Virus record (IMG/VR): IMGVR_UViG_3300023174_000191
Coordinates: 1 to 58,423 of that record
DNA from: a virus
Taxonomy: Duplodnaviria > Caudoviricetes
Reading direction: 5' to 3' (one strand)
Length of the DNA: 58,423 nucleotides
Position numbers and translations under genes: made by a program. The notes under the pieces were generated by a model that saw nothing but the letters and a program-made list of their open reading frames with translations, did no database searches and was not told the origin of the DNA. Below are positions 1 to 58,423 of this stretch, one piece after another; positions within the stretch are counted from its first letter, which is position 1, and the number at the start of each line of letters is the position of its first letter.

Positions 1-54
1 TGAAGAAACCTTGTACATTTGAGTTTTGATTTTGAAAATATGATAAATCTAACA

Positions 55-927
55 TTATGTTATAACTGTAATTATTACTAATCCATCTCCACCATTTCCT
101 GCTTTTGATGCTGTTGAACCACCACCTGCGCCACCTCCACCACAGCCATACCAACCGTTCCCACCTCTACCACCTGCTCCTGTTGTTATACCTGCGCCTC
201 CTGCTCCACCTGTTCCACAAAAGGGTTGAAATGTTCCATATCCTGAATCTCCTGCTTGTGCTACTGTAACTCCTCCATTTACTTGTGTTGTTAATATAGC
301 AGAAGCTGATGTTATATTACCACCTGCACCAAAAACTGAAGCTGTTTTTCCGCCTCCACCGGCTCCTCCTGTTGTTATATTGCTTCCTAAAGCTGCTTGA
401 CTTAGACCAACAGCACCTGTATTTGCTCCTCCTGTTAATCCATTTACACCAGCAGTAGCTGTAAAAAGTCCTAAATTACCAAATGCTGATAAAGATACTA
501 CTGATATGCTTGCTGCTGCTCCGCCAACGCCTGAAATTATTCCTCCGGCTGCTCCTACTGTTGATGATTTACAGATAAGTGTTTGTTCAGATATTGATGG
601 TTGCAATCCTATGTAACTAATTCCTCCTGCCAATCCATTAACAGAATTTGTTGTTGCACCCGCTCCACCTACACCTACTAATATATAAATTGTATCAGGT
701 AATAAAAAAGCAGGAATAATTCCTCTTACAATTCCTGCAGAACCTCCACCACCACCTCCATTTGTACCTGCGGCACCTTGCGTAACACTACCTCCAGCTC
801 CGCCACCTAAACAGAATATTTGTATCATTTTGGCGTTACGAGGCTTACTCCATGTCTGCCAGTTACCTGTAGCATAGAATGTATAGGATTGTTGTGGTTG
901 AGATAGTATGTGAGTGAAGTCTAGCAT
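55..927 (-). CDS. Glycine-rich tail-associated protein
   Basis: W-x-KP...I..LGGGAGG start, long GGxGG runs and GNGGDGLVII end, typical of phage glycine-rich domains; lies downstream of the tail fibre genes. Confidence 0.7.
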   Translation of the reverse strand: MLDFTHILSQPQQSYTFYATGNWQTWSKPRNAKMIQIFCLGGGAGGSVTQGAAGTNGGGGGGSAGIVRGIIPAFLLPDTIYILVGVGGAGATTNSVNGLAGGISYIGLQPSISEQTLICKSSTVGAAGGIISGVGGAAASISVVSLSAFGNLGLFTATAGVNGLTGGANTGAVGLSQAALGSNITTGGAGGGGKTASVFGAGGNITSASAILTTQVNGGVTVAQAGDSGYGTFQPFCGTGGAGGAGITTGAGGRGGNGWYGCGGGGAGGGSTASKAGNGGDGLVIITVIT

Positions 928-930
928 ATG

Positions 931-1113
931 TTAAGGTTGTGCACAAATTGGCTCAGGTGTATTTAACTCTACAATACTAAAAGCTGCTGGTAGTCCAATT
1001 TCATTACATTGTAAATCTATTGCTTTAATAAAGATAGTTACATCCTGTGAGTCCGTTACATAATAGAACTGCTCAAACGGTTCTACATCCATTTTCATTA
1101 AGTGATATTTCAT
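931..1113 (-). CDS. Hypothetical protein
   Basis: Tightly packed 60-aa ORF in the tail operon. Confidence 0.55.
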   Translation of the reverse strand: MKYHLMKMDVEPFEQFYYVTDSQDVTIFIKAIDLQCNEIGLPAAFSIVELNTPEPICAQP

Positions 1114-1130
1114 AATGTACTTGTATTAAA

Positions 1131-1562
1131 TTATACTATAGGTGCATAAGAACCTCCTACTGCTGCAGCGTACCATCCACCTCCTGTTACTTGTACAGTT
1201 CCTAGAGTTGTTAAAATTCTGTATCCTGGCGGTAGTGCAATATTTAATGGTAATTCGTATACTGCTGTTGCTGCAGTTTGAGTTGCAGATGTAGCAGCTA
1301 AAGTAATTTCATCAAAAAGAACATTATTTGCTGCTGAACCTGTTGTTAGTCCGTTATTAATAAAAATTCTAGCTACAGTTGCTGTTGCAGAACCTGATGC
1401 TTTAAATCTTATTCTTTGAACAAATCCTCCATCTGCAGAAGCTGAAAATACGATTGCTGGTGTACCAATTGTTCCATCGTAAGTTGTGTTTGCTGCTGTT
1501 TGTACTGTAGTCCATTCTATATCTCCTGCTGATGAGAATATGGGTGATGTATTTACTGACAT
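1131..1562 (-). CDS. Putative small virion/tail fibre-associated protein
   Basis: Ala/Thr-rich beta-type sequence adjacent to the tail fibre gene. Confidence 0.6.
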   Translation of the reverse strand: MSVNTSPIFSSAGDIEWTTVQTAANTTYDGTIGTPAIVFSASADGGFVQRIRFKASGSATATVARIFINNGLTTGSAANNVLFDEITLAATSATQTAATAVYELPLNIALPPGYRILTTLGTVQVTGGGWYAAAVGGSYAPIV

Positions 1563-1580
1563 TGTTTTTTATTTAATTTA

Positions 1581-4500
1581 TTAAAAAATATTTTGTAATC
1601 CTTGATAAAAGGCTTGTGATAGTCCTAAATTTGTAATTAATGCAGAAACTGTTACATCTCCTGTTGTATTTGAAACCTGAACATTAGCTCCTGCTATTAT
1701 ACTTGTAACTCCTCCATTAGCGGCATTTGTAGCATATGAAGCTGTTCCAAATAATGAACCCGTTATAGAACCTGATACTCTTAAAGATCCTGTTATTTGA
1801 ACTTGCGAACCAGCTGCAAATACTAAATTTGATCTAGCATTAGTAGCTGTACCGTTACCTACAATGAAAGCGGAATCTACTGAAGAGGTTTGATTATATT
1901 GACCTACTACAGACTGATAGGCTCCTTTTGCATATGTATAAAATCCTGCAGCGTGTGAGTAATCTCCTGATGCTAGTGTTGCAAATCCTTCAGCGTGAGA
2001 AGCCTCTCCTGATGATACTGTATATTTACCTTCAGCATGAGAATATGAACCAATTGCTTTCGCTGAATTTCCTTCAGTATGAGAATATGAACCAGAAGCA
2101 TACCCATAACCGTATAGACTAGCATAACTATCTAAAAACGGTGTCGATAAAGTAAAAGTTGTAATATTTAAACCTGCATTGTGTGTAGCGCTAGATATTA
2201 CTGGTTTAGGATTATGTCTTGGATATCCAAAATCAACTGCTACATAATAATTGTTTTCATCAGTATTAGATAGTTGTAAATCATTGATAGTATAAGGATA
2301 AGATATTGAACCTGTAAAATTTCCATTTACAGCAACTGAATTATATGTGATAGAAGATACTTGTGAACTTACAGGCCCAAATACAATATTGGCATTTGTC
2401 GATAACGTTGAATAATTATACTCTATATCAGCTCCAAGTCCTTCAGCGTGTGAATATGACCCTAATGCGTCAGTATATAATCCTTCAGCGTGTGATTGAG
2501 CACCTGATGCTATTGTGCCTCCTCCTTCAGCGTGCGAAGCATTTCCTAATGCTTGGGTACCTGCTCCTTCAGCATGTGAAGATTGTCCTGTTGCGTTATT
2601 ATATTGTCCTTCTGCATGTGAGTAAGAACCTGATGCTATTGTACTTACTCCTTCAGCGTGTGATTGAGCACCTGATGCTATTGTACTTACTCCTTCTGCG
2701 TGTGAATATAGACCTGTAGCTTGATTGGTTGTAAATCCTTGAGTAAGAGACCCTGTTATATTTACTGGACCTACTACATTTAAAGATCCAGTTATTTGTG
2801 CTGAACCTGTATATGGAAAAGGAGAACCTCCTGTACTTGCTGTTGTTGTACCATCTGCTAAAAGATATTGAGAACCTGCTCCAGGTTTTATAAATCCTTG
2901 AGTAGAAGTTGTTGAACCTGTTACAGTTAGCCCATTTGTTATTCTAGCTGAACCACTTACGTCTAATGATGATGATGGAGTTGTAGTTCCTATACCGACT
3001 CTACCTGATGAAGAGACAAATAGGAGTGAAGTACTTCCTGATGTTATTTGTAATGGTACTTGTGTTCCTGATCCTGATATGTTAACTGAGCCGCTTATGT
3101 CTAATTTAGCATTAGGTGCTGTTGTTCCTATTCCTATGTTACCTGGGGAGGCATCGATAAACATCCTAATAGTATTTGTTGTATAAAAAGCAGTTCCATC
3201 ATTACCACTTGTACCTATTTGCATTGTACTTCCAAAGTACCTAACAAATCCTGTAAGTCCACTAGTTGGTCTAACAAGTGTAATTTGTGATCCTCCTGAT
3301 CCTGATATTCTTAGTGAACCTGTGGTATTGCTTTGTATATCTATAGAGTTTATAGGTGTTGTTGTTCCTATTCCTATGTTACCTGATGAAGATACAAATA
3401 GGTTGCTATTCCCTACTAAAAATTGAGTAGCATTTGAAGATGACACTGTTAAAGATCCAGTTATTGTCTCATTTCCTATTACAGTATTTGATCCTGTTAT
3501 TAATAAAGATCCTGTTACTCTATGTGTATCTGTTATTGCACCTCCTAATGTTACCCCAGTTCCTGTTACTAAAAATTCAGTCATACTACCACTTACTACA
3601 CTAAATTGTGTAGGAGTAACAGAGGCTGTTACAGAACCAGTTGCTATTTGAGTAAAATTCCCTGCAATTGCTGTGGTGGGTATTGAGTTTAGATTTGCAC
3701 CTGAACCTGAAAATGATCCTGAGAATGAACCATTACCTCCTTGTGCAAAAGAAGCTGTTAGTGCAAGAGAAGCTGTTACAGCTCTTGAAGAAGAGACTGC
3801 AAATGAACTACTTACACTATTTGAAGCCCAAGAAGATGTTCCAAATAATGATCCTGTTATACCTCCATTTACTCCTAATGATCCTGTTATTTCAACTGTA
3901 GAATCATGAGCATATATTAAGTTTGATCTATTACTATCGTCAGTTCCATTACCAACAATAAAAGCTGCAGGTATGAGCGATGTAGCGTTCCAATGGCCCT
4001 GTACATGTTGATGATCGGCTAATGCTATTGTTTGATACCCCTCCGCGTGTGAATAAGATCCTGATGCTATTGTTTCTTGACCTTCAGCGTGTGAATAGTC
4101 TCCTTTTGCTTGGGTAAAATCTCCTTCAGCATGTGAATAGTTTCCTATTGCTTTAGTAATACTTCCTTCAGCGTGTGAGTTTTCTCCGGTTGCTATATTC
4201 CCCTCTAATCCTTGAATAAGAGAGCCTGTTATTGTTTGATTTCCTTTAAAAGTACTTGGCCCTATTACCTCTAATGAACCAGTTATTTTAGCAGATCCGG
4301 TATATGGAAAAGGTGATACATATCCTGATAAATAAGATGCTGTTAATGCGTTTGTAGCATATGAAGCTGTTCCAAATAATGAACCTGTTATACCTTGTGT
4401 TACATTTAGTGAACCTGTAATTACTGCAGAGCCTGAAAATGGAAATCCTGCTCCAGTGCCTCCGCCACTAGAAGATCCTGATACAAAAGATGCTGTTAAT

Positions 4501-4616
4501 TGTAAAGATGTAACTAAATTTCCTAGACCATCATAAACTTGCCCGGAAGATGATATTTGCATCAAATTCCGAAATGATTGATATGTTTTTTGACCTGTTA
4601 AATTTGATATTGCCAT
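1581..4616 (-). CDS. Long tail fibre/adhesin with YadA-head-like SHAEG repeats and GNIGIGTT.P repeats
   Basis: Three blocks of 14-aa (S/A)HAEG repeats, three G(N/R)(I/V)GIGTT.P units and many ITGSL units. Confidence 0.8.
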   Translation of the reverse strand: MAISNLTGQKTYQSFRNLMQISSSGQVYDGLGNLVTSLQLTASFVSGSSSGGGTGAGFPFSGSAVITGSLNVTQGITGSLFGTASYATNALTASYLSGYVSPFPYTGSAKITGSLEVIGPSTFKGNQTITGSLIQGLEGNIATGENSHAEGSITKAIGNYSHAEGDFTQAKGDYSHAEGQETIASGSYSHAEGYQTIALADHQHVQGHWNATSLIPAAFIVGNGTDDSNRSNLIYAHDSTVEITGSLGVNGGITGSLFGTSSWASNSVSSSFAVSSSRAVTASLALTASFAQGGNGSFSGSFSGSGANLNSIPTTAIAGNFTQIATGSVTASVTPTQFSVVSGSMTEFLVTGTGVTLGGAITDTHRVTGSLLITGSNTVIGNETITGSLTVSSSNATQFLVGNSNLFVSSSGNIGIGTTTPINSIDIQSNTTGSLRISGSGGSQITLVRPTSGLTGFVRYFGSTMQIGTSGNDGTAFYTTNTIRMFIDASPGNIGIGTTAPNAKLDISGSVNISGSGTQVPLQITSGSTSLLFVSSSGRVGIGTTTPSSSLDVSGSARITNGLTVTGSTTSTQGFIKPGAGSQYLLADGTTTASTGGSPFPYTGSAQITGSLNVVGPVNITGSLTQGFTTNQATGLYSHAEGVSTIASGAQSHAEGVSTIASGSYSHAEGQYNNATGQSSHAEGAGTQALGNASHAEGGGTIASGAQSHAEGLYTDALGSYSHAEGLGADIEYNYSTLSTNANIVFGPVSSQVSSITYNSVAVNGNFTGSISYPYTINDLQLSNTDENNYYVAVDFGYPRHNPKPVISSATHNAGLNITTFTLSTPFLDSYASLYGYGYASGSYSHTEGNSAKAIGSYSHAEGKYTVSSGEASHAEGFATLASGDYSHAAGFYTYAKGAYQSVVGQYNQTSSVDSAFIVGNGTATNARSNLVFAAGSQVQITGSLRVSGSITGSLFGTASYATNAANGGVTSIIAGANVQVSNTTGDVTVSALITNLGLSQAFYQGLQNIF

Positions 4617-4634
4617 TTAATCTTTCCCTTTGTA

Positions 4635-4643
4635 ATAAATATC
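4635..4643 (-). promoter_or_regulatory. Putative late promoter (GATATTTAT) in the loop of an inverted repeat
   Basis: Recurring motif about 20 nt upstream of a structural gene start; flanked by ttccctttgt/acaaaaggaa. Confidence 0.6.
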
Positions 4644-4658
4644 ACAAAAGGAATTTCT

Positions 4659-7600
4659 TTATCCAATATATGCAGCTCCCCATGAATTATTTAAATCAAA
4701 CTGTATTGATCCTACTTGTACTTGCGCTTTCAGCGTATCATTTACAGCTAAGTAGACAATACCGCTTACTCCAAAGTGTTGAGGTCCTGTATTTGTAGAA
4801 GATTCCCACATTAATACACTTGTTGCTGAGTTTCTATACACAATTATCTGCTGCATTGCATTTACACTTCCACATCTTGCATTTAGAAAAACACTGTAAA
4901 GTCCTGCAACTGGTGCTGTAAATGTACCATTTGTATTGTTATAATAGTTACCTTGATTATAATCTACACCAACCATTGAGCCACTTAAGACTGTTATAGC
5001 AGTTCTATCTGTACTAGAAGAACCTGATACTCTAAATGCTGGTCTGTTAGGCATTGTAACAGAACCACTTGACACTGTAATTGAACCTGATACTCGTAGT
5101 GAACCTGTAACTTGGAATGTACTTCCTGATGTAAATACTAAGTTGCTTCTTGATGTATTTGATGTGCCATTTCCTATTATAAATGAATTTTGTAAAGTGG
5201 AATATCTATTGTAGGTACCTACTACTAATTGTGAATTACTTCCAGAAAGATATGTACCGCATATTATGTTATACGCTCCGAGGTTTGTGTTCTGATATCC
5301 ATTATTTATTGTAGAACTATTAATAGCATAAGTTGACTGATATGAAGACGTTATTATACCAGTATTAATATTACTAGTATAGATATTTCGCCATTTAAAA
5401 TTTTTAGATGTATCCCAGGATTCATTGTAAATTCCTAAATCATATAAATTATCAGATATCGGTGAAAAGCTTCCATAAGATAATGTTCCAGCAGTACCTC
5501 CTAACAACGCACTGTCTTTGAATTGTAAAATTTTAGTTTTTAAACCTTCAGACTCAGCTAATTGAACAATTTTTAATTCTGAAAACCTTATATGTGTCAC
5601 TTCACTGCCATCTGATACTGCAGTTCGCTGTTGCCATTCCAGTTTAATTTTAAATTTTGAATATACATTAAATGAACCGTCGCTTGATTCTTTATATGTT
5701 AAAACTGGTGTTAATGGTATATTAACATCTATCCATTCAAAAAATGAGTTTTGTACTTTAAATTCTCTATATAATTCATTATCATTTTCATCATATATAT
5801 ATACCCATAATCTAAGCTGACCGCTAAACTCACTGCTATAATCTTTAAATCCGTTTAGGTTTCCAAATTTAGCAGCAAATTGCAACACTAAAGGTTTGAA
5901 ATTTGCATTTGCTTTGCTTAATATAGAAGATGAAATGTGAAAATTATCGCTGGTTAATGAGAATGTAGAAGCGTCAGAACCTACTGGCATGATTAAATGA
6001 TCTACTGTAGTTTTATTTGACCCAAATGTAATTTTATCTTGATATTCAGGAATTTCATAAGACTGCTTAATATCTCCTAATTTTTCAAAGTCTTGCGGTA
6101 TAGATTTAATTTTGTATGATAAATTATCAAATGAACCGGAGCCGGCTTTATAAGTCGCTGCTACAGGGTTGCCATATACAAATATTGTTTTTCCAGAAGT
6201 ATAATCAGTTCCTTCACCTCTCCATCTAGACAATCCAAAACTCATTGTGGTTTGTGGCTTTACTGATAGATCTTGCGCTCCTACTGCTATGCTATTTACT
6301 GTGTCAATAACTGCTGAGCTAGTAAACCATGGTTCAATTAAATATCTAGTAATTACTGATGAACCTGATATTTGTGATTGCGGAGTTACGCCTGATATTA
6401 TTATATTTTCAAATAATCCTTCAGTAGCATTAATATTTCCTTTAACATATACATTTCCTTGAGGTGATATTGAAAAATTTGAAGATGATATTTGAAATAT
6501 GGTTCCAGAGCCAGAAATGTATGAAGCTGCTGGATCTCCTAAAAAGAAATTTTTAGTTCGAATATCTAACAATCCAGACCCTGATGTCGTATATTTGAAA
6601 TATGAAGTTGGATTTGCGACTAATTCAATACCTACTCCTGAATATTCTTCTGAAGAACCTAATGGGCTATTTACTGCAGTTAATAAAGGTTTTATAGAAC
6701 CAGAATAAATTACAAATCCTGCAAAGCCTACCGGAGAACCTCCAGAGACTGTCGTTGCATTTTTAAATCCTGAATATCCTATACTGCGAATCATAGAAGC
6801 ATTTCCTTTTCCCGATAAATGTACTCCGGTTCCTGTCGCGCCTGCTACGTAAAGTGAACCAGTCATTAAGTTATCATCTCCGCCTATGTAAGTATTTCCT
6901 CCTTGCAGCGTGTTATCTCTAACTTCAATTACTTGTTTTGACGCGTTTCCTGCAGGATTAACAAACTCAAATTTAAAATCTATTTTTTCATTTCTATGAG
7001 ATGTAGGTAACGAAAATGTGTTTTGCAATGAAGATGTATTAAATCCAAATTCGTCTGCATATGAAGTAATGTCAGTTTCATTTAATAATATATATTCATT
7101 AATACCTGACGATCTATAATACGTTCTAATTTTAGCAATTTCTCCTGTAAGTGGACTTAAATTTGTAAACGAAGCAGTTATAATATTATATGTATTTTGT
7201 GTTGTATTAGAAAATACATACCCGTACGCATCTGGCTCCGTAGGCATTACGTAGCTAATATCCATTCTATTTAAATCTAAAGATTTAGGATAAAATCTAT
7301 CGTTACTATTTGACAATGCATAAGATAATGGCTCTGATAAATATGCTATTAATGAACCGCTATATGATGAAATGCTGGCACTTACTGTTTGCGATACAAT
7401 ATTTGAAGGTCTGGTAGGATCTGAATTTACAATTCTGCTATATGTAAATGATATAGTAGCATTTTCAATATGTGATAAAAATCCATAAATTGGAGCTCCA
7501 TTATCATAAGAACTTATACTTAGGTTTGCAGGTAATATTATTACAGGAGTATCATTATTATAATAATATTTAATATAGTTAGCTCCATTAGTTGTATAGC

Positions 7601-8153
7601 CATCACCTTGAGTTTGTGACTTATTCGTAGCTGGATATGCAGCAGAAAAATTGTAATATGAAATTTCTTTATGTGAGCCTGTCGAGCTAGTTAAAGTTAC
7701 TCTAGGAAGTGAACTGAATATAATAGCATCTTCATTTCGTTTTGAAATATCAATATATACAGGAACTTGCCATCTTACATTTATTTCAGACGGATCTAAT
7801 ATTTGGCCTTCTGCAGATTGATTTAACGTACTACAAATTATTATACTTCCATTTCCAGGAGTAGTATCTTCATTTATAAATATAGTAACAATTGCCGGCT
7901 GATCTTGTGATTCTAAATCGATTCCTACTTCATAATAAACAGGTAATCCATTTGCATCTAATATTTCTATATAGACAGCAGAGTTTTCAGGAAATAAAGA
8001 TACATTTCCTTTAAATTTAAAAGTATTTAAACCAGCAGTTAATTCTGTAGGAAGTTCAGTTACTCTAAAATAATCTGGAGAGTTTGCTGATGTATCTTCT
8101 ATTATAACATTAAGCTCGCTAAGACCTTGATATATAACTTCGTTTTTAGCCAT
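4659..8153 (-). CDS. Large tail/baseplate-associated protein with C-terminal C1q-like domain
   Basis: C-terminal PAFRV...YNQGNYYNNTNGTFTAPVAGLYSVF...VYLAVNDTL matches the gC1q pattern. Confidence 0.7.
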   Translation of the reverse strand: MAKNEVIYQGLSELNVIIEDTSANSPDYFRVTELPTELTAGLNTFKFKGNVSLFPENSAVYIEILDANGLPVYYEVGIDLESQDQPAIVTIFINEDTTPGNGSIIICSTLNQSAEGQILDPSEINVRWQVPVYIDISKRNEDAIIFSSLPRVTLTSSTGSHKEISYYNFSAAYPATNKSQTQGDGYTTNGANYIKYYYNNDTPVIILPANLSISSYDNGAPIYGFLSHIENATISFTYSRIVNSDPTRPSNIVSQTVSASISSYSGSLIAYLSEPLSYALSNSNDRFYPKSLDLNRMDISYVMPTEPDAYGYVFSNTTQNTYNIITASFTNLSPLTGEIAKIRTYYRSSGINEYILLNETDITSYADEFGFNTSSLQNTFSLPTSHRNEKIDFKFEFVNPAGNASKQVIEVRDNTLQGGNTYIGGDDNLMTGSLYVAGATGTGVHLSGKGNASMIRSIGYSGFKNATTVSGGSPVGFAGFVIYSGSIKPLLTAVNSPLGSSEEYSGVGIELVANPTSYFKYTTSGSGLLDIRTKNFFLGDPAASYISGSGTIFQISSSNFSISPQGNVYVKGNINATEGLFENIIISGVTPQSQISGSSVITRYLIEPWFTSSAVIDTVNSIAVGAQDLSVKPQTTMSFGLSRWRGEGTDYTSGKTIFVYGNPVAATYKAGSGSFDNLSYKIKSIPQDFEKLGDIKQSYEIPEYQDKITFGSNKTTVDHLIMPVGSDASTFSLTSDNFHISSSILSKANANFKPLVLQFAAKFGNLNGFKDYSSEFSGQLRLWVYIYDENDNELYREFKVQNSFFEWIDVNIPLTPVLTYKESSDGSFNVYSKFKIKLEWQQRTAVSDGSEVTHIRFSELKIVQLAESEGLKTKILQFKDSALLGGTAGTLSYGSFSPISDNLYDLGIYNESWDTSKNFKWRNIYTSNINTGIITSSYQSTYAINSSTINNGYQNTNLGAYNIICGTYLSGSNSQLVVGTYNRYSTLQNSFIIGNGTSNTSRSNLVFTSGSTFQVTGSLRVSGSITVSSGSVTMPNRPAFRVSGSSSTDRTAITVLSGSMVGVDYNQGNYYNNTNGTFTAPVAGLYSVFLNARCGSVNAMQQIIVYRNSATSVLMWESSTNTGPQHFGVSGIVYLAVNDTLKAQVQVGSIQFDLNNSWGAAYIG

Positions 8154-8173
8154 TTTGTAGATATCTATTTAAA

Positions 8174-8182
8174 ATAAATATC
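8174..8182 (-). promoter_or_regulatory. Putative late promoter (GATATTTAT)
   Basis: Same motif about 20 nt upstream of the ATG at 8153. Confidence 0.6.
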
Positions 8183-8190
8183 TAAAAAAG

Positions 8191-11100
8191 TTAATTATAA
8201 GAAATTTTTGAGCTTCCGTTTGTTTTAGTAATTTCAATTAATTTATCTACTACATCTCGCATAGAATCAATATGTGATATTACCAGCATAAATGAAAATT
8301 GAGTTTTTAAATAATCAAATAAATTGAACATTGAGTTTAAATTATCAGAATCTAAAACGCCAAATCCTTCATCAATAGCTAGAAAATTTGGTCTAGGCAA
8401 TGAAGATACATTTATCAATGCAGTTCTAATTGCTAATGAAGAAACAAACTTTTCCATTCCAGAAGTTAATTCAATTGGCCAAAAGTTGTCTTCATCATAC
8501 ACAATGTAACAGTTAATATTTTTACCATCCATTTCAAGCATCAAACTAAATTCAACTAATTGACTTAATATATTATTTATTTCTTGCTCAATATATGGAA
8601 CTGCTGAAGTAATTAAATCGTAAGGTATACCGTCTCTATTAACAGCCTCTAAATAATATTGATAAAATTTATACTGCTGCGCTAAGTCTTTTAATTTTGA
8701 AATTGACTCTTCAGCCTTTTCTTTTAATTTGTCAGATAGTAATAATTTCGAATGACAGGTTAAAATATCATCATTAAGTATACTTAATTCATCTTTTAAA
8801 TCAGTCACTTTTTTATTTAAAGAATCTATCTGACCATTTATAGTCATGTTTTCTTTGATAACTTCTTCCTGTTTAAAATATTCTGCTATTTTAGTATTAA
8901 CTTCCCCTAATCTAGAAACTCCTTGAAGATGTTTAGTTGCAATTTGATGCAATTCAGATTCAATTGAAGATTTCAAAGATGATTTTTTGTGAATATCTTG
9001 ATTTAATTTATTATAATCTTCTTTTTCTTGTATAGAAGGTTTTAACTGAGTTATTTTATCTTTGATAATTTGTAAATCATCTACTATTTTTTGAGCATGT
9101 TTTTTATCTTCTTCTATCGAAGCTTTTGTAGCAATAGCATCTTTAACAAATACATTATCCATACAAAAAGAACAATTCTCATCATATTTTAAATCATCAA
9201 GTTTTTTCATTTTGTCTAACTTATTACTGACTTCGGCTTTAAGTTTTGCTACTTGACCATATAAATTTTTTTCTGTGTTGTGCAGACCATCAAGAACATC
9301 AATTCGAGCTTGAATTTCATTAATGTTAAATGCTTTTATACTTTCTTGCAATTCATCTAGCGATTCCTTACATACTTTTAATTCACCTAACTTATCCGAT
9401 TCACTTTTTTCTAATTGACTTAAGAATAAAATAGCTTGATCTTTTAATTCATCTAATCTATCTTTATTTGCAATTGATGTATCGACAGGAACTAAATTAG
9501 AAGTTAAAGATAAAATTTCTTGATTTAGAGTATCTATTTTATTTTCTAATTCACTTTTATCTATTTGATAATCTTTATGCTCTTTTGTGTATGCCTCAAT
9601 ATCATTAACTGCTTGTGCTAGTTGTGAACCAAAGTCTTGACGCTGATATTCTTTTACTAGCGTAGCAACTTCTTTAATGTCATCGTTAGCAATTCTATAT
9701 AAATCTTCAAAGATATTAATATCTAAGAATTGAGCTAGCAAATCTTTTCTGTCTTTTTGAGCCATGTCAATAAAACCTGAATTATTATTTTGTACTGACA
9801 ATGCAGTTAGCACAAAATCTTCATAAGTTCCTAACAGACCTCGTATATGGTCATTAGTTTCACTTCTCTCTTTTCCATTTAATGATGTTATTTGACCTAA
9901 ATCATCTACAGAATAGAAATTAACATCAACTCGCACGTGATTACCTCTTCCTCGAGTACCTATTTTTTCAATAAAGAAATTTTTACCATCTAATTCAAAA
10001 TTGAATTTACATGTAAATGAAGCAGATCTATTATTTAGAACAGCGACTGCTTTTGAAGTTCGACCGCATTTGTCGAATATACAATATGTTATAGCATCTA
10101 ATAGTGTAGACTTTCCAGAAGCGTTTGGAGCAAATAATCCATACACTCCTTTCATGTTAGTAAAATCTATAGAGTTACCTTTTCCATAACTAAACATATT
10201 TGAAAACTCAAAGCTTTTTGGAATCCAAGATACATTTCGATTTATTTCTAATGTAGGTAATCCTGAATTTACAGTTCTATTAACATGACGAACTCCATCT
10301 AAAACATCATCTTCTAAAGTAAATTTATTTTCTAGATATTTAGTAATTAATGTATTTTGATATTCTACATCCCTTACATCTCCTATATTAATTTTTTGTA
10401 CCCTAGATTTGTTTTGAGTTAAATCATTAATTTTTTGAACTGTATATTCTTCTACATTGAATTTAGATTTTATACTTCCGATTATAGATTTTAAATCGGC
10501 AGACTCTGTGTTTTGAGACTTGATTCTTAATCTAATCAATTTATCTGATAACTCATCTGGAATTGGGTTATATTTGCTATCATTAACTTCTAAAGTATAA
10601 TAACACATATCATTTTCAATTTCCATAAATTCTGCTTGAGATGTATTTGTGTCCCAAACTAACATTCCATGAATTAAAGCTTCTGCATAATTTTGTTGAA
10701 TAAGTGAACCTGGATATGCAATAGTTTTTTCTTCGTTTAAAAACTGATTAGGTTTGTGAATATCTCCTAAAAGTGTTAAATCATACCCTTTAAATGTATC
10801 AATATCAACATGGTCATTTACCAATCTAAATCCTATATCAGTTAAAGCATTATTTACTGCTCCGTGATGTAATGCAATTTTAAAATCTCCTTCAAATTCA
10901 TCTGCTTTGATAAAATCTTTAGGTTTATCAAAAACTGACATTACTGTAAAATGTTTATCAGCTAATTTGTAAACTCCAGACTCTTTTAAATAATATAAAT
11001 TAGGGTGATTTAGTGCATTTACAATAGGCGTTAAAGCATCTAATCTAGATTTATTATTTAGGTTACAATCATGGTTTCCTGTAATTAATATTGTAGGAGC

Positions 11101-11355
11101 TAAATCAGCAAACATCTTAAGAAACTCTTGAACTGACTGAACTAATTCAGGTGTCATATCTGTTTTAGCATGCACAATATCGCCTCCTAAAAAGATAATA
11201 TCATTTGGGCCAATTGTTTTTTTAATTTTATCTACAGTTCTATTAAATACTGTTAAATATTCTTCATGTCGTTTAAGATTTCTAATGTGAATATCAGCTA
11301 TGTGATATATTTTATCTATCTTATCTATACTGGTAACTAAATTTTCTATATACAT
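8191..11355 (-). CDS. Fused Mre11/SbcD nuclease - Rad50/SbcC ATPase (gp47-gp46-like recombination nuclease)
   Basis: N-terminal metallophosphoesterase motifs ADIH, GGD, GNHD, GDIH, YPGS; Walker A APNASGKST; coiled coil with CSFC zinc hook; TSGMEK signature; Walker B AIDEGFG; ISH. Confidence 0.93.
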   Translation of the reverse strand: MYIENLVTSIDKIDKIYHIADIHIRNLKRHEEYLTVFNRTVDKIKKTIGPNDIIFLGGDIVHAKTDMTPELVQSVQEFLKMFADLAPTILITGNHDCNLNNKSRLDALTPIVNALNHPNLYYLKESGVYKLADKHFTVMSVFDKPKDFIKADEFEGDFKIALHHGAVNNALTDIGFRLVNDHVDIDTFKGYDLTLLGDIHKPNQFLNEEKTIAYPGSLIQQNYAEALIHGMLVWDTNTSQAEFMEIENDMCYYTLEVNDSKYNPIPDELSDKLIRLRIKSQNTESADLKSIIGSIKSKFNVEEYTVQKINDLTQNKSRVQKINIGDVRDVEYQNTLITKYLENKFTLEDDVLDGVRHVNRTVNSGLPTLEINRNVSWIPKSFEFSNMFSYGKGNSIDFTNMKGVYGLFAPNASGKSTLLDAITYCIFDKCGRTSKAVAVLNNRSASFTCKFNFELDGKNFFIEKIGTRGRGNHVRVDVNFYSVDDLGQITSLNGKERSETNDHIRGLLGTYEDFVLTALSVQNNNSGFIDMAQKDRKDLLAQFLDINIFEDLYRIANDDIKEVATLVKEYQRQDFGSQLAQAVNDIEAYTKEHKDYQIDKSELENKIDTLNQEILSLTSNLVPVDTSIANKDRLDELKDQAILFLSQLEKSESDKLGELKVCKESLDELQESIKAFNINEIQARIDVLDGLHNTEKNLYGQVAKLKAEVSNKLDKMKKLDDLKYDENCSFCMDNVFVKDAIATKASIEEDKKHAQKIVDDLQIIKDKITQLKPSIQEKEDYNKLNQDIHKKSSLKSSIESELHQIATKHLQGVSRLGEVNTKIAEYFKQEEVIKENMTINGQIDSLNKKVTDLKDELSILNDDILTCHSKLLLSDKLKEKAEESISKLKDLAQQYKFYQYYLEAVNRDGIPYDLITSAVPYIEQEINNILSQLVEFSLMLEMDGKNINCYIVYDEDNFWPIELTSGMEKFVSSLAIRTALINVSSLPRPNFLAIDEGFGVLDSDNLNSMFNLFDYLKTQFSFMLVISHIDSMRDVVDKLIEITKTNGSSKISYN

Positions 11356-12303
11356 TTATCCGAATAATTTATATTCAATGAATTTTTCAAAGGTCAGTGG
11401 AGGTGTTTGTTTTATTAAACTACACATTTTTTCAAATCCTATTTCAGCAGGATCTTTTTCTTGCAAATCTACAAAATAAACTTGAACTCCATTATTCATG
11501 AAATATTCTGCATGTTGCAATGCTTGTTTTTGAGCGTCTTTATCTAAACAAATATACAACTGACTTACTTTATTTTCAATAATTTTCTTACGTAAGTCTT
11601 CTGATATTGTCTTTCCGAATAATGGTATTGCATTTCTTCTAACTGCAATAGCGTCAAATGAGCCTTCTACTAAAACTAAAGGAAGTGCCCAATTTATAAA
11701 CAATTCAAATCCAACACAATCTTTAGATACGTCTGGATTCTTATGTTTAAAGTCTACATCATAATAAGCTCTTCCTACAAAATAATTTAATTTACCTTCT
11801 GTATCATAAGAAGGGATAATTATTTTTTTAGCATATTCGCCTGACTCGCAATATCCTATGCCATATTTTACTATTTCAGAAAGAGTTATTTTTCTTTTTG
11901 ATCTTAAGTAATGTATAGCATTTTTATACTCTGTTGTCTCAGAATGTTTATATAAAGGAATATACTCTTTAGGCAGGTCTAGAGGTGTCGTAGATGCTGT
12001 ATAAGCGGAGTTCGTAGATGAGCTATATTTGGGTTGGGTGTTAAGTAGCTTATACAATTCTGCTATCTTATCTCTGCTTACATTTAGTGCTTTAAACAGC
12101 GTAGATATCTTTTTTCCAGACTTGTTGCAAACCCAACAATGCCATGGATTTTCTCCTTTATCATTAGTTACTGTCTGCACTTCTAGTTTTCTTCTAGTAG
12201 AGTGACAAAACGGGCAGGAGTGAGCTTGGTTACCTTTATTAGTAACTTTGCCTTTTCCTAAAACCGAATCTATTAAATGAATTAACTTTGTATTTACCAT
12301 CAA
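11356..12303 (-). CDS. DNA primase (zinc finger + TOPRIM)
   Basis: CPFC...HCWVC zinc-binding domain; VEGSFD and LDKDA TOPRIM motifs; KDPAE. Confidence 0.9.
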   Translation of the reverse strand: MMVNTKLIHLIDSVLGKGKVTNKGNQAHSCPFCHSTRRKLEVQTVTNDKGENPWHCWVCNKSGKKISTLFKALNVSRDKIAELYKLLNTQPKYSSSTNSAYTASTTPLDLPKEYIPLYKHSETTEYKNAIHYLRSKRKITLSEIVKYGIGYCESGEYAKKIIIPSYDTEGKLNYFVGRAYYDVDFKHKNPDVSKDCVGFELFINWALPLVLVEGSFDAIAVRRNAIPLFGKTISEDLRKKIIENKVSQLYICLDKDAQKQALQHAEYFMNNGVQVYFVDLQEKDPAEIGFEKMCSLIKQTPPLTFEKFIEYKLFG

Positions 12304-12337
12304 GACTAATATATAATAATCTTTCGCATAATCAAAA

Positions 12338-12745
12338 TTAAATTAGCCAATCATCTGGAATGTCTTTATCTGCGAATTTAAACCCATGCTTAATACACCA
12401 ATCTGCATAAGTAGTTTTAGATGCTTTTGATATTTTAGTTTTAGAATTTTGAAATAAAAACCTAATATCTAAGTTTGGATTTTGTGCTTTGATAAGTAAA
12501 TGTTTTTTCCTGTCATCAGTCAAAAATCTACCTTTTGTCTCGACAAAAATGCCATTAGGCAATTTAAAGTCAGGATGATATTTGTGATGCGTTTCAGGTT
12601 TAGTATATTGTATAATATGTTTTTCATATTCTCCATCTATACCCCTTGATTTCAAAGATTCGTCGATAGTCATTTCTAAACCACTTCTAAATCCGTATTT
12701 TGCAGCGACTGCTTTTACGCTGTAAGTTGCTCTTCTTTTTGCCAT
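12338..12745 (-). CDS. T7 endonuclease I-like Holliday junction resolvase
   Basis: FRSGLE, YHPDF.LPNGI.VETKGRF, DRKKHLLIK.Q.P.LDIRF motifs of the T7 gp3 family. Confidence 0.92.
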   Translation of the reverse strand: MAKRRATYSVKAVAAKYGFRSGLEMTIDESLKSRGIDGEYEKHIIQYTKPETHHKYHPDFKLPNGIFVETKGRFLTDDRKKHLLIKAQNPNLDIRFLFQNSKTKISKASKTTYADWCIKHGFKFADKDIPDDWLI

Positions 12746-12758
12746 AACATTTATTTAA

Positions 12759-14525
12759 TTACATATCAAATTTAACAATTAAGTTAAGATCGACATCATC
12801 TCGTTTGTGAATTGGTGTTCCTAATTTTCCTATTGCTAATAATCTACCATACTTATCATACAATCCAACTGTCGTTATATAAGGAGCAAAATGTTCATTA
12901 GATACAAATTCTTTTGGAACTTCAGAATTTTCATCATTGTTTTGTCGTATAGTAGAATTAGAAGTAAAGTTAAATTCATCTTCTTTTGCTCTACATACAT
13001 ACTCATGTTCATATAAAGTAACTGTTGAGTTATATTCAAAATAAAAATTTTGTAAACAGCCTGGCTGTTGAGCACCTGTTTTATAATTATATAACGAATC
13101 GTTAAATAATCTAAATGATCCTGAAGTATATTTTGTTCTAGGATCTGAAATTACTACCATTCCATGTTCGTAAAATACATTTCCAACTGCATTTGTATTA
13201 GTAGTCATTAAATTCAAAGAACCTGTATAGCATAATTGATTAATTTCTGTTTGAGTCAATCCTTTACTAAATACTATAAATTCATCAACAGACCCATTCA
13301 TACCTTGATTAGTATATCCGTCATTTTTCAACCCTAGCGATCCTATAAATATATCCGCTTCATTATGAATATTTTCATTAGACATTACTTCAGATCCTTG
13401 TAAAGTGCCATTAACATATAATTGAAAATTAGAACCTGTTTTTTGTAATAGAATATGATTAATATGATTTGGAGATAATGAACTGGTTATTGCAGTAATT
13501 TGAGAGCCGTCAGATGTTCTACATTCTAATTTTGAACCGCTGTATACTCTAATATCATATGGATATTGACTTATAGGTAAGTTATAATCAACTAATTGAC
13601 TTATCCCTTTTCTAGTTTTTATATTTTTCTTTACGGTAGTTCTTTTTGATAATATACTAGATGTAGCTGGCGCGAAAACAGTCGAATCATGTCCTAACCA
13701 CATTCCAATTGCAAAATCTTCACTTCTTTTAAAATTTAAAGTATCATTGTTAGGTATACGTATATACGACCCAGAATTAAACAATACTGTATTTCCGTAT
13801 GGATATGAAGTTGATTTGCCTATAATATTATAGCCCTTATCTGCAGGGACAATTAAAATATTTTTACCGGTTACTTCTAATTCTTGAATAGTAGTATCTG
13901 TTTGAATTAGCCCTTGAGCATAATTTGTTCTATCCCACCAACTTGATGTTGGATTTCCATCCCAAAATGGAGAATATGTCATTGCATTAAATCCTAAATA
14001 TAACAATTCGTTAGATATAGAACTACTTAATGCAGTATCAATTAAATTTCCATTTCCGTCATCTACAAATGACATTGATGTATTAGATATATTATTATAA
14101 AAATTTAATATAACAGACCCAGGTTGAATTGATTCTCCAAATTTTACTTGAGGAATTGAAATTACAGATGCTTCATCAAATATAGTTCTTTCTATAGCTG
14201 CTGGATCTGAATATCCGAAGGTTTCAAATGGCCGGCCTGCTCTTTTATAATATAAATGATTTAAACTATACCAAACCATTGAAGCTTCAGAATCTAAAGT
14301 TGTGTTAATTAGTAATGAAGCAGATTCTGCTTGAGTTTGCCATGAATCTAGAGTAACCTTTCCTCCAGAATAAACTTTTGGATTTGGTTTAATAGCAACT
14401 AATTTTCTAATACCATCTATTTCTAAAGATCCTGTATTAGTATAGCTCCAAGATCTGTGAACCTTGAAAGGGGTGATCGTTTTATCTTGATCATTTATTT
14501 TTTTAAATACTCCTGGTTTTCCCAT
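12759..14525 (-). CDS. Virion/baseplate protein with LamG-like insertion
   Basis: LamG-like HI...LYVNG...IFIG...GSVDEF segment; C-terminal YITTVGLYD...LLAIGKL..PI shared with the two upstream paralogues. Confidence 0.7.
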   Translation of the reverse strand: MGKPGVFKKINDQDKTITPFKVHRSWSYTNTGSLEIDGIRKLVAIKPNPKVYSGGKVTLDSWQTQAESASLLINTTLDSEASMVWYSLNHLYYKRAGRPFETFGYSDPAAIERTIFDEASVISIPQVKFGESIQPGSVILNFYNNISNTSMSFVDDGNGNLIDTALSSSISNELLYLGFNAMTYSPFWDGNPTSSWWDRTNYAQGLIQTDTTIQELEVTGKNILIVPADKGYNIIGKSTSYPYGNTVLFNSGSYIRIPNNDTLNFKRSEDFAIGMWLGHDSTVFAPATSSILSKRTTVKKNIKTRKGISQLVDYNLPISQYPYDIRVYSGSKLECRTSDGSQITAITSSLSPNHINHILLQKTGSNFQLYVNGTLQGSEVMSNENIHNEADIFIGSLGLKNDGYTNQGMNGSVDEFIVFSKGLTQTEINQLCYTGSLNLMTTNTNAVGNVFYEHGMVVISDPRTKYTSGSFRLFNDSLYNYKTGAQQPGCLQNFYFEYNSTVTLYEHEYVCRAKEDEFNFTSNSTIRQNNDENSEVPKEFVSNEHFAPYITTVGLYDKYGRLLAIGKLGTPIHKRDDVDLNLIVKFDM

Positions 14526-14530
14526 ATATA

Positions 14531-14568
14531 GTAAAATAGACTCTTTAATATAAATATCAAAGAGTCTA
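14531..14568 (-). terminator. 10-bp hairpin followed by a U-run, with the late-promoter motif in its loop
   Basis: Minus strand TAGACTCTTT-GATATTTATATT-AAAGAGTCTA-TTTT. Confidence 0.6.
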
Positions 14569-14591
14569 CTTAATGGTGTATTTTATTAAAT

Positions 14592-16133
14592 TTAGAAATC
14601 TAACCTAACTTTAATTAAAGATTCTTTTGAGAATGAATTTTGAATTGGTTTAGATAATTTACCTACCGCTAGTAGTTCTTGTCTATCATTATACATACCC
14701 ACCGTAGTAATATATACTGTCGGATCTCCTAAAAACTGTGGTTGTGAAAACTCCCCTTCAGAACCAGTTACAAAAGTAGGATTATTTGAAAAATTATATT
14801 CTGTGTTTGTTACTCTCACGAAATAATGTGCTGACGTTCTAACTATAGAATTTCTTGATTGAAATGAATAGTTAAGTGGATCTAGAGTAAATGCTCCAGA
14901 AATAGAAGTAAACAATTTCCATGCATTATCACCCGCTACATTAGAACCCGTAACAATATTAAATGAAGCTGATGCATTTAATTTATTACCGTCTAAAATA
15001 ATCATACCCGTTTCAGGATACATTAACCCGTAATAGTGTGGATTTGTAGGATTATGAATTCCATTTAAAATAGAACCGGAAACTACATTTACTACTCTTC
15101 CCACCGTAGTTACTCTTTCTTCTTGAGTATCTGCTGAATCATCTATTAATGAAATAACTCCTGGATTCAATGTTTGAACTCTAACATTTGAACCGGTATG
15201 TGAATTATTTGGCACTGTCGAACCTGATAATTGTGCTAAAGTTAATTGCCAGTTACCCGGGTCTACTTTTTCTAAAATTCTAGCTCTATTAAAATTAATA
15301 GCGTAAATTGAATCTGTGGAAGTACCGTCTTTCAATGTAAATTGAGTATCATCTGGATTCAATAGTAATAATCTATATTGAGAATATACTGCTCTTGACG
15401 GAGAGTCATTTAGAGTACCAGCAGCGGACGAACCTGAGCCTCTTCTATGGCCATAAGCTATTGAGAATTGAGGTTCAGAATCTTCTGAAATGATAGGATT
15501 TTTATTCCAAGCTTCGTAATAATATTGTTTAGACGCAGCGCTTTGAATTGATCCAGTAAACATTGCAGACATTGTAGCTTGGTTTATTGAAACTCCATAT
15601 GATGTATTTGAAAATAAACCTGTCGTTAAAAATACTTTTTGATTTTCAACAATATCTGTTGCAGGATTAAATCTAGAAAATACTCTACCGCCTTCAGCCG
15701 GTTGCTGTTGATTAACTAAATCTTTAACTATGTCATTAGCTAATGAAGCAGCTTGTATTTCAATTTCTGCTTGAACTGCGGGAGTATTAATAATTACAGG
15801 TGCTGGTTCAGGCTGAACTGCAATAGGTGTTGGAGCCGGTATCGGTGTTGGCTCCGGCACTTGAACTACTACAGGAGCAGGTGTTGGGTTTGTTGGTGTT
15901 GGAGCTGGAGTAACTACTACAGGAGTTGTTCTTGGTGGTGTTGGGAAAAATGGTCTTACTGGTCTAGGAATACCAGTTCCGCCGAAGCTACCGCCTCCAC
16001 GAATTCCTAAGAAATTACGTGAACCTGGTCTGCCGTTATTTCCGAAAAAGCCGCCATTAGCGCCTTCATTATTAAATCCACTTCCCAATCCGTCGTTAAA
16101 ATTGTCTCCGGTATTATCTATGTACCTTATCAT
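14592..16133 (-). CDS. Virion/baseplate protein, paralogue A (Gly- and Pro-rich N-terminus)
   Basis: C-terminal ~360 aa highly similar to 16160..17659; C-terminus resembles tail-collar fibre proteins (ITTVGMYND..ELLAVGKL). Confidence 0.7.
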   Translation of the reverse strand: MIRYIDNTGDNFNDGLGSGFNNEGANGGFFGNNGRPGSRNFLGIRGGGSFGGTGIPRPVRPFFPTPPRTTPVVVTPAPTPTNPTPAPVVVQVPEPTPIPAPTPIAVQPEPAPVIINTPAVQAEIEIQAASLANDIVKDLVNQQQPAEGGRVFSRFNPATDIVENQKVFLTTGLFSNTSYGVSINQATMSAMFTGSIQSAASKQYYYEAWNKNPIISEDSEPQFSIAYGHRRGSGSSAAGTLNDSPSRAVYSQYRLLLLNPDDTQFTLKDGTSTDSIYAINFNRARILEKVDPGNWQLTLAQLSGSTVPNNSHTGSNVRVQTLNPGVISLIDDSADTQEERVTTVGRVVNVVSGSILNGIHNPTNPHYYGLMYPETGMIILDGNKLNASASFNIVTGSNVAGDNAWKLFTSISGAFTLDPLNYSFQSRNSIVRTSAHYFVRVTNTEYNFSNNPTFVTGSEGEFSQPQFLGDPTVYITTVGMYNDRQELLAVGKLSKPIQNSFSKESLIKVRLDF

Positions 16134-16159
16134 ATTGATATTGTATTAATTAATTGTTA

Positions 16160-17659
16160 TTAGAAATCCAATTTAACCTTGATTAAGGTTTCAACTGAAA
16201 ATGATTTTTGAACTGGCTGAGACAATTTAGCAACTGCTAGCAATTCTTGTCTGTCATTATACATACCAATTGTCGTTAAATATGTTTTAGGATCTCCAAT
16301 AAATGTTGCTTGAGAAAATTCTCCTACAGATCCAGTTACAAAAGTAGGATTATTTGAAAAATTATATTCTCCATTTTTTACACGAACGAAATAATGAGTT
16401 GATGTAATCGTTTCAATATTTCTAGCTTGCATTGCATAATTTACGCTAGCTGACATTGCTCCTGAAATTGATGTAAACAATTTCCATGCATTATCTCCAG
16501 CTACATTAGAACCAGTTACGGAATTAAATGAAGCTGATGCATTTAAAGCTGTATCATTAAGAATTACTACTCCTAATGCAGGATACATCAATCCATAATA
16601 TATAGGGGCTGATGGGTTAAAAATTCCATTTGTTAGCGAACCGGATACTATATTATATACATTACCTAATCCTGTAGTACCTGTATTATTTACATCTCCT
16701 GAATCGTCAATTAACGTAATAAAATTTGGATTCAATGTTTGAACTCTAACATTTGACCCTGTGTGCGATGCATTAGGAACTGTCGAACCAGATAATTGAG
16801 CTAATGTCATTTGCCAGTTGCCTGGGTCCATTCTATCTTTTAATCTAGCTCTGTTATAGTTAATAGCATAAATTGAATCTGAAGATGCTCCATTACCAAA
16901 GGTAAATGTAGTGTCGCCTGGATTCAATAGCAACAATCTATATTGTGAATATACTGCTCTTGATGGCGAATCGTTTAAAGTACCTGCTGCTGATGAACCT
17001 GAACCTCTTCTATGACCATATGCTACTGAAAATTGTGCTTCCGAAGTCGTTGCCGTTCCGTTCCACGCTTCATAATAATAATTTTTTGAAGTCGTTGATT
17101 GTAAAGAAGATGTGAATATAACTGACATTGTAGCAGCATTTGAAGAAAACAATCCAGATGTTACTTGAACTTGTTGGTTATCTAAAATATCTGAAACCGG
17201 TTCAAATCTAGTAAATACTCTTCCGGATGCAGCTACAGCCTTTTGTATTTGAAATTGCTTAACAAATTCATTAGCTAATGACCTTGCTTTTAAATTTATG
17301 CTTTCTTCCATTAACATTGGCTGCTCTAATACTGACGGAGCATCAGGAATTACTGTTCCTTTTGCATTTACAAATCCGCCGTTTGGTATAGAGTTTGCCT
17401 CTTCTGCAGATACTAAAGTCCAATTATTATTATCAGTAAAGCCTTGTCCGTTATCTAATCCATAAGCTAACCACGCATCAAAACTTTCAAATCCAAATTT
17501 TCTTCCGCCTTGAACTAAGAAAACTGCATCACCTCCTTTAATTCTTATTGCTCTGCCTTCAAATCTAGCAGCAGTTGTTGCGGCTTGACCAGCTTCTAAG
17601 GCGCCACGACCACCTGATGCAGCGGCCATTCTACCTTGATCTTGATTACTAATTGCCAT
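16160..17659 (-). CDS. Virion/baseplate protein, paralogue B
   Basis: Shares YGHRRGSGSSAAGTLNDSPSRAVYSQYRLLLLNP and other blocks with the adjacent ORF. Confidence 0.7.
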   Translation of the reverse strand: MAISNQDQGRMAAASGGRGALEAGQAATTAARFEGRAIRIKGGDAVFLVQGGRKFGFESFDAWLAYGLDNGQGFTDNNNWTLVSAEEANSIPNGGFVNAKGTVIPDAPSVLEQPMLMEESINLKARSLANEFVKQFQIQKAVAASGRVFTRFEPVSDILDNQQVQVTSGLFSSNAATMSVIFTSSLQSTTSKNYYYEAWNGTATTSEAQFSVAYGHRRGSGSSAAGTLNDSPSRAVYSQYRLLLLNPGDTTFTFGNGASSDSIYAINYNRARLKDRMDPGNWQMTLAQLSGSTVPNASHTGSNVRVQTLNPNFITLIDDSGDVNNTGTTGLGNVYNIVSGSLTNGIFNPSAPIYYGLMYPALGVVILNDTALNASASFNSVTGSNVAGDNAWKLFTSISGAMSASVNYAMQARNIETITSTHYFVRVKNGEYNFSNNPTFVTGSVGEFSQATFIGDPKTYLTTIGMYNDRQELLAVAKLSQPVQKSFSVETLIKVKLDF

Positions 17660-17691
17660 ACTAATATTTTATTTTATTAAAAATTGTTAAT

Positions 17692-18369
17692 TTATCTAGC
17701 ATTAGTAATAGGCGTACCTGTTGATGTTGCTAATGATGTTTTCTTAACTGTTACTGTTACTGATGTTCTTCCTCCAGTTTCGTTTCCAATTATTGTTACT
17801 GTTGCACTTACGTCTGAAACTAATTGTTGTTTTGCAATAATATTAAAGCTAAATCCAACTGCTGATACTGAAGTCGCAGCTTCTGCGTCTCCGATAAATC
17901 TAGGAACTGTCGGACTAACACCTGCCATTACTGGATTAACAACTTGCAATGAGCATACATCTGAATTAGATAAAATAGCAGTGTATCCTAAAGTTGCATT
18001 ACCTGAAGTAAAGTTTGTCGTAGTCGGAACAATTGAGAATACTTGACCTGGAGAAGTTAATGTCGCAGATGTTTGTGATACAGATATAACTGGTATTCTT
18101 GCAGTTTTCTTTGGCAATGTAACCAATTTATAACGCATAATATTAGATTCATCTGCTGTCGCTTCTACTAACGGCATATTTTCAATAATGATTCCATAGT
18201 AATTAGTTCCTAATGGATGTGCAGGGTTCCACAAATCGTAATCAATTTCATCATCAGCTAATGCAAATTGAGTAATTTTAAATTCGTCTTTACCGCGAGC
18301 TAGCAATTCTCTACCCTTTTTTGTCAAAATTGCGTCGACAGTAATTGTACTGTTATTTAAGTATCCCAT
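17692..18369 (-). CDS. Virion/baseplate protein
   Basis: DAILTKKGRELLA...ITQFALADD N-terminus resembles tail-collar fibre N-termini; structural context. Confidence 0.65.
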   Translation of the reverse strand: MGYLNNSTITVDAILTKKGRELLARGKDEFKITQFALADDEIDYDLWNPAHPLGTNYYGIIIENMPLVEATADESNIMRYKLVTLPKKTARIPVISVSQTSATLTSPGQVFSIVPTTTNFTSGNATLGYTAILSNSDVCSLQVVNPVMAGVSPTVPRFIGDAEAATSVSAVGFSFNIIAKQQLVSDVSATVTIIGNETGGRTSVTVTVKKTSLATSTGTPITNAR

Positions 18370-18386
18370 AATATAATTTCTTTTAA

Positions 18387-18395
18387 ATAAATATG
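18387..18395 (-). promoter_or_regulatory. Putative late promoter (CATATTTAT)
   Basis: Motif variant 18 nt upstream of the ATG at 18369. Confidence 0.55.
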
Positions 18396-18433
18396 TAATG
18401 TTTAAAAATCTAAGTTTAATCTATGTTTTTATT

Positions 18434-21400
18434 TTAAATTGATTTCTTTTTAATTCCCGTAGTTGCTTCATCTATAGTTGTTAATTGACCGTTTGCAAAT
18501 ACAATTTTATTTGGATTAACTTTAGTTACTTTAACTACAGGGCCTCCGTCTACAGTTTGCGTTGAATTTACGTTTATAGCTGTCGCAGTTAACTTACATC
18601 CAACATATCTAGCGTTACGCCAACCCGCAGATGTTTCTCTATGTACATCAGCAAAAGAATAACTAGATGAATAAGGCTGTTGAGCTGAAGCTGAGGCTGC
18701 GCTGCTATAAAATAAATTCGTTTTTTGTAATGAGTTTGACTGAGTTGACCCTGATATAAATTTTTGAATTGGTGTATATGAACCAGACTGTGTTAATTTA
18801 TATTGACCGATATATCTATTTTGAATCCATGCATTACCTGTTTTATTAATAGTATCTATTTTAGTTAATACAGTACTTTTTGGTATATCTGATATAGTTC
18901 CAGCGGTTGTCGGCTTAATTGTAATACTACTGTCTTTAGATTTAATAATAGTAGAATCAGTTAATACAGGTAGAGTGTCTATTAAACCTTCAGTATCTTT
19001 AGATTTAATGACAGCAGATTCAGTAAATACTGGTAATATATTTTCTAACGTTGCTAATTTATCAGCGTCATATTGCATAAAAGGTTCTAATATAATTCCT
19101 GACAATTCTCCTATATTTAGGTCATCATAATCTATATTAGGATTAACTGTAATTCCTGAAAATTCTCCTATATCTATATTATCATAATCTATATCAGGAT
19201 TAATGATAACCCCATTTAAAATTCCTTGACGATCGTCATCAAAATCAATAGCAGGAGGAGCAATCATTTCGTCAACTTCTCCTTCTAAATCTTCATACTC
19301 CATACCCATTGGAAGATCAAATTGAGCAATAACTGTCTCATGAGTTAAATCTTCTATGGTAGGTTTTCTATTTAATCTTACTCTACTTCTTTCTAAAACG
19401 TTAGGTTCAACTACTAATCCAACTACTGCATTAGATCTTTGAGGAAGCATTTTTTTAATATACTTAAACAAAGTGAAATCATAAATTTCTAAAGCTCGAA
19501 AATAAGCTTCAAAGTCATTTCGATTTTCATATTTTAACCAATAATTCTTTGCAAAGTTAGTTAATTCATTATAAGATTCACTGTAAGTATCTCCTGGATC
19601 TCCTATATAATCGTCAATTTCAAAATATCCTAATTGATTGAAAATATCTTCATTAATTGCAGTTTGAGGAGAAAAGTAAACACCTACTCTATTAGAATCT
19701 AATGAATATCTATCAAAAGAAGATTTTTCAATTCTTGTTTTAGTATTTAATCTTTTATTTACATCTAATGAAGAAGATTCAATTCTTACTTTATTTGTAT
19801 ATAAACTAGAGCCTCCTAGCGAAGGAGACGGTGTATAATATGTTTCTTCAAATCCTTCTAAAACAAAATTACTAGGGTCACTTATAGTTAAATAATTTAA
19901 AGACGTAGCTTTTGTATATAAAGTTGAATTAGGCTGAGTAGGATATTGGCGATTTGTATTTTCTACTTCAGTGGTAGATAATGTATATCTTTGTAATAAA
20001 TGATTATATGGTTTTAAAGCTTCTTCTCCTGTTGTTGTAATATTTCTATTTACGTCATATGTATAAGATGCTGGAGATTGAGTATGTTCAATAAGAGTAT
20101 TATCATCTAGAGACCCAGACCAAAATCTAATTTCATGAATATGACCTTTAAATTTTTGAGGTGATGGAATAGTACTGACAAAGCCATTGTTGTTATTTGC
20201 AAATTGATATACATATCCTTCAGCTCCAATAGGAGCAATTAATGAATTATTTAAAGACCCTGATTTAATATATATAGATTTTCCGTATAGTGCTTTTGAT
20301 ACTTTTACAGTGGCTGAAGTTGTGTTTACTTTTTCAATAGTTATAGTATGCCAGCTATTATCAAATATTTCCAATCCTGGAATTGTAATTGTCTGTGCGT
20401 CATGGCTATATAAAATTATAGACCCTAAGTTATTGTAAGTATTATCTCTAGATAATAGTATTTGATAGCGCGCTAAGCTAGAGGAGTTTATAATTTCAAC
20501 TAAATTATAAGACTGCCCAAAATCATATACAAAATTATTATCTGTTTTAAATCTAAATTCTAAAGTATCAGGTAGTGGAGTTCCCTCGGCATATGTTTTA
20601 GCAGTCACGTAGCTTGAGCCGTTTGCTAGCCATGCTTTGTGATACACATCATGCACATATTCTGGAAAATGATCTGCATCTGTGAATGTAGAAGGTCCTC
20701 CATATTCTTTAATTGTCAATACAGATTGTGGTATACCAAAACAGGTTACCAAAGCTTTAATTGCTCTAGACGTTCCTTTTGTTTTTAAAATGTAAGGTAA
20801 GTTATTTACAATTCTTCTCCAAACTTCTTTGGTATTTGACTCGTCAGATAAAGTAGTAATTAATGGAATATCATCCGAATTTATCGTGCCATCAGCATTT
20901 GTGCCTAGCGAGTATTTCCATAATTCAGAAGTAGACTTACCATTTAGTAAACTGAATCCCATTGATTCTGCTACATGATAAAGTAAATCATCAGGCATAC
21001 CATCTTTAGGGTGTTCTTCTCTATATTTTATAGCAGTTAAATTATTAATGTAAGTCCATAAAATATCAAAATGCTGTGATATCATATTTACAAACAATGC
21101 ATAATCTTCACCATCTGAAGAGTTTTGAATTTGCAATGGCACTGTGTTTGTCAGTGCATGTACATTAAATTTATCATAAATTTCTGCTTGCTCTAACAAA
21201 TCGTAATAATATGCAGAACCTTGTACAGAATTTATTTCAACTTGATCTGCAAAATAACTATATGGATCATATGAAGCATATGCATTCCATGTAGTATAAG
21301 CTTGATCCCAAAATTCATATGCAGCAGCCCATGTATATGACGTACTTGAAATTCCTTTTTTAGGCCAAGGATTAATAGAGCCTGAAGTGTTATCTACATG

Positions 21401-22525
21401 TGAATATAAAGCACTTCCTGTATTTTCAAAAAATAAGTATTTTTCAAAATCGTCAAACCCAGAAACTACTGTATTTCGTTTAGTATAAGTGTCTTGAATA
21501 TTAACATCAATAATATCTGTATTTTCTATAGATTTTAAAGATTCTAACTGACTTGAAAAATATTCAATTAATTCAAGTTTATATTTAAAATTCTTAACTC
21601 GCTCTACTGCAGAACCATAATGTATAAAGTTAGAAAAATCTCTATAATTAATATTTAATTTAATTCCAGATAATGACCCTGAAAAATAAGAATCTATTAA
21701 TTGTTGTGAAGTAGACATATTTTCTGATAGTAAATCATTCCAAGATTTAAAATCAGTTGCAATTGAACCTCCGTCAGTACCTTCTAATTCAAAGTTAGGG
21801 CCTGCTAAATTAGTTACTGGGTCTCCTATAAATTTAGGTACGATAGAAACAGACTCTATTATAGGAACTAAAATTTCTTCAGAAATCCAAATTTTAGATT
21901 TTTCTCCAAATCTAGAAGGAAGTGGCTCGTATAATTTAGCGACAATTTCAGGAATGTCAGAATCAGTATCAAATCTTAAATTAATAATTTGATATGTATC
22001 ATTGAACCCGAAATTAATAACAAAAGAGTCAAAAATATCATTACGTAATAAATCTTCCCATCTAGATTTAAGTGCGCTTAATTGCTGAACTAGCCCAGGA
22101 CTATTTTGTGATAATTGTATTCTTAACTCTCGTCTAGAAGGAGATATTTCTTTTATAAAAACTTTTTGCCCTTCATAAGAGCCTAAAAGATTATCAAATA
22201 AATTATATACAATTTTATATTGACCTCTAGTAACTCCTAAAGCTTCTAACTCTTTTACATTGTCAATTGATAAATGTTGGTATGCTACCTTTTGAGAGGT
22301 AGTATCATTATTTTCAATTGAATATAAAGTTTTATGATTTCCTGTTAAATATACACCGTCAGGCGTATAAACGTGCATTTCTAAATTAGGCTGAGCACCT
22401 TTATTGAATGTAACAGAAAAATTTCTTACATCTAAAAGTTCTTTATCAACAGTTTCTAACCGAGACCCTTGAGTAGCCCCGGTTGATTTTAGAATTTCAT
22501 TCTGGTTTTTGTAAACTGTTAGCAT
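18434..22525 (-). CDS. Large baseplate wedge protein (gpI/gp7-like) with LamG-like region
   Basis: LPYILKTKGTSRAIKAL resembles the KGT..AI motif of P2 gpI-like wedge proteins; WHTI...FKGHIHEIRFW is LamG-like. Confidence 0.65.
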   Translation of the reverse strand: MLTVYKNQNEILKSTGATQGSRLETVDKELLDVRNFSVTFNKGAQPNLEMHVYTPDGVYLTGNHKTLYSIENNDTTSQKVAYQHLSIDNVKELEALGVTRGQYKIVYNLFDNLLGSYEGQKVFIKEISPSRRELRIQLSQNSPGLVQQLSALKSRWEDLLRNDIFDSFVINFGFNDTYQIINLRFDTDSDIPEIVAKLYEPLPSRFGEKSKIWISEEILVPIIESVSIVPKFIGDPVTNLAGPNFELEGTDGGSIATDFKSWNDLLSENMSTSQQLIDSYFSGSLSGIKLNINYRDFSNFIHYGSAVERVKNFKYKLELIEYFSSQLESLKSIENTDIIDVNIQDTYTKRNTVVSGFDDFEKYLFFENTGSALYSHVDNTSGSINPWPKKGISSTSYTWAAAYEFWDQAYTTWNAYASYDPYSYFADQVEINSVQGSAYYYDLLEQAEIYDKFNVHALTNTVPLQIQNSSDGEDYALFVNMISQHFDILWTYINNLTAIKYREEHPKDGMPDDLLYHVAESMGFSLLNGKSTSELWKYSLGTNADGTINSDDIPLITTLSDESNTKEVWRRIVNNLPYILKTKGTSRAIKALVTCFGIPQSVLTIKEYGGPSTFTDADHFPEYVHDVYHKAWLANGSSYVTAKTYAEGTPLPDTLEFRFKTDNNFVYDFGQSYNLVEIINSSSLARYQILLSRDNTYNNLGSIILYSHDAQTITIPGLEIFDNSWHTITIEKVNTTSATVKVSKALYGKSIYIKSGSLNNSLIAPIGAEGYVYQFANNNNGFVSTIPSPQKFKGHIHEIRFWSGSLDDNTLIEHTQSPASYTYDVNRNITTTGEEALKPYNHLLQRYTLSTTEVENTNRQYPTQPNSTLYTKATSLNYLTISDPSNFVLEGFEETYYTPSPSLGGSSLYTNKVRIESSSLDVNKRLNTKTRIEKSSFDRYSLDSNRVGVYFSPQTAINEDIFNQLGYFEIDDYIGDPGDTYSESYNELTNFAKNYWLKYENRNDFEAYFRALEIYDFTLFKYIKKMLPQRSNAVVGLVVEPNVLERSRVRLNRKPTIEDLTHETVIAQFDLPMGMEYEDLEGEVDEMIAPPAIDFDDDRQGILNGVIINPDIDYDNIDIGEFSGITVNPNIDYDDLNIGELSGIILEPFMQYDADKLATLENILPVFTESAVIKSKDTEGLIDTLPVLTDSTIIKSKDSSITIKPTTAGTISDIPKSTVLTKIDTINKTGNAWIQNRYIGQYKLTQSGSYTPIQKFISGSTQSNSLQKTNLFYSSAASASAQQPYSSSYSFADVHRETSAGWRNARYVGCKLTATAINVNSTQTVDGGPVVKVTKVNPNKIVFANGQLTTIDEATTGIKKKSI

Positions 22526-22543
22526 TTATATTTTGTCTTTAAT

Positions 22544-22552
22544 ATAAATATC
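22544..22552 (-). promoter_or_regulatory. Putative late promoter (GATATTTAT)
   Basis: Motif 19 nt upstream of the ATG at 22525. Confidence 0.6.
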
Positions 22553-22577
22553 TAAGTTTGTTATTCTAGGTAGAATT

Positions 22578-24560
22578 TTATAATCTAGTTGACCATATGT
22601 CCGAACCATCTGATGAAGTTAATGTAAATATTCCGTCATCATCAATAGTAGCTTTTGCTGACCAGCCAACTTTATTTCTGCCAGAACCGTAAACTATATC
22701 CCAATTTTGCATTATTCGTTCACTGTCATAGTTCACTAAAGGAAATCCAGGATTCCATGTTCCATACAAAACTCCATCTTTTTCATATACATCTGGATTC
22801 TCAATTGATAATTTCGAAATACTAGGAGATACATCTCTATTAGCAGGATCATTATAAAATCCTGCTTGTATTTTTTGTAAATCTGGAATTGTTATATCAA
22901 CTGAGTATGTAGATTTTAACTTATTAGATATTTTAGTAGCTTCTAAAACAAATGTTGCAATTTTATTTGCTTTAAATTCATCAAAATCATTCCAAATTTC
23001 TTCTTTTTCAGCAGCGGTATATTTAGGTACCTCACTAAATACATCAACTCTTCCGTTGCGATTTTGAAGATATTCACGTAAATTAGCAGCTTGACGAGTG
23101 CCGGTAACAACTCTTTTTGTTTTCTTAACTTCATTAAATGCATCATTAAAAGCATCAGTTATAGAAGTTTTAGTAGCAGAATTAATTTTATCAATTTCAA
23201 TATCTGACCATGCCTTACCATTAACTAGATTTTGACTGAAATCGCCTGGTCTATTATTTGCAGTAAACTTCATTGCATAATTAGTTTCTAAAAAATCAAT
23301 AGTTCTATCTATATTATTACGGAAATTTTTAATATGTGATAGCACTTTTGCTGAATACTCTTTCCAGGCTGCAGCTTGTTGTACCGGAGATAAATTAGGT
23401 ACATCACTAAATACGTCGACTGTTGTTCTACCACGCCATTTTATAATTGTACGAGTACCTGTTTTAACAGAATGCGTTGCAGAAACTAATGCTTTTGTAG
23501 CTGCAAAATCATCCGCAATTGCTTTCTTTAAAGTATCATTAATTACTTTAATCCTACCATTTACCCAAGGATCAGCTTGAGGTCTAGCATTAAGTATAGA
23601 ATCCGGTATCCATTTATTTGCATAAATAGCATAAATTTCTAATTGACCATCATCTCCTTCTATCCATCTATGAGTTCTCGTACCTAATGCATATTCAGCT
23701 CGACCAAATTTTTGCCAATGCTCTTTTCCAGAGCTAGTGCCAGTTTTTCCATATAAAGCATCATTAGCTACGTCAGGATTAAGATAATAATAATTTGATT
23801 CTGGAGTGTATCCTTCGGGTAATGACCCTGGATTAATTTTCATTCCAAAATATAGAGGAGTTCCGTATTTTGCTGACGATGCTTGTATAGCTTCTGCATT
23901 TCCAATTTGATATATTTTTTTAATTTTCGCACCTGGAACAGGTTTACCGTAAATGTCAAATTTACCTACATAAATACAAAAATATCCGTTAGGTTCTAAA
24001 ACTCCTATTGCTTTTCTATTATCAGATAATAATCTATTAGTATTTTGAAAATCGTCTGAAGGTGCTGTTTCATATGAAGAATATAAATCAAATCGTTTAC
24101 CAACTTCAATATTATTAACTATTTTATTTACATAATCAACTACAGTAGGATCGGCAAGTATACTTGATAAATTTATTTGACCTTCTAATGTATTAATATG
24201 TTCTGATAATCTATTTATTTTTTCAGTATCAGATTGATTAGTAGCTTGTAATTCTGCTTTAGCTCCTTCTAATTCAGCAATTTTATTAGATAAATCAGTT
24301 ATAATATCATCTAAATTTCCCGGTAGAAATTCTTTGATTTCAATATCAACTACTCTATTAAATTTATCTTGAGATACCTTAGTAGTATTTAAGTTTATAA
24401 ACTTTCTAGATTGACTTAAATCTTTATTAATATCAATAACTGTCTGTCCTACCGTATTTTTTTCGTATGAAGCGTATTTTATATTTTCTACTTTTGAAGG
24501 TATAATTTCTCCAGTAAATACTTTATCTTTATCAAATTCATGTAATTTGTATATTGCCAT
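22578..24560 (-). CDS. Putative virion protein with coiled coil, internal repeat and lectin-like segments
   Basis: Long ORF in the baseplate operon; duplicated VDVFS(D/E)VP unit; bulb-lectin-like ends. Confidence 0.6.
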   Translation of the reverse strand: MAIYKLHEFDKDKVFTGEIIPSKVENIKYASYEKNTVGQTVIDINKDLSQSRKFINLNTTKVSQDKFNRVVDIEIKEFLPGNLDDIITDLSNKIAELEGAKAELQATNQSDTEKINRLSEHINTLEGQINLSSILADPTVVDYVNKIVNNIEVGKRFDLYSSYETAPSDDFQNTNRLLSDNRKAIGVLEPNGYFCIYVGKFDIYGKPVPGAKIKKIYQIGNAEAIQASSAKYGTPLYFGMKINPGSLPEGYTPESNYYYLNPDVANDALYGKTGTSSGKEHWQKFGRAEYALGTRTHRWIEGDDGQLEIYAIYANKWIPDSILNARPQADPWVNGRIKVINDTLKKAIADDFAATKALVSATHSVKTGTRTIIKWRGRTTVDVFSDVPNLSPVQQAAAWKEYSAKVLSHIKNFRNNIDRTIDFLETNYAMKFTANNRPGDFSQNLVNGKAWSDIEIDKINSATKTSITDAFNDAFNEVKKTKRVVTGTRQAANLREYLQNRNGRVDVFSEVPKYTAAEKEEIWNDFDEFKANKIATFVLEATKISNKLKSTYSVDITIPDLQKIQAGFYNDPANRDVSPSISKLSIENPDVYEKDGVLYGTWNPGFPLVNYDSERIMQNWDIVYGSGRNKVGWSAKATIDDDGIFTLTSSDGSDIWSTRL

Positions 24561-24561
24561 T

Positions 24562-25668
24562 TTATTTAACTATTTTAAAAATAAATTCATTTGAAGAAAA
24601 GTATTCTGTAAAATCTGTGAAATTTGCTTGAATTTCAAATTTATAATATCTCTCAGGATACATCATTGTAGTATAAAAATCAAAATAACTTCCTGAAGTA
24701 TTTGTATTGAGTTTTGTTGATTCGCTATATGGTATAATAATTTGGTCATTATGCGCGTCTTTAATTTGATAATATGAATTTCTTGGTAATGCTTTAATTC
24801 CAGCAAAAGTTGAATTTTGTGTAAATGCAGGTCTAGGATATTTAGGTCGTGCAGCAATTAAAATTCTATTCTTTTTATCTTTAATAAATTCTGCATTGAA
24901 AGATCTTACATATACGATAGGATCATCTTCATACGTCATTTGAGTTAATGAACCTGTGTTATAAGTTAAACTTCCTGTCCAACTAATATATAAATGAGGT
25001 TCATATACAGTGTGAGTATCTGAAGAGTGAATTTGTATATTTGTTAAAGGTGTATTTGAACCTGTTAAAGTTGAGTTCTTATATGATATTACTACTCCAT
25101 TATTAGTATACACATTATTTACCCAATTTTTTACTAATGTAGTAATATCTAAATTAATAGTATCTTGAGTTTTATAATTAAATGACTGCGATGCTATTGA
25201 CGCTGTAAACCACGCACCGCCTCCTGCAGTTTCATTATATTGTATAGCAGTACCCGAGCCTGAAGTCCATTGTGCAGAACCTGTTCCTTGAGTAGTTATC
25301 CATGTAGCTCCATCTGTAGTTGATAGTTGGTTTTGAATTCCTGCTGGAAAGTAATGATATCCCGAACCGTTAGTCCAACTATTTGACAATGCTTTGGCTT
25401 CTATTGTATATGTAGCAGGTAATTCATATTCTTGAGCTGTATATAATTTTAAACTAGCAGATATATCATTTATAGAAATACCATTTTGTGATAAAATTGT
25501 AGGTAGATCTGAAATATCAAATTTCATTAATATTCTAGATTCAGTTAAATCACTTGTAGTTGAATCTCCTTCTTTTCGAAGTTCTAATATTTGATCAAGC
25601 CCCGCATTTCTATACGGATCTTTTTCATATATGGTTGTATCTTGTAATGCTGGTATTGACCAAATCAT
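24562..25668 (-). CDS. Virion protein with DNRLRE-like domain
   Basis: DTTIYE...NAG...ESRILMKFDIS...ASLKLY...W..NNGV...EP.L.I.W pattern. Confidence 0.6.
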   Translation of the reverse strand: MIWSIPALQDTTIYEKDPYRNAGLDQILELRKEGDSTTSDLTESRILMKFDISDLPTILSQNGISINDISASLKLYTAQEYELPATYTIEAKALSNSWTNGSGYHYFPAGIQNQLSTTDGATWITTQGTGSAQWTSGSGTAIQYNETAGGGAWFTASIASQSFNYKTQDTINLDITTLVKNWVNNVYTNNGVVISYKNSTLTGSNTPLTNIQIHSSDTHTVYEPHLYISWTGSLTYNTGSLTQMTYEDDPIVYVRSFNAEFIKDKKNRILIAARPKYPRPAFTQNSTFAGIKALPRNSYYQIKDAHNDQIIIPYSESTKLNTNTSGSYFDFYTTMMYPERYYKFEIQANFTDFTEYFSSNEFIFKIVK

Positions 25669-25679
25669 AATTTATTTTT

Positions 25680-27554
25680 TTATAGAGAAACGACTTTACC
25701 TACTATATCTGAATTAGGATATTTTACTTCAAAAACACTTGGATCTAAAGAAGGATAAATTACTCCTGCTTTTGTTGCTGCTGCAATATCATATACATTT
25801 CCTGAATACCCGTCTGTAGTATTATATAAATTTAATATTTTTACAGAAGTTACAGATTGAACTCCTTCTACTCTATCTAATTCAGTATATATTTTAGATA
25901 AAACAATTGGCTGGTTAATTTGCCATAATTTGCTATCAAATGTTGTTTTTAATTTATCAACACATTTGATTAATACTTCATTTGAGTTGTATTCAGGTAA
26001 AGTAATAATTTCAAACGTAACTCCAATATTAATAACATACGCTGTTTTTATATTAATAGCATCAGTTAACATTCTATATTGACTAATATACGTTTTTAAA
26101 TTTTCTTTAACTGCAGGATTCAGTCCAACTAAATTTCCATCTTTATTATAACCTAAAGTATATAGATTAATTGCTAATGGATTAGGAACCATCTCCTGAC
26201 CATTATCAGGATTAATTTGTTGATCTTGAATTACATAAGCTTTTGCTACTGAACCAAATTTAGGAGGTAATGAATAGCATCTTATTATATAATCTTGAGC
26301 AGTGATTGCTCTCTGTTGAGTAGCAAATGTACCCATTGCATTTTGTCTAATTTCTTCTAAAGTTTCTTCACTTTTGCCTCCTGCTGCAGGGCTAGGATTA
26401 GTACATGCAACTGAAGATTTTATTCTAGAAACTAATGTAGCATCTAAATTTTGTGAGTCTATTTGATATTCAATAGAAGTAATATTTTTCAATGTACCAG
26501 CAGCGACATTAGATTTAATACCTCCTCCGGTTGTATATTTAACAGTTAATGTTGTATTAGAAGGAGCTAAACCATATGTTTTAGTATACATAAAGTTTGA
26601 AGGATCTATAGGATGATCAAATTGAATTTGTAATCCACTTAAACTAGAACCTACATTATCTGGATTAGGAATTAATTCTTCATCATCATTATCAGATACT
26701 CCCGGACCAAATTGAATTTCTAAATTTTTGTCTGAACGAAATTTAGTTATAAATCGTCTAGCTGTTTTCTTTAATTTTAAAAGATATGGAATGTCATTGT
26801 ATTGAGATAACTCTGGATCATTTTGTACTGTATTTGCAATTGTTTCAAATACCATATCCTGAGCTAAAAAAGGAACTTCAGTCCAACTATTATTATCTGA
26901 ATCTGTTATAGACATTACTTCTATAATATCAGTATCTTCGATTAATATTTTATCAAATCTTTTAGCATTTCCAAATTCAAACGTTTTAGTTTGAATCGTA
27001 CCTGCTATTGATTTAACTTTTTTCTTTAATAAATAATATTCAGGAGTGTTATCAATATCGTTAACTTGATATACAGATACTTCTGTTGGGTTAAGGCTAC
27101 TTGATACTGAAAAATTTACTAAAGATAATGTTCTAAATTCAGAGTTAGATTTATCATCTCTAATAATCATGTTTTCTTTTAATGTTAAAGCATATGCCCA
27201 ATCAGGTGCTTTACCTTCAGCTGTATTCTTAGCTGGTAATAATTGAAATACGTCAATATCTACAGTTGCTGGAATTGTATTTTTAGTTTTATATCCAACA
27301 TTTTGCGCTAATGCTAAAATATTTGGTCTATTATCTGCATATTGCAAAAACGATTCTTTTAATTGATTATCTGTATAATATGATAAGACATCTCCAACAT
27401 AAGATGCCATTTCTATAAACATCATACCAGGAGAAGTTTCATTAAAGTCGTTGTAAGTATCTGGAAAATAATTCTTTGCAAACTCTATTAAGTTTGCTCT
27501 AAATTGTCCAAAATCTTTGTTAAGATATCTTATATCTTTTTTAGTTTGTGCCAT
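25680..27554 (-). CDS. Baseplate wedge protein (T4 gp6/baseplate J-like)
   Basis: DF..FR.NLI...Y.DFNE.SPG...YVGDVLSYY.D; AAGG..EETLEEIR.NA...F.TQ.RAIT..DY. Confidence 0.9.
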   Translation of the reverse strand: MAQTKKDIRYLNKDFGQFRANLIEFAKNYFPDTYNDFNETSPGMMFIEMASYVGDVLSYYTDNQLKESFLQYADNRPNILALAQNVGYKTKNTIPATVDIDVFQLLPAKNTAEGKAPDWAYALTLKENMIIRDDKSNSEFRTLSLVNFSVSSSLNPTEVSVYQVNDIDNTPEYYLLKKKVKSIAGTIQTKTFEFGNAKRFDKILIEDTDIIEVMSITDSDNNSWTEVPFLAQDMVFETIANTVQNDPELSQYNDIPYLLKLKKTARRFITKFRSDKNLEIQFGPGVSDNDDEELIPNPDNVGSSLSGLQIQFDHPIDPSNFMYTKTYGLAPSNTTLTVKYTTGGGIKSNVAAGTLKNITSIEYQIDSQNLDATLVSRIKSSVACTNPSPAAGGKSEETLEEIRQNAMGTFATQQRAITAQDYIIRCYSLPPKFGSVAKAYVIQDQQINPDNGQEMVPNPLAINLYTLGYNKDGNLVGLNPAVKENLKTYISQYRMLTDAINIKTAYVINIGVTFEIITLPEYNSNEVLIKCVDKLKTTFDSKLWQINQPIVLSKIYTELDRVEGVQSVTSVKILNLYNTTDGYSGNVYDIAAATKAGVIYPSLDPSVFEVKYPNSDIVGKVVSL

Positions 27555-27555
27555 A

Positions 27556-28005
27556 TTATATTAATTCAATTGAATTTGCTGTTACTAAAAATGTAATGAT
27601 TTGTTCTGATTTTTGACCATTTAATAAAACTGTAATTGATACTGATACTCCATGATCTTCTTGATTTCCTAAAACTGCTATTACTGGATCTACTGTTAAT
27701 GTGTCAATACTAACATATGGCAACCAAAATTTAACTGCATCTTGTATAGAATTTCTAATAGAAGTTGTTAACAATTCTGTATTTTGTTCGAATAAAGAAT
27801 CTTGTAATGTAGTTCCGAATTCAGGCTGCATTATACGTTCTCCTTTTCTAGTAAGAATTAAATTTTTTAAATTTGAAATTACTTGATCTTCCGTTGAATA
27901 AGATAACTCGAATAGAACTCCATCAGATCTTAACATAGGAAGTTTAATTCCTACTGCTACATCAGGAAGTAAATCAATCGTATTATATCTTTTTTCGTAT
28001 GACAT
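27556..28005 (-). CDS. Baseplate wedge subunit (gp25/GpW-like)
   Basis: NLKNLILTRKGERIMQPEFG..L...LFE...W.PYV signature. Confidence 0.92.
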   Translation of the reverse strand: MSYEKRYNTIDLLPDVAVGIKLPMLRSDGVLFELSYSTEDQVISNLKNLILTRKGERIMQPEFGTTLQDSLFEQNTELLTTSIRNSIQDAVKFWLPYVSIDTLTVDPVIAVLGNQEDHGVSVSITVLLNGQKSEQIITFLVTANSIELI

Positions 28006-28487
28006 TATAGTCCTTTTTTCTTATCAATTGCTTTCATTAAAGCTGAATAGTCTTTTGTGATTGCATTAACTACTTCTTCAGGAACATTTGCTGGATTAAT
28101 CGGTCTACCTTCAGGATCAACTGATGGTATTGCAGCTGCTTTTGACATTGCCAATGAAGGTCTAGCTCCCATTTGCATTGTAGGCCATTCATCAAAATCT
28201 CCACTATAATCAACCATACTTTCGTTTATTGAAGCGTAAGGATTTTCAGAACGAAACCCACCTGTTTCATTTAAAATATCATTAAGCATAGAATTTTTTG
28301 TAAATTGTTGCTTTGGTTTAGGTTTAGGTTTATAAGCGTTAGTGTATGTAGGAGTAGCCTCTTGTTTAACAGGTCTTTTTGTTTCTGTAATTACGGAACC
28401 ATAATGTTTTAACTCTGTACGTACTGCTGTCGAAACTTCTTCACGAATTACTTTTCGAAGCGCTTGTATAAAATCTTTTGAGTTCAT
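28005..28487 (-). CDS. Hypothetical protein
   Basis: Translationally coupled ORF in the baseplate operon. Confidence 0.7.
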   Translation of the reverse strand: MNSKDFIQALRKVIREEVSTAVRTELKHYGSVITETKRPVKQEATPTYTNAYKPKPKPKQQFTKNSMLNDILNETGGFRSENPYASINESMVDYSGDFDEWPTMQMGARPSLAMSKAAAIPSVDPEGRPINPANVPEEVVNAITKDYSALMKAIDKKKGL

Positions 28488-28532
28488 ATTATTCTTTTTA
28501 ATAATTATTTAGTTTATTAATTTACTAGTATT

Positions 28533-29669
28533 TTATGATTTTTTCGTAAATGAAATATCACTTAATAAAGAAGGTATTTTTGCTTTTAAAGAAGCTATCT
28601 TTCCCCATTGAGGGTCTGATTTAGTAGGAGCGCAGGGACCGACAGGAGATATATCAGTTAATGCTCCAATTGCATCTATTAAATCTTCCATCCACGATTT
28701 CCATTTATTACCTAAAATTAATGGCTCAGATGAATTAGTACCTAATTCCATCTTTTTAGCATTGACAGATACCATATCTTTAGCGTCAATTGTAATAGCA
28801 GTTTCAGATGATAATGCAATACCTTTCTTAGCAAACGCTATAATTTCTTTTTGAAAACTATTAAATACAATTCTACCCGATGATATTAAAGTTTGCGGAG
28901 TCGTTCCCCAATTTTCATCTTTCCAAGAAGTTAAACTATATTTGTTAGTAGATGACAATACTTTAGAAGCTTGTTCGAATTCTATATTTTGACCAGAAGC
29001 TTGAACTATTACATTATCTTCTTTGTTGAAGTCTTCAGTAATAAATCCATTTATCTTACCTCCTTTTTCTTGTACAGAATTTCTGAATATAGTAATAGGA
29101 GCGGCAGGTTTACCATTTGACCATTTAGGTTGCACAGTAAATTTACCAGATTTAGGCGTTGTAGAAAATCTAATTGAATTTCCATATCGACCTTCAATTA
29201 ACATATCACCTATATAATGTTGTAATGGCTGAACTTTATCATTTTCTGTAAAGTTATCGTCTACTTTTGGGTCTTTAGGTTTATTAGTATTTCCAGCTGC
29301 TGCAGAATTATAATTTCCAGCATCGCCAGAAGTCATATTTTTTTGTACTGTTTTAGCAGTTTGAGTTGGTAATGAATTATGATGTATACTAGATTGTAAA
29401 GATACTACATCTAAATAATAATTGTCACTAGTATTTCTAATTGAAGTACCATATGATGACGGTCCTTTAATTAATAGAACAGCTTCACCTACAATAGGTA
29501 TTCTTAAAAATCCAATATTTAATGGCTTTGCAGTTATAGTAGTAACTTCAGCAACGTCAGATGCTGGACCTCCTCCTAATTCTTTTACTTTTAAACCGTA
29601 TATTAAATTAGGTTTGTCATCATTATAGATAACTTCTAAAACTTCCCCGGCTGAGATTTCATATTTCAT
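28533..29669 (-). CDS. Baseplate hub/central spike protein (gp5-like)
   Basis: N-terminal OB-like P.VGE.V.L; GDMLIEGRYGNSIRF; beta-helix-like C-terminus ending EPLILG. Confidence 0.6.
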   Translation of the reverse strand: MKYEISAGEVLEVIYNDDKPNLIYGLKVKELGGGPASDVAEVTTITAKPLNIGFLRIPIVGEAVLLIKGPSSYGTSIRNTSDNYYLDVVSLQSSIHHNSLPTQTAKTVQKNMTSGDAGNYNSAAAGNTNKPKDPKVDDNFTENDKVQPLQHYIGDMLIEGRYGNSIRFSTTPKSGKFTVQPKWSNGKPAAPITIFRNSVQEKGGKINGFITEDFNKEDNVIVQASGQNIEFEQASKVLSSTNKYSLTSWKDENWGTTPQTLISSGRIVFNSFQKEIIAFAKKGIALSSETAITIDAKDMVSVNAKKMELGTNSSEPLILGNKWKSWMEDLIDAIGALTDISPVGPCAPTKSDPQWGKIASLKAKIPSLLSDISFTKKS

Positions 29670-29670
29670 A

Positions 29671-30105
29671 TTAATTCAATCCGTCTATAATATCGTTAAG
29701 TTCAGCTTCTATTTGTTCCTGCTGTGAAGCTAAATCAACTACTTTTTTGTTAATTACTTCTTCATCCTGTGCAAGTCCATCTAACTCCCCTAGAAGTTGT
29801 TTCTTTTCTTCTTCAGATAGAATCCAAGAATTTCCAGTATCAGTTTGTACTCTATTGTTAGTAGAAACTAACCGTTGGACTACAGCGGCTAGTTTTACAA
29901 GGTGTTCGTCATTCTTAACACCTACTTCTATATATTCTTTGATTAAAGGTACAATTACTGTTGCGTCCCCTATGTTTTTAATTAGTGGTCTTAATTCACC
30001 AATTAACATATTAATCTGACGGTCTTTTTTAGAACTGTTAGAGTAAATGTCTTTCATCAAATCGGAAAATTTCTTTCCTTTAAAAATTTCTATATCAAAA
30101 TCCAT
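29671..30105 (-). CDS. Hypothetical helical protein
   Basis: 144-aa ORF preceded by the late-promoter motif at 30119-30127. Confidence 0.7.
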   Translation of the reverse strand: MDFDIEIFKGKKFSDLMKDIYSNSSKKDRQINMLIGELRPLIKNIGDATVIVPLIKEYIEVGVKNDEHLVKLAAVVQRLVSTNNRVQTDTGNSWILSEEEKKQLLGELDGLAQDEEVINKKVVDLASQQEQIEAELNDIIDGLN

Positions 30106-30128
30106 AAATTCCTTTAAAATAAATATCT

Positions 30129-30944
30129 TTATTCTAGGAATTCTGATTTTTTAAATTTTGCTTTATCTAAAGAAATATTTCCAGTATGTTTATATGTAAA
30201 ATACATTTCAGCATAAGCATTTTTCATTGCATTTACTACCCTTGTAATGTATTGAGTTTTGACTCCGGTTCTATCTCTAATTAAAATGTATAAAGCTTTT
30301 TTGTTGAAGTTTTCAATATTCTCTCTATTTCTAAATAACTCTAAAACTGAATCGGCTACTTGAATATCTGCTTGCTTTTTAAATAACACGTTTAAATTGT
30401 TATCCATATATTCTACAAACAAATCCATAAACTCTTTCTTTTCAGCTACTTCCTCTTCTCTTAAGACTTCATTGATAATATTTCTTTGATCATCAATTGC
30501 TTCAGTCGGCTCAGTATTTTTAAATTTGTTATAATTTGCATTATTATGAATAATCAAATAATTTTTTGCAATAATAGAAAAATACGAAAATGCCTTACCT
30601 TTATTTGGATCGACATACTTATGTATTTTTTCATTTAAAAAAGCTACCACTTCATGTTTCACATCTTCATAAGGAACATCAAAGTGATAAAATTTAAAAG
30701 TATGAATAATATTCTCTACTAGCTTATCAAATGGATATTTAATTTCAGCATCATATAATCTATTACGCTCATATTCATTTTCTAACTGATTATACAATAG
30801 AATTGCATTTTCTGTTTCTTTAGTAAAGTATTGTTTATTTTTAGGTTTACGTCCCCTCGTTTTAGGTTCCGTAACTTCTGTAATAACTTCAGCTACGGGA
30901 GCTTCAATTATTAATTCTTCTACATTATCGCTCATACGCTTCAT
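30129..30944 (-). CDS. Late-transcription sigma factor (T4 gp55-like)
   Basis: KNKQYF..., DVKHEVV...KY.DPNKGKAFSYFSIIAKN resembles the sigma region 2 of gp55-like proteins. Confidence 0.65.
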   Translation of the reverse strand: MKRMSDNVEELIIEAPVAEVITEVTEPKTRGRKPKNKQYFTKETENAILLYNQLENEYERNRLYDAEIKYPFDKLVENIIHTFKFYHFDVPYEDVKHEVVAFLNEKIHKYVDPNKGKAFSYFSIIAKNYLIIHNNANYNKFKNTEPTEAIDDQRNIINEVLREEEVAEKKEFMDLFVEYMDNNLNVLFKKQADIQVADSVLELFRNRENIENFNKKALYILIRDRTGVKTQYITRVVNAMKNAYAEMYFTYKHTGNISLDKAKFKKSEFLE

Positions 30945-31206
30945 TTATTGTATTAGTTAAATCATCTGCTAGATCTTTGATTTCTTTAAATACAAAACCA
31001 ACTTCGTCATCAGCTTCAAATGACCCCTTAATATCAATTTCTTTTAATTGTACTTGAACATCTAATACCTTTTCTCTGACTACATCAACTACATCTATAT
31101 AAAAAGATACTTGATCTTCTAATTGTTCTAATTGTTTTAATAAATTAATAATGCCATAAGTTCCTATGGCTATAACTAAAGACAATATACATATTACTGT
31201 TATCAT
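30925..31206 (-). CDS. Small membrane-anchored coiled-coil protein
   Basis: N-terminal hydrophobic helix followed by heptad repeats. Confidence 0.65.
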   Translation of the reverse strand: MITVICILSLVIAIGTYGIINLLKQLEQLEDQVSFYIDVVDVVREKVLDVQVQLKEIDIKGSFEADDEVGFVFKEIKDLADDLTNTINEAYER

Positions 31207-31949
31207 GGTGTTCCAAATATTTCATCAAAGGCAGATTTTAAATTTTCATTTGTAACCTGGTCTCCAATATTAGATAATTTTGATTTTACTTTTGGTTCTT
31301 GTTTAGAAGTTTCAGGAGCGTGATTAGTATTACCTTCAATTAAAGTAGCTAAATGATCAGCGTGATGTAACAATATAGGCATATCACAATTAAGTGAAAA
31401 TTCAGGAAGGCCTCCCATTAAATAAGATTCATTACCTTTTGAATATAAACCATCATGTAGTTTAATTGCTAAAAATTCATTTTCTGAAACGTCTATTCCA
31501 TACTCTTGAAGTAGAAATAAACTTCTATCTGGAACTTTCATAAAGGTTAATCTTCCATTGATTTTATATACTTGACCTCTTTTAACGTGCCAATCTGAAT
31601 CGTTAGGAATATAATAATCTTCTTTAGCATTTCCAATTTTACCTAAATCATGATTCAGTGCTGAAAATACTAGTTCTTCTTTTGTAAAATTACTTACGTT
31701 TGCGCCAGAAGCTTGCCAAGTTGAATATAATTCTAATGAACATTTTACTACTCTATTTACGTGATCAATATAACCTCCTGGAAAACAATTATGCCTTGTT
31801 GAATGTGATGAAGCAGGTGCAGTACAAATCTTCTCTGCTAAACCTTCATACATTTTAGTTAATTTTTCTTTTCTAGGACTTTGAATAAAAGTATCAATAG
31901 TATTCATTAACAAGTCCCATTGCTTTTCCGTATCTTCTATTTTGTGCAT
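31203..31949 (-). CDS. HD-domain hydrolase (YhaM-like)
   Basis: APASS...H...GG..DH, HDLGKIG, AI.LHDG, LHHAD. Confidence 0.85.
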   Translation of the reverse strand: MHKIEDTEKQWDLLMNTIDTFIQSPRKEKLTKMYEGLAEKICTAPASSHSTRHNCFPGGYIDHVNRVVKCSLELYSTWQASGANVSNFTKEELVFSALNHDLGKIGNAKEDYYIPNDSDWHVKRGQVYKINGRLTFMKVPDRSLFLLQEYGIDVSENEFLAIKLHDGLYSKGNESYLMGGLPEFSLNCDMPILLHHADHLATLIEGNTNHAPETSKQEPKVKSKLSNIGDQVTNENLKSAFDEIFGTP

Positions 31950-31958
31950 AACTTTAAA

Positions 31959-32594
31959 TTAAATTACTTCGTCAATTACTCCTAACTCTTTTGCTTTTGA
32001 TGCTGAAATATAAAAATCTTTTCTGCAAGACTTTCTCCAAAAATCTTCAGTTTGATTTGTTTTGTCAGCCATCATAGTATAGAAATCATTTTCTAATCCA
32101 TCTATATGATCTGCATTTGCTTTTATATCTGCAGACTTACCAAATATTTCAGCTGACGCTTCGTGAAGCATAATAGTAGTTAATTTAGATGCAATTCTTT
32201 TTCCAGTACCACATGCTAAAATCATTGCCGCTGCTGACATTGCTCTTCCTCTTGCTATAATATTAACAGGTACGGATATAGACTCAATATAATCAATTAT
32301 ACCTAAAGCTTCATATACATCTCCGCCATTGGAATTAATTAATAAATTTATTGGATCGTTAGCGTTTTCTTCAGGACGGTTCTTAAGAATAATTCTTACT
32401 TTAGATATAAAATCAAATAGTGAACCTAACATAATATCACCATGCATATAAATTACAGACTCATCTATATTTAATCCATAGTCAATCTCATTGAAAGTGT
32501 CATCTTCTTTTTTAGAATCTTCTAAATCAACAATTTTCTTTTTTGGTTTTATAGGAGCATCTTCATAGATGTCCATTTTTATTGTTTTTGTCAT
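31959..32594 (-). CDS. clpP: ClpP-like serine protease
   Basis: INSNGG.V, G.AMSAA (Ser), IMLHE (His), RKDFY (Asp), A.ELGVIDEV. Confidence 0.9.
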   Translation of the reverse strand: MTKTIKMDIYEDAPIKPKKKIVDLEDSKKEDDTFNEIDYGLNIDESVIYMHGDIMLGSLFDFISKVRIILKNRPEENANDPINLLINSNGGDVYEALGIIDYIESISVPVNIIARGRAMSAAAMILACGTGKRIASKLTTIMLHEASAEIFGKSADIKANADHIDGLENDFYTMMADKTNQTEDFWRKSCRKDFYISASKAKELGVIDEVI

Positions 32595-32647
32595 ATCGAT
32601 TTTTAATTTAAAGTAATATAAGGTTTTCTTTCGTAATTAAAAAGATA

Positions 32648-33172
32648 TTACATTAACTTTTTCAAAGCACGATTGGCTTTTGCTAAAGCTCTAGTTAATT
32701 CAGCTCGCTTACCTTTTCTAGTTTCAAGAATTAAATCTGATTTTAAACCTTTTATTTCTTTACCCAAAGCTAATAACTCAGCATCTTTTTCTTGCTTTGT
32801 TAATTTCTTTTTCTCTACTTTAGGTTCAATAATAGTAACTGGCAATGTGCCTTTTAAATCTGTTTGCTCAACTCCTTTATGAAATACAGTGCCGTCAGCT
32901 GCTACATAAAGTTTCATAAATTTCCATCCTTTAGGGTGACCTGATCTATTTACAGCTCCTCTTTCAACAGGCGGTTCAACATGTAAATTTACACATCTGT
33001 AACATAATACTGCAGTTGCTTTTTCAGAAACAATTACCCATTCTTTACATTCAGTTCCTTTCCACCACTTACCTCCAGGTACAGAATTTTGACAAATCAT
33101 TATTCTTTGATTGTCTTTAATCTTAGATTTGTACTTTGACTCTGCAACTTTTTTAATTGTTTTTGCTTTCAT
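32648..33172 (-). CDS. Hypothetical basic protein with Cys residues
   Basis: 174-aa ORF with C..C-like residues and a GHPKGW motif. Confidence 0.7.
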   Translation of the reverse strand: MKAKTIKKVAESKYKSKIKDNQRIMICQNSVPGGKWWKGTECKEWVIVSEKATAVLCYRCVNLHVEPPVERGAVNRSGHPKGWKFMKLYVAADGTVFHKGVEQTDLKGTLPVTIIEPKVEKKKLTKQEKDAELLALGKEIKGLKSDLILETRKGKRAELTRALAKANRALKKLM

Positions 33173-33185
33173 AACTTTTATTTAT

Positions 33186-34187
33186 TTAATAAATTTTTAC
33201 TCCGTACGATGCTCTATCTTGAGATTTTTTAGCCTCTACTTTTGCTGCTATTTTAGCCGCTTCTTCATCAATTATAGGCTCCTGGGGTTCAATATCCATT
33301 GGAATTGATTCGATTGGTTCTTGGGGTGTTTCTGATTGTATATCCTTCACTATAACAGCTAGTTCTTCATCAGTGAATATATCTAAATTATCTTCTTTAG
33401 ATTCATTTAATTGGTTATATGCAATTACCATACAAATAGCAAGTGGGTCAAACACAATCATAAATAAAATTATTAATATATTAACAACTTTATCCATTGG
33501 TACATTTAATACTTTTGAAATGTAAGTAAGTGAACCTAATTCTGATGATAGTTCATTTTTTAAACTAGACTGAGTAATTCCTAATTTTAATTTAGATGAC
33601 TCAGTGGAATATTTTACAATACTATCATTCAACTGAGCAATTTCTTTATTTAATATTTTAATTGACTTATCTGTATTTGAAGCTGACTTCTCTACTGATT
33701 TAAAAGATTTATTAGAGTTAATTAAATTTGATGCTCGCTGCTCTTGAGAATTTCTAATAGAAGATAAATTATTTAATTGATTAGTTTTACTTTCTAATTG
33801 TGATTGATATGATACTAATCCAGAGTCGAAATAAGATTTCTTAACACTTAAACTGTCAGTAATTGATTGCGTTAAATCATATTTAGATTTTGTTGTTTGG
33901 TACGCTCCAGATAAAAATCCATATATACCTATAGAAGTTATTATAGCTATAATTGTTACAGCAGAAACTAAATACACTCTCAATGTCTTATTAACAACTT
34001 TCCATTGTTGATAAAGATAAGATGCAATCACTAATTTTGAAATTTCCAAAGTAGATGCCATCGCTATTACTGCTATCATTGCGCCGGCAAATAATTTAGA
34101 TAGACCTATAATAGAAAAAAATGCCGCGCAAGCAGCTAATGCTAGCGCGACAACTCCAACTAATATTTTTAAAGCAGTTTTATTCAT
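33186..34187 (-). CDS. Multi-pass membrane protein with long coiled coil
   Basis: Three N-terminal TM helices, coiled coil, C-terminal TM with FDPLA. Confidence 0.75.
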   Translation of the reverse strand: MNKTALKILVGVVALALAACAAFFSIIGLSKLFAGAMIAVIAMASTLEISKLVIASYLYQQWKVVNKTLRVYLVSAVTIIAIITSIGIYGFLSGAYQTTKSKYDLTQSITDSLSVKKSYFDSGLVSYQSQLESKTNQLNNLSSIRNSQEQRASNLINSNKSFKSVEKSASNTDKSIKILNKEIAQLNDSIVKYSTESSKLKLGITQSSLKNELSSELGSLTYISKVLNVPMDKVVNILIILFMIVFDPLAICMVIAYNQLNESKEDNLDIFTDEELAVIVKDIQSETPQEPIESIPMDIEPQEPIIDEEAAKIAAKVEAKKSQDRASYGVKIY

Positions 34188-34359
34188 CAGATTCCAATCC
34201 TAATCGTTCAACAACTAAATCAATTTCTTTTCTAATGCTTTGAATTTGAATTATTGCATCAGCTCCAGAAATATCAGTATTTGAAATAGCTCTTTCTAAT
34301 GTAGTTAGTTTTGTGGATTGGGCTTCTAACTTTCTTAAAGTTTGTTCTTTGTAGCGCAT
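34180..34359 (-). CDS. Small helical protein not in the ORF track (59 aa, MRYKEQTLRKLE...)
   Basis: Manual translation; overlaps the start of the next gene; late-promoter motif upstream. Confidence 0.65.
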   Translation of the reverse strand: MRYKEQTLRKLEAQSTKLTTLERAISNTDISGADAIIQIQSIRKEIDLVVERLGLESDE

Positions 34360-34464
34360 GGCAAATTATAATTTATAGTTAATAAAAATTATTATAATAC
34401 TAGTATAATAATATAATAATAAATATTATAATATTAATAAAAGAAAATATAATTATGTAACTGT

Positions 34465-35397
34465 TTATGAAACAGCCTCTTTTTGCAAAGTATTTTTATG
34501 CAGTAATCGATAATTCAATAAAGCTAACTCTTTTGCTTTAGCTTCGATCATAATATCAATATCATTACCGTATGTATCAATATAGTCAGTAACGTAATCA
34601 GAATGCGCTCTAGGATTGAGCTTGTCATTGGATTCGTGTAACGATTTCGATTCAGAGTAATGTACTACAGGCTTAATATTCGACCAAGTCGACATAGCAA
34701 GCTCTAATGCTTCTTGTTCTGTCTGACCGCCATCGCAAAATCTATGATGATGATAGTCAAACACGATCGGTATTTTTGTTTTCATATGGATTAACTCATG
34801 TAAGTCTCGCACTGAATACATAGATGCTTTATCGTCATTTTCAATAGTTAAACGGGCTCGGACGCCCTCGGATAGCCTATAAAAGTTTTTACACCAAGTA
34901 TCAGCTGCTGTATACTTATCACCATAAGTTGCACCAACGTGAATATTAATTTTATTATAAGGAGTACGAGACAAACCCATTAAGTCAAATAACTTTGCAT
35001 GCATCTCTAAATCTAAAATAGTATTGAGTACTACTTCTTCACGCGGAGATGCAAGTAAATTAAAAGGACCTGGGTGAGTCGTTATACGCACACCATTGTC
35101 AGTAGCGTATTGACCACATCGGGCTAACACGGTACAAATTTCATTATAGTCTGGGAAAGTAGTTACGTCGACTTTATTGCCCCAAGGAAATAAATCACTA
35201 CCTAAACGAAAAAAGAAGATGTTATTATCTACATTCCATTTAAGAATAGTTTCTAAATCTAACGCATTTTGCAATGCTAATGCAGAAGCGTGTGCTACAC
35301 CTTTTTCTTCTAAAGTAGCTTTGCGCATAGCTCTACCGGTAAGAATACCTTTCTTACCTAGAGTCATATTAATACAAGCATAACCGATATTACCCAT
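34465..35397 (-). CDS. uvsE: UV-damage endonuclease (UvsE/UvdE)
   Basis: IGYACIN, FFRLGSDLFP, HPGPF.LLASP, IHVG, IENDDK, VFDYHHH, AHSDY, MIEAKAKE. Confidence 0.95.
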   Translation of the reverse strand: MGNIGYACINMTLGKKGILTGRAMRKATLEEKGVAHASALALQNALDLETILKWNVDNNIFFFRLGSDLFPWGNKVDVTTFPDYNEICTVLARCGQYATDNGVRITTHPGPFNLLASPREEVVLNTILDLEMHAKLFDLMGLSRTPYNKINIHVGATYGDKYTAADTWCKNFYRLSEGVRARLTIENDDKASMYSVRDLHELIHMKTKIPIVFDYHHHRFCDGGQTEQEALELAMSTWSNIKPVVHYSESKSLHESNDKLNPRAHSDYVTDYIDTYGNDIDIMIEAKAKELALLNYRLLHKNTLQKEAVS

Positions 35398-35434
35398 AAC
35401 TTATTATTTTTTATTTATTATTTTTTATTTAGTA

Positions 35435-35468
35435 TAAAGATAAGGCATTCATTCGTAATTACCTAATG
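35435..35468 (-). promoter_or_regulatory. Putative early/middle promoter (ATTAGG-N-CTTATCTTTA)
   Basis: Recurring two-box motif with a fixed 16-nt gap. Confidence 0.65.
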
Positions 35469-35472
35469 AATC

Positions 35473-35706
35473 TTATTTTATTTTTTTAGGTCTGCCTCTT
35501 TTAGGTAATTCGACCTGGTCGTCAATTTCAACTGCTTCTTCTATAGTTTGACAAAAATACATAATACCTTCTTTACGAATAGCAATATCCGCATTTAGCC
35601 ATTTTTTAATACCGTCGACATCTTTTACCCTAGATTCTGGATAATATCGTAATATTTGAAGTAAATTGTCATTGAAGCGCACCAAATGCGTTGAAGTTGG
35701 AATCAT
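35473..35706 (-). CDS. Hypothetical protein
   Basis: ORF ending in an AT-hook-like KRGRPKK. Confidence 0.65.
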   Translation of the reverse strand: MIPTSTHLVRFNDNLLQILRYYPESRVKDVDGIKKWLNADIAIRKEGIMYFCQTIEEAVEIDDQVELPKRGRPKKIK

Positions 35707-35709
35707 AAC

Positions 35710-36177
35710 TTAATTTTCTGAAATTCTACTTACCTTACCTAACATTGTATATACTTTACAATATTTTTGTTGATGAAATATTTTTCTTTGTGGTTTTGTT
35801 AAAGTCTGCTCTGATAATAAATAACCAGTTAATATCATTTGATTGACTGTATCTGCTATAAGTGCTAAAGACTCTGAATTGATAATAAGCTTATCATTTA
35901 AGAACATCATATTAACAGGAGCTTTTTCTGAAATAGAAGCGGCTACAATAGTTTGAAGTTTACTTTTAAATGCATCTACTATATCATCAAATTTATCAAG
36001 GTCAGGTTTAATTTCAGAAGTATCATAACGGTCTTCAGGGTCTTCATAATTTTCCGATCCAATACCATAAGATTCTTCACATATTAAATCATACATGAAC
36101 AGTAATCTTTCATCCTCTGGCAAACTGTCAAAGAATGAATAATCTGATTCTGATATTATATAGTCGTTAAAATTCAT
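35710..36177 (-). CDS. Hypothetical protein (likely start MNFNDY at 36177)
   Basis: This start minimises overlap with the upstream gene and lies just downstream of GATATTTAT at 36192-36200. Confidence 0.6.
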   Translation of the reverse strand: MNFNDYIISESDYSFFDSLPEDERLLFMYDLICEESYGIGSENYEDPEDRYDTSEIKPDLDKFDDIVDAFKSKLQTIVAASISEKAPVNMMFLNDKLIINSESLALIADTVNQMILTGYLLSEQTLTKPQRKIFHQQKYCKVYTMLGKVSRISEN

Positions 36178-36388
36178 ACGTTTTCCCTTTAATAAATATC
36201 TCATAAGATAGCCAAGCCGGGTCAGTTATGTGCTTTAATTTTGAAAATATTTCCGGATTATGGAAAAACATTCTCAACTGTCTTTGACGGTCTTCAGAAT
36301 CTTTAATAACATTAATTTCATTAAGTAATGTTATTTCAGATATAGATAGTAATTGTTGAATTAATTCAACTAGTTTTGTTTTAGACAT
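36167..36388 (-). CDS. Hypothetical protein
   Basis: Coupled ORF. Confidence 0.6.
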   Translation of the reverse strand: MSKTKLVELIQQLLSISEITLLNEINVIKDSEDRQRQLRMFFHNPEIFSKLKHITDPAWLSYEIFIKGKTYEF

Positions 36389-36752
36389 TTTTATAAAGAG
36401 TATTTAGATATGATGTAATCTCTGGTGTTAGAGCATAACCTTCTGCTACATATTTAATACATAGCAGAACAGTCATATACTCTTTGTCATTTGGATAATA
36501 TTTTGTTGAAATTTTATTTCGAACTTCATAAAGCTTATCCAATACTTTAATCTTTTTCTCTTCCGAATCATATCCGTTATAATCAAATTGGTTTGCAAAT
36601 TCTTGCTCAACTAACATTGAATTGACAGACTCACTTAAACTACTACTAGTAGCCATAGTTGGACTTTGTCCTTGAGTTATTTGTCTTAACTTATCCGCGG
36701 TGTCATGTTTAGACATTACGTGATTAATAAATGATTCAAAAGGAGCTGCCAT
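36381..36752 (-). CDS. Hypothetical protein
   Basis: Coupled ORF. Confidence 0.65.
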   Translation of the reverse strand: MAAPFESFINHVMSKHDTADKLRQITQGQSPTMATSSSLSESVNSMLVEQEFANQFDYNGYDSEEKKIKVLDKLYEVRNKISTKYYPNDKEYMTVLLCIKYVAEGYALTPEITSYLNTLYKNV

Positions 36753-37054
36753 TACTCTGCTACTTTAGCTTTTGGTTTTCTTTTATAAACCTTTTTCTTT
36801 TTAGTAGGAGCTACTGCAACTTCAGGAGTAGATGTAGTAACAGGAAATTCTGAAACTTGTTTTGTAGATGTAGCGTTTCTCAAATCTTTTACTAATTGAT
36901 CTCTCTTTTTAGTTAAAGCTTCTACATGTGCCTGAAGTGCTGTAACGATTGCTTTTTGATCTGCAATTTCTTGCTTAAATTTTTTGTCCATTCTATTATA
37001 AAAAATGGCACCTGCAGCTAATACAACTACAGTAATCACATAAACTAAAATCAT
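36752..37054 (-). CDS. Membrane-anchored coiled-coil protein with basic tail
   Basis: N-terminal TM helix, heptads, KKKK tail. Confidence 0.65.
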   Translation of the reverse strand: MILVYVITVVVLAAGAIFYNRMDKKFKQEIADQKAIVTALQAHVEALTKKRDQLVKDLRNATSTKQVSEFPVTTSTPEVAVAPTKKKKVYKRKPKAKVAE

Positions 37055-37059
37055 AATGT

Positions 37060-37857
37060 TTATTTTAAAATGTAAAATGTAGTATCACCTTCAAGGTAAT
37101 CGGTTCTGCATATAACTTTTTTATAAGTTAATTCCAAATAAGCTAACCAAGCGGCTGGCTCCCAAACAACTAATTGCTGTTTGTCTTCGTCTGCAATATC
37201 CTCAGGGATACTTGTTAATAAATTAAATGCTACACCGATCTTGGCTTTGTCATACATTTTTGCGACAACTGCCTGTGCATAATCTGCTGGGTCTTTGACT
37301 GCTATATTAAACAATCCTGAGCCCACCACCCAGTCATAATCCGCGCCAGCATCTATATCTAACACATCTAAAGTTTCAACAGATACTTCCGGATACTTTT
37401 GTTGTGCAATGCTAATGATGTTTGGATTATAATCAATTCCTTTGTACACTAAACCTTTTTCAGTTGCTTTAGTATATAAATCAGCACGACCACATCCAAC
37501 GTCTAAAATAGATAGACCTGGTGCTGACGCTAACCATAATGCGGCATCGAAAAGAGTTTCTTGTTCTTCTTTAGAAGACCAGCCTACAATTTCAGGAGCA
37601 TTAAGTAGCTCCCATTCACGAAGTTCACTCATTTGAGTTACTTCAGTTTCATTACTAATTGATTGATTTTCTTCTTCTGTATATTCTTGTTGATCAGTAT
37701 CTTGATCTAAGTTTGGAAATGAAATAGTTTCTTCAACTTCTTCATTATAATCAGGATATACAATTTCACTGTCGATAACTTCAATGTCTTCTACAGCTAC
37801 GTCATCGTCAGTCATAACTTCAGAATCAGTATTTTTTTTAAAAATGTTCTTAAACAT
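37060..37857 (-). CDS. Class I SAM-dependent methyltransferase with acidic N-terminal extension
   Basis: SILDVGCGRAD motif I, YKGIDY, YDWVVGSGLFN, GVAFNLL. Confidence 0.88.
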   Translation of the reverse strand: MFKNIFKKNTDSEVMTDDDVAVEDIEVIDSEIVYPDYNEEVEETISFPNLDQDTDQQEYTEEENQSISNETEVTQMSELREWELLNAPEIVGWSSKEEQETLFDAALWLASAPGLSILDVGCGRADLYTKATEKGLVYKGIDYNPNIISIAQQKYPEVSVETLDVLDIDAGADYDWVVGSGLFNIAVKDPADYAQAVVAKMYDKAKIGVAFNLLTSIPEDIADEDKQQLVVWEPAAWLAYLELTYKKVICRTDYLEGDTTFYILK

Positions 37858-37891
37858 AAAATGTAACTAATTGGTTATACAAATAAATATC

Positions 37892-38227
37892 CTAATCATT
37901 TGAATTTCGCGAATTAAATTCAGGTTTTAATTTTTTAGCAATTTTATCTGCCATATTTCTACCTTCAGATCGCATCGGATGAGTTCTATTCAAATTTTGT
38001 GATATTCTACATGATAGCTGAGCCGTTTCCCATGCTAATATTGGACTTGGTTGAGCAGGCATCAATTGCTCTTCTAAAACATCTACAACAGAAAAATCAT
38101 TTTTTTCTTGCACAATAGAATAATATCCCTTTCTAATTTGTGTTAAGAAAGCGCCTGGATATTGTTTATGTACTCTTCTTTTATATTTTTCTATTGTTTT
38201 AATCTCTTCTTTTGTGTAATTTATCAT
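37892..38227 (-). CDS. Hypothetical protein
   Basis: ORF on the coding strand. Confidence 0.65.
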   Translation of the reverse strand: MINYTKEEIKTIEKYKRRVHKQYPGAFLTQIRKGYYSIVQEKNDFSVVDVLEEQLMPAQPSPILAWETAQLSCRISQNLNRTHPMRSEGRNMADKIAKKLKPEFNSRNSND

Positions 38228-38311
38228 TCTGTATATCTTTTATCCTTGTAGCTTAGTTTAATTAATTTACGTAGGCGTTTGACGGCTTAACGTATGAAAA
38301 TACAGCCAGAA

Positions 38312-38839
38312 TTACCAGGCTGTATTACTACTATCTATTACAGGATCTTCTGCAATAGGAATATGTGAATTCTGTGACGGAGTTCGCTTATAATCTGTTA
38401 AGTATTTAAACTTATGAAATAAAGTGCTATAATCTAAATCAGACGGTACTTTACTTTCTTGAAATTTAAAGCCTAACGATTTTGACACTTGACCAATATT
38501 ATGAGCCACGGTAGAATCTAATTTAAACTCTTTAGATGCTTCAGCTAATTTTAAATTAGTTTCAATTAAAAATTGTGCAGAAGTTAAAGACATTTTACCT
38601 AATTTATCATCTATAGTCGTCACCCAAATTGTGTCATCAATACCTGGTCTAGACTCACTAACTTTTTCAGTGATAAATTTATTAAGTTGTTGCAATTTAT
38701 GATATAACATACTATTAACATTAAACTCAATAGTTTCGTTTGCAACTTCTAAAATTTGTCTAAACATTTCTGTCGATAATATCGAGCTTGTATTGCTATA
38801 ACTGTTATAAGCATCTGTAATTGTATTTTCTTCTTTCAT
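38312..38839 (-). CDS. Hypothetical protein
   Basis: ORF on the coding strand. Confidence 0.65.
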   Translation of the reverse strand: MKEENTITDAYNSYSNTSSILSTEMFRQILEVANETIEFNVNSMLYHKLQQLNKFITEKVSESRPGIDDTIWVTTIDDKLGKMSLTSAQFLIETNLKLAEASKEFKLDSTVAHNIGQVSKSLGFKFQESKVPSDLDYSTLFHKFKYLTDYKRTPSQNSHIPIAEDPVIDSSNTAW

Positions 38840-38845
38840 ATTTTA

Positions 38846-40159
38846 TTAATTAGATTCTTCCATATCAACAACTCCAGTATCTTTTACAATACCTTCTAAC
38901 ACTTTAAACTCAAAAGATTTATGTTTATAAACTTTCGGAGTCATACCAACGTTATCAATTCTAACACATACACCTTCTCTAATATGAGAATCGTCTAATT
39001 TAGAAGCTCCTTTTGAGGCTTCATCTACGACACAACCTAACATATTATAAACATCTCTGTCGTCTGAAGAATTAATCATTACTGCTACCATTTCTAAAGA
39101 AGTGACAAATAACTCTGGTACATACTTAACACCTATTTCATCACAACGCTTCTTAACGTCGTCCCAAGTTAAATCTACAGACTGTCCATCTTCATTTGTG
39201 TTAGTAATTCTATATACATACACTTCACATTCTTTTTCAGCACACCCATAAGAGTAAGACATTTGCTTACCATATAATTTAGTAAACTCTTTATCTCCCA
39301 TTTTAGTGGTATCAACTGAAGGCATTATAGAAGCTCCCGTAGATTCAAAACCTACAATTTCAAAATACACAGCTTCTCCTTTTCTTAAATTACCCTTGAA
39401 AAGATTGAATGCCTTTTCTCTAATAGTTGGGTCATGAAATTGAGTACCTTTAGTCTCTTCTAAAACAACTCTACGAGTACCATTTAGATATGCCCATTCT
39501 TTATCTTGAATATTAACACCTATAAACTTTGCAAATTTGTCTTTGAAAGAAAGAGGTCTATCAACTAAAACGTGAGCAACTCTACCTGAAGTACCATGAA
39601 GCTTTTCTGTAACTACTAACCTTTGACCTGCTCTGAAATCAGTTACATGTTTACCAAAGTGGTCGGTATCAAAATGTTCTTTAAACATAATTGAAGTTTT
39701 TGCTACTTTAATTTTCTTACCTTGATTCTCTCTAGCTAATTTCAAAGTGTTTGGGTTGATGTACTTTTCACAGATAGGAACGCCTTTCCATTCAGTAAAC
39801 TCAAAACCTTCAACGTCTAATCCAGTTACTTGAATAAAACCAAATTGATGAATCGGAACCCAAAATCCGTCAGATACTTCTCCTCTGAATTTTTGTGTTC
39901 TAACTCTTCGGTTCTCGTCAAACATACCTGGCTTATCGTTTGGAAATTTATTCATCTCTGACTTACGATACAAGTTGTTAGCAAAACAAAATTCATGAGA
40001 AAGTTGACCGTCTGTCGGAAAATAAACTCCTAAAGCATCTTCATTGTTGTCTAATCCTACTACTACTTGGTTACCATGACAAGTAGCTAATTGCACTTTA
40101 TCGGCATTAGGATGAGGTCTTACGTTTTTTAATTTGGTAACGATTGCTGCATACGCCAT
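38846..40159 (-). CDS. RNA ligase (DRB0094/Rnl2-like) with N-terminal OB-like domain
   Basis: PHPNAD.. N-terminus, K.RG..S.G, motif I TEKLHGTS, FEIVG, REGVCVR, YKHKS. Confidence 0.88.
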   Translation of the reverse strand: MAYAAIVTKLKNVRPHPNADKVQLATCHGNQVVVGLDNNEDALGVYFPTDGQLSHEFCFANNLYRKSEMNKFPNDKPGMFDENRRVRTQKFRGEVSDGFWVPIHQFGFIQVTGLDVEGFEFTEWKGVPICEKYINPNTLKLARENQGKKIKVAKTSIMFKEHFDTDHFGKHVTDFRAGQRLVVTEKLHGTSGRVAHVLVDRPLSFKDKFAKFIGVNIQDKEWAYLNGTRRVVLEETKGTQFHDPTIREKAFNLFKGNLRKGEAVYFEIVGFESTGASIMPSVDTTKMGDKEFTKLYGKQMSYSYGCAEKECEVYVYRITNTNEDGQSVDLTWDDVKKRCDEIGVKYVPELFVTSLEMVAVMINSSDDRDVYNMLGCVVDEASKGASKLDDSHIREGVCVRIDNVGMTPKVYKHKSFEFKVLEGIVKDTGVVDMEESN

Positions 40160-40362
40160 TATAATTCTATTTTTAATTCTTGATTTTTCGTTTTACCTAA
40201 AAGGAAATCTTCTTGCTCCATAGCATCTAGAGCCATCTTTCTTTGATCAGCTTTTAATTTACTAATAAAAGTACCTACAATTACTTTACCTTGCTTAATA
40301 GCCCAACACGCACCAAATTTTTCGTGCTGCATTGGGACTACTCTATAACTTGACTTTTTCAT
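40159..40362 (-). CDS. Hypothetical protein
   Basis: Coupled small ORF. Confidence 0.6.
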   Translation of the reverse strand: MKKSSYRVVPMQHEKFGACWAIKQGKVIVGTFISKLKADQRKMALDAMEQEDFLLGKTKNQELKIEL

Positions 40363-40604
40363 TATTTAGAATTTTTTACTACATCTCTTTTATTTACAAA
40401 CTTCACAGCACCTAAGGTGTTCTTGGTAGAGATTCTTGTTCCTAAATCAAATAAATCTTTATAATTGAATTCATAGCTTACATCAACTACTCTGGTAATC
40501 TCACCATCTGCATAATAATGTAACTGTTCTTTTTCTAAAACTATTGCGAATTTACCAAAACTAATGGTATTTGTCTGGCCTGGTTGAATTGATTGAGCTT
40601 TCAT
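40362..40604 (-). CDS. Hypothetical protein
   Basis: Coupled small ORF. Confidence 0.6.
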   Translation of the reverse strand: MKAQSIQPGQTNTISFGKFAIVLEKEQLHYYADGEITRVVDVSYEFNYKDLFDLGTRISTKNTLGAVKFVNKRDVVKNSK

Positions 40605-40629
40605 ATTTTTATGATTTATTTGGGTTTAA

Positions 40630-40827
40630 TTACTTTACTGAAAATCTTTTTGAAGTCTTACCGTCGACACATTTATAATTAGCTTCAACTAATTCTGTTC
40701 TAATTTCGGCTACTTTACAGTCTGACATTTTCCAACCTAGATTTTTTACATCTACAATCAATTTACCTGGAGTGGTTCTAATCTGATTATACTTTGCCAA
40801 TTTCGAATTCGTTACTTGTAAATACAT
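40630..40827 (-). CDS. Hypothetical protein
   Basis: Small ORF directly downstream of a promoter motif. Confidence 0.6.
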   Translation of the reverse strand: MYLQVTNSKLAKYNQIRTTPGKLIVDVKNLGWKMSDCKVAEIRTELVEANYKCVDGKTSKRFSVK

Positions 40828-40870
40828 AATTTTTAATTTTTAAATTTTTATTATTTCTAATTTCTATATA

Positions 40871-40904
40871 TAAAGATAAGGATAATATTTCTTATGTCCT
40901 AATC
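40871..40904 (-). promoter_or_regulatory. Putative early promoter GATTAGGA-N16-CTTATCTTTA
   Basis: Exact two-box consensus. Confidence 0.7.
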
Positions 40905-40913
40905 TTTTTCAAT

Positions 40914-41120
40914 TTATTTTTCAACAATTCCTAAAATTCTTTCTCGGTAAATTCTAGTCAATTCTGCTTCCTCAACTTCTACATCGGTATTAGGATACAG
41001 GTTAATTAACGTTTTCACAAAATGAATTCGATTTTCTGCCATTTCAGGATTGAAACTCATTTCAAAAGCGGCATCACTTAAATGACTTTGGATAGCGATT
41101 GATAATCTTAATGTTCTCAT
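40914..41120 (-). CDS. Hypothetical protein
   Basis: Small ORF with its own promoter motif. Confidence 0.6.
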   Translation of the reverse strand: MRTLRLSIAIQSHLSDAAFEMSFNPEMAENRIHFVKTLINLYPNTDVEVEEAELTRIYRERILGIVEK

Positions 41121-41148
41121 AAATTGTCTATTTTTTAATTTCTATACA

Positions 41149-41182
41149 TAAAGATAAGGATAATTTAATTAACGTCCTAATC
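41149..41182 (-). promoter_or_regulatory. Putative early promoter GATTAGGA-N16-CTTATCTTTA
   Basis: Exact two-box consensus. Confidence 0.7.
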
Positions 41183-41240
41183 ATTTCCAAAGTATTTTTC
41201 AGTAGAAATGCACTGAATTTCTTCAATGCATTTTACTTAT

Positions 41241-41313
41241 TGGTAGCGGTCGCCGGATTCGAACCGAACTTTAGGGTTATGAGCCCTTCGTGCTACCTTT
41301 ACACTACCCCGCG
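41241..41313 (-). tRNA. tRNA-Met(CAT), initiator-like, CCA encoded
   Basis: CGCGGGG 5' end, three G-C pairs in the anticodon stem AGGG-CTCATAA-CCCT, GGTTCGAATCC, 3' ACCA. Confidence 0.85.
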
Positions 41314-41334
41314 GTATATTGGTAATAATTATGT

Positions 41335-41660
41335 TATCGGGAGAATAAAGTATATAGACTAAATCAAAATCAAAATCAATGTCAAAGACCTTCCGTTACA
41401 GCAAAGACAAAAACAAAAACTAAGTCTCGTTTCGTTAGCCACTTTTAATCTCCCATCAGGAGTAACATGTCTAACTATTGAGTTCTATCTCAGTTTGGTT
41501 TAATTTGTAACAGAAGCGAGTTGGCTGGTAGGCACGGGGCCTACGTTAATTGCTGTTGATTAGTATCATATATCTTTATAAGTTATAAATTGCTTTATAG
41601 CTCCCGATATTAAACTTCCAGGTATCGGCTTTTGCTCATCCTTTCAGTACCACAACTACT
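41335..41660 (-). ncRNA. Putative structured ncRNA with ten phased hexamer repeats
   Basis: Closing helix TATCGGGAG/CTCCCGATA, 11-bp helix CTTCTGTTACA/TGTAACGGAAG, several hairpins; no credible ORF. Confidence 0.6.
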
Positions 41661-41663
41661 TTT

Positions 41664-42575
41664 CTATTTTATTGTTTTAAGAAACTCATCCACTACTGGT
41701 TGGAATCTAGGAGCAACGTCTATTTTAAGAGCCACTGCTGCTTCAATTCTTTCTTGGCGTTTAGCCTCAAATTCTTGAGTTTCTTTTCTTACGAAAGCTG
41801 ACCATTCTTCATTTAGCTTTTTATATTCATCACGTAAAATTTGGTTAGCTTCATTTGCTTTTGCCACTGCATCTCCATTTTCATTTGCAATTCGAGCATT
41901 TTCTTTAGTCACAGCATTTTTTACTTTCGACTTGAAGTAATTTACTTTTTGCTCATATTCTCTATGAGTATTTGCTAACTCTTCATGTATTGAAAGCAAT
42001 TGAGCGGAAGTGTGATGAACTGCTACTTTCATAGGAGTTTTCTTTCCTGTTTCAATTTCCATGAATTCCAAAGTTTTAATTTTTGGCAATTCTGTTCTTA
42101 AACGATCTAAAGTTCCTCCTTTATGGATAAACTGACCGATGTGCGCTGCATAAGCCTCTGCTTCTAAAAATTCATTATATTCAGCAGCTGATAATTCATT
42201 CCAAGCCCACTCTTCAGAAACAAGTTCTTTTAATTCAACTTCAACATACTCTGGAGATTCTGGTCTAGGTTCTGAAGGATAATATTGCTCTTTTTGAATA
42301 GACTTAATCAAAGAATCTTTCGCTTTGATATTTTCCATTAAAAATGCTTGAGTAGCAGCAAGTCTTGCTTTTTCTTGAATTAACTCAGCTACATTACCTG
42401 GTAAAGGTTTTGCTGGAGTTTCAATATAAGTGTCAGAACCGATTGTCAACGTCTTTTCAACGTTATTAACATCAGACAATGTATTAGACAATTCGATAGA
42501 TCTCTGATTACACAAATTAGAGATTGATTGTGCTTGAGACAAAGATAACCCTTTAGTAGATAATGAATTTTTCAT
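41664..42575 (-). CDS. Uncharacterised long alpha-helical/coiled-coil protein (303 aa)
   Basis: Glu/Ala/Lys-rich helical sequence; sits inside the tRNA region immediately upstream of the putative ncRNA. Confidence 0.85.
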   Translation of the reverse strand: MKNSLSTKGLSLSQAQSISNLCNQRSIELSNTLSDVNNVEKTLTIGSDTYIETPAKPLPGNVAELIQEKARLAATQAFLMENIKAKDSLIKSIQKEQYYPSEPRPESPEYVEVELKELVSEEWAWNELSAAEYNEFLEAEAYAAHIGQFIHKGGTLDRLRTELPKIKTLEFMEIETGKKTPMKVAVHHTSAQLLSIHEELANTHREYEQKVNYFKSKVKNAVTKENARIANENGDAVAKANEANQILRDEYKKLNEEWSAFVRKETQEFEAKRQERIEAAVALKIDVAPRFQPVVDEFLKTIK

Positions 42576-42609
42576 AATAGATAATATTTAGTATTTGTTA
42601 ATAAATTAG

Positions 42610-42681
42610 TGGAGCTACCGAGATTCGAACTCGGAATAACAGAGTGCAAGTCTATCGTGATGCCAATTTCACTATAACCCC
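42610..42681 (-). tRNA. tRNA-Ala(TGC)
   Basis: Cloverleaf, G3:U70, loop CTTGCAC. Confidence 0.9.
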
Positions 42682-42686
42682 TTTTG

Positions 42687-42758
42687 TACTGCCACGGAGA
42701 ATCGAACTCCGATTTTATGGATGAAAACCATAGGTCCTGACCGTTAGACGATGGCAGC
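42687..42758 (-). tRNA. tRNA-Glu(TTC)
   Basis: TATGG-TTTTCAT-CCATA. Confidence 0.9.
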
Positions 42759-42764
42759 AATTTG

Positions 42765-42852
42765 AGGAAGATGTGGGATTCGAACCCACGGAGGATTTGA
42801 CCCCTCTCCGGTTTTCAAGACCGGTGCAATAGACCAACTCTGCCAACCTTCC
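42765..42852 (-). tRNA. tRNA-Ser(TGA)
   Basis: CCGGT-CTTGAAA-ACCGG, long variable arm. Confidence 0.92.
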
Positions 42853-42861
42853 CTTTTAATT

Positions 42862-42901
42862 CTTCATAAATATAAGATAACCTTTTGGAGTATCCTAATC
42901 T
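42862..42901 (-). repeat. 40-bp exact direct repeat (other copy at 48385-48424), promoter-like
   Basis: cttcataaatataagataaccttttggagtatcctaatct is identical at both sites. Confidence 0.85.
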
Positions 42902-43821
42902 AAATTATAAATAGTTTCACATTCAGCGAATAATTTTTCATATCGTGCGTCAAATTCTCCTAACTGATTTAACGAATTTACTACCACGTCTAATACTAGA
43001 GTTCTAGTAAATTTATTATCATAATATTTTTTCAGCCCCCAAGAATGTTTTATAGCATTTGCTATTTGTGCCGTTTCTATATTACTATCTAAAGGCGGAA
43101 CCCATTCTATTCCATTTGAATCAATATCTCCTCCAATATGAGGTTGATATACTGATTTTAGAATTTCGCTTTTTGTTAAATTTAAATCATCTATTAGCAC
43201 AGGCAATAACCTTTGTTCTATAAACATTGTACTGCAATCTTCATTAACAAAATTAAATTGTTTTGAATGAGTTTGTTCAATTATCTTACTTGAAATTTCA
43301 AACCATTTTGTAATCAATTCTTTAAAATTAGAATTAAAGCATACTATAGCACAATTTACTGGGTTTATATTCCAATTATAATTTACATCGTCAATCCAAT
43401 TAATTGGATCTGGATATACATTAAAAGGATCATATTCGGCAATAGCTTCTTGATGATAAAATACAAAATCAGTTTCATTACTAATTAAATTAGGCTCTGA
43501 AATCCATAGATCAGTATCAAATATACAAAATCTAGTTTCTTCACGAGCTAATTTATTAGCTAAATATATTTTACAAAAACTCCAAAATTTATTTGAGTAT
43601 TCTTTATATGGATTAGTTTCTAAAAACTGAGTATTTATTTCGTCATACTCTTCATCTAATCCATATTTGCTAATAGAATCTAAATATCTTTGATTGCAAT
43701 ATAATTTAACTGACCCGTAATTCTTTTTCCAAAATTTAATAGAAGCTAATTGAACTAAATAATTTATAGCTTCAAACTCGCCATCATCTTTTGTTTGATA
43801 ATAAACATGATATCCTGTCAT
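42895..43821 (-). CDS. Putative nucleotide-diphospho-sugar transferase-like protein (DUF6734-like)
   Basis: S...W...YG.V.LY, FW...K.Y, F.IFD.D (DxD), NCAIV, F.EQRLL, H.WG.K. Confidence 0.55.
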   Translation of the reverse strand: MTGYHVYYQTKDDGEFEAINYLVQLASIKFWKKNYGSVKLYCNQRYLDSISKYGLDEEYDEINTQFLETNPYKEYSNKFWSFCKIYLANKLAREETRFCIFDTDLWISEPNLISNETDFVFYHQEAIAEYDPFNVYPDPINWIDDVNYNWNINPVNCAIVCFNSNFKELITKWFEISSKIIEQTHSKQFNFVNEDCSTMFIEQRLLPVLIDDLNLTKSEILKSVYQPHIGGDIDSNGIEWVPPLDSNIETAQIANAIKHSWGLKKYYDNKFTRTLVLDVVVNSLNQLGEFDARYEKLFAECETIYNLD

Positions 43822-43836
43822 AACTTATTTATTTTG

Positions 43837-43907
43837 AGGCGCGAGCTGGATTCGAACCAGCATAACAGATTTTGCAGACCTGAACCTAACCATTCAGTCA
43901 TCACGCC
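43837..43907 (-). tRNA. tRNA-Cys(GCA)
   Basis: CAGGT-CTGCAAA-ATCTG, U73. Confidence 0.9.
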
Positions 43908-43914
43908 ATTATTG

Positions 43915-43986
43915 AACTCCTAATAGGACTCGAACCTATATCATCTGGTCCGTAGCCAAACGTTTTTCCAATTAAACTATAAGAGC
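43915..43986 (-). tRNA. tRNA-Arg(ACG)
   Basis: TTTGG-CTACGGA-CCAGA. Confidence 0.88.
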
Positions 43987-44001
43987 ATTTTTTTAATAGT
44001 T

Positions 44002-44169
44002 TTAAATAATTTTTTCGGTTCCATTATTTTCTCTTATGTTAAAATGAAATCCAAATATTCTAATTTGAAAACCTTTTATGTAAGTATACTTTTTAAAATA
44101 AAACACCCACCATCCAATTTTTTTAATTGGGAACCATCTCGTACCTATGTACGTAACATCGATTTTCAT
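44002..44169 (-). CDS. Small aromatic-rich hypothetical protein (likely start MKIDVTY)
   Basis: Fills the gap between two tRNAs; the longer start in the ORF track overlaps tRNA-Leu. Confidence 0.45.
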   Translation of the reverse strand: MKIDVTYIGTRWFPIKKIGWWVFYFKKYTYIKGFQIRIFGFHFNIRENNGTEKII

Positions 44170-44187
44170 ACTTTTATTTTTAATTTG

Positions 44188-44261
44188 TACCCAAGGCGAG
44201 ACTCGAACTCGCAAAATCTAGATCCTAAGTCTAGCGCCTATACCAATTCGGCTACTCGGGC
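44188..44261 (-). tRNA. tRNA-Leu(TAG) with short variable loop
   Basis: CTAGA-CTTAGGA-TCTAG; Leu-type D arm. Confidence 0.85.
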
Positions 44262-44268
44262 AATTTCG

Positions 44269-44340
44269 TACCCCATCCAGGAATCGAACCTAGAACTAAT
44301 CTTTAGAAGAGATTTGTTATATCCGTTTAACTAATAGGGC
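44269..44340 (-). tRNA. tRNA-Arg(TCT)
   Basis: AATCT-CTTCTAA-AGATT. Confidence 0.9.
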
Positions 44341-44344
44341 ATAG

Positions 44345-44429
44345 AGGAAAGAAGAGGTATCGAACCCCATGCCAATTAAGGCACGATTTGCTTAGCAAGC
44401 AATCTTGATCCCTGATCAATTTACTTTCC
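44345..44429 (-). tRNA. tRNA-Ser(GCT), atypical D arm
   Basis: TTGC-TTGCTAA-GCAA, long variable arm, D hairpin TTGAT-CAGGG-ATCAA. Confidence 0.8.
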
Positions 44430-44435
44430 AATTTG

Positions 44436-44520
44436 TACACCTGGCCGGACTCGAACCGGCACCCCCCTTACGGAGGATTGGATTTTAAGTCCAACGTGTC
44501 TACCATTCCACCACAGGTGC
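44436..44520 (-). tRNA. tRNA-Leu(TAA)
   Basis: TTGGA-CTTAAAA-TCCAA, long variable arm. Confidence 0.93.
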
Positions 44521-44526
44521 ATTAAG

Positions 44527-44600
44527 TGTGAAAGATGGGACTCGAACCCACAATCGCCTGAACCACAATCAGGTGCTTTACCAATTCAGCTACAATCACC
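44527..44600 (-). tRNA. tRNA-His(GTG)
   Basis: CCTGA-TTGTGGT-TCAGG, extra 5' G. Confidence 0.88.
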
Positions 44601-44610
44601 ATGTATCTTG

Positions 44611-44682
44611 TTGGGTTACTAGGATTCGAACCTAGACTAAAACAGTCAAAGTGTTTTGTGCTAACCGTTACACTATAACCCA
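44611..44682 (-). tRNA. tRNA-Gln(TTG)
   Basis: AAACA-CTTTGAC-TGTTT. Confidence 0.9.
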
Positions 44683-44689
44683 AAATTTG

Positions 44690-44757
44690 TACCGAGTAAT
44701 GGTATCGAGCCATTCTAGAAATAGATATGAGCCATCTCCGGTCCCTGACCACTCGGC
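44690..44757 (-). tRNA. Atypical tRNA(CAT) with minimal D arm
   Basis: Acceptor GCCGAGT/ACTCGGT, D hairpin GGTC-AGG-GACC, GATGG-CTCATAT-CTATT, T loop CTCGATA. Confidence 0.65.
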
Positions 44758-44767
44758 AATTAAATTG

Positions 44768-44840
44768 TGGGAACTGCAGGAATCGAACCTGCTCCTTTAG
44801 TTCTTCAGACTAACGCGCGCACCAGCTACGCCAAGTTCCC
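44768..44840 (-). tRNA. tRNA-Phe(GAA)
   Basis: TTAGT-CTGAAGA-ACTAA. Confidence 0.9.
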
Positions 44841-44992
44841 AATGCCTGGCTCGAAACCAGGCTTCTCATATAAAGGCATTTACATTTTTACTCAGCTTCC
44901 TTCGTTATCCATGACACAGCACATTGCTATCTGGCATGGAAAGTCAAATGCCTCAAAAACAAACACATAAAGAAAAAGTTCAAAACCATTTG

Positions 44993-45064
44993 CGGTCTAT
45001 TCGGGATTCGAACCCGAGTCTTCTACGTGACAGGCAGACATCCATACCCCTGGACCAATAGACC
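44993..45064 (-). tRNA. tRNA-Asp(GTC) copy 1
   Basis: TCTGC-CTGTCAC-GTAGA. Confidence 0.9.
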
Positions 45065-45072
45065 AATTTTTG

Positions 45073-45146
45073 TGTCCTATACAGGATTTGAACCTGTGAC
45101 CTTCTCGTTATGAGCGAGCTGCTCTGACCAGCTGAGCTAAAAGGAC
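45073..45146 (-). tRNA. tRNA(CAT), Met or Ile2
   Basis: CTCG-CTCATAA-CGAG, canonical D and T arms. Confidence 0.85.
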
Positions 45147-45152
45147 ATTTTG

Positions 45153-45223
45153 TACCTCGTAGTGGAATCGAACCACTGCCCTTTGCATGTAAAACAAATA
45201 CGCTTCCATTACGCCAACGAGGC
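45153..45223 (-). tRNA. tRNA-Val(TAC)
   Basis: TTTGT-TTTACAT-GCAAA. Confidence 0.88.
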
Positions 45224-45288
45224 AAATCTAATTCTATGCGTCGGTGCTTATTAAGCGGTGATCTATGAATTAGTAACAGTCTTATTCG

Positions 45289-45359
45289 TACCCCCTGAAG
45301 GTAATGCTCCTTCTTCCCGATATTAAAAGTATCGTGCTTCACTTTAAAGCCTAGAGGGC
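45289..45359 (-). tRNA. tRNA-Lys(TTT) with non-canonical T loop
   Basis: CGATA-CTTTTAA-TATCG; T arm GAAGG-AGCATTA-CCTTC. Confidence 0.7.
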
Positions 45360-45365
45360 TAATAG

Positions 45366-45441
45366 TCTGATAGGCAGGATTCGAACCTGCGTGCTCCTAC
45401 GTCCAAGGTAGGCTAGATAAACCGGACTCCTATACTACCAG
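45366..45441 (-). tRNA. tRNA-Pro(TGG)
   Basis: CCTAC-CTTGGAC-GTAGG. Confidence 0.88.
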
Positions 45442-45452
45442 AAGTATATTTG

Positions 45453-45526
45453 TAGTGATAATAGGACTCGAACCTATATCCTCCTCGGTATCAGCGAGGT
45501 GCTCCAACCAATTGAGCTATACCACT
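45453..45526 (-). tRNA. tRNA-Ile(GAT)
   Basis: CCTCG-CTGATAC-CGAGG. Confidence 0.9.
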
Positions 45527-45532
45527 ATATTG

Positions 45533-45606
45533 AGCCGAGGACAGGACTCGAACCGACGTCTTTGGCTTATGAGACCAAGCTGGGACCATCTCCAGTCTAA
45601 CTCGCG
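45533..45606 (-). tRNA. tRNA(CAT), Met or Ile2, imperfect acceptor stem
   Basis: TTGGT-CTCATAA-GCCAA; GGTTCGAGTCC. Confidence 0.75.
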
Positions 45607-45612
45607 ATATTG

Positions 45613-45684
45613 CGGTCTATTCGGGATTCGAACCCGAGTCTTCTACGTGACAGGCAGGCATCCATTCCCCTGGACCAATAGACC
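45613..45684 (-). tRNA. tRNA-Asp(GTC) copy 2
   Basis: Differs from copy 1 at two positions. Confidence 0.9.
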
Positions 45685-45690
45685 TTATTG

Positions 45691-45762
45691 TGGAGCTATG
45701 GAGAATCGAACTCCAATTTATGAATTGCAAATCCATTGTAATAGCCGTTATACTATAACCCC
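45691..45762 (-). tRNA. tRNA-Ala(TGC)
   Basis: G3:U70, ATGGA-TTTGCAA-TTCAT. Confidence 0.88.
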
Positions 45763-45766
45763 AATT

Positions 45767-45892
45767 AAATTAAATAAATAAGTCTTCGTCTCTCCTAGCT
45801 GGCCCACTTGAAGATTACTCTTCGTGCCCGACTCGAACGGGAATGCTAGCGACTCAATCCAGCTTGCCCATAAATGGGTATTTATTTAATTT
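45767..45892 (-). ncRNA. Putative tRNA-mimic/Y-RNA-like element
   Basis: 14-bp terminal inverted repeat, internal AGCTGG/CCAGCT helix, T arm CCCG-TTCGAGT-CGGG, GAAGA-GTAA-TCTTC hairpin. Confidence 0.5.
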
Positions 45893-45894
45893 TG

Positions 45895-45966
45895 TACTAC
45901 CGAGGAGAATCGAACTCCCGTTTCAACAGTGAAAGTGTTGTGTCCTAGCCGTTAGACGACGGTAGC
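45895..45966 (-). tRNA. tRNA-Glu(TTC)
   Basis: CAACA-CTTTCAC-TGTTG. Confidence 0.9.
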
Positions 45967-45973
45967 AAATTTG

Positions 45974-46045
45974 AGCGAGTAGACGGAATCGAACCGACAT
46001 CATCTGGTTGGAAGCCAGAGATAATAACCGTTATACGATACTCGC
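45974..46045 (-). tRNA. tRNA-Gly(TCC)
   Basis: TCTGG-CTTCCAA-CCAGA. Confidence 0.9.
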
Positions 46046-46054
46046 AAATTAAAG

Positions 46055-46126
46055 AGCCTCTACAAGGAATCGAACCCTGTTATCTTGTGTACAAAACAAG
46101 TGCATCACCATTTATGCTTTAGAGGC
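46055..46126 (-). tRNA. tRNA-Thr(TGT)
   Basis: CTTGT-TTTGTAC-ACAAG. Confidence 0.88.
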
Positions 46127-46206
46127 CATTTAAACTACAAGCGGTTCTCGTATCCGTTCTGCAGGTTAGCCCCTGCTGCTTTGCAATAAGCTAATTCCAA
46201 TTAATT

Positions 46207-46713
46207 TTAAAAGAATAGAAAGGTCTCCCACTCTTTTGGTATGTAAGTCATAGATCTCATTAACATTAAATAGTGAGGTCTTTTTGGCTCTGGAATTTCC
46301 TTACCGTACTCCTCCAATGTTAAATCTGCCTTTTCATGATTACATGGACGACAAGCGGTAACTAAATTATCCCAAGCGTCTTTTCCTCCTTTTGATTGAG
46401 GTATAACATGATCTAATGTCAATAGTTTTTGATTTGAACTACCGCAATACACACATTCATAATTGTCTCTTTTATAAACGTTTTCTCTTGTTAAAGGAAC
46501 TCTATTAATATGCTGTTTAACATATTTAGCAACTCTAATAATAGAAGGTTTGTATATAATTAATTCAGGATTAATTAAGCTAAACGTTTCTGGATGGTCA
46601 GCTATCACTTCGGCATTGCCTTTATAACAAATTACAAACGCTCTTTCTGTGCTTATAACTGACCTCGCAGTAAAACTTGCATCTACTACAAGTGCTTTTT
46701 GATACTTACTCAT
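46207..46713 (-). CDS. HNH endonuclease (McrA-like) within the tRNA array
   Basis: RD.Y.C.YCG...LTLDHVIP.S.GG...W.NLVTAC..CN..K. Confidence 0.92.
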   Translation of the reverse strand: MSKYQKALVVDASFTARSVISTERAFVICYKGNAEVIADHPETFSLINPELIIYKPSIIRVAKYVKQHINRVPLTRENVYKRDNYECVYCGSSNQKLLTLDHVIPQSKGGKDAWDNLVTACRPCNHEKADLTLEEYGKEIPEPKRPHYLMLMRSMTYIPKEWETFLFF

Positions 46714-46745
46714 CGCTTACTAATTTATATTATTATACTTATTTG

Positions 46746-46816
46746 CACGCCAGGAAGGATTCGAACCTTCATCATCGGTTTTGGAGACCGGTATGCTACC
46801 ATTGCACCACTGACGC
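46746..46816 (-). tRNA. tRNA-Trp(CCA)
   Basis: CGGT-CTCCAAA-ACCG. Confidence 0.9.
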
Positions 46817-46822
46817 ATTTTG

Positions 46823-46894
46823 AGGGCTGGGAGAATTTCGAAATCTCGACCCGCTGCCTAACAAACAGCCGCTCTGCCTCTGAGCTACCAACCC
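46823..46894 (-). tRNA. tRNA-Asn(GTT)
   Basis: GCTGT-TTGTTAG-GCAGC. Confidence 0.85.
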
Positions 46895-46906
46895 AATTAA
46901 TATTTG

Positions 46907-46987
46907 TGGGATACTGTGGAATCGAACCACACCTTCTTACAGAACGATTTTACAGACCGCTTATCACACCAGTGACTGAAGCATCCC
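46907..46987 (-). tRNA. tRNA-Tyr(GTA)
   Basis: GCGGT-CTGTAAA-ATCGT, variable arm. Confidence 0.88.
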
Positions 46988-47135
46988 AATTTTGACTACT
47001 ACCTGACTCCTTTCGAACTTTGCAGGCTCGTATCATTCATTCTTAGTAGTCCAAGGCGTTACGCGTCCATCTAGTAACTTTAATTTTCTTGAGTCCGGAT
47101 AAGCGCTTATCAACTCTAGGACATTACCTTGTTTG

Positions 47136-47209
47136 AGCGGTGCAAGGGATTCGAACCCTTACCTCGAGTTTGGAAGACTCATATGCTAACCGTTAAACAC
47201 CAGCACCGC
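47136..47209 (-). tRNA. tRNA-Gly(TCC)
   Basis: TGAGT-CTTCCAA-ACTCG. Confidence 0.9.
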
Positions 47210-47224
47210 AAATTAATTTAGCCA

Positions 47225-47240
47225 ATATGTCAATGAACTC
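47225..47240 (-). promoter_or_regulatory. boxA-like antitermination element before the first tRNA
   Basis: GAGTTCATTGACATAT resembles rrn boxA (GxTCTTTxACA). Confidence 0.5.
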
Positions 47241-47440
47241 ATTATATCAAATTAGCCTCAATTTCTTGAGTTTCCAACATCGCCACGTGGAGGCTTTGAT
47301 ATGATGTCGCTGAGTGTCGTTGCTACTCTATATTGCCTGGCCAGACTATATTTCACCATTCTCGTTTATTTTAATTCGGTAACCCCTACTACCCGCCTGG
47401 TACCACGAATATAAAAATATCTTTTTCTAATTTCTATACA

Positions 47441-47474
47441 TAAAGATAAGTAATTAATTTGAAAGTACCAAATC
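47441..47474 (-). promoter_or_regulatory. Putative early promoter of the tRNA operon
   Basis: GATTTGGT-N16-CTTATCTTTA. Confidence 0.7.
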
Positions 47475-47513
47475 TTTTTTAAGAAATTTTAATTTATTTT
47501 TATGACCAGGTCA

Positions 47514-47547
47514 ATAAAAAAGCCCCGGATTTTATGGTCCGAGGCTT
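47514..47547 (-). terminator. Intrinsic terminator (candidate attenuator)
   Basis: AAGCCTCGGA-ccataaaa-TCCGGGGCTT followed by a U-run. Confidence 0.85.
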
Positions 47548-47576
47548 AAATTATAGTAATATGTAAATTACCTATA

Positions 47577-47723
47577 TCATACCTCAGTCCCTCCTTTTTT
47601 CGGTTCCCATGTAATACTATCATTACGTAAAGAGCCTAAAATCACATCATTATTACATATCGTAGCTCCTGCTCCTTGAAGCATTCTAAACGATTGTGAT
47701 TGATATGTATGGACTTGTTTCAT
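47577..47723 (-). CDS. 48-aa candidate leader peptide MKQVHTYQSQSFRMLQGAGATICNNDVILGSLRNDSITWEPKKGGTEV
   Basis: Manual translation; ATG 18 nt downstream of the late-promoter motif at 47741-47749; stop about 30 nt before the terminator. Confidence 0.6.
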   Translation of the reverse strand: MKQVHTYQSQSFRMLQGAGATICNNDVILGSLRNDSITWEPKKGGTEV

Positions 47724-47782
47724 TTTATTTTTTATTTAATATAAATATGCACCTAGCTATATTTTCAGGCGATTTTTTTATA

Positions 47783-48181
47783 TTATTTTAAATAATCTTG
47801 CACTGGTGCAGAATCATTTCTTTCCCATGGATAAATTATCCATTCATCACCTTCATGCAGTGAAGCATATATGGTAGGAGTTAAACAAGCAGTATGTGGT
47901 TTATGATGCAACACTGCGGTATAGCCTCCTATACAATTTTTTAATGTATGCCCCGTATCACAAATATCATCTATTACTAGAGTATTAGGTAACATAACAT
48001 TCGACCAGGTTAAACCTAATTTATGCGATACCATTACTGCCGGGATCAATCCACCTCTCACAAATCCAAATACAGAATCAATTTGAGGTTGTTCAGTTAT
48101 AATCTTTTCACAAAGTATATCAACTAAATCACTAACGTCATCCCAGCTTAAATAAATTTTATTATCTACTTTAAGAGCCAT
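47783..48181 (-). CDS. Type I phosphoribosyltransferase (Gpt/Hpt-like)
   Basis: G..RGGLIPA, LVIDDICDTGHTL PRPP-binding loop, WIIYPWE. Confidence 0.9.
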   Translation of the reverse strand: MALKVDNKIYLSWDDVSDLVDILCEKIITEQPQIDSVFGFVRGGLIPAVMVSHKLGLTWSNVMLPNTLVIDDICDTGHTLKNCIGGYTAVLHHKPHTACLTPTIYASLHEGDEWIIYPWERNDSAPVQDYLK

Positions 48182-48185
48182 GCAA

Positions 48186-48362
48186 TTAAACTAATTTAGA
48201 TTTTAAGACTTCCATTTCCTTTTCAATTCGTCTTCGATCAGAATCTGTTAAAGGAACTTTTACATCCTTAGTTTTCTTTTCAGTTTTTACTCCACTCTTT
48301 AATTGAGCTTCAAGCATATCTAATGCTCTCGATTGTCTCGAACGTTTTTGTACTGTTGCCAT
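48186..48362 (-). CDS. Small basic protein not in the ORF track (58 aa, MATVQKRSRQSRAL...)
   Basis: Manual translation; directly downstream of the promoter repeat at 48385-48424. Confidence 0.7.
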   Translation of the reverse strand: MATVQKRSRQSRALDMLEAQLKSGVKTEKKTKDVKVPLTDSDRRRIEKEMEVLKSKLV

Positions 48363-48512
48363 ATTGACTATTTAATTTTAATTACTTCATAAATATAAGA
48401 TAACCTTTTGGAGTATCCTAATCTTTAAATATTTTTTTACCGAAATATAAAAATACTCTTGCTACCACTACCCAAAGCACCATGCTTAAAGCAATCTTTA
48501 ATAAAACTTCTA

Positions 48513-48761
48513 TCATTTCAATTCTTTAGTTTTCTCAATGTTAATGTTAAATGTCTTTTCTGTATTACCTACTCCGACATTTGGATATACTGTTCCGTCA
48601 TTGACATCAACTGCATAATAAATCCATCTGTCTTGATCTCTGCCATGTTTACCACGCAATTCAGTTAATCTACTTAATTTAGGAGAACCTAAAAAATTTA
48701 CATACACTAATTGACCTATTTTGTATTTAGGCTTTTTCATTGGTGCTGGTTTCGAATCCAT
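48513..48761 (-). CDS. Hypothetical SH3-like small protein
   Basis: KYKIGQLVYV pattern; coupled to the ligase stop. Confidence 0.6.
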   Translation of the reverse strand: MDSKPAPMKKPKYKIGQLVYVNFLGSPKLSRLTELRGKHGRDQDRWIYYAVDVNDGTVYPNVGVGNTEKTFNINIEKTKELK

Positions 48762-50059
48762 TATACTGTTCTTTTAGTTCCGTGAATTACTTTTATTGTC
48801 GGGAAACGCAAACTCCAATTACCTGCCTGGTTTTGTGTCTCTTGAAAATACTTAACGGTAATAATCTTATCACACAACTCTTCAGGATGCTTTTTGAAAT
48901 ATTCTCTTTCAGCAATTGTAAATCCTGAACCTACTGACACTTCATTTCCCTTATGTTCAATAATCACATTGGTTAAAACTTCCTTGGTAATTTCCAATCC
49001 ATTTTCAATCATTCTAAAAGGGCCAAACTCTAAAGCTTTTACTTTATATTCAGCGTCTTTAAACGATTTACATTTAAGCATATTTTTACTACGCTTACCT
49101 TCATAACCAACATTTTTTCTTAAGATTAATCCTTCCCAACCTAAACGATCGGCTTCAGACATCATCTCAACATATCTTTCTTCAGTGGCAATTACTGTCT
49201 GAGTAACTACTTTTAAGTGATTATACCTAGAAGGGTCAAAAAAGATCTCTCCTAATCTAGCATATCTGCTTGAATATTTAAGAGTACCCGTTTTAGTTCT
49301 AAACTCATCTCCGGAAATAGTGTCAAAGATTAGGTATTTAGGATTGTCAATTTGATGGTCTTTCTTACGAATTTGCTTCATAATACCCTGGAAATCTTCA
49401 TCTCCATTGGCATTTACTAGACAAATTTCACCGTCAAATACCACATCACGCATACCTATAGAAGCTATTTCTTTCTCTACCTTTTCTAGGGTAAGAAATT
49501 GATTACCCTGTCTAGACCACAAAGTCACAGCTCCCATATCATCTACTACTGCTAAACATCTAACACCGTCTAACTTCCTAGAAGCAAAAAAAGTATCTTT
49601 GGCAAAGTCTACTTGCACCTTATCAAAATCGGTAGCCAAAGCACAGTCAAAGGTTGGAATTAAGTCAAGGAATACTTTATTAATTAAAGAGTCTCCCATT
49701 CTAATTTCTAAATCTTTACCTATTACTTTATAGATTAAATCTTTATACTTTTCATTGTCATAACAAAAATCATTGACTGAATTAATAGCCAAGTGTCCTG
49801 TGATTGATCTAGATTTCAAAGCATCTAACAATTCAAATAAATCACTATATTTAACAACCTTACCTAAATCATTGGAGTAATTCTTCTCTAAATTGTCAGG
49901 AGTTACATAATATTGAAATGTCGGATTATAAGTGTAATAAATTACTTTCTTAATAAACTCGTCGTCATATTTTGATAAAATATCTCGTTTGTCATTTGTG
50001 CTATTAGTCGAGTTCAACTCGTCTACCATTAACCTTAATAACTGAAAATCATTTTTCAT
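48761..50059 (-). CDS. ATP-dependent DNA ligase
   Basis: RKLDGVRC, SRQG, FDGEI, EGLILRK, LKCK, VGSGF, SLRFP. Confidence 0.95.
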   Translation of the reverse strand: MKNDFQLLRLMVDELNSTNSTNDKRDILSKYDDEFIKKVIYYTYNPTFQYYVTPDNLEKNYSNDLGKVVKYSDLFELLDALKSRSITGHLAINSVNDFCYDNEKYKDLIYKVIGKDLEIRMGDSLINKVFLDLIPTFDCALATDFDKVQVDFAKDTFFASRKLDGVRCLAVVDDMGAVTLWSRQGNQFLTLEKVEKEIASIGMRDVVFDGEICLVNANGDEDFQGIMKQIRKKDHQIDNPKYLIFDTISGDEFRTKTGTLKYSSRYARLGEIFFDPSRYNHLKVVTQTVIATEERYVEMMSEADRLGWEGLILRKNVGYEGKRSKNMLKCKSFKDAEYKVKALEFGPFRMIENGLEITKEVLTNVIIEHKGNEVSVGSGFTIAEREYFKKHPEELCDKIITVKYFQETQNQAGNWSLRFPTIKVIHGTKRTV

Positions 50060-50085
50060 ACGTCTTATTATTTAATTTCTATACA

Positions 50086-50119
50086 TAAAGATAAGAATAT
50101 ATTATGTAGAAACCTAATC
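50086..50119 (-). promoter_or_regulatory. Putative early promoter
   Basis: GATTAGGT-N16-CTTATCTTTA. Confidence 0.7.
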
Positions 50120-50123
50120 TTTT

Positions 50124-50612
50124 TTAAAGTATTTTATCTAAACTTTTACCTATTAAATTATAAGATGCTTTTTGACTATGCGGGTCTCCATATCCGATAG
50201 GAACTTCTATTATTTCAGCTCCTTGAGTTCGAAATTTCTGTAAATAATATCTATACACAGTTGTTCTAGATATTGATCTTACTCCGCCCCAGCCCCATGA
50301 ACCTTGCACTACATAAAATTTAGCGTTTGGAAATTTACGTTTAAGTGCTAGAAATAATTGCACTACATTACCTTGAAATCTATCATTAGTACCAATACTA
50401 ATCACTACATTTTTTATAGAAGGAGTAATTGGATAGTTATTAACCATTTTAGTTAATTCAGATGCGCCAATGCCGCCTTTCCATAAACCAGGAGCTCGTT
50501 CAGCTTTATGAGTCTGTGTATCAATATACGGTACCTGAGAGTCTCCAATGATAATGTTTTGTGAAAATACTGACATTGACACTAACATTAATATAAAATA
50601 GATTATTCTCAT
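50124..50612 (-). CDS. Secreted SGNH/GDSL-like hydrolase
   Basis: Signal peptide, IIGDSQ, VVISIGTND, C-terminal GDPH. Confidence 0.65.
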   Translation of the reverse strand: MRIIYFILMLVSMSVFSQNIIIGDSQVPYIDTQTHKAERAPGLWKGGIGASELTKMVNNYPITPSIKNVVISIGTNDRFQGNVVQLFLALKRKFPNAKFYVVQGSWGWGGVRSISRTTVYRYYLQKFRTQGAEIIEVPIGYGDPHSQKASYNLIGKSLDKIL

Positions 50613-50764
50613 ACTAATAATTTAATCAATGCTGAAATTCCAAATCCACAAAGTATACCTGCTACGAAATAGCTAAACGCAGGATTACCTCCTTTTTGTT
50701 TTGTTATATGTGCAGCCATTAAATTTAATGACATTAATCCAAATTGTGCTAATACTATTATCAT
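50609..50764 (-). CDS. Small two-TM membrane protein not in the ORF track (51 aa)
   Basis: Manual translation MIIVLAQFGLMSL...; ATGA overlap with the next gene. Confidence 0.55.
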   Translation of the reverse strand: MIIVLAQFGLMSLNLMAAHITKQKGGNPAFSYFVAGILCGFGISALIKLLV

Positions 50765-50784
50765 AATTTTTATTTTTAATTTAG

Positions 50785-50892
50785 TAGTCAGGACAGGAAT
50801 CGAACCTGTATGTTAATACCAAAGCTCCACGATATTAACCATTGCTTTATAGGAACTTTCTAATTAGCGTCTACCAATTCCGCCACCTGACT
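50785..50892 (-). ncRNA. tRNA-Leu-like element lacking a proper anticodon arm
   Basis: Intact acceptor AGTCAGG/CCTGACT, D arm GGCGGAATTGGTAGACGC and T arm; centre unpaired apart from a 9-bp extra arm. Confidence 0.7.
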
Positions 50893-51532
50893 ATTTTTCG
50901 TCTCTAGAATGTCTTTCTCTAGAATCTCTATTACTTAATAATTCTAAAACTTCATCTATATGGTAAGGTCTAAATTCAGAAGAACCGCACATTCCAACAT
51001 CCATTCTTCTGCCTTCTCCAAATCTAGCATCGCCTTTCAAATGCTGATGACCATGTAACATAAATGCTCCTCTTGGCATATTGTTCCAAGATACAATTGG
51101 GTAATGACAAAGAACAAATTTGTACTTTTCAGTACCGGTTTTTGCTTCTAGAGTCACATCTAGTTCCTCATAGTGAGCAACATGAGTGAAATGTTTTCTG
51201 ACATTGTCTTTGTTTTTTTCAATGTGATGATCGTGATTTCCTAAAATCAATACAATGTTTTTACATTTGATTTGAGAACGAAAAACTTCAATATTTTCAA
51301 TTCCTCCAAAAGAAAAATCTCCAAGGTGTATTAACCAATCATTTTCTCCAACACAATTATTAATGTTATCAACAATGTGTGCATTCATTGTTTCGAGGTC
51401 TGGAAAATTACGAGTAGCCTTAATAAACTCTTCTTCATCTCCTGTGTTCCATTTAGAAACTCCTCTACAAATATTGGTATGTCCAAAATGGGAATCGGAT
51501 GTAAACCAAATATTTTTTGCTACTATTTTCAT
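50891..51532 (-). CDS. Calcineurin-like metallophosphoesterase
   Basis: FTSDSHFGH, HLGDF, LGNHD, HYP, HGHQH, DVG. Confidence 0.92.
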   Translation of the reverse strand: MKIVAKNIWFTSDSHFGHTNICRGVSKWNTGDEEEFIKATRNFPDLETMNAHIVDNINNCVGENDWLIHLGDFSFGGIENIEVFRSQIKCKNIVLILGNHDHHIEKNKDNVRKHFTHVAHYEELDVTLEAKTGTEKYKFVLCHYPIVSWNNMPRGAFMLHGHQHLKGDARFGEGRRMDVGMCGSSEFRPYHIDEVLELLSNRDSRERHSRDEK

Positions 51533-51551
51533 ATATCTTATTATTAATACT

Positions 51552-51585
51552 TAAAGATAAGATATATTTTTATAATATCCTAATC
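51552..51585 (-). promoter_or_regulatory. Putative early promoter
   Basis: GATTAGGA-N16-CTTATCTTTA. Confidence 0.7.
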
Positions 51586-52179
51586 TTATTTAAGAAATTT
51601 TAGTATTTTTTCTTTTACTCCTTGCTGCTTGATTCCTTCAGTGGATGATGGAGTAAGTACAAAATTTGTTACTCCCCAAACTCTAGTAGATGGCACTGAA
51701 AAATCCAATACTTCAACAGCCATATTCAAATCATCTACTGCTACCCAATGAGTAATTTCGGGATGGTCTTTTACGAATTGTGCAATTTCCAAACTGCGCT
51801 CTTGCTCGTATTGTAAAGGTCTAAACCATTCAAATCCTTCAGGTTTATCACACCCGATAAAGGAAGGAGTAAATGCAATAGGACGTTTGATGATTCCTTG
51901 AGATTCGTAATAATCTCCTAGCTCCTCTAGGTTTGCATGCTTCTTCCAATCGGACGATACTACAATTTCAGCTCCTGTTTCTTCTAATATAGAATTTAGA
52001 ACTTTAACTGCTTTTTTATCAAAGTTGTCAAATCGAACATCTATAGGAGCAGACTTATACATTCTGTCCCACTCTGGGTTTGCTTTGTGATATTTTTGCA
52101 TTTTCTTACTTCTACCTCCCCAATTGTTGGAAAGGCAAATTACTCCGTCGTTGTCTAAAAATATTACTTTCATTACCAA
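51586..52179 (-). CDS. HAD-family phosphatase (Swiss Army Knife RNA-repair type)
   Basis: KVIFLDNDGV, IVVSSDW, R..EI, WVAVDD. Confidence 0.85.
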   Translation of the reverse strand: MVMKVIFLDNDGVICLSNNWGGRSKKMQKYHKANPEWDRMYKSAPIDVRFDNFDKKAVKVLNSILEETGAEIVVSSDWKKHANLEELGDYYESQGIIKRPIAFTPSFIGCDKPEGFEWFRPLQYEQERSLEIAQFVKDHPEITHWVAVDDLNMAVEVLDFSVPSTRVWGVTNFVLTPSSTEGIKQQGVKEKILKFLK

Positions 52180-52376
52180 GAATCTATATCTGTTAAATCT
52201 AATGTCAATTTTGTAAGGTCGTTATATACTTTGATAGTTTGCCCAATTCCACAATCAGAAACAGACCAGGTCATGTTTCCAACTTTGCCATATAATTTTT
52301 TAATGGTAGTACACCAATCTTCATATTGAGCTTGCTGCATATCATTAAGTTCTATTACGATTCTTGTATTTCCCAT
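52173..52376 (-). CDS. Hypothetical protein
   Basis: Coupled ORF ending LDLTDIDSW. Confidence 0.65.
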   Translation of the reverse strand: MGNTRIVIELNDMQQAQYEDWCTTIKKLYGKVGNMTWSVSDCGIGQTIKVYNDLTKLTLDLTDIDSW

Positions 52377-52609
52377 TGTTCTGCATTAGTTTTATCTCGA
52401 AGTACTTGACGCTGTTTTGAAATTAAAGTATCAAATTTAGTATCAATGTGATTTCTAATATACCAATCTAACCCATCTTGTTCTAATCTAACTAAATAAC
52501 GACGAATTAATTTTCTAACTACAGCATATTGTTTTGGATGATCAATTGATGATATAATTTTTTCAATCCACGATTCAATATCTGTAGGTGTATTACTCTC
52601 TGCTGCCAT
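52355..52609 (-). CDS. Hypothetical protein
   Basis: ORF downstream of the promoter motif at 52632-52641. Confidence 0.6.
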   Translation of the reverse strand: MAAESNTPTDIESWIEKIISSIDHPKQYAVVRKLIRRYLVRLEQDGLDWYIRNHIDTKFDTLISKQRQVLRDKTNAEQWEIQES

Positions 52610-52753
52610 AATTTTTATTTTTTAATTTAGATAAAGATAAGCAAAATTTTTGATATAACCAAGAAAATTCCGAACTATTTGCCATACAAAATTCAATTAA
52701 ATTATTGTGAGCAAAGTGGTCCGGACAGATCCCAATGATGTGTAATACTTCTG

Positions 52754-52972
52754 TCATAGTTCCATTTGCAACTTAAACACATTCATCATATCGTCATCTG
52801 TAAAACCGAAAAACTGTTCTGCATTTTCTTGAGTGTCATTTGCTAACATCCATAAATGGAATTGGATAGCAAACTCTTCTGCAATTTTAGCTGCAATTTG
52901 CACATCAACTTCAGACTTTTCGTCTGATAAATGACCTGTTAAGTTCTGTCTTAAAGTATCTTCTAATGTCAT
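52754..52972 (-). CDS. Hypothetical protein
   Basis: Coding-strand ORF. Confidence 0.6.
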   Translation of the reverse strand: MTLEDTLRQNLTGHLSDEKSEVDVQIAAKIAEEFAIQFHLWMLANDTQENAEQFFGFTDDDMMNVFKLQMEL

Positions 52973-52975
52973 AAT

Positions 52976-53380
52976 TTATACTGTATGTTCTATTTGAACT
53001 CGTACACAATTTTGAGGTAATCTATGCACGTGTCTGTAATTGTTAATATAACCCATCATGTTTGCACTACCAACTGCATTAGCAGAATGAATAACTACGT
53101 CTACAACTGGCTGACCATCTAACCATTGTTCAACTAACCATTTAGTACAATCCATTCCTGTTTTTTCAGTAATATTATCATAATTCAAAGTGTAATTATG
53201 ATACACATTCTTATGCCATTCTGCCATTGCTGAATCGCCTAAATCGTGATCAAGAGAGATTAAATCTATTTGATCTAAACCATGGAAAGTAACAGTATCA
53301 ACAAACTGCTCATAGTTTCTTACTACAATCCAATCTGGATCAACTGGTGTTCTTACGTCGTCTAAATATATTCTTTTCAT
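52976..53380 (-). CDS. Cyclic-phosphate-processing receiver-domain protein
   Basis: IYLDDVR.P, ISLDHDLGD, TG.DC.KWL, HSAN.VG signature. Confidence 0.85.
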   Translation of the reverse strand: MKRIYLDDVRTPVDPDWIVVRNYEQFVDTVTFHGLDQIDLISLDHDLGDSAMAEWHKNVYHNYTLNYDNITEKTGMDCTKWLVEQWLDGQPVVDVVIHSANAVGSANMMGYINNYRHVHRLPQNCVRVQIEHTV

Positions 53381-53434
53381 ACTATAAATTTAAGTTATTC
53401 TTTTGAATTAAACAAATAATTTAGCAGTTAATTT

Positions 53435-53845
53435 TTATAATCTTTGAATCTCTACTTGATTAGCAATTGCTTGTTTGAATTTAGTTGTTGACCATCCATG
53501 AGATCTTCCTATCCACCATATTGGAATGTACAAATCATCTCCTGTATATTTTTTATCTACATAGTCATCGCCAAGGAATCTGATATCCGGACGGAGTGCT
53601 TTGAGTAACGTATATAAGTCGTTTTCAGTTTCATATACATATACTCTATCAATGTATTTTATGGACTCTAAAATTTCTATCCTATCTAAATAATCTAAAA
53701 CAGGTTTACATTTTTCAGGACGTTCAATAGTAGGATCTATTTGTAGCAATACAACAAACTCATCACAATTTGTTTTACATTCTTTAAACATTTTAATGTA
53801 ACCTGGATGTATTACATCAAAATTACCTGCTACTACTCCTAACAT
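53435..53845 (-). CDS. Cytidylyltransferase (TagD/GCT-like)
   Basis: GNFDVIHPGY (HxGH variant), R.E.L.SIKYID, G.DY, RSHGWSTT. Confidence 0.85.
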   Translation of the reverse strand: MLGVVAGNFDVIHPGYIKMFKECKTNCDEFVVLLQIDPTIERPEKCKPVLDYLDRIEILESIKYIDRVYVYETENDLYTLLKALRPDIRFLGDDYVDKKYTGDDLYIPIWWIGRSHGWSTTKFKQAIANQVEIQRL

Positions 53846-53961
53846 ATTACTGAATATAAAAATTTGAATATGTTAAATGCTACTGTAAATATAACTGCCC
53901 ATACGATAATTACAGGCCAGTCCCAAGTTAATGGATTATTTGATTTATTATACTTTTTCAT
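53839..53961 (-). CDS. Small single-TM protein not in the ORF track (40 aa)
   Basis: Manual translation MKKYNKSNNPLTWDWPVIIVWAVIF...; fills the gap exactly. Confidence 0.5.
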   Translation of the reverse strand: MKKYNKSNNPLTWDWPVIIVWAVIFTVAFNIFKFLYSVIC

Positions 53962-53964
53962 AAC

Positions 53965-54537
53965 TTAATTTTTCGTATATGGAATTTTATATAAATCATA
54001 ATATTCACTCAATCCTCCTCCAAAGGGCATTAATTCATCAAGAGCTTTATTATATCTTTCTTCACCCATTGCTTGTATTAATAATTCAGTTCTTTCTTCG
54101 TGAGTATATTTTCTACCAATTTGTTCTTTGTCTTTAACATCCTTTTTCTCACTTATAAATTTTGATAACGACTCTGCAAAATTTGCATATTTGTCAGCAT
54201 ACATTTGTTTAATGTCTTCAGTTCTATTATCATCAATAAAAGTCTTATTAACAATATTTTCTATCTTTTTGTGAGTTTTCATGTCAATTGAATCAGGAGA
54301 TGAACTGAAAGGTATAAAAAAGATATCTTCATGTTCATACTTATCAAAAGTTAATTTTAGTTTAGCAGACCGAGTATATTTTTCAATTACACTAATTTTT
54401 ACTTTGCAATGTATCATCGGCCCTAACTTAACATACATTCTAGCTCCGTTTTCCATTGGTTTGAAAAGTTGCACTGTAATAGAATCCTGAATTATATTAT
54501 CAAGTATAAAGTCTACATATTTGTTTGTTATTCCCAT
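53965..54537 (-). CDS. Hypothetical protein
   Basis: Coding-strand ORF. Confidence 0.7.
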   Translation of the reverse strand: MGITNKYVDFILDNIIQDSITVQLFKPMENGARMYVKLGPMIHCKVKISVIEKYTRSAKLKLTFDKYEHEDIFFIPFSSSPDSIDMKTHKKIENIVNKTFIDDNRTEDIKQMYADKYANFAESLSKFISEKKDVKDKEQIGRKYTHEERTELLIQAMGEERYNKALDELMPFGGGLSEYYDLYKIPYTKN

Positions 54538-54716
54538 GATTGCATATTTTCTTCTATGTGATTGTAAATTAATTTCATTACCCAGGCATTTTCAAATTCA
54601 TACATACCACATACAAGACAAGCATCTTCTTCAGTATCATAATAGTTAATTTTACCGTCTTTGTCCTTCATGAAATCCATATTTCTAAGGTCTATGATTA
54701 CATACTGGTCTTTCAT
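54528..54716 (-). CDS. Hypothetical protein
   Basis: Coupled ORF. Confidence 0.6.
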   Translation of the reverse strand: MKDQYVIIDLRNMDFMKDKDGKINYYDTEEDACLVCGMYEFENAWVMKLIYNHIEENMQSWE

Positions 54717-55090
54717 TTTTTATTCAATTTTGTTTCTAATCCATTTATAACATATATTGCTGTCTTGTAATTTGTTGCTAATGGAATGTTATATACATTA
54801 CAAATTCTTAACAACATATGTACATCTACCTGGTGTGGATGAACATCTAAAGGATCGATAAAGAAAATAACTCCGTCAACCTTACCGTCTGCTATAAAAG
54901 AAGCAATTTGAGCATCACCTCCTAATGGCCCTGACTTCAAGCATTGTACTTTTAGACCTGCATGCTCAATATGTTTTCCTGTAGTACCTGTAGCGATTAT
55001 TTCAACCCTGCTGAAAAAGTCTAATCTTTTCATTATGAAAGCTACCATATCTGCTTTCTTACCATCATGTGCTATAACTGCTATTTTCAT
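54713..55090 (-). CDS. mgsA: Methylglyoxal synthase
   Basis: IAVIAHD.KK, ATGTTG, SGPLGGDAQI, FFIDPL...PH..DV..LLRIC.VYNIPLATN. Confidence 0.95.
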   Translation of the reverse strand: MKIAVIAHDGKKADMVAFIMKRLDFFSRVEIIATGTTGKHIEHAGLKVQCLKSGPLGGDAQIASFIADGKVDGVIFFIDPLDVHPHQVDVHMLLRICNVYNIPLATNYKTAIYVINGLETKLNKK

Positions 55091-55091
55091 A

Positions 55092-55304
55092 TTAATTTTG
55101 ATTAGTTCTATTGAAAATAATATTCATTACAGCAAAAAGAATAACTATTGGCCAAAATGCAATTACTATAATTCTTTCTGTATTAGTGAAAGCATAATCA
55201 TTATTAGAATTAGTTTTAGTTTTTTGCATCCAATGTGACATTGAATCTACTAAAAACATTAGAACAGCTCCTATAAATAGGTAATTAACAATTATCATCA
55301 TCAT
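55092..55304 (-). CDS. Small two-TM membrane protein
   Basis: Two hydrophobic segments, FWP motif. Confidence 0.6.
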   Translation of the reverse strand: MMMIIVNYLFIGAVLMFLVDSMSHWMQKTKTNSNNDYAFTNTERIIVIAFWPIVILFAVMNIIFNRTNQN

Positions 55305-55548
55305 ACTTTTTTATTAAATTATCAATTTCTTTTTCAATCTCATAAGAATCAATATCGTGAGGTTCACAATAAAATCTTGACATATTAAACTTCAACTTGA
55401 TTTGACTGTACTTAAATCCTGGCACTTGTATCAGTTCTTGAAACTTCTTATCAAGATAGTCGACTACTGAAGGAATGTTAATTGCCAGTCCATAATGGCC
55501 TTTTTCTAAATAATCTTCATACTTTTTGTTAAATTCGAAATTTGTCAT
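55285..55548 (-). CDS. Hypothetical protein
   Basis: QIKLKF..RFY motif; coding-strand ORF. Confidence 0.65.
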   Translation of the reverse strand: MTNFEFNKKYEDYLEKGHYGLAINIPSVVDYLDKKFQELIQVPGFKYSQIKLKFNMSRFYCEPHDIDSYEIEKEIDNLIKKYDDDNC

Positions 55549-55563
55549 ACTTTTTTAATTTTG

Positions 55564-55637
55564 GAACCGGTAAGGGATTCGAACCCTTATCTAGGCAGAT
55601 CTATGCCACCCATGTTACCAATTACACTAACCGATTC
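55564..55637 (-). tRNA. Orphan atypical tRNA-like gene (loop CATAGAT, nominal anticodon TAG, G-1:C73)
   Basis: Good acceptor, D and T arms; weak anticodon stem; A at position 33. Confidence 0.6.
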
Positions 55638-55741
55638 TTTTTACCAACCTTGGTCTTTCAGGGTTACTGGTTTGTGACTGCTGCTACTATTAACCCTTGT
55701 TCGTCAGCTTATTGCGTCACCTAACAGCGAGCATTGGTAAA

Positions 55742-55912
55742 TTATTTTACTGCTGCAGTATCCACTGCTACCGAATCAACTTGAGTAGAATCAACCTGAG
55801 TAGAATCTGTTACAGTTACTGAATCAGTGATTTGATCGTTAACGGTATCTGCTTTTTTACAAGATACAATTGTTAAAGCTACTACTGCTAATGCTAAAAA
55901 TACTTTTTTCAT
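55742..55912 (-). CDS. Small lipoprotein not in the ORF track (56 aa) with D-S/T repeats
   Basis: MKKVFLALAVVALTIVS-CKKADTV...; signal peptide II-type lipobox Cys. Confidence 0.8.
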   Translation of the reverse strand: MKKVFLALAVVALTIVSCKKADTVNDQITDSVTVTDSTQVDSTQVDSVAVDTAAVK

Positions 55913-55930
55913 TTTTTTGTTTTTAATTGA

Positions 55931-56335
55931 TTAATAATTAGGATCTGCATCCTCTTCTGTAAATAATAAAGAATCTTCATCGTCTAATTCGTATTCTTCA
56001 TCTTCTTCTATTTCTTCGGGAGTTTCGATAATAGACTCTACTAACTTCTTTGAATTAATTGAAGGAGTGTCATCTTCAATTTCTGGAATAGCACTCTCAT
56101 CTATTTTATATTTTTGATAAAATAGCTTTGTCAAATAAGTATCGATAGAATTATTAACGGGGCCGTCGACTGTTAATTCATAATATATTTTACCATCCTC
56201 GGCAGCGACATCATAAATAAATTGCTTACCTACAGGCTTAACAAACACAACGTTGCCTACAATTTTTCTATCGCCAAATCGAAATACAACTAATTGGTTA
56301 TTTGAAAATTTTCTTTTCTTGATTCTCTTGGCCAT
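55931..56335 (-). CDS. Hypothetical protein with acidic tail
   Basis: Coding-strand ORF. Confidence 0.7.
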   Translation of the reverse strand: MAKRIKKRKFSNNQLVVFRFGDRKIVGNVVFVKPVGKQFIYDVAAEDGKIYYELTVDGPVNNSIDTYLTKLFYQKYKIDESAIPEIEDDTPSINSKKLVESIIETPEEIEEDEEYELDDEDSLLFTEEDADPNY

Positions 56336-56347
56336 AGCATCTATTTA

Positions 56348-56548
56348 TTAAGCGGTTAATACGTCGATTACTCTAGACTGTGAAATTGACTTTACTTCAA
56401 ATTCATGTTTGTAGTCTTTGAACTCTGCATGCACAATTGCTTCTGCGTCTGTTACAGACTCTGCATTTACTAAATAAGTCTCTGATTTCTTTTTTACTTG
56501 TCCATTGTCGTTTTCAAACTCCAACTGAACTCTTGCCATGTAATACAT
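56348..56548 (-). CDS. DUF4494-like protein
   Basis: G.VKK..E.YLV.A.SVTDAEA...FEVKSI..S.VIDV pattern of Bacteroidota DUF4494. Confidence 0.75.
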   Translation of the reverse strand: MYYMARVQLEFENDNGQVKKKSETYLVNAESVTDAEAIVHAEFKDYKHEFEVKSISQSRVIDVLTA

Positions 56549-56560
56549 AATGATTAGGTT

Positions 56561-56773
56561 TTAATTTTTAAATAATTGAACGATTCCTGCTAATATTAAG
56601 GCTATAACAGCTATGCCTAAAACGAGTGCAATTGGAATCCAAAGTGGGGAAGTTACCCACCACCATGACCAAGTTGCAACTAGACCTACTCCGGTCAATT
56701 TCATTGTTAAGAATATAAGAAACAATACAGTTCCTAATCCAATTCCGTTACCGGAAACTTTTTTATTATCCAT
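56561..56773 (-). CDS. Small membrane protein
   Basis: GIG...LFLIFL..KLTG....WSWWWV.SPLWIP, a common phage TM family pattern. Confidence 0.75.
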   Translation of the reverse strand: MDNKKVSGNGIGLGTVLFLIFLTMKLTGVGLVATWSWWWVTSPLWIPIALVLGIAVIALILAGIVQLFKN

Positions 56774-56811
56774 AATTTCTATTTTTATTATAATATAAAG
56801 ATAAGCATTTT

Positions 56812-57381
56812 TTATCTAACTGCCAAATCTTTTAGGTAGTTTTTTCTGAAAGTTTTAAATAAAGTATTTAAGAAGTCTGCGGCGTCAGGATCTATGCCAG
56901 GCCAAACTTCTTTAGGTTTAGTGTCATCCCATTTCCATTTGTAAATAGAAGACTCAATAGACTTTAATAAAGTTTCTATTATATCACATATTTCGCGACC
57001 TTCTTTAATTATAGGAGCGCTATACTTAGCCATATTAAATAAAGTAGCGATCATTGTGATTTTACATATAGCAACTTCTTTTCTAGATAATGCAGCTGGC
57101 CACGAATTAACTGAAGAGGACCGCTGTCTTTGTATTAACCTAAATTCTTTATACAATTCTAAATCAAATATTCTTCTGCGATATTCTTCATGTTTTACTC
57201 TCCTATTATTTCCGTCAGAGTCGTTATCGTCTTTAGACTTATAAGTTATATACATAGATACCAAAGCATTATTAACATCAGCTACTGGAAATTCCCATGG
57301 AAAATCTTCAATACATTTCAATAGAGCCGTTCTCGTAGATTTATCTAGTTCTTTATAAGCTAGCAGCGAAATATCATTCAT
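56812..57381 (-). CDS. Hypothetical protein
   Basis: Coding-strand ORF. Confidence 0.7.
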   Translation of the reverse strand: MNDISLLAYKELDKSTRTALLKCIEDFPWEFPVADVNNALVSMYITYKSKDDNDSDGNNRRVKHEEYRRRIFDLELYKEFRLIQRQRSSSVNSWPAALSRKEVAICKITMIATLFNMAKYSAPIIKEGREICDIIETLLKSIESSIYKWKWDDTKPKEVWPGIDPDAADFLNTLFKTFRKNYLKDLAVR

Positions 57382-57384
57382 AAT

Positions 57385-57693
57385 CTAGGGTTTTAAGGCT
57401 GAACAAATATATAATAGATTAACTAATTCTAAGGGAGTAATAAAACTTAAATCTCCAAATGTACTAGATATATCTTGTTTAGAAGGAGAAAAGATCTCTA
57501 CTTGAACATCAGGTCCTGAATTACCGCCTAACTTGTAAGTTAATAACATATCTGCAGGATCGTCAGACGCAGGTTTTTGAGTACATGCCGCGCCTATTCC
57601 ATTCTTCACAATAAGTGTGTATTTGTTAGGAAAGGTAATTTGAAACCCATTTCCATAACATTTAATCATAGGCTCATGATTGACTAAATTCAT
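57385..57693 (-). CDS. Hypothetical protein
   Basis: GFQITF.N.YT pattern; promoter motif at 57709-57742 upstream. Confidence 0.7.
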   Translation of the reverse strand: MNLVNHEPMIKCYGNGFQITFPNKYTLIVKNGIGAACTQKPASDDPADMLLTYKLGGNSGPDVQVEIFSPSKQDISSTFGDLSFITPLELVNLLYICSALKP

Positions 57694-57736
57694 ATTTTTT
57701 AATTTTTATAAAGATAAGAAATTATTTACTACAATC

Positions 57737-58123
57737 CTAATTATTTTCAATTTTTATTTTGTTTTTCTTTACATTTACTACCTTAGGAGAAACTCCTGTA
57801 CCTGCTCTTCTTTGATAAGCAGTTACTTGATAATAACCAGGGCAGTGTTTCATTTGCGAGACAATTAAATTGTAATCATCAGCCTTTAATACTGTATCAG
57901 CATCAAGGTCTCTAAACGTTATATAAGATTGAATTAATGGATGTGCAGTATCCAAAGACATTACCCACTTCTTTATTATTGAAGTAGTAAGAATGGAACC
58001 TGGAATTGCCGTAACCTTTAAAAACTTATAAAATTCGTCTATGAAAATTTTAAGAGTCTTTTCTTTCTTCATGTTTATTATGTTTAGGCTTGCGCTGATA
58101 CTTCTTCTTGTTTTTGTGAACAA
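57737..58123 (-). CDS. Hypothetical protein (true start may be MKKEK, further downstream)
   Basis: Coding-strand ORF. Confidence 0.6.
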   Translation of the reverse strand: MFTKTRRSISASLNIINMKKEKTLKIFIDEFYKFLKVTAIPGSILTTSIIKKWVMSLDTAHPLIQSYITFRDLDADTVLKADDYNLIVSQMKHCPGYYQVTAYQRRAGTGVSPKVVNVKKNKIKIENN

Positions 58124-58177
58124 GGTGTCTAGACGCGGCCCATATCTCTTGAATCGTAAATTGAGTTTCTTCTAGTT

Positions 58178-58423
58178 TCATACCTTAGGTTTTCCTAATA
58201 ACATTTTTGTATGAGGCTCTCCAGCAATATCTCTAGTATAAGTTCCATCTCCGTGCCATTCGATATCCTTTCCCTTCAAAACTTTTCTAACTGCAGCTTC
58301 GTCATCTACTAGCTGAACTCCTTTAGCTAAAAAGATATCTTTAATTTTACCAGATACTTCTACATAATAGCCTCTGTGTTTAAGCAACTCTGCTTTTCTA
58401 TTAACAACTGCTGACTTTGCTGC
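58178..58423 (-). CDS. Hypothetical protein, 5'-truncated by the window edge
   Basis: Frame stays open to position 58423. Confidence 0.65.
   Translation of the reverse strand, partial: AAKSAVVNRKAELLKHRGYYVEVSGKIKDIFLAKGVQLVDDEAAVRKVLKGKDIEWHGDGTYTRDIAGEPHTKMLLGKPKV

What the first reader, a model, noticed from the sequence alone, without database searches (positions are those of the whole stretch)
41335..42575. Coiled-coil protein gene followed by a ~330-nt structured RNA with ten phased hexamer repeats
Seen: directly after the stop of the 303-aa helical ORF, the minus strand has a non-coding stretch. It is closed by a long-range helix TATCGGGAG (41609-41601)/CTCCCGATA (41343-41335), extended by ATAAAG/CTTTAT. 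It contains an 11-bp helix CTTCTGTTACA/TGTAACGGAAG with one G-U pair, and hairpins GTAGGC/GCCTAC and CTCC/GGAG. Either side of the 3' strand of the 11-bp helix lie strictly 6-nt-phased units: GACTTA GTTTTT GTTTTT GTCTTT [helix] GTCTTT GACATT GATTTT GATTTT GATTTA GTCTAT (41426-41354). Inference: periodic single-stranded G-initiated hexamers suggest sites bound one per subunit by an oligomeric protein (TRAP-like logic) or a template. The adjacent uncharacterised protein is the obvious partner, which would make this a protein-plus-ncRNA module within the tRNA transcript. I cannot assign it to a named RNA family.
Basis: partly seen in the sequence, partly recalled or inferred. Interest (0 to 1): 0.85.

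Follow-up and report, generated by a model that had tools for sequence, protein, structure and literature searches.

The report
Phage hexamer-array RNA with partner gene
Directly after a conserved phage gene of unknown function lies a folded non-coding RNA of about 335 bases, absent from the RNA catalogue, that carries two rows of evenly spaced UUG triplets and travels with that gene in nearly every related phage, so the two probably form an undescribed RNA-protein module.

Summary
Minus strand 41660-41324 is a real, uncatalogued structured RNA.

Structure: four helices covary across 45 homologues. I add a fifth, a terminal helix that joins the two ends.

Arrays: two single-stranded arrays of fixed length hold 5+5 units of NNN-UUG. 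UUG is conserved (pairwise identity 0.86). The spacers are freer (0.61).

Linkage: the RNA follows the 303-aa gene in 74 of 80 protein-seeded loci. Five misses are cut contigs; one distant homologue truly lacks it. All 38 RNA-seeded loci carry the gene.

Databases: Rfam has no match in the window or in nine relatives. The protein folds confidently but has no Pfam, PHROG, PDB or fold match.

RNA libraries: contigs show an end at the closing helix. One 372-nt contig joins the RNA's 3' end to its 5' end, a lead for a circular or head-to-tail form.

Best reading (about 0.45): an RNA-protein module. An oligomeric protein reads the phased UUG triplets by TRAP/HutP logic. The neighbour is the first candidate, though it is mildly acidic and binding is untested. 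It is not a VIPR guide, not coding and not ROOL/GOLLD.

This scan had already noted the same family on other phage DNA.

The parts
41664..42575 (-). 303-aa orphan gene (p303), stop codon included
   Evidence: ORF list. No Pfam, PHROG, NCBIfam or PADLOC family. 2414 homologous clusters, all unnamed. AF2 mean pLDDT 87.4.
41324..41660 (-). Whole structured RNA, from the 5' strand to the 3' strand of terminal helix P1 (337 nt)
   Evidence: Coordinates. Conserved in 74 of 80 loci. Covariation. No Rfam match.
41652..41660 (-). P1 5' strand (AGTAGTTGT), followed by the invariant GGU
   Evidence: Register-specific pairing with the tail. Register 0 is paired in 45 of 45 sequences with 4 pair types (0 of 500 shuffles reach this). 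Mean contiguous run is 3.84 bp, against 1.12 when tails are permuted. The covariation scan lists columns 17-484.
41324..41332 (-). P1 3' strand (ATAATTATT), preceded by the conserved RAC
41614..41648 (-). H1 hairpin with conserved loop AAGCAnAAGCCGA that holds a 2-bp mini-stem
   Evidence: 8+2 pairs, all with changes on both sides; 89.7% and 100% of cells paired.
41601..41609 (-). H2 5' strand (TATCGGGAG), long-range
   Evidence: The eight pairs in columns 64-72 with 474-481 each have 7-18 of 45 sequences changed on both sides.
41335..41343 (-). H2 3' strand (CTCCCGATA)
   Evidence: An RNA-library contig abuts adapter-like letters at 41337.
41517..41592 (-). Poorly conserved A/U-rich region with a G+C hairpin (41544-41528)
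   Evidence: Pairwise identity 0.43 for alignment columns 82-226, the aligned region between H2 and H3. Alignment.
41506..41516 (-). H3 5' strand (CTTCTGTTACA)
   Evidence: Forms a 9-11-bp duplex in 45 of 45 sequences, in 36 distinct versions.
41390..41400 (-). H3 3' strand (TGTAACGGAAG), lying between the two arrays
   Evidence: The G-to-G distance across it is 19 nt in 29 sequences and 18 nt in 16.
41434..41491 (-). Inner domain: small hairpin 41491-41480; helix H5 (41475-41467 with 41443-41434); variable hairpin 41462-41450
   Evidence: H5 has 8 pairs, 7 of them with changes on both sides; 94.5% of cells paired.
41402..41428 (-). 5' array: GAG-ACU-UAG then three NNN-UUG units
   Evidence: G at alignment columns 389, 395, 401, 407 and 413, with UU before it. 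TRF period 6.
41352..41389 (-). 3' array: five NNN-U(U/A)G units, then the invariant CUAUAU
   Evidence: G at alignment columns 432, 438, 444, 450 and 456. Unique phased pattern in the window.
41245..41312 (-). tRNA-Met directly downstream. This is context only, present in the window and its three closest relatives.
   Evidence: Rfam tRNA, 37.7 bits. Missed by ARAGORN. The tails of the other loci differ.

Best explanation
The stretch 41660-41324 (-) encodes a member of an undescribed family of phage non-coding RNAs of about 320-340 nt.

Architecture:
- A terminal helix (P1) joins the two ends.
- Inside it, a 5' hairpin (H1) and a long-range helix (H2) form a junction.
- H2 encloses a variable region and a second long-range helix (H3).
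- H3 in turn encloses a small conserved domain.

Two single-stranded arrays of fixed length flank the 3' strand of H3. Each holds five units of three freer bases followed by UUG (UAG in some units).

Inferred mechanism: identical subunits of an oligomeric protein each read one UUG triplet. The spacers loop out, as in TRAP with its (G/U)AG triplets. The two arrays are engaged separately, as HutP engages two XAG-rich sites either side of a stem strand.

The first candidate binder is the product of the 303-aa gene that always precedes the RNA. The pair would then be an RNA-protein particle. It would work within the phage's tRNA and RNA-repair programme, next to which it is encoded.

Shown: the RNA fold, the phasing, the gene linkage, and presence in RNA libraries.
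Inferred: protein binding, the identity of the binder, and the function.
For: 1. Fold. H1, H2 and H5 covary. H3 does so in 45 of 45 sequences. P1 does so by register.

2. Arrays.
- G recurs every 6 nt with UU before it.
- There are no indels in either array across 45 sequences whose proteins are 47-96% identical to the window's.
- UUG columns have pairwise identity 0.857 and spacer columns 0.613.
- So triplets are read and spacers are tolerated.

3. Independent arrays. The phase between the two arrays is not kept (19 nt in 29 sequences, 18 nt in 16). They therefore act as two separate sites. The HutP paper's abstract describes two XAG-rich sites either side of a G-C-rich stem segment, bound by dual surfaces.

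4. Linkage.
- The RNA core follows the gene in 74 of 80 protein-seeded loci. Five misses end within about 250 nt of the gene.
- In a search seeded with a 15-mer of the RNA, 38 of 86 loci hold the RNA core. 36 of those hold the gene just upstream on the same strand.
- The other 2 have under 300 nt of room, and their contigs carry the gene.
- At least 9 of the 38 are contigs not in the first set.
- 4 of 6 GTDB loci have the RNA core. A fifth shows its 5' hairpin before the contig ends.

5. No other neighbour is comparably constant. The next families occur in 27, 26 and 24 loci, against 78 for p303.

6. Where small ORFs of 64-102 aa sit between the gene and the RNA, the RNA is still whole. This was so in 9 of 11 such loci examined.

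7. RNA libraries. Contigs 90-99% alike lie on the RNA in 4 of 4 runs laid. One contig abuts adapter-like letters at 41337, the end of H2.
Against: - No binding datum exists.
- p303 is mildly acidic: pI 5.61 in the window, 5.42-6.68 in 33 homologues.
- p303 has no known RNA-binding fold. Foldseek on PDB gives no match at E <= 0.001. BFVD returns only an uncharacterised homologue. The best VIA Z is 8.0, among unrelated helical proteins.
- One distant homologue, L081 (42% identity), has a hairpin and another ORF where the RNA should be.
- Small ORFs can separate the gene and the RNA. The linkage could therefore reflect a shared operon rather than a physical complex.
- The spacers are not free. 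They have a consensus of A-Y-N and are more conserved than ORF third codon positions (0.61 against 0.44). Spacers that merely loop out would not need this.
Confidence: 0.45

Rival explanations
1. Sponge or decoy for a host factor. The RNA accumulates as a stable species, and its ten UUG sites titrate a host oligomeric RNA-binding protein or draw off a host ribonuclease. p303 serves another role, such as processing, or none towards the RNA.
For: - p303 is acidic.
- The RNA sits between tRNA arrays and genes for a metallophosphoesterase (24 loci), an AAA_33 kinase-like protein (19 loci) and an RNA ligase (11 loci). That is a setting of conflict over RNA.
- The first unit of the 3' array reads CUUUGAC. 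By my own reading of the alignment printed, this equals the anticodon loop of the window's tRNA-Gln(UUG).
Against: - A sponge usually tolerates changes in copy number. Here both arrays have a fixed length in 45 of 45 sequences.
- Strict two-way linkage to p303 is not needed for a host-directed decoy.
- The host is unknown. The genome search found only unclassified or doubtfully binned MAG contigs.
Confidence: 0.2
2. Protein-free ornate RNA, like ROOL and GOLLD. The arrays make tertiary or intermolecular contacts in an RNA-only assembly.
For: - ROOL and GOLLD are phage and prophage RNAs that often lie near tRNA islands, have unknown function and form homo-oligomers (passages read in PMC12286853).
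- This RNA also lies at tRNA arrays: 59 of 80 loci hold tRNAs in the 3-kb flanks.
- It is closed by helices.
Against: - No Rfam match to ROOL, GOLLD or any other family, in the window or in 9 homologous loci at E <= 1.
- It is much smaller.
- I found no covarying partner for the arrays in an all-against-all column scan. The top pairs are the known helices.
- The obligate protein gene has no counterpart in ROOL or GOLLD.
Confidence: 0.1
3. Cis-acting tail of the p303 operon. The structure acts as a stabiliser, terminator or processing signal for the upstream message and has no role in trans.
For: - It is always downstream on the same strand.
- In many relatives a U-run follows the 3' strand of P1 (tails printed).
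- One RNA-library contig spans the ORF and the RNA, 41343-42563. A contig does not show a single transcript.
Against: - About 335 nt with five covarying helices and ten phased triplets is far more than stabilisers or terminators need.
- Parts of the RNA are more conserved than the protein's own codons. UUG columns are at 0.857, ORF codon positions 1, 2 and 3 at 0.65, 0.73 and 0.44.
- Small ORFs can lie between the gene and the RNA.
Confidence: 0.1
4. VIPR-like gapped guide. A protein holds the UUG parts, and the variable NNN of successive units together read a gapped nucleic-acid target.
For: - Same grammar of a conserved part alternating with a variable part in a phage RNA. vrRNAs carry 9-16 YNNGG repeats bound by a phage protein (Results section of bioRxiv 10.64898/2026.04.26.720920).
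- A 6-nt period is the step of CRISPR RAMP backbones, as that paper notes.
Against: - The spacers are not hypervariable. Their pairwise identity is 0.613, above ORF third positions (0.442) and above the RNA's own variable region (0.430).
- Window and L002 differ at only 2 array positions.
- There is one RNA per locus, not several of about 100 nt.
- p303 is helical with two beta-hairpins and gave no RAMP match.
Confidence: 0.05
5. It codes for a small peptide, perhaps through a prfB-like +1 shift at CUU UGA C that would join the two arrays into one frame of alternating hydrophobic residues.
For: - The junction reads GGAAGG-U-CUU-UGA-C. My recollection is that prfB has an SD-like element followed by CUU UGA C.
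- A 29-codon GUG frame runs through the arrays (read).
Against: - One-base indels occur inside the stretch between the arrays (18 nt in 16 sequences, 19 nt in 29) and downstream of them.
- All three bases of UUG are conserved while whole neighbouring triplets vary. This is not a third-position pattern.
- The frame that reads the repeats has no start codon in the window.
- The helix that would be translated covaries as RNA.
Confidence: 0.02

Closest known systems
TRAP with the trp leader of Bacillus (recalled knowledge; the listing shows papers on TRAP)
   Same: A run of about ten identical triplets ending in G, separated by short spacers of little sequence constraint, on single-stranded RNA next to a helix strand. 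The logic is one triplet per subunit of a ring.
   Different: - The triplets here are UUG (some UAG), not GAG or UAG.
- The spacing is exactly 3 nt.
- The sites are split into two arrays inside a closed RNA of about 335 nt, not an mRNA leader.
- No TRAP-family protein is present (Pfam).
HutP with the hut terminator RNA (abstract of PMC2425495)
   Same: Two separate arrays of phased XAG-type triplets lie on either side of a stable stem segment. They are engaged by two surfaces of one oligomer, which remodels the stem.
   Different: - By my recollection HutP has three UAG per site with 4-nt spacers. Here there are five units per array with 3-nt spacers.
- This is not a leader-terminator setting.
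- p303 has no HutP domain.
VIPR systems: Vipr protein plus vrRNA (bioRxiv 10.64898/2026.04.26.720920; abstract and Results read)
   Same: Phage-encoded. An RNA built of short tandem units in which a conserved motif alternates with less conserved bases, encoded beside a dedicated protein gene.
   Different: - The unit is 6 nt, not 5, and the motif is UUG, not GGY.
- The spacers are moderately conserved, not hypervariable.
- There is one large multi-helix RNA rather than several of about 100 nt.
- The protein is not RAMP-like.
ROOL and GOLLD RNAs (passages of PMC12286853)
   Same: Structured RNAs of phages and prophages, often beside tRNA islands, of unknown function.
   Different: - No Rfam match.
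- About 335 nt, against roughly 580-800 nt (sizes partly recalled).
- This RNA has phased triplet arrays and an obligately linked protein gene. The paper states that no protein partner is known for ROOL.

Membership tests
Any Rfam 15 family (including ROOL, GOLLD, tmRNA, YrlA, T-box and self-cleaving ribozymes) | A covariance-model match to the stretch | tested here: not met
   cmscan at E <= 1 gives no match inside 41324-41663. It gives none in the corresponding region of 9 homologous loci. ARAGORN finds no tmRNA there.
TRAP-binding RNA | 9-11 (G/U)AG triplets with 2-3-nt spacers | tested here: not met
   The triplets are mostly UUG. At 7 of the 10 phased triplets the middle base is U in at least 80% of 45 sequences (at least 91% at 6 of them). 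The other three are mostly A. The spacing of 3 nt fits. The definition is recalled.
TRAP-binding RNA | A TRAP (MtrB) protein partner | tested here: not met
   No Pfam family in p303 or in the four other ORFs of the window that I scanned. The rest of the phage and the host were not searched.
HutP-binding RNA | Two XAG-rich sites flanking a stem segment | tested here: inconclusive
   Two arrays do flank the 3' strand of H3. The triplets are UUG, however, and the spacers are 3 nt.
HutP-binding RNA | A HutP protein | tested here: not met
   No Pfam match in p303.
VIPR (Vipr + vrRNA) | RAMP-fold protein (RRM core, G-loop, thumb) | tested here: inconclusive
   In the AF2 model p303 is helices plus two beta-hairpins. 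No RAMP appears among the Foldseek or VIA rows. A missing match does not exclude a fold.
VIPR (Vipr + vrRNA) | 9-16 YNNGG units with hypervariable NN | tested here: not met
   The unit is 6 nt with UUG. Spacer identity is 0.613, against 0.442 for ORF third positions.
VIPR (Vipr + vrRNA) | Several vrRNAs of about 100 nt per locus, with a conserved 3' tail | tested here: not met
   One RNA core per locus in 74 of 74 and 38 of 38 loci. The RNA is about 335 nt.
Type III toxin-antitoxin (ToxIN-like) | Tandem repeats of tens of nt upstream of an endoribonuclease gene | tested here: not met
   The repeats are 6 nt and lie downstream of the gene. No PADLOC family at E < 0.01. The definition is recalled.
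Protein-coding gene | An open frame kept across homologues, with third-position variation | tested here: not met
   One-base indels and whole-triplet variation.

The most novel reading that the evidence does not exclude
The RNA is cut out of the operon transcript and covalently closed into a circle of about 340 nt. Terminal helix P1 brings its two ends together, and a healing-and-sealing set encoded nearby could close them. That set is the RNA ligase in this window, plus a kinase-like protein and a phosphoesterase in relatives.

The result would be a DNA-encoded, viroid-sized circular RNA in phages. It would carry ten phased UUG sites as an exonuclease-proof platform for an oligomeric protein.

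Basis: one 372-nt contig of a lake-water RNA library reads 41543->41323 and then straight on 41662->41529. The tool reports 'goes back 340', depth 10.4, 136 letters on the shorter side. Its two ends overlap, as a closed cycle in an assembly graph would.

The joint falls one base past the 3' strand of P1 and two bases before its 5' strand. None of the 74 + 38 DNA loci has two RNA copies.
Probability: 0.3. Interest if true: 0.9.

Novelty: categorically new. Interest (0 to 1): 0.78.

Why it matters
The partner protein family is very large: 2414 clusters at 90% identity, every one unnamed. The RNA that goes with it is in no catalogue.

Together they sit in large uncultured phages of 100-430 kb, at the boundary between tRNA arrays and RNA-repair genes. 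That region is thought to decide contests with host RNA-cutting defences.

A fixed 5+5 array of phased triplets inside a closed RNA is a clear, testable grammar for protein-RNA recognition. It is only known so far from TRAP, HutP and, in another form, VIPR.

If the pair is a particle, it is a new phage RNP. If the RNA is circular as well, it would be a rare case of a gene-encoded circular RNA in a bacterial virus.

Either way, the family gives a function-finding handle on thousands of 'hypothetical' phage proteins.

Tried and rejected
**Homo-oligomer test.** Three copies of p303 with alignment A2 gave 'no answer' (scores 0.01 and 0.27, mark 0.42). This is evidence neither way.

**Fold and family searches for p303.** Nothing usable came from any of them:
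- Foldseek PDB: no match at E <= 0.001.
- BFVD: only an uncharacterised homologue.
- VIA wide: best Z 8.0, at the level the tool calls common for helical proteins.
- Profile against PDB sequences: apolipophorin-III at E 0.088.
- NCBIfam and PADLOC: only E > 0.02.
- ESM Atlas: no usable hit.
- tblastn of INPHARED phages: no match.

**Free-register pairing of ends.** Pairing between the leader and the tail was no better than shuffles (mean z 0.04; 1 of 45 below -1.5). The helix showed only when counted register by register from the GGU and RAC anchors.

**Partners for the arrays inside the RNA.**
- AGAC with GUCU. Rejected because the flanking columns do not compensate (C391 faces A in 29% of sequences) and the knot geometry is poor.
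It gives 8 bp in the window. L017 and L028 change the array side without compensation (read), so it stays unsupported.
- The all-column covariation scan gave no array partner.

**Coding and prfB-like frameshift.** Rejected; see the rivals.

**Promoter reading of the TTG units.** The sigma-70 scan found 5 sites against 4.9 expected, and none in the arrays.

**Host identification.** Failed. The six genome hits are MAG contigs with unclassified or doubtful labels.

**Covariance model.** Not built. A model spanning H2 would exceed the size that can be calibrated.

**Depths.** The RNA region reads 1297-1360 against 16 for the ORF in X2, and 486 against 120 in X4. The tool warns that contig depths sum over organisms and cannot rank genes, so I do not use these as expression evidence. 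Parts without cover in X2 (41506-41811) mean nothing.

**RNA-library caveats.** The libraries may hold DNA, and no DNA run was laid.

**Literature.** Four searches and the passages read gave no description of this RNA.
Full report
**What the window is.**
The window is a 58,423-base fragment of an IMG/VR virus record, estimated 34% complete. Nearly all its genes are on the minus strand.

ARAGORN finds 26 tRNA genes. Rfam adds a tRNA-Met at 41245-41312 (-) that ARAGORN missed.

The finding lies at the distal end of the main tRNA array. The 303-aa ORF at 41664..42575 (-) is followed by about 350 bases without a credible ORF, then by the tRNA-Met.

**Check of the observation.**
- The phased pattern TTG-N3-TTG-N3-TTG-N3-TTG occurs once in the window, against 0.03 expected.
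- TRF reports two period-6 arrays.
- The stretch folds better than its shuffles, z = -2.57.

**Relatives of the protein.**
A search of IMG/VR with the protein confirmed 84 of 90 candidate stretches as relatives. The best 80 were kept; they are 42-96% identical, on contigs of up to 434 kb.

A single-sequence nhmmer search with the RNA's 3' two-thirds found it just downstream in 74 of the 80 loci.
- Five of the misses are loci that end within about 250 bases of the gene.
- The sixth, L081, is the most distant homologue at 42%. It has a hairpin and another ORF instead.

**The reverse test.**
I searched IMG/VR with a 15-base stretch of the RNA. Of 86 loci, 48 were chance hits without the RNA. The other 38 held the RNA core.
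- 36 of the 38 have the gene directly upstream on the same strand.
- The other two have under 300 bases of room, and their contigs carry the gene in the first set.
- At least nine of the 38 contigs are new.

Among six hits in GTDB genomes, all MAG contigs, four have the RNA core. One shows the RNA's 5' hairpin before the contig ends, and one ends inside the gene.

In about a fifth of the loci, one or two small ORFs of 64-102 aa sit between the gene and an intact RNA.

No other neighbour is nearly as constant.
- tRNAs lie upstream in most close relatives but in none of the most distant ones.
- Downstream neighbours are a metallophosphoesterase (24 loci), an AAA_33 kinase-like protein (19 loci) and an RNA ligase (11 loci). 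The window's own ligase is at 38846-40159.

**Structure of the RNA.**
I aligned 45 distinct sequences (A1). RNAalifold and a pair count support three helices:
- a 5' hairpin H1, whose conserved loop holds a 2-bp mini-stem;
- an inner helix H5.

Overall, 85.9% of cells are paired, against 64.6% in shuffles (0 of 500 reach it) and 36-48% for slid partners. 30 of 33 pairs change on both sides.

I therefore checked it with anchored duplex folding. It forms in 45 of 45 sequences, in 36 distinct versions.

An all-column scan then pointed to columns 17 and 484. Counting by register from the invariant GGU and RAC anchors gives a terminal helix, P1.
- Register 0 is paired in 45 of 45 sequences, with four pair types.
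- Registers 1-3 are enriched.
- The mean contiguous run is 3.84 bp, against 1.12 for permuted tails.

In the window P1 is 9 bp (41660-41652 with 41332-41324). The RNA is therefore a closed unit of 337 nt that starts four bases after the stop codon.

The short ATAAAG/CTTTAT extension is only weakly supported.

**The arrays.**
Column statistics show G at columns 389, 395, 401, 407 and 413, and again at 432, 438, 444, 450 and 456. At the UUG units the two preceding columns are U at 80-100%. At the first two and the last unit the middle base is mostly A.

There is no indel in either array in 45 sequences.

Pairwise identities:

| Columns | Pairwise identity |
|---|---|
| UUG columns | 0.857 |
| Spacer columns | 0.613 |
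| RNA's own variable region | 0.430 |
| ORF codon position 1 | 0.648 |
| ORF codon position 2 | 0.731 |
| ORF codon position 3 | 0.442 |

The stretch between the arrays, which holds the 3' strand of H3, is 19 nt in 29 sequences and 18 nt in 16. The two arrays therefore keep no common phase.

These facts exclude coding. They fit two separately read rows of five triplets.

**The protein.**
AF2 on 33 homologues gives mean pLDDT 87.4 and pTM 0.77. The model shows two modules of helix, beta-hairpin and long helix.

Nothing identifies the protein.
- There is no Pfam, PHROG, NCBIfam or PADLOC family, and no PDB sequence match.
- There is no Foldseek match apart from an uncharacterised phage homologue.
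- VIA Z scores are at background level.

It has 2414 homologous clusters, none of them named. It is mildly acidic.

**RNA libraries.**
Twenty-four metatranscriptome runs hold parts of the stretch. I laid four, and all four carry contigs 90-99% alike on the RNA. Three details may be told.
1. A 138-nt contig (X2) covers 41337-41454 and continues into letters that I recognise from memory as an Illumina adapter. Many fragments therefore end at 41337, the last base of H2.
2. A 1222-nt contig (X4) spans 41343-42563 and stops near the same place.
3. A 372-nt contig (X3) is a circular permutation. It reads 41543->41323 and then 41662->41529, with overlapping ends.

The joint in the third contig falls at the foot of P1. 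It is one contig in one run.
- A tandem DNA copy in that strain, template switching on an abundant RNA, or a true circle would all give it.
- No DNA locus among those examined has two copies.

Contig depths are higher over the RNA than over the ORF. By the tool's own warning they cannot be used to rank expression.

**Interpretation.**
The anatomy is closest to TRAP and HutP. It has identical triplets, tolerated spacers and fixed numbers, and two rows on either side of a helix strand.
- In TRAP each subunit of a ring reads one triplet (recalled).
- In HutP two XAG-rich sites either side of a stem segment are taken by two surfaces of one oligomer (abstract).

I therefore read the arrays as protein-binding sites, at about 0.55. 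The obligately linked p303 is the first candidate binder, at about 0.35-0.4, giving 0.45 for the module as stated. Its acidity and unknown fold count against it.

The rivals are a host-directed sponge or decoy, an RNA-only assembly, a cis-acting tail, and a VIPR-like gapped guide. The guide is made unlikely by the conserved spacers, the single large RNA and the non-RAMP protein.

**Earlier notes of this scan.**
The same family was noted on other phage DNA, and three follow-up reports reached a similar verdict. I took from them the pointers to VIPR and to the prfB-like word, and tested both here.

New in this report:
- the terminal helix P1;
- the RNA-seeded linkage test;
- the spacer-conservation test;
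- the unequal phase of the arrays;
- the homologue that lacks the RNA;
- the RNA-library contigs with the head-to-tail joint.

**Novelty.**
I found no published description. This rests on four literature searches and on passages of three papers.

Noticed in passing
window 47245-47307 (-): Weak match to the HDV-like ribozyme family HDV-F-prausnitzii, just after a tRNA-Gly in the array. It scores 32.5 bits against a gathering score of 44, at E 0.004.
   Followed up: no
window 41245-41312 (-): tRNA-Met found by Rfam (37.7 bits) but missed by ARAGORN. Its acceptor stem looks imperfect. It follows the RNA only in the window and its three closest relatives.
   Followed up: partly
L010, L014, L024, L025, L027, L031, L032, L039, L041 (about 3910-4700) and L168: One or two small ORFs of 64-102 aa lie between the 303-aa gene and the RNA. 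Their start often overlaps the stop (TAATATG). They have no Pfam family in the one I scanned (L031:3918-4208).
   Followed up: partly
loci, e.g. L031:4547-5245, L017:5068-5550; window 38846-40159: Downstream of the RNA, relatives carry separate genes for a metallophosphoesterase, an AAA_33 kinase-like protein and an RNA ligase with an N-terminal OB domain. Together these look like a split healing-and-sealing RNA-repair set.
   Followed up: partly
L038:34 (+), L009:2078-2112, L037:2636-2718: In the tRNA arrays of relatives, ARAGORN calls a permuted tmRNA in L038. Rfam gives a weak tmRNA fragment in L009 (18 bits) and a weak YrlA-like match in L037 (31.9 bits against a gathering score of 69).
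   Followed up: no
window 42895-43821 (-): A 308-aa ORF inside the tRNA array has no Pfam, PHROG, NCBIfam or PADLOC match.
   Followed up: partly
L172 (362,763-base contig), L169: Contigs filed as Paceibacterota and Omnitrophota MAGs carry the gene-RNA pair. They are probably large phage contigs binned with cellular genomes.
   Followed up: no
L081:3907-4400: The most distant homologue (42% identity) has a terminator-like hairpin and another ORF where the RNA should be. So the gene can exist without the RNA.
   Followed up: partly

What the first reader, a model, noticed from the sequence alone, without database searches (positions are those of the whole stretch)
47514..47749. Candidate translation-sensing attenuator: a leader peptide containing all 20 amino acids upstream of a complete tRNA operon
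Seen in sequence (minus strand, in order): late-promoter motif CATATTTAT (47741-47749), an uncalled 48-codon ORF (47723-47577) containing every one of the 20 amino acids including single W, C, H, Y, F and P, then a strong intrinsic terminator (47547-47514), then the tRNA array. The last codons, GGACUGAGGU (47590-47581), are complementary to the 5' arm of the terminator, GCCUCGGACC (47545-47536), as 7 bp + 1 mismatch + 2 bp, giving a mutually exclusive antiterminator. Established: this is the geometry of ribosome-mediated attenuators such as trp and his. Inference: a ribosome reaching the stop masks the antiterminator and transcription ends, whereas stalling upstream on any depleted or cleaved tRNA permits read-through into the tRNA genes. 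That would be a general tRNA-pool sensor rather than a single-amino-acid one. Caveat: a separate early-type promoter (47441-47474) lies downstream of the terminator, so only late read-through would be gated.
Basis: partly seen in the sequence, partly recalled or inferred. Interest (0 to 1): 0.9.

Follow-up and report, generated by a model that had tools for sequence, protein, structure and literature searches.

The report
All-amino-acid leader before phage tRNAs
A short translated reading frame that is kept by selection to contain every one of the 20 amino acids sits, with a switchable terminator, in front of the tRNA gene array of a group of large freshwater phages, and probably lets the phage turn up its tRNA genes when translation falters.

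Summary
The cassette (promoter-like motif, 48-codon ORF, stop, spacer, intrinsic terminator) recurs directly upstream of the tRNA array in all 44 full-length related loci I gathered, although the upstream neighbour varies (20 sequence clusters). The ORF is translated: all net indels are multiples of 3. It holds all 20 amino acids in 42 of 44 loci and in 57 of 65 unique family peptides, against 1% of other ORFs of that size. Rare residues (C, H, W, Y, P about one copy each) move to new positions when lost from the usual one (39 of 46 cases), which shows selection for completeness itself. The last codons are the best partner of the terminator's 5' arm in 31 of 35 unique sequences, across several co-varying sequence classes, and the alternative helix is as stable as the terminator. 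Best reading (about 0.6): a ribosome-mediated attenuator that senses any tRNA shortage. Function is untested. In most loci, this window included, a separate promoter also drives the array. No such leader turned up in four literature searches.

The parts
47735..47748 (-). Promoter-like 14-mer ATATTTATATTAAA, 12 nt before the leader ATG
   Evidence: 5 matches with at most 1 mismatch against 0.71 expected. All are on the gene strand just upstream of ATGs at 8153, 14525, 22525, 30105 and 47723. A related TATATATTTATA motif stands at the same place in 36 of 37 aligned relatives; L119 is the exception.
47577..47723 (-). Leader ORF, 48 codons plus UGA, with all 20 amino acids
   Evidence: Homologues in 44 loci and 65 unique peptides. 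Frame conserved. No Pfam or PHROGs family. AlphaFold2 mean pLDDT 48.
47581..47590 (-). Region 2: last codons (GGG ACU GAG GUA), the 5' strand of the antiterminator
47555..47572 (-). Small spacer hairpin GGUAAU/AUUACU inside the antiterminator loop
   Evidence: Folds. G.U becomes A-U in L083.
47536..47547 (-). Region 3: 5' arm of the terminator, shared by both helices
47520..47529 (-). Region 4: 3' arm of the terminator
47510..47519 (-). U-rich tail of the terminator
47428..47491 (-). Promoter-like repeat, one of 5 copies in the window: an independent promoter for the tRNA array
   Evidence: Equivalent elements follow the terminator in most relatives. Absent in L007, L008 and L044.
47222..47240 (-). 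Conserved box GAGTTCATTGACATATTGG just before the first tRNA
   Evidence: One copy in the window and one in each of 31 other held loci. Role unknown.
42609..47209 (-). tRNA array, the presumed regulated genes
   Evidence: 25 tRNAs by ARAGORN; Rfam agrees.

Best explanation
A ribosome-mediated transcription attenuator with a pan-amino-acid leader. Transcripts that start at the promoter-like motif (or upstream) carry a 44-51-codon ORF. Its last three to four codons (region 2) can pair with the 5' arm of an intrinsic terminator (region 3) lying 27-37 nt after the stop. If a ribosome follows the polymerase closely and reaches the stop codon, it covers region 2. The terminator (regions 3:4) then forms, and a short leader transcript is released. 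If the ribosome is held up at any codon, because any one of the 20 aminoacyl-tRNAs is scarce or cleaved or because translation is inhibited in general, region 2 is free when region 3 emerges. The 2:3 helix forms and transcription runs on into the tRNA array. One codon or a few for each amino acid make the leader a sensor of the whole tRNA pool. Shown here: the anatomy, its conservation, translation of the ORF (frame conservation), selection for amino-acid completeness, and conserved, position-specific 2:3 complementarity of terminator-like stability. Inferred: ribosome masking, coupling, the direction of the response, and that the tRNA genes are the regulated output.
For: (1) Synteny. In 5 of 5 related genomes picked without reference to the ORF (G001-G005) and in 44 of 44 full-length loci, the cassette lies directly upstream of the array, with the first tRNA 83-866 nt after the stop on the same strand. 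The 250 nt upstream fall into 20 unrelated clusters. (2) Translation. ORF length is a multiple of 3 in 38 of 38 aligned sequences. 11 of 13 gap runs in the ORF are multiples of 3, and the other two add up to one 9-nt gap. In the spacer and terminator only 3 of 21 are. (3) Completeness. All 20 amino acids occur in 42 of 44 loci and 57 of 65 unique peptides. Among representatives below 70% identity, 19 of 26 are complete; the column-shuffle null gives 5.5 +/- 1.8, with a maximum of 13 in 5000. The baseline is 3 of 294 other ORFs of 44-54 aa. Mean copy numbers are C 1.02, H 1.05, W 1.08, Y 1.08, P 1.14. When C, E, H, P, R, W or Y is missing from its main column it is present elsewhere in 39 of 46 cases. 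A second copy exists in only 27 of 136 cases where the main column holds it (Fisher 3.6e-15, not corrected for phylogeny). H occupies 10 columns and W 8. (4) Antiterminator. The cognate region 2/region 3 duplex averages -10.6 kcal/mol, against -8.5 for non-cognate pairs (0 of 5000 permutations) and -4.7 +/- 2.5 for shuffled region 2. Region 2 is the best partner of region 3 in the whole leader in 31 of 35 unique sequences, with a sharp minimum 12 nt before the stop. GAUUUGGG/CCCAAAUC versus GAUCUGGG/CCCGGAUC includes one fully compensatory pair. Before region 4 is made, the minimum-energy fold has at least 5 region 2-3 pairs in 35 of 35 (local) and 31 of 35 (whole leader). Its energy is -14.4, against -14.6 for the terminator. 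The C-terminal residues are hypervariable as amino acids (TKTGI, GGTEV, DTDLG, GKTGV and others) while the RNA complementarity is kept. (5) The terminator co-varies: 6 pairs with compensatory changes and 100% of cells paired. (6) In L007, L008 and L044 the first tRNA starts 25-30 nt after the terminator with no promoter between, so there the array can only be reached through the terminator. (7) AlphaFold2 finds no confident fold: pLDDT 48, pTM 0.14.
Against: No functional data. RNA-library contigs cover and bridge the region but show no ends or strand and may be DNA. In this window and in most relatives a promoter-like element lies between the terminator and the tRNAs, so the array does not depend on read-through. 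Blocks QNIHQ, WSDSLC and GFTYNNEPKQ vary only at third codon positions, which suggests the peptide itself matters. There are no runs of regulatory codons, so sensitivity to mild starvation would be low. No anti-antiterminator was found, so an untranslated leader is predicted to read through, unlike trp. Clade A leaders never use CGN although each array holds tRNA-Arg(ACG). L129's leader lacks Cys while its phage has tRNA-Cys. 8 of 65 peptides are incomplete. Covariation of the 2:3 helix rests on few independent events, and the statistics are not corrected for phylogeny. Loci were found by peptide similarity, which favours intact frames. The promoter role and timing of the upstream motif are unproven. 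The host, and hence transcription-translation coupling in it, is unknown.
Confidence: 0.6

Rival explanations
1. An ordinary small phage protein gene with its own promoter and terminator (a self-contained cassette) that merely sits next to the tRNA array. The terminator only insulates the array's own promoter.
For: Three peptide blocks are conserved with third-position-only variation. The frame is conserved. A promoter follows the terminator in most loci. The same upstream motif precedes four large ORFs in the window.
Against: This does not explain why each rare amino acid is held at about one copy and re-appears elsewhere when lost. It does not explain why the hypervariable last codons stay complementary to the terminator's 5' arm. 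It does not explain why the cassette stays with the array while its upstream neighbours change. There is no known family and no confident fold.
Confidence: 0.15
2. A translation-sensing switch whose output is not tRNA supply. Regulated read-through could instead occlude or interfere with the promoter just downstream, or set the 3' end and stability of the leader mRNA itself.
For: The same anatomy as the best explanation. The promoter lies 20-60 nt after the terminator in most loci, a position where read-through could interfere with initiation.
Against: In L007, L008 and L044 no promoter is present and the tRNA follows directly. Interference would lower tRNA synthesis exactly when translation falters, which makes little biological sense.
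Confidence: 0.12
3. A non-coding structured RNA (small RNA or protein-binding leader) in which the open frame is incidental.
For: Long nucleotide-invariant stretches. The fold of the window copy has z = -2.65. Variability is equal at the three codon positions overall. Within the closest clade the nonsynonymous-to-synonymous ratio is about 3:1, as for neutral change.
Against: All net indels in the ORF are multiples of 3 while those in the spacer are not. The ATG and stop positions are fixed. Amino-acid completeness has no meaning for a non-coding RNA. No Rfam family other than tRNAs covers it. RNAalifold finds little conserved structure inside the ORF.
Confidence: 0.03

Closest known systems
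Leader-peptide transcription attenuators of amino-acid operons (trp, his, leu, thr, pheA, ilv; recalled textbook knowledge)
   Same: A short translated leader, an intrinsic terminator, and a mutually exclusive antiterminator whose 5' strand lies at the end of the leader ORF. The stop codon lies about 30-37 nt before the terminator's 5' arm.
   Different: No run of codons for one amino acid; instead about one codon for each rare amino acid and all 20 present. The downstream genes are tRNAs, not biosynthetic enzymes. No anti-antiterminator was found. It is phage-encoded.
Ribosome-mediated attenuators that respond to translation inhibitors (leaders of resistance genes such as bmrB-bmrCD, vmlR, lmo0919; recalled. 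Papers using the term appeared in the listing, of which I read titles and abstract starts only)
   Same: A leader ORF without amino-acid specificity, where slowing of the ribosome anywhere favours the antiterminator: a general sensor of translation.
   Different: Those control efflux or ABC-F resistance genes in bacteria. Selection for amino-acid completeness has not been reported for them, as far as searches show.
T-box riboswitches (recalled)
   Same: Terminator/antiterminator control that responds to the state of a tRNA and regulates genes of the translation apparatus.
   Different: T-boxes bind one specific uncharged tRNA directly and need no translation. No T-box or other Rfam leader was found here at E up to 1.
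Inducible long tRNA array of Anabaena sp. PCC 7120 (PMC8421152; abstract read, main text searched for five terms)
   Same: A supernumerary tRNA array that is switched on when the translation machinery is impaired and that contributes to survival.
   Different: It is cellular, not phage-borne. The main text has no occurrence of 'attenuat', 'leader peptide' or 'terminator', so a leader-ORF mechanism is not described there.

Membership tests
Leader-peptide (ribosome-mediated) transcription attenuator | Short translated ORF in the leader | tested here: met
   ORF of 44-51 codons in 44 of 44 loci. Length is a multiple of 3 in 38 of 38, and indels are in frame.
Leader-peptide (ribosome-mediated) transcription attenuator | Intrinsic terminator between the leader ORF and the downstream genes | tested here: met
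   41 of 44 by a strict finder. L105 and L112 have it with longer loops, and L110 lacks the 3' arm. Compensatory changes in 6 pairs.
Leader-peptide (ribosome-mediated) transcription attenuator | Antiterminator helix mutually exclusive with the terminator and placed where a translating ribosome can mask it | tested here: met
   The evidence is computational only.
Leader-peptide (ribosome-mediated) transcription attenuator | Cluster of regulatory codons for the cognate amino acid | tested here: not met
   No runs. Rare amino acids occur about once each.
Leader-peptide (ribosome-mediated) transcription attenuator | Anti-antiterminator (1:2) that gives termination without translation | tested here: not met
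   Region 2 still pairs with region 3 in whole-leader folds in 31 of 35.
Leader-peptide (ribosome-mediated) transcription attenuator | Read-through responds to ribosome stalling | not testable with these tools
   RNA-library contigs give no ends.
T-box riboswitch | Match to the T-box covariance model (specifier loop, T-box sequence) | tested here: not met
   No such hit at E up to 1 in 42000-49000.
Self-contained phage gene cassette (promoter-ORF-terminator, 'moron'-like; recalled concept) | Own promoter and own terminator around one ORF | tested here: inconclusive
   Terminator yes. The upstream motif is recurrent, but promoter activity is not shown.
Self-contained phage gene cassette (promoter-ORF-terminator, 'moron'-like; recalled concept) | Protein product with a function of its own | not testable with these tools
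   No family; pLDDT 48.

The most novel reading that the evidence does not exclude
Phages of this group have evolved a universal 'tRNA-pool gauge'. It is a leader peptide kept by selection as a minimal complete set of the 20 amino acids, so that depletion or cleavage of any single tRNA, for instance by host anticodon nucleases or by decay of host tRNAs late in infection, stalls the ribosome, opens the terminator and boosts transcription of the phage's own replacement tRNA set. This would be the first attenuator that senses all amino acids at once, the first known regulation of a viral tRNA array, and the first peptide known to be under selection for compositional completeness.
Probability: 0.5. 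Interest if true: 0.95.

Novelty: new variant of a known kind. Interest (0 to 1): 0.88.

Why it matters
Why phages carry large tRNA sets, and how they deploy them, is an open question. Recent work ties phage tRNAs to escape from tRNA-targeting defences (PMC10264068 and PMC11555353; search listing and abstract starts only). A built-in sensor that couples array transcription to the state of the whole tRNA pool would show that the set is used on demand. It would also give a directly testable cis-element of about 230 nt with clear mutational predictions. Conceptually it extends attenuation from one-amino-acid sensing to a sensor of all 20. Selection for 'one of each amino acid' in a peptide is, to my knowledge, an undescribed kind of sequence constraint. 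The element could also serve as a compact reporter of translational stress.

Tried and rejected
The nearest-relative comparison alone (L007, L008, L044, L083, L084) was uninformative. Both helices are invariant, and the ORF shows about 12 nonsynonymous to 4 synonymous changes with equal spread over codon positions. The neighbouring phosphoribosyltransferase-like gene shows the usual third-position excess.

A megablast of the region against named phages found nothing, and the ligase gives only distant hits. The phage has no named close relative in that collection.

66 of 69 loci found through the neighbouring gene have no tRNAs downstream and no ORF homologue there, because the array lies elsewhere in those genomes.

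I tested whether the leader uses every tRNA species of the array. It does in the window (21 of 21 ARAGORN anticodons). It does not in clade A, where Arg-ACG is never used, nor in L135. I dropped this as a defining property. I also tested whether a leader lacking an amino acid goes with an array lacking that tRNA. It does not for L129 (Cys) or L044 (Pro).

RNA-library contigs from runs X15, X16, X17 and X19 cover the ORF, and some bridge the terminator. One X15 contig joins the terminator region to tRNA-Gly in the insert-less form. Contigs show no ends, strand or level, and DNA may be present. This is no evidence either way.

AlphaFold2 gave no usable model, so no fold search was run. PHROGs named none of the ORFs behind the 14-mer, so 'late' or 'structural' could not be checked. 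A joint alignment of both clades was too diverged for the search for related loci.

Literature: four searches found no description of a leader ORF before phage tRNA genes or of an all-amino-acid leader. The library omits most subscription journals. Supplements were closed and not consulted.

Full report
WHAT IS IN THE WINDOW. The window is a 58-kb fragment (CheckV about 34% complete) of a virus record. All long ORFs lie on the minus strand, and their starts lack Shine-Dalgarno sequences and sit in A/T-rich context. Reading the minus strand from 47749 downwards I confirm the following.
- A motif, CATATTTAT.
- A 48-codon ORF (47723-47577) with all 20 amino acids, and W, C, H, Y, F and P once each.
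- A UGA stop.
- A 30-nt spacer with a small hairpin.
- A 10-bp terminator hairpin with a U-tract (47547-47510; about -16 kcal/mol).
- A promoter-like element that is one of five copies of an intergenic repeat (47428-47491).
- A stretch of about 180 nt that holds an HDV-like ribozyme candidate.
- A conserved box (47222-47240).
- 25 tRNA genes from 47209 to 42609.

The 9-mer is not enriched. The 14-mer ATATTTATATTAAA that contains most of it is: 5 matches against 0.71 expected, all just upstream of ATGs on the gene strand.

WITHIN THE WINDOW ALONE THE CASE IS WEAK. A 48-residue peptide with the window's amino-acid composition holds all 20 amino acids with P about 1.1%. Real 48-residue windows do so in 69 of 13,403 cases. 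2 of the window's 71 small ORFs do. The 2:3 duplex (-14.1 kcal/mol) is matched by 5.9% of shuffles of the ORF. The four nearest relatives are too similar to test anything.

THE RELATIVES CHANGE THE PICTURE. I took five larger genomes of the same phage group, chosen through the neighbouring phosphoribosyltransferase-like gene and not through the ORF. I located their tRNA arrays and read the DNA in front of them. In every one the array is preceded by the same cassette: a TATATATTTATA motif, a 46-51-codon ORF, UGA in the context UAUGAUAUA, about 30 nt of spacer, and a strong terminator. The peptides are only about 28-30% identical to the window's but clearly homologous. A search of viral contigs with their alignment gave 40 loci. 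A profile search of 1.84 billion representative proteins gave 21 further short family members and nothing else convincing.

Over 44 full-length loci:
- the ORF has 44-51 codons from the family ATG;
- the stop is UGA in 43;
- the terminator begins 27-37 nt after the stop (41 by a strict finder; two more have longer loops, and one, L110, has lost the 3' arm);
- a tRNA follows on the same strand in 44 of 44.

The 250 nt upstream of the cassette fall into 20 unrelated clusters. The cassette therefore travels with the array, not with its upstream neighbour.

THE ORF IS TRANSLATED. In the 38-sequence alignment, ORF length is a multiple of three in 38 of 38. 11 of 13 distinct gap runs are multiples of three, and the remaining two are one 9-nt gap split by the aligner. 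In the spacer and terminator only 3 of 21 gap runs are multiples of three. One caveat is that loci were found by peptide similarity, which favours intact frames.

AMINO-ACID COMPLETENESS IS UNDER SELECTION. All 20 amino acids are present in 42 of 44 loci and in 57 of 65 unique peptides; seven lack one and one lacks two.

Completeness is not simply inherited with conserved residues.
- If residues are shuffled within alignment columns, the 26 representatives below 70% identity would give 5.5 +/- 1.8 complete peptides (maximum 13 in 5000). The observed number is 19.
- The rare amino acids are held at about one copy each: C 1.02, H 1.05, W 1.08, Y 1.08, P 1.14.
- When one of C, E, H, P, R, W or Y is absent from its usual column it is found elsewhere in 39 of 46 cases. 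A second copy is present in only 27 of 136 cases where the usual column is occupied.
- His occupies 10 different columns and Trp 8.

These tests are not corrected for shared ancestry. The many different new positions nonetheless show repeated independent events. I know of no reason other than decoding itself for a peptide to need one of each amino acid.

THE ANTITERMINATOR IS CONSERVED IN PLACE, NOT IN SEQUENCE. The last five or six residues are hypervariable as amino acids. The corresponding RNA stays complementary to whichever 5' arm the terminator has:
- ACCGGG with CCCGG;
- GAUUUGGG with CCCAAAUC;
- GAUCUGGG with CCCGGAUC;
- GGUACC with GGUACC;
- GAUCGGAGU with ACUCGGAUC;
- GGACUGAGGU with GCCUCGGACC.

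Cognate duplexes average -10.6 kcal/mol, non-cognate ones -8.5 (0 of 5000 permutations) and shuffled region 2 -4.7 +/- 2.5. Scanning the whole leader, the segment over the last codons is the best partner of the 5' arm in 31 of 35 unique sequences. The mean profile drops to -10.6 at 12 nt before the stop, against -1 to -4.6 elsewhere. In the subset that shares one register, one pair changes on both sides (C-G to U-A) and two change through wobble. 87.5% of cells are paired, and most of the rest come from one sequence in a shifted register. The terminator in the same subset is 100% paired with two compensatory pairs, and it has six over all 38 sequences. When the transcript is folded up to the point where the 3' arm is still missing, region 3 pairs with region 2 in 35 of 35 (local) and 31 of 35 (whole leader). 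The mean energy is -14.4 kcal/mol, against -14.6 for the terminator hairpin. The two structures are thus a balanced switch.

HOW IT MOST LIKELY WORKS. The geometry is that of classical attenuation (recalled textbook knowledge). A ribosome on the stop codon covers the last codons but not the 5' arm 27-37 nt away. Prompt translation therefore favours the terminator, and a delayed ribosome favours the 2:3 helix and read-through. Each amino acid is represented, mostly once. A severe shortage of any one charged tRNA, of the kind caused by tRNA-cleaving defences or by decay of host tRNAs, would thus be sensed. Mild starvation probably would not, since there are no codon runs. No region that would sequester region 2 in the absence of translation was found. 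A complete block of translation should therefore also give read-through. All of this is inferred.

A precedent for the logic exists in a cell: the long tRNA array of Anabaena is induced when translation is impaired (PMC8421152, abstract). That paper's main text mentions no attenuation, leader peptide or terminator.

WHAT DOES NOT FIT NEATLY.
- Most relatives, and this window, have a promoter-like element right after the terminator. Only in L007, L008 and L044 does the first tRNA follow the terminator within 25-30 nt.
- Three peptide blocks vary only at third codon positions. The peptide, or those codons, are constrained beyond mere presence.
- The stop-codon context UAUGAUAUA is nearly invariant, for unknown reasons.
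- The leader does not mirror the array: clade A never uses CGN despite tRNA-Arg(ACG), and L129 lacks Cys despite a tRNA-Cys gene.
- Eight of 65 peptides are incomplete.

RNA-library contigs from four runs cover the ORF and some bridge the terminator, but they cannot show ends, strand or level.

COMPARISON WITH WHAT IS KNOWN. The element meets the structural criteria of a leader-peptide attenuator: translated leader, terminator and exclusive antiterminator at the ORF's end. It fails the criterion of a cognate codon cluster, lacks a 1:2 helix, and precedes tRNA genes rather than biosynthetic genes. In concept it is closest to the attenuators that answer to translation inhibitors in general (recalled). 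It is not a T-box. The peptide belongs to no Pfam or PHROGs family and has no confident predicted fold. Four literature searches found nothing like it. The library is incomplete, and supplements were closed.

VERDICT. I rate it a new variant of a known kind of regulation, with an unusual and well-supported signature of selection for a complete amino-acid set. Confidence in the attenuator reading is about 0.6, and interest is 0.88.

Noticed in passing
window 47245-47308 (-); also L083 3493-3557: HDV-like self-cleaving ribozyme candidate between the promoter repeat and the first tRNA. It matches the full Rfam RF02682 model at 32.5 bits, below the gathering score of 44, with E = 0.00018 on the 321-nt stretch. 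By eye it has a P1 of 7 bp starting with a G.U at G47308, a P2 UAUCAAA/UUUGAUA, a P3 GCC/GGC, a P4 hairpin and a GGCUAA junction. HDV-like 'theta' ribozymes next to phage tRNAs are described (PMC10879173; listing and abstract start only). The element is absent from L007 and L044.
   Followed up: partly
window 47309-47412 (-); L083 3372-3492: About 100-120 nt of apparently structured RNA just upstream of the ribozyme cleavage site. A hairpin with a conserved GGG(U/C)AGUAGG loop has three fully compensatory pairs between the two copies. ARAGORN and Rfam do not call it a tRNA.
   Followed up: partly
window 47222-47240 (-): Box GAGTTCATTGACATATTGG, one copy per locus immediately before the first tRNA of the array, in the window and 31 other held loci. 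Its role is unknown; it might be a processing or promoter signal.
   Followed up: partly
window 47428-47491, 50073-50136, 41121-41186, 51547-51611, 40854-40920 (-): Five copies of a 65-nt intergenic promoter-like repeat with an invariant core CTTATCTTTA. Related elements follow the leader terminator in many relatives.
   Followed up: partly
L094, L099, L100, L101, L107, L117, L121: between terminator and box: An element of about 125 nt with an acceptor-like 7-bp closing stem and two GGTTCGA T-arm-like hairpins, placed between the array promoter and the first tRNA. ARAGORN does not call it. It is not present in the window.
   Followed up: no
L087 692-1255; also L092 and L096: An ORF of 187 aa beginning MIGIYKITNP...GRVYIGQS is inserted between the terminator/promoter and the tRNA array. 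By recalled motif it looks like a GIY-YIG homing endonuclease; it was not scanned. The insertion pushes the first tRNA 770-870 nt from the leader stop.
   Followed up: no
window 47573-47581 (-) and the same place in relatives: A nearly invariant UAUGAUAUA spans the leader stop codon. The UGA overlaps an AUG that opens a two-codon frame (AUG AUA UAA/UAG). Unexplained.
   Followed up: no
window 46207-46713 (-): An HNH endonuclease ORF inside the tRNA array (Pfam HNH_5, 8.7e-16). Homologues lie inside the arrays of G002 and G003.
   Followed up: no
window 50891-51532 and 51586-52179 (-): A calcineurin-like phosphoesterase and a HAD domain of the 'Swiss Army Knife' RNA-repair type (Pfam PF18143, 1.4e-20) lie a few kb upstream of the array. 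This fits a theme of tRNA repair or replacement.
   Followed up: no
L085 1234-1346 (G001 89033-89145): A 113-nt match to the tRNA model (38.5 bits) lies just upstream of the leader cassette in G001, possibly an intron-bearing or atypical tRNA. A similar 113-nt match occurs in G004.
   Followed up: no
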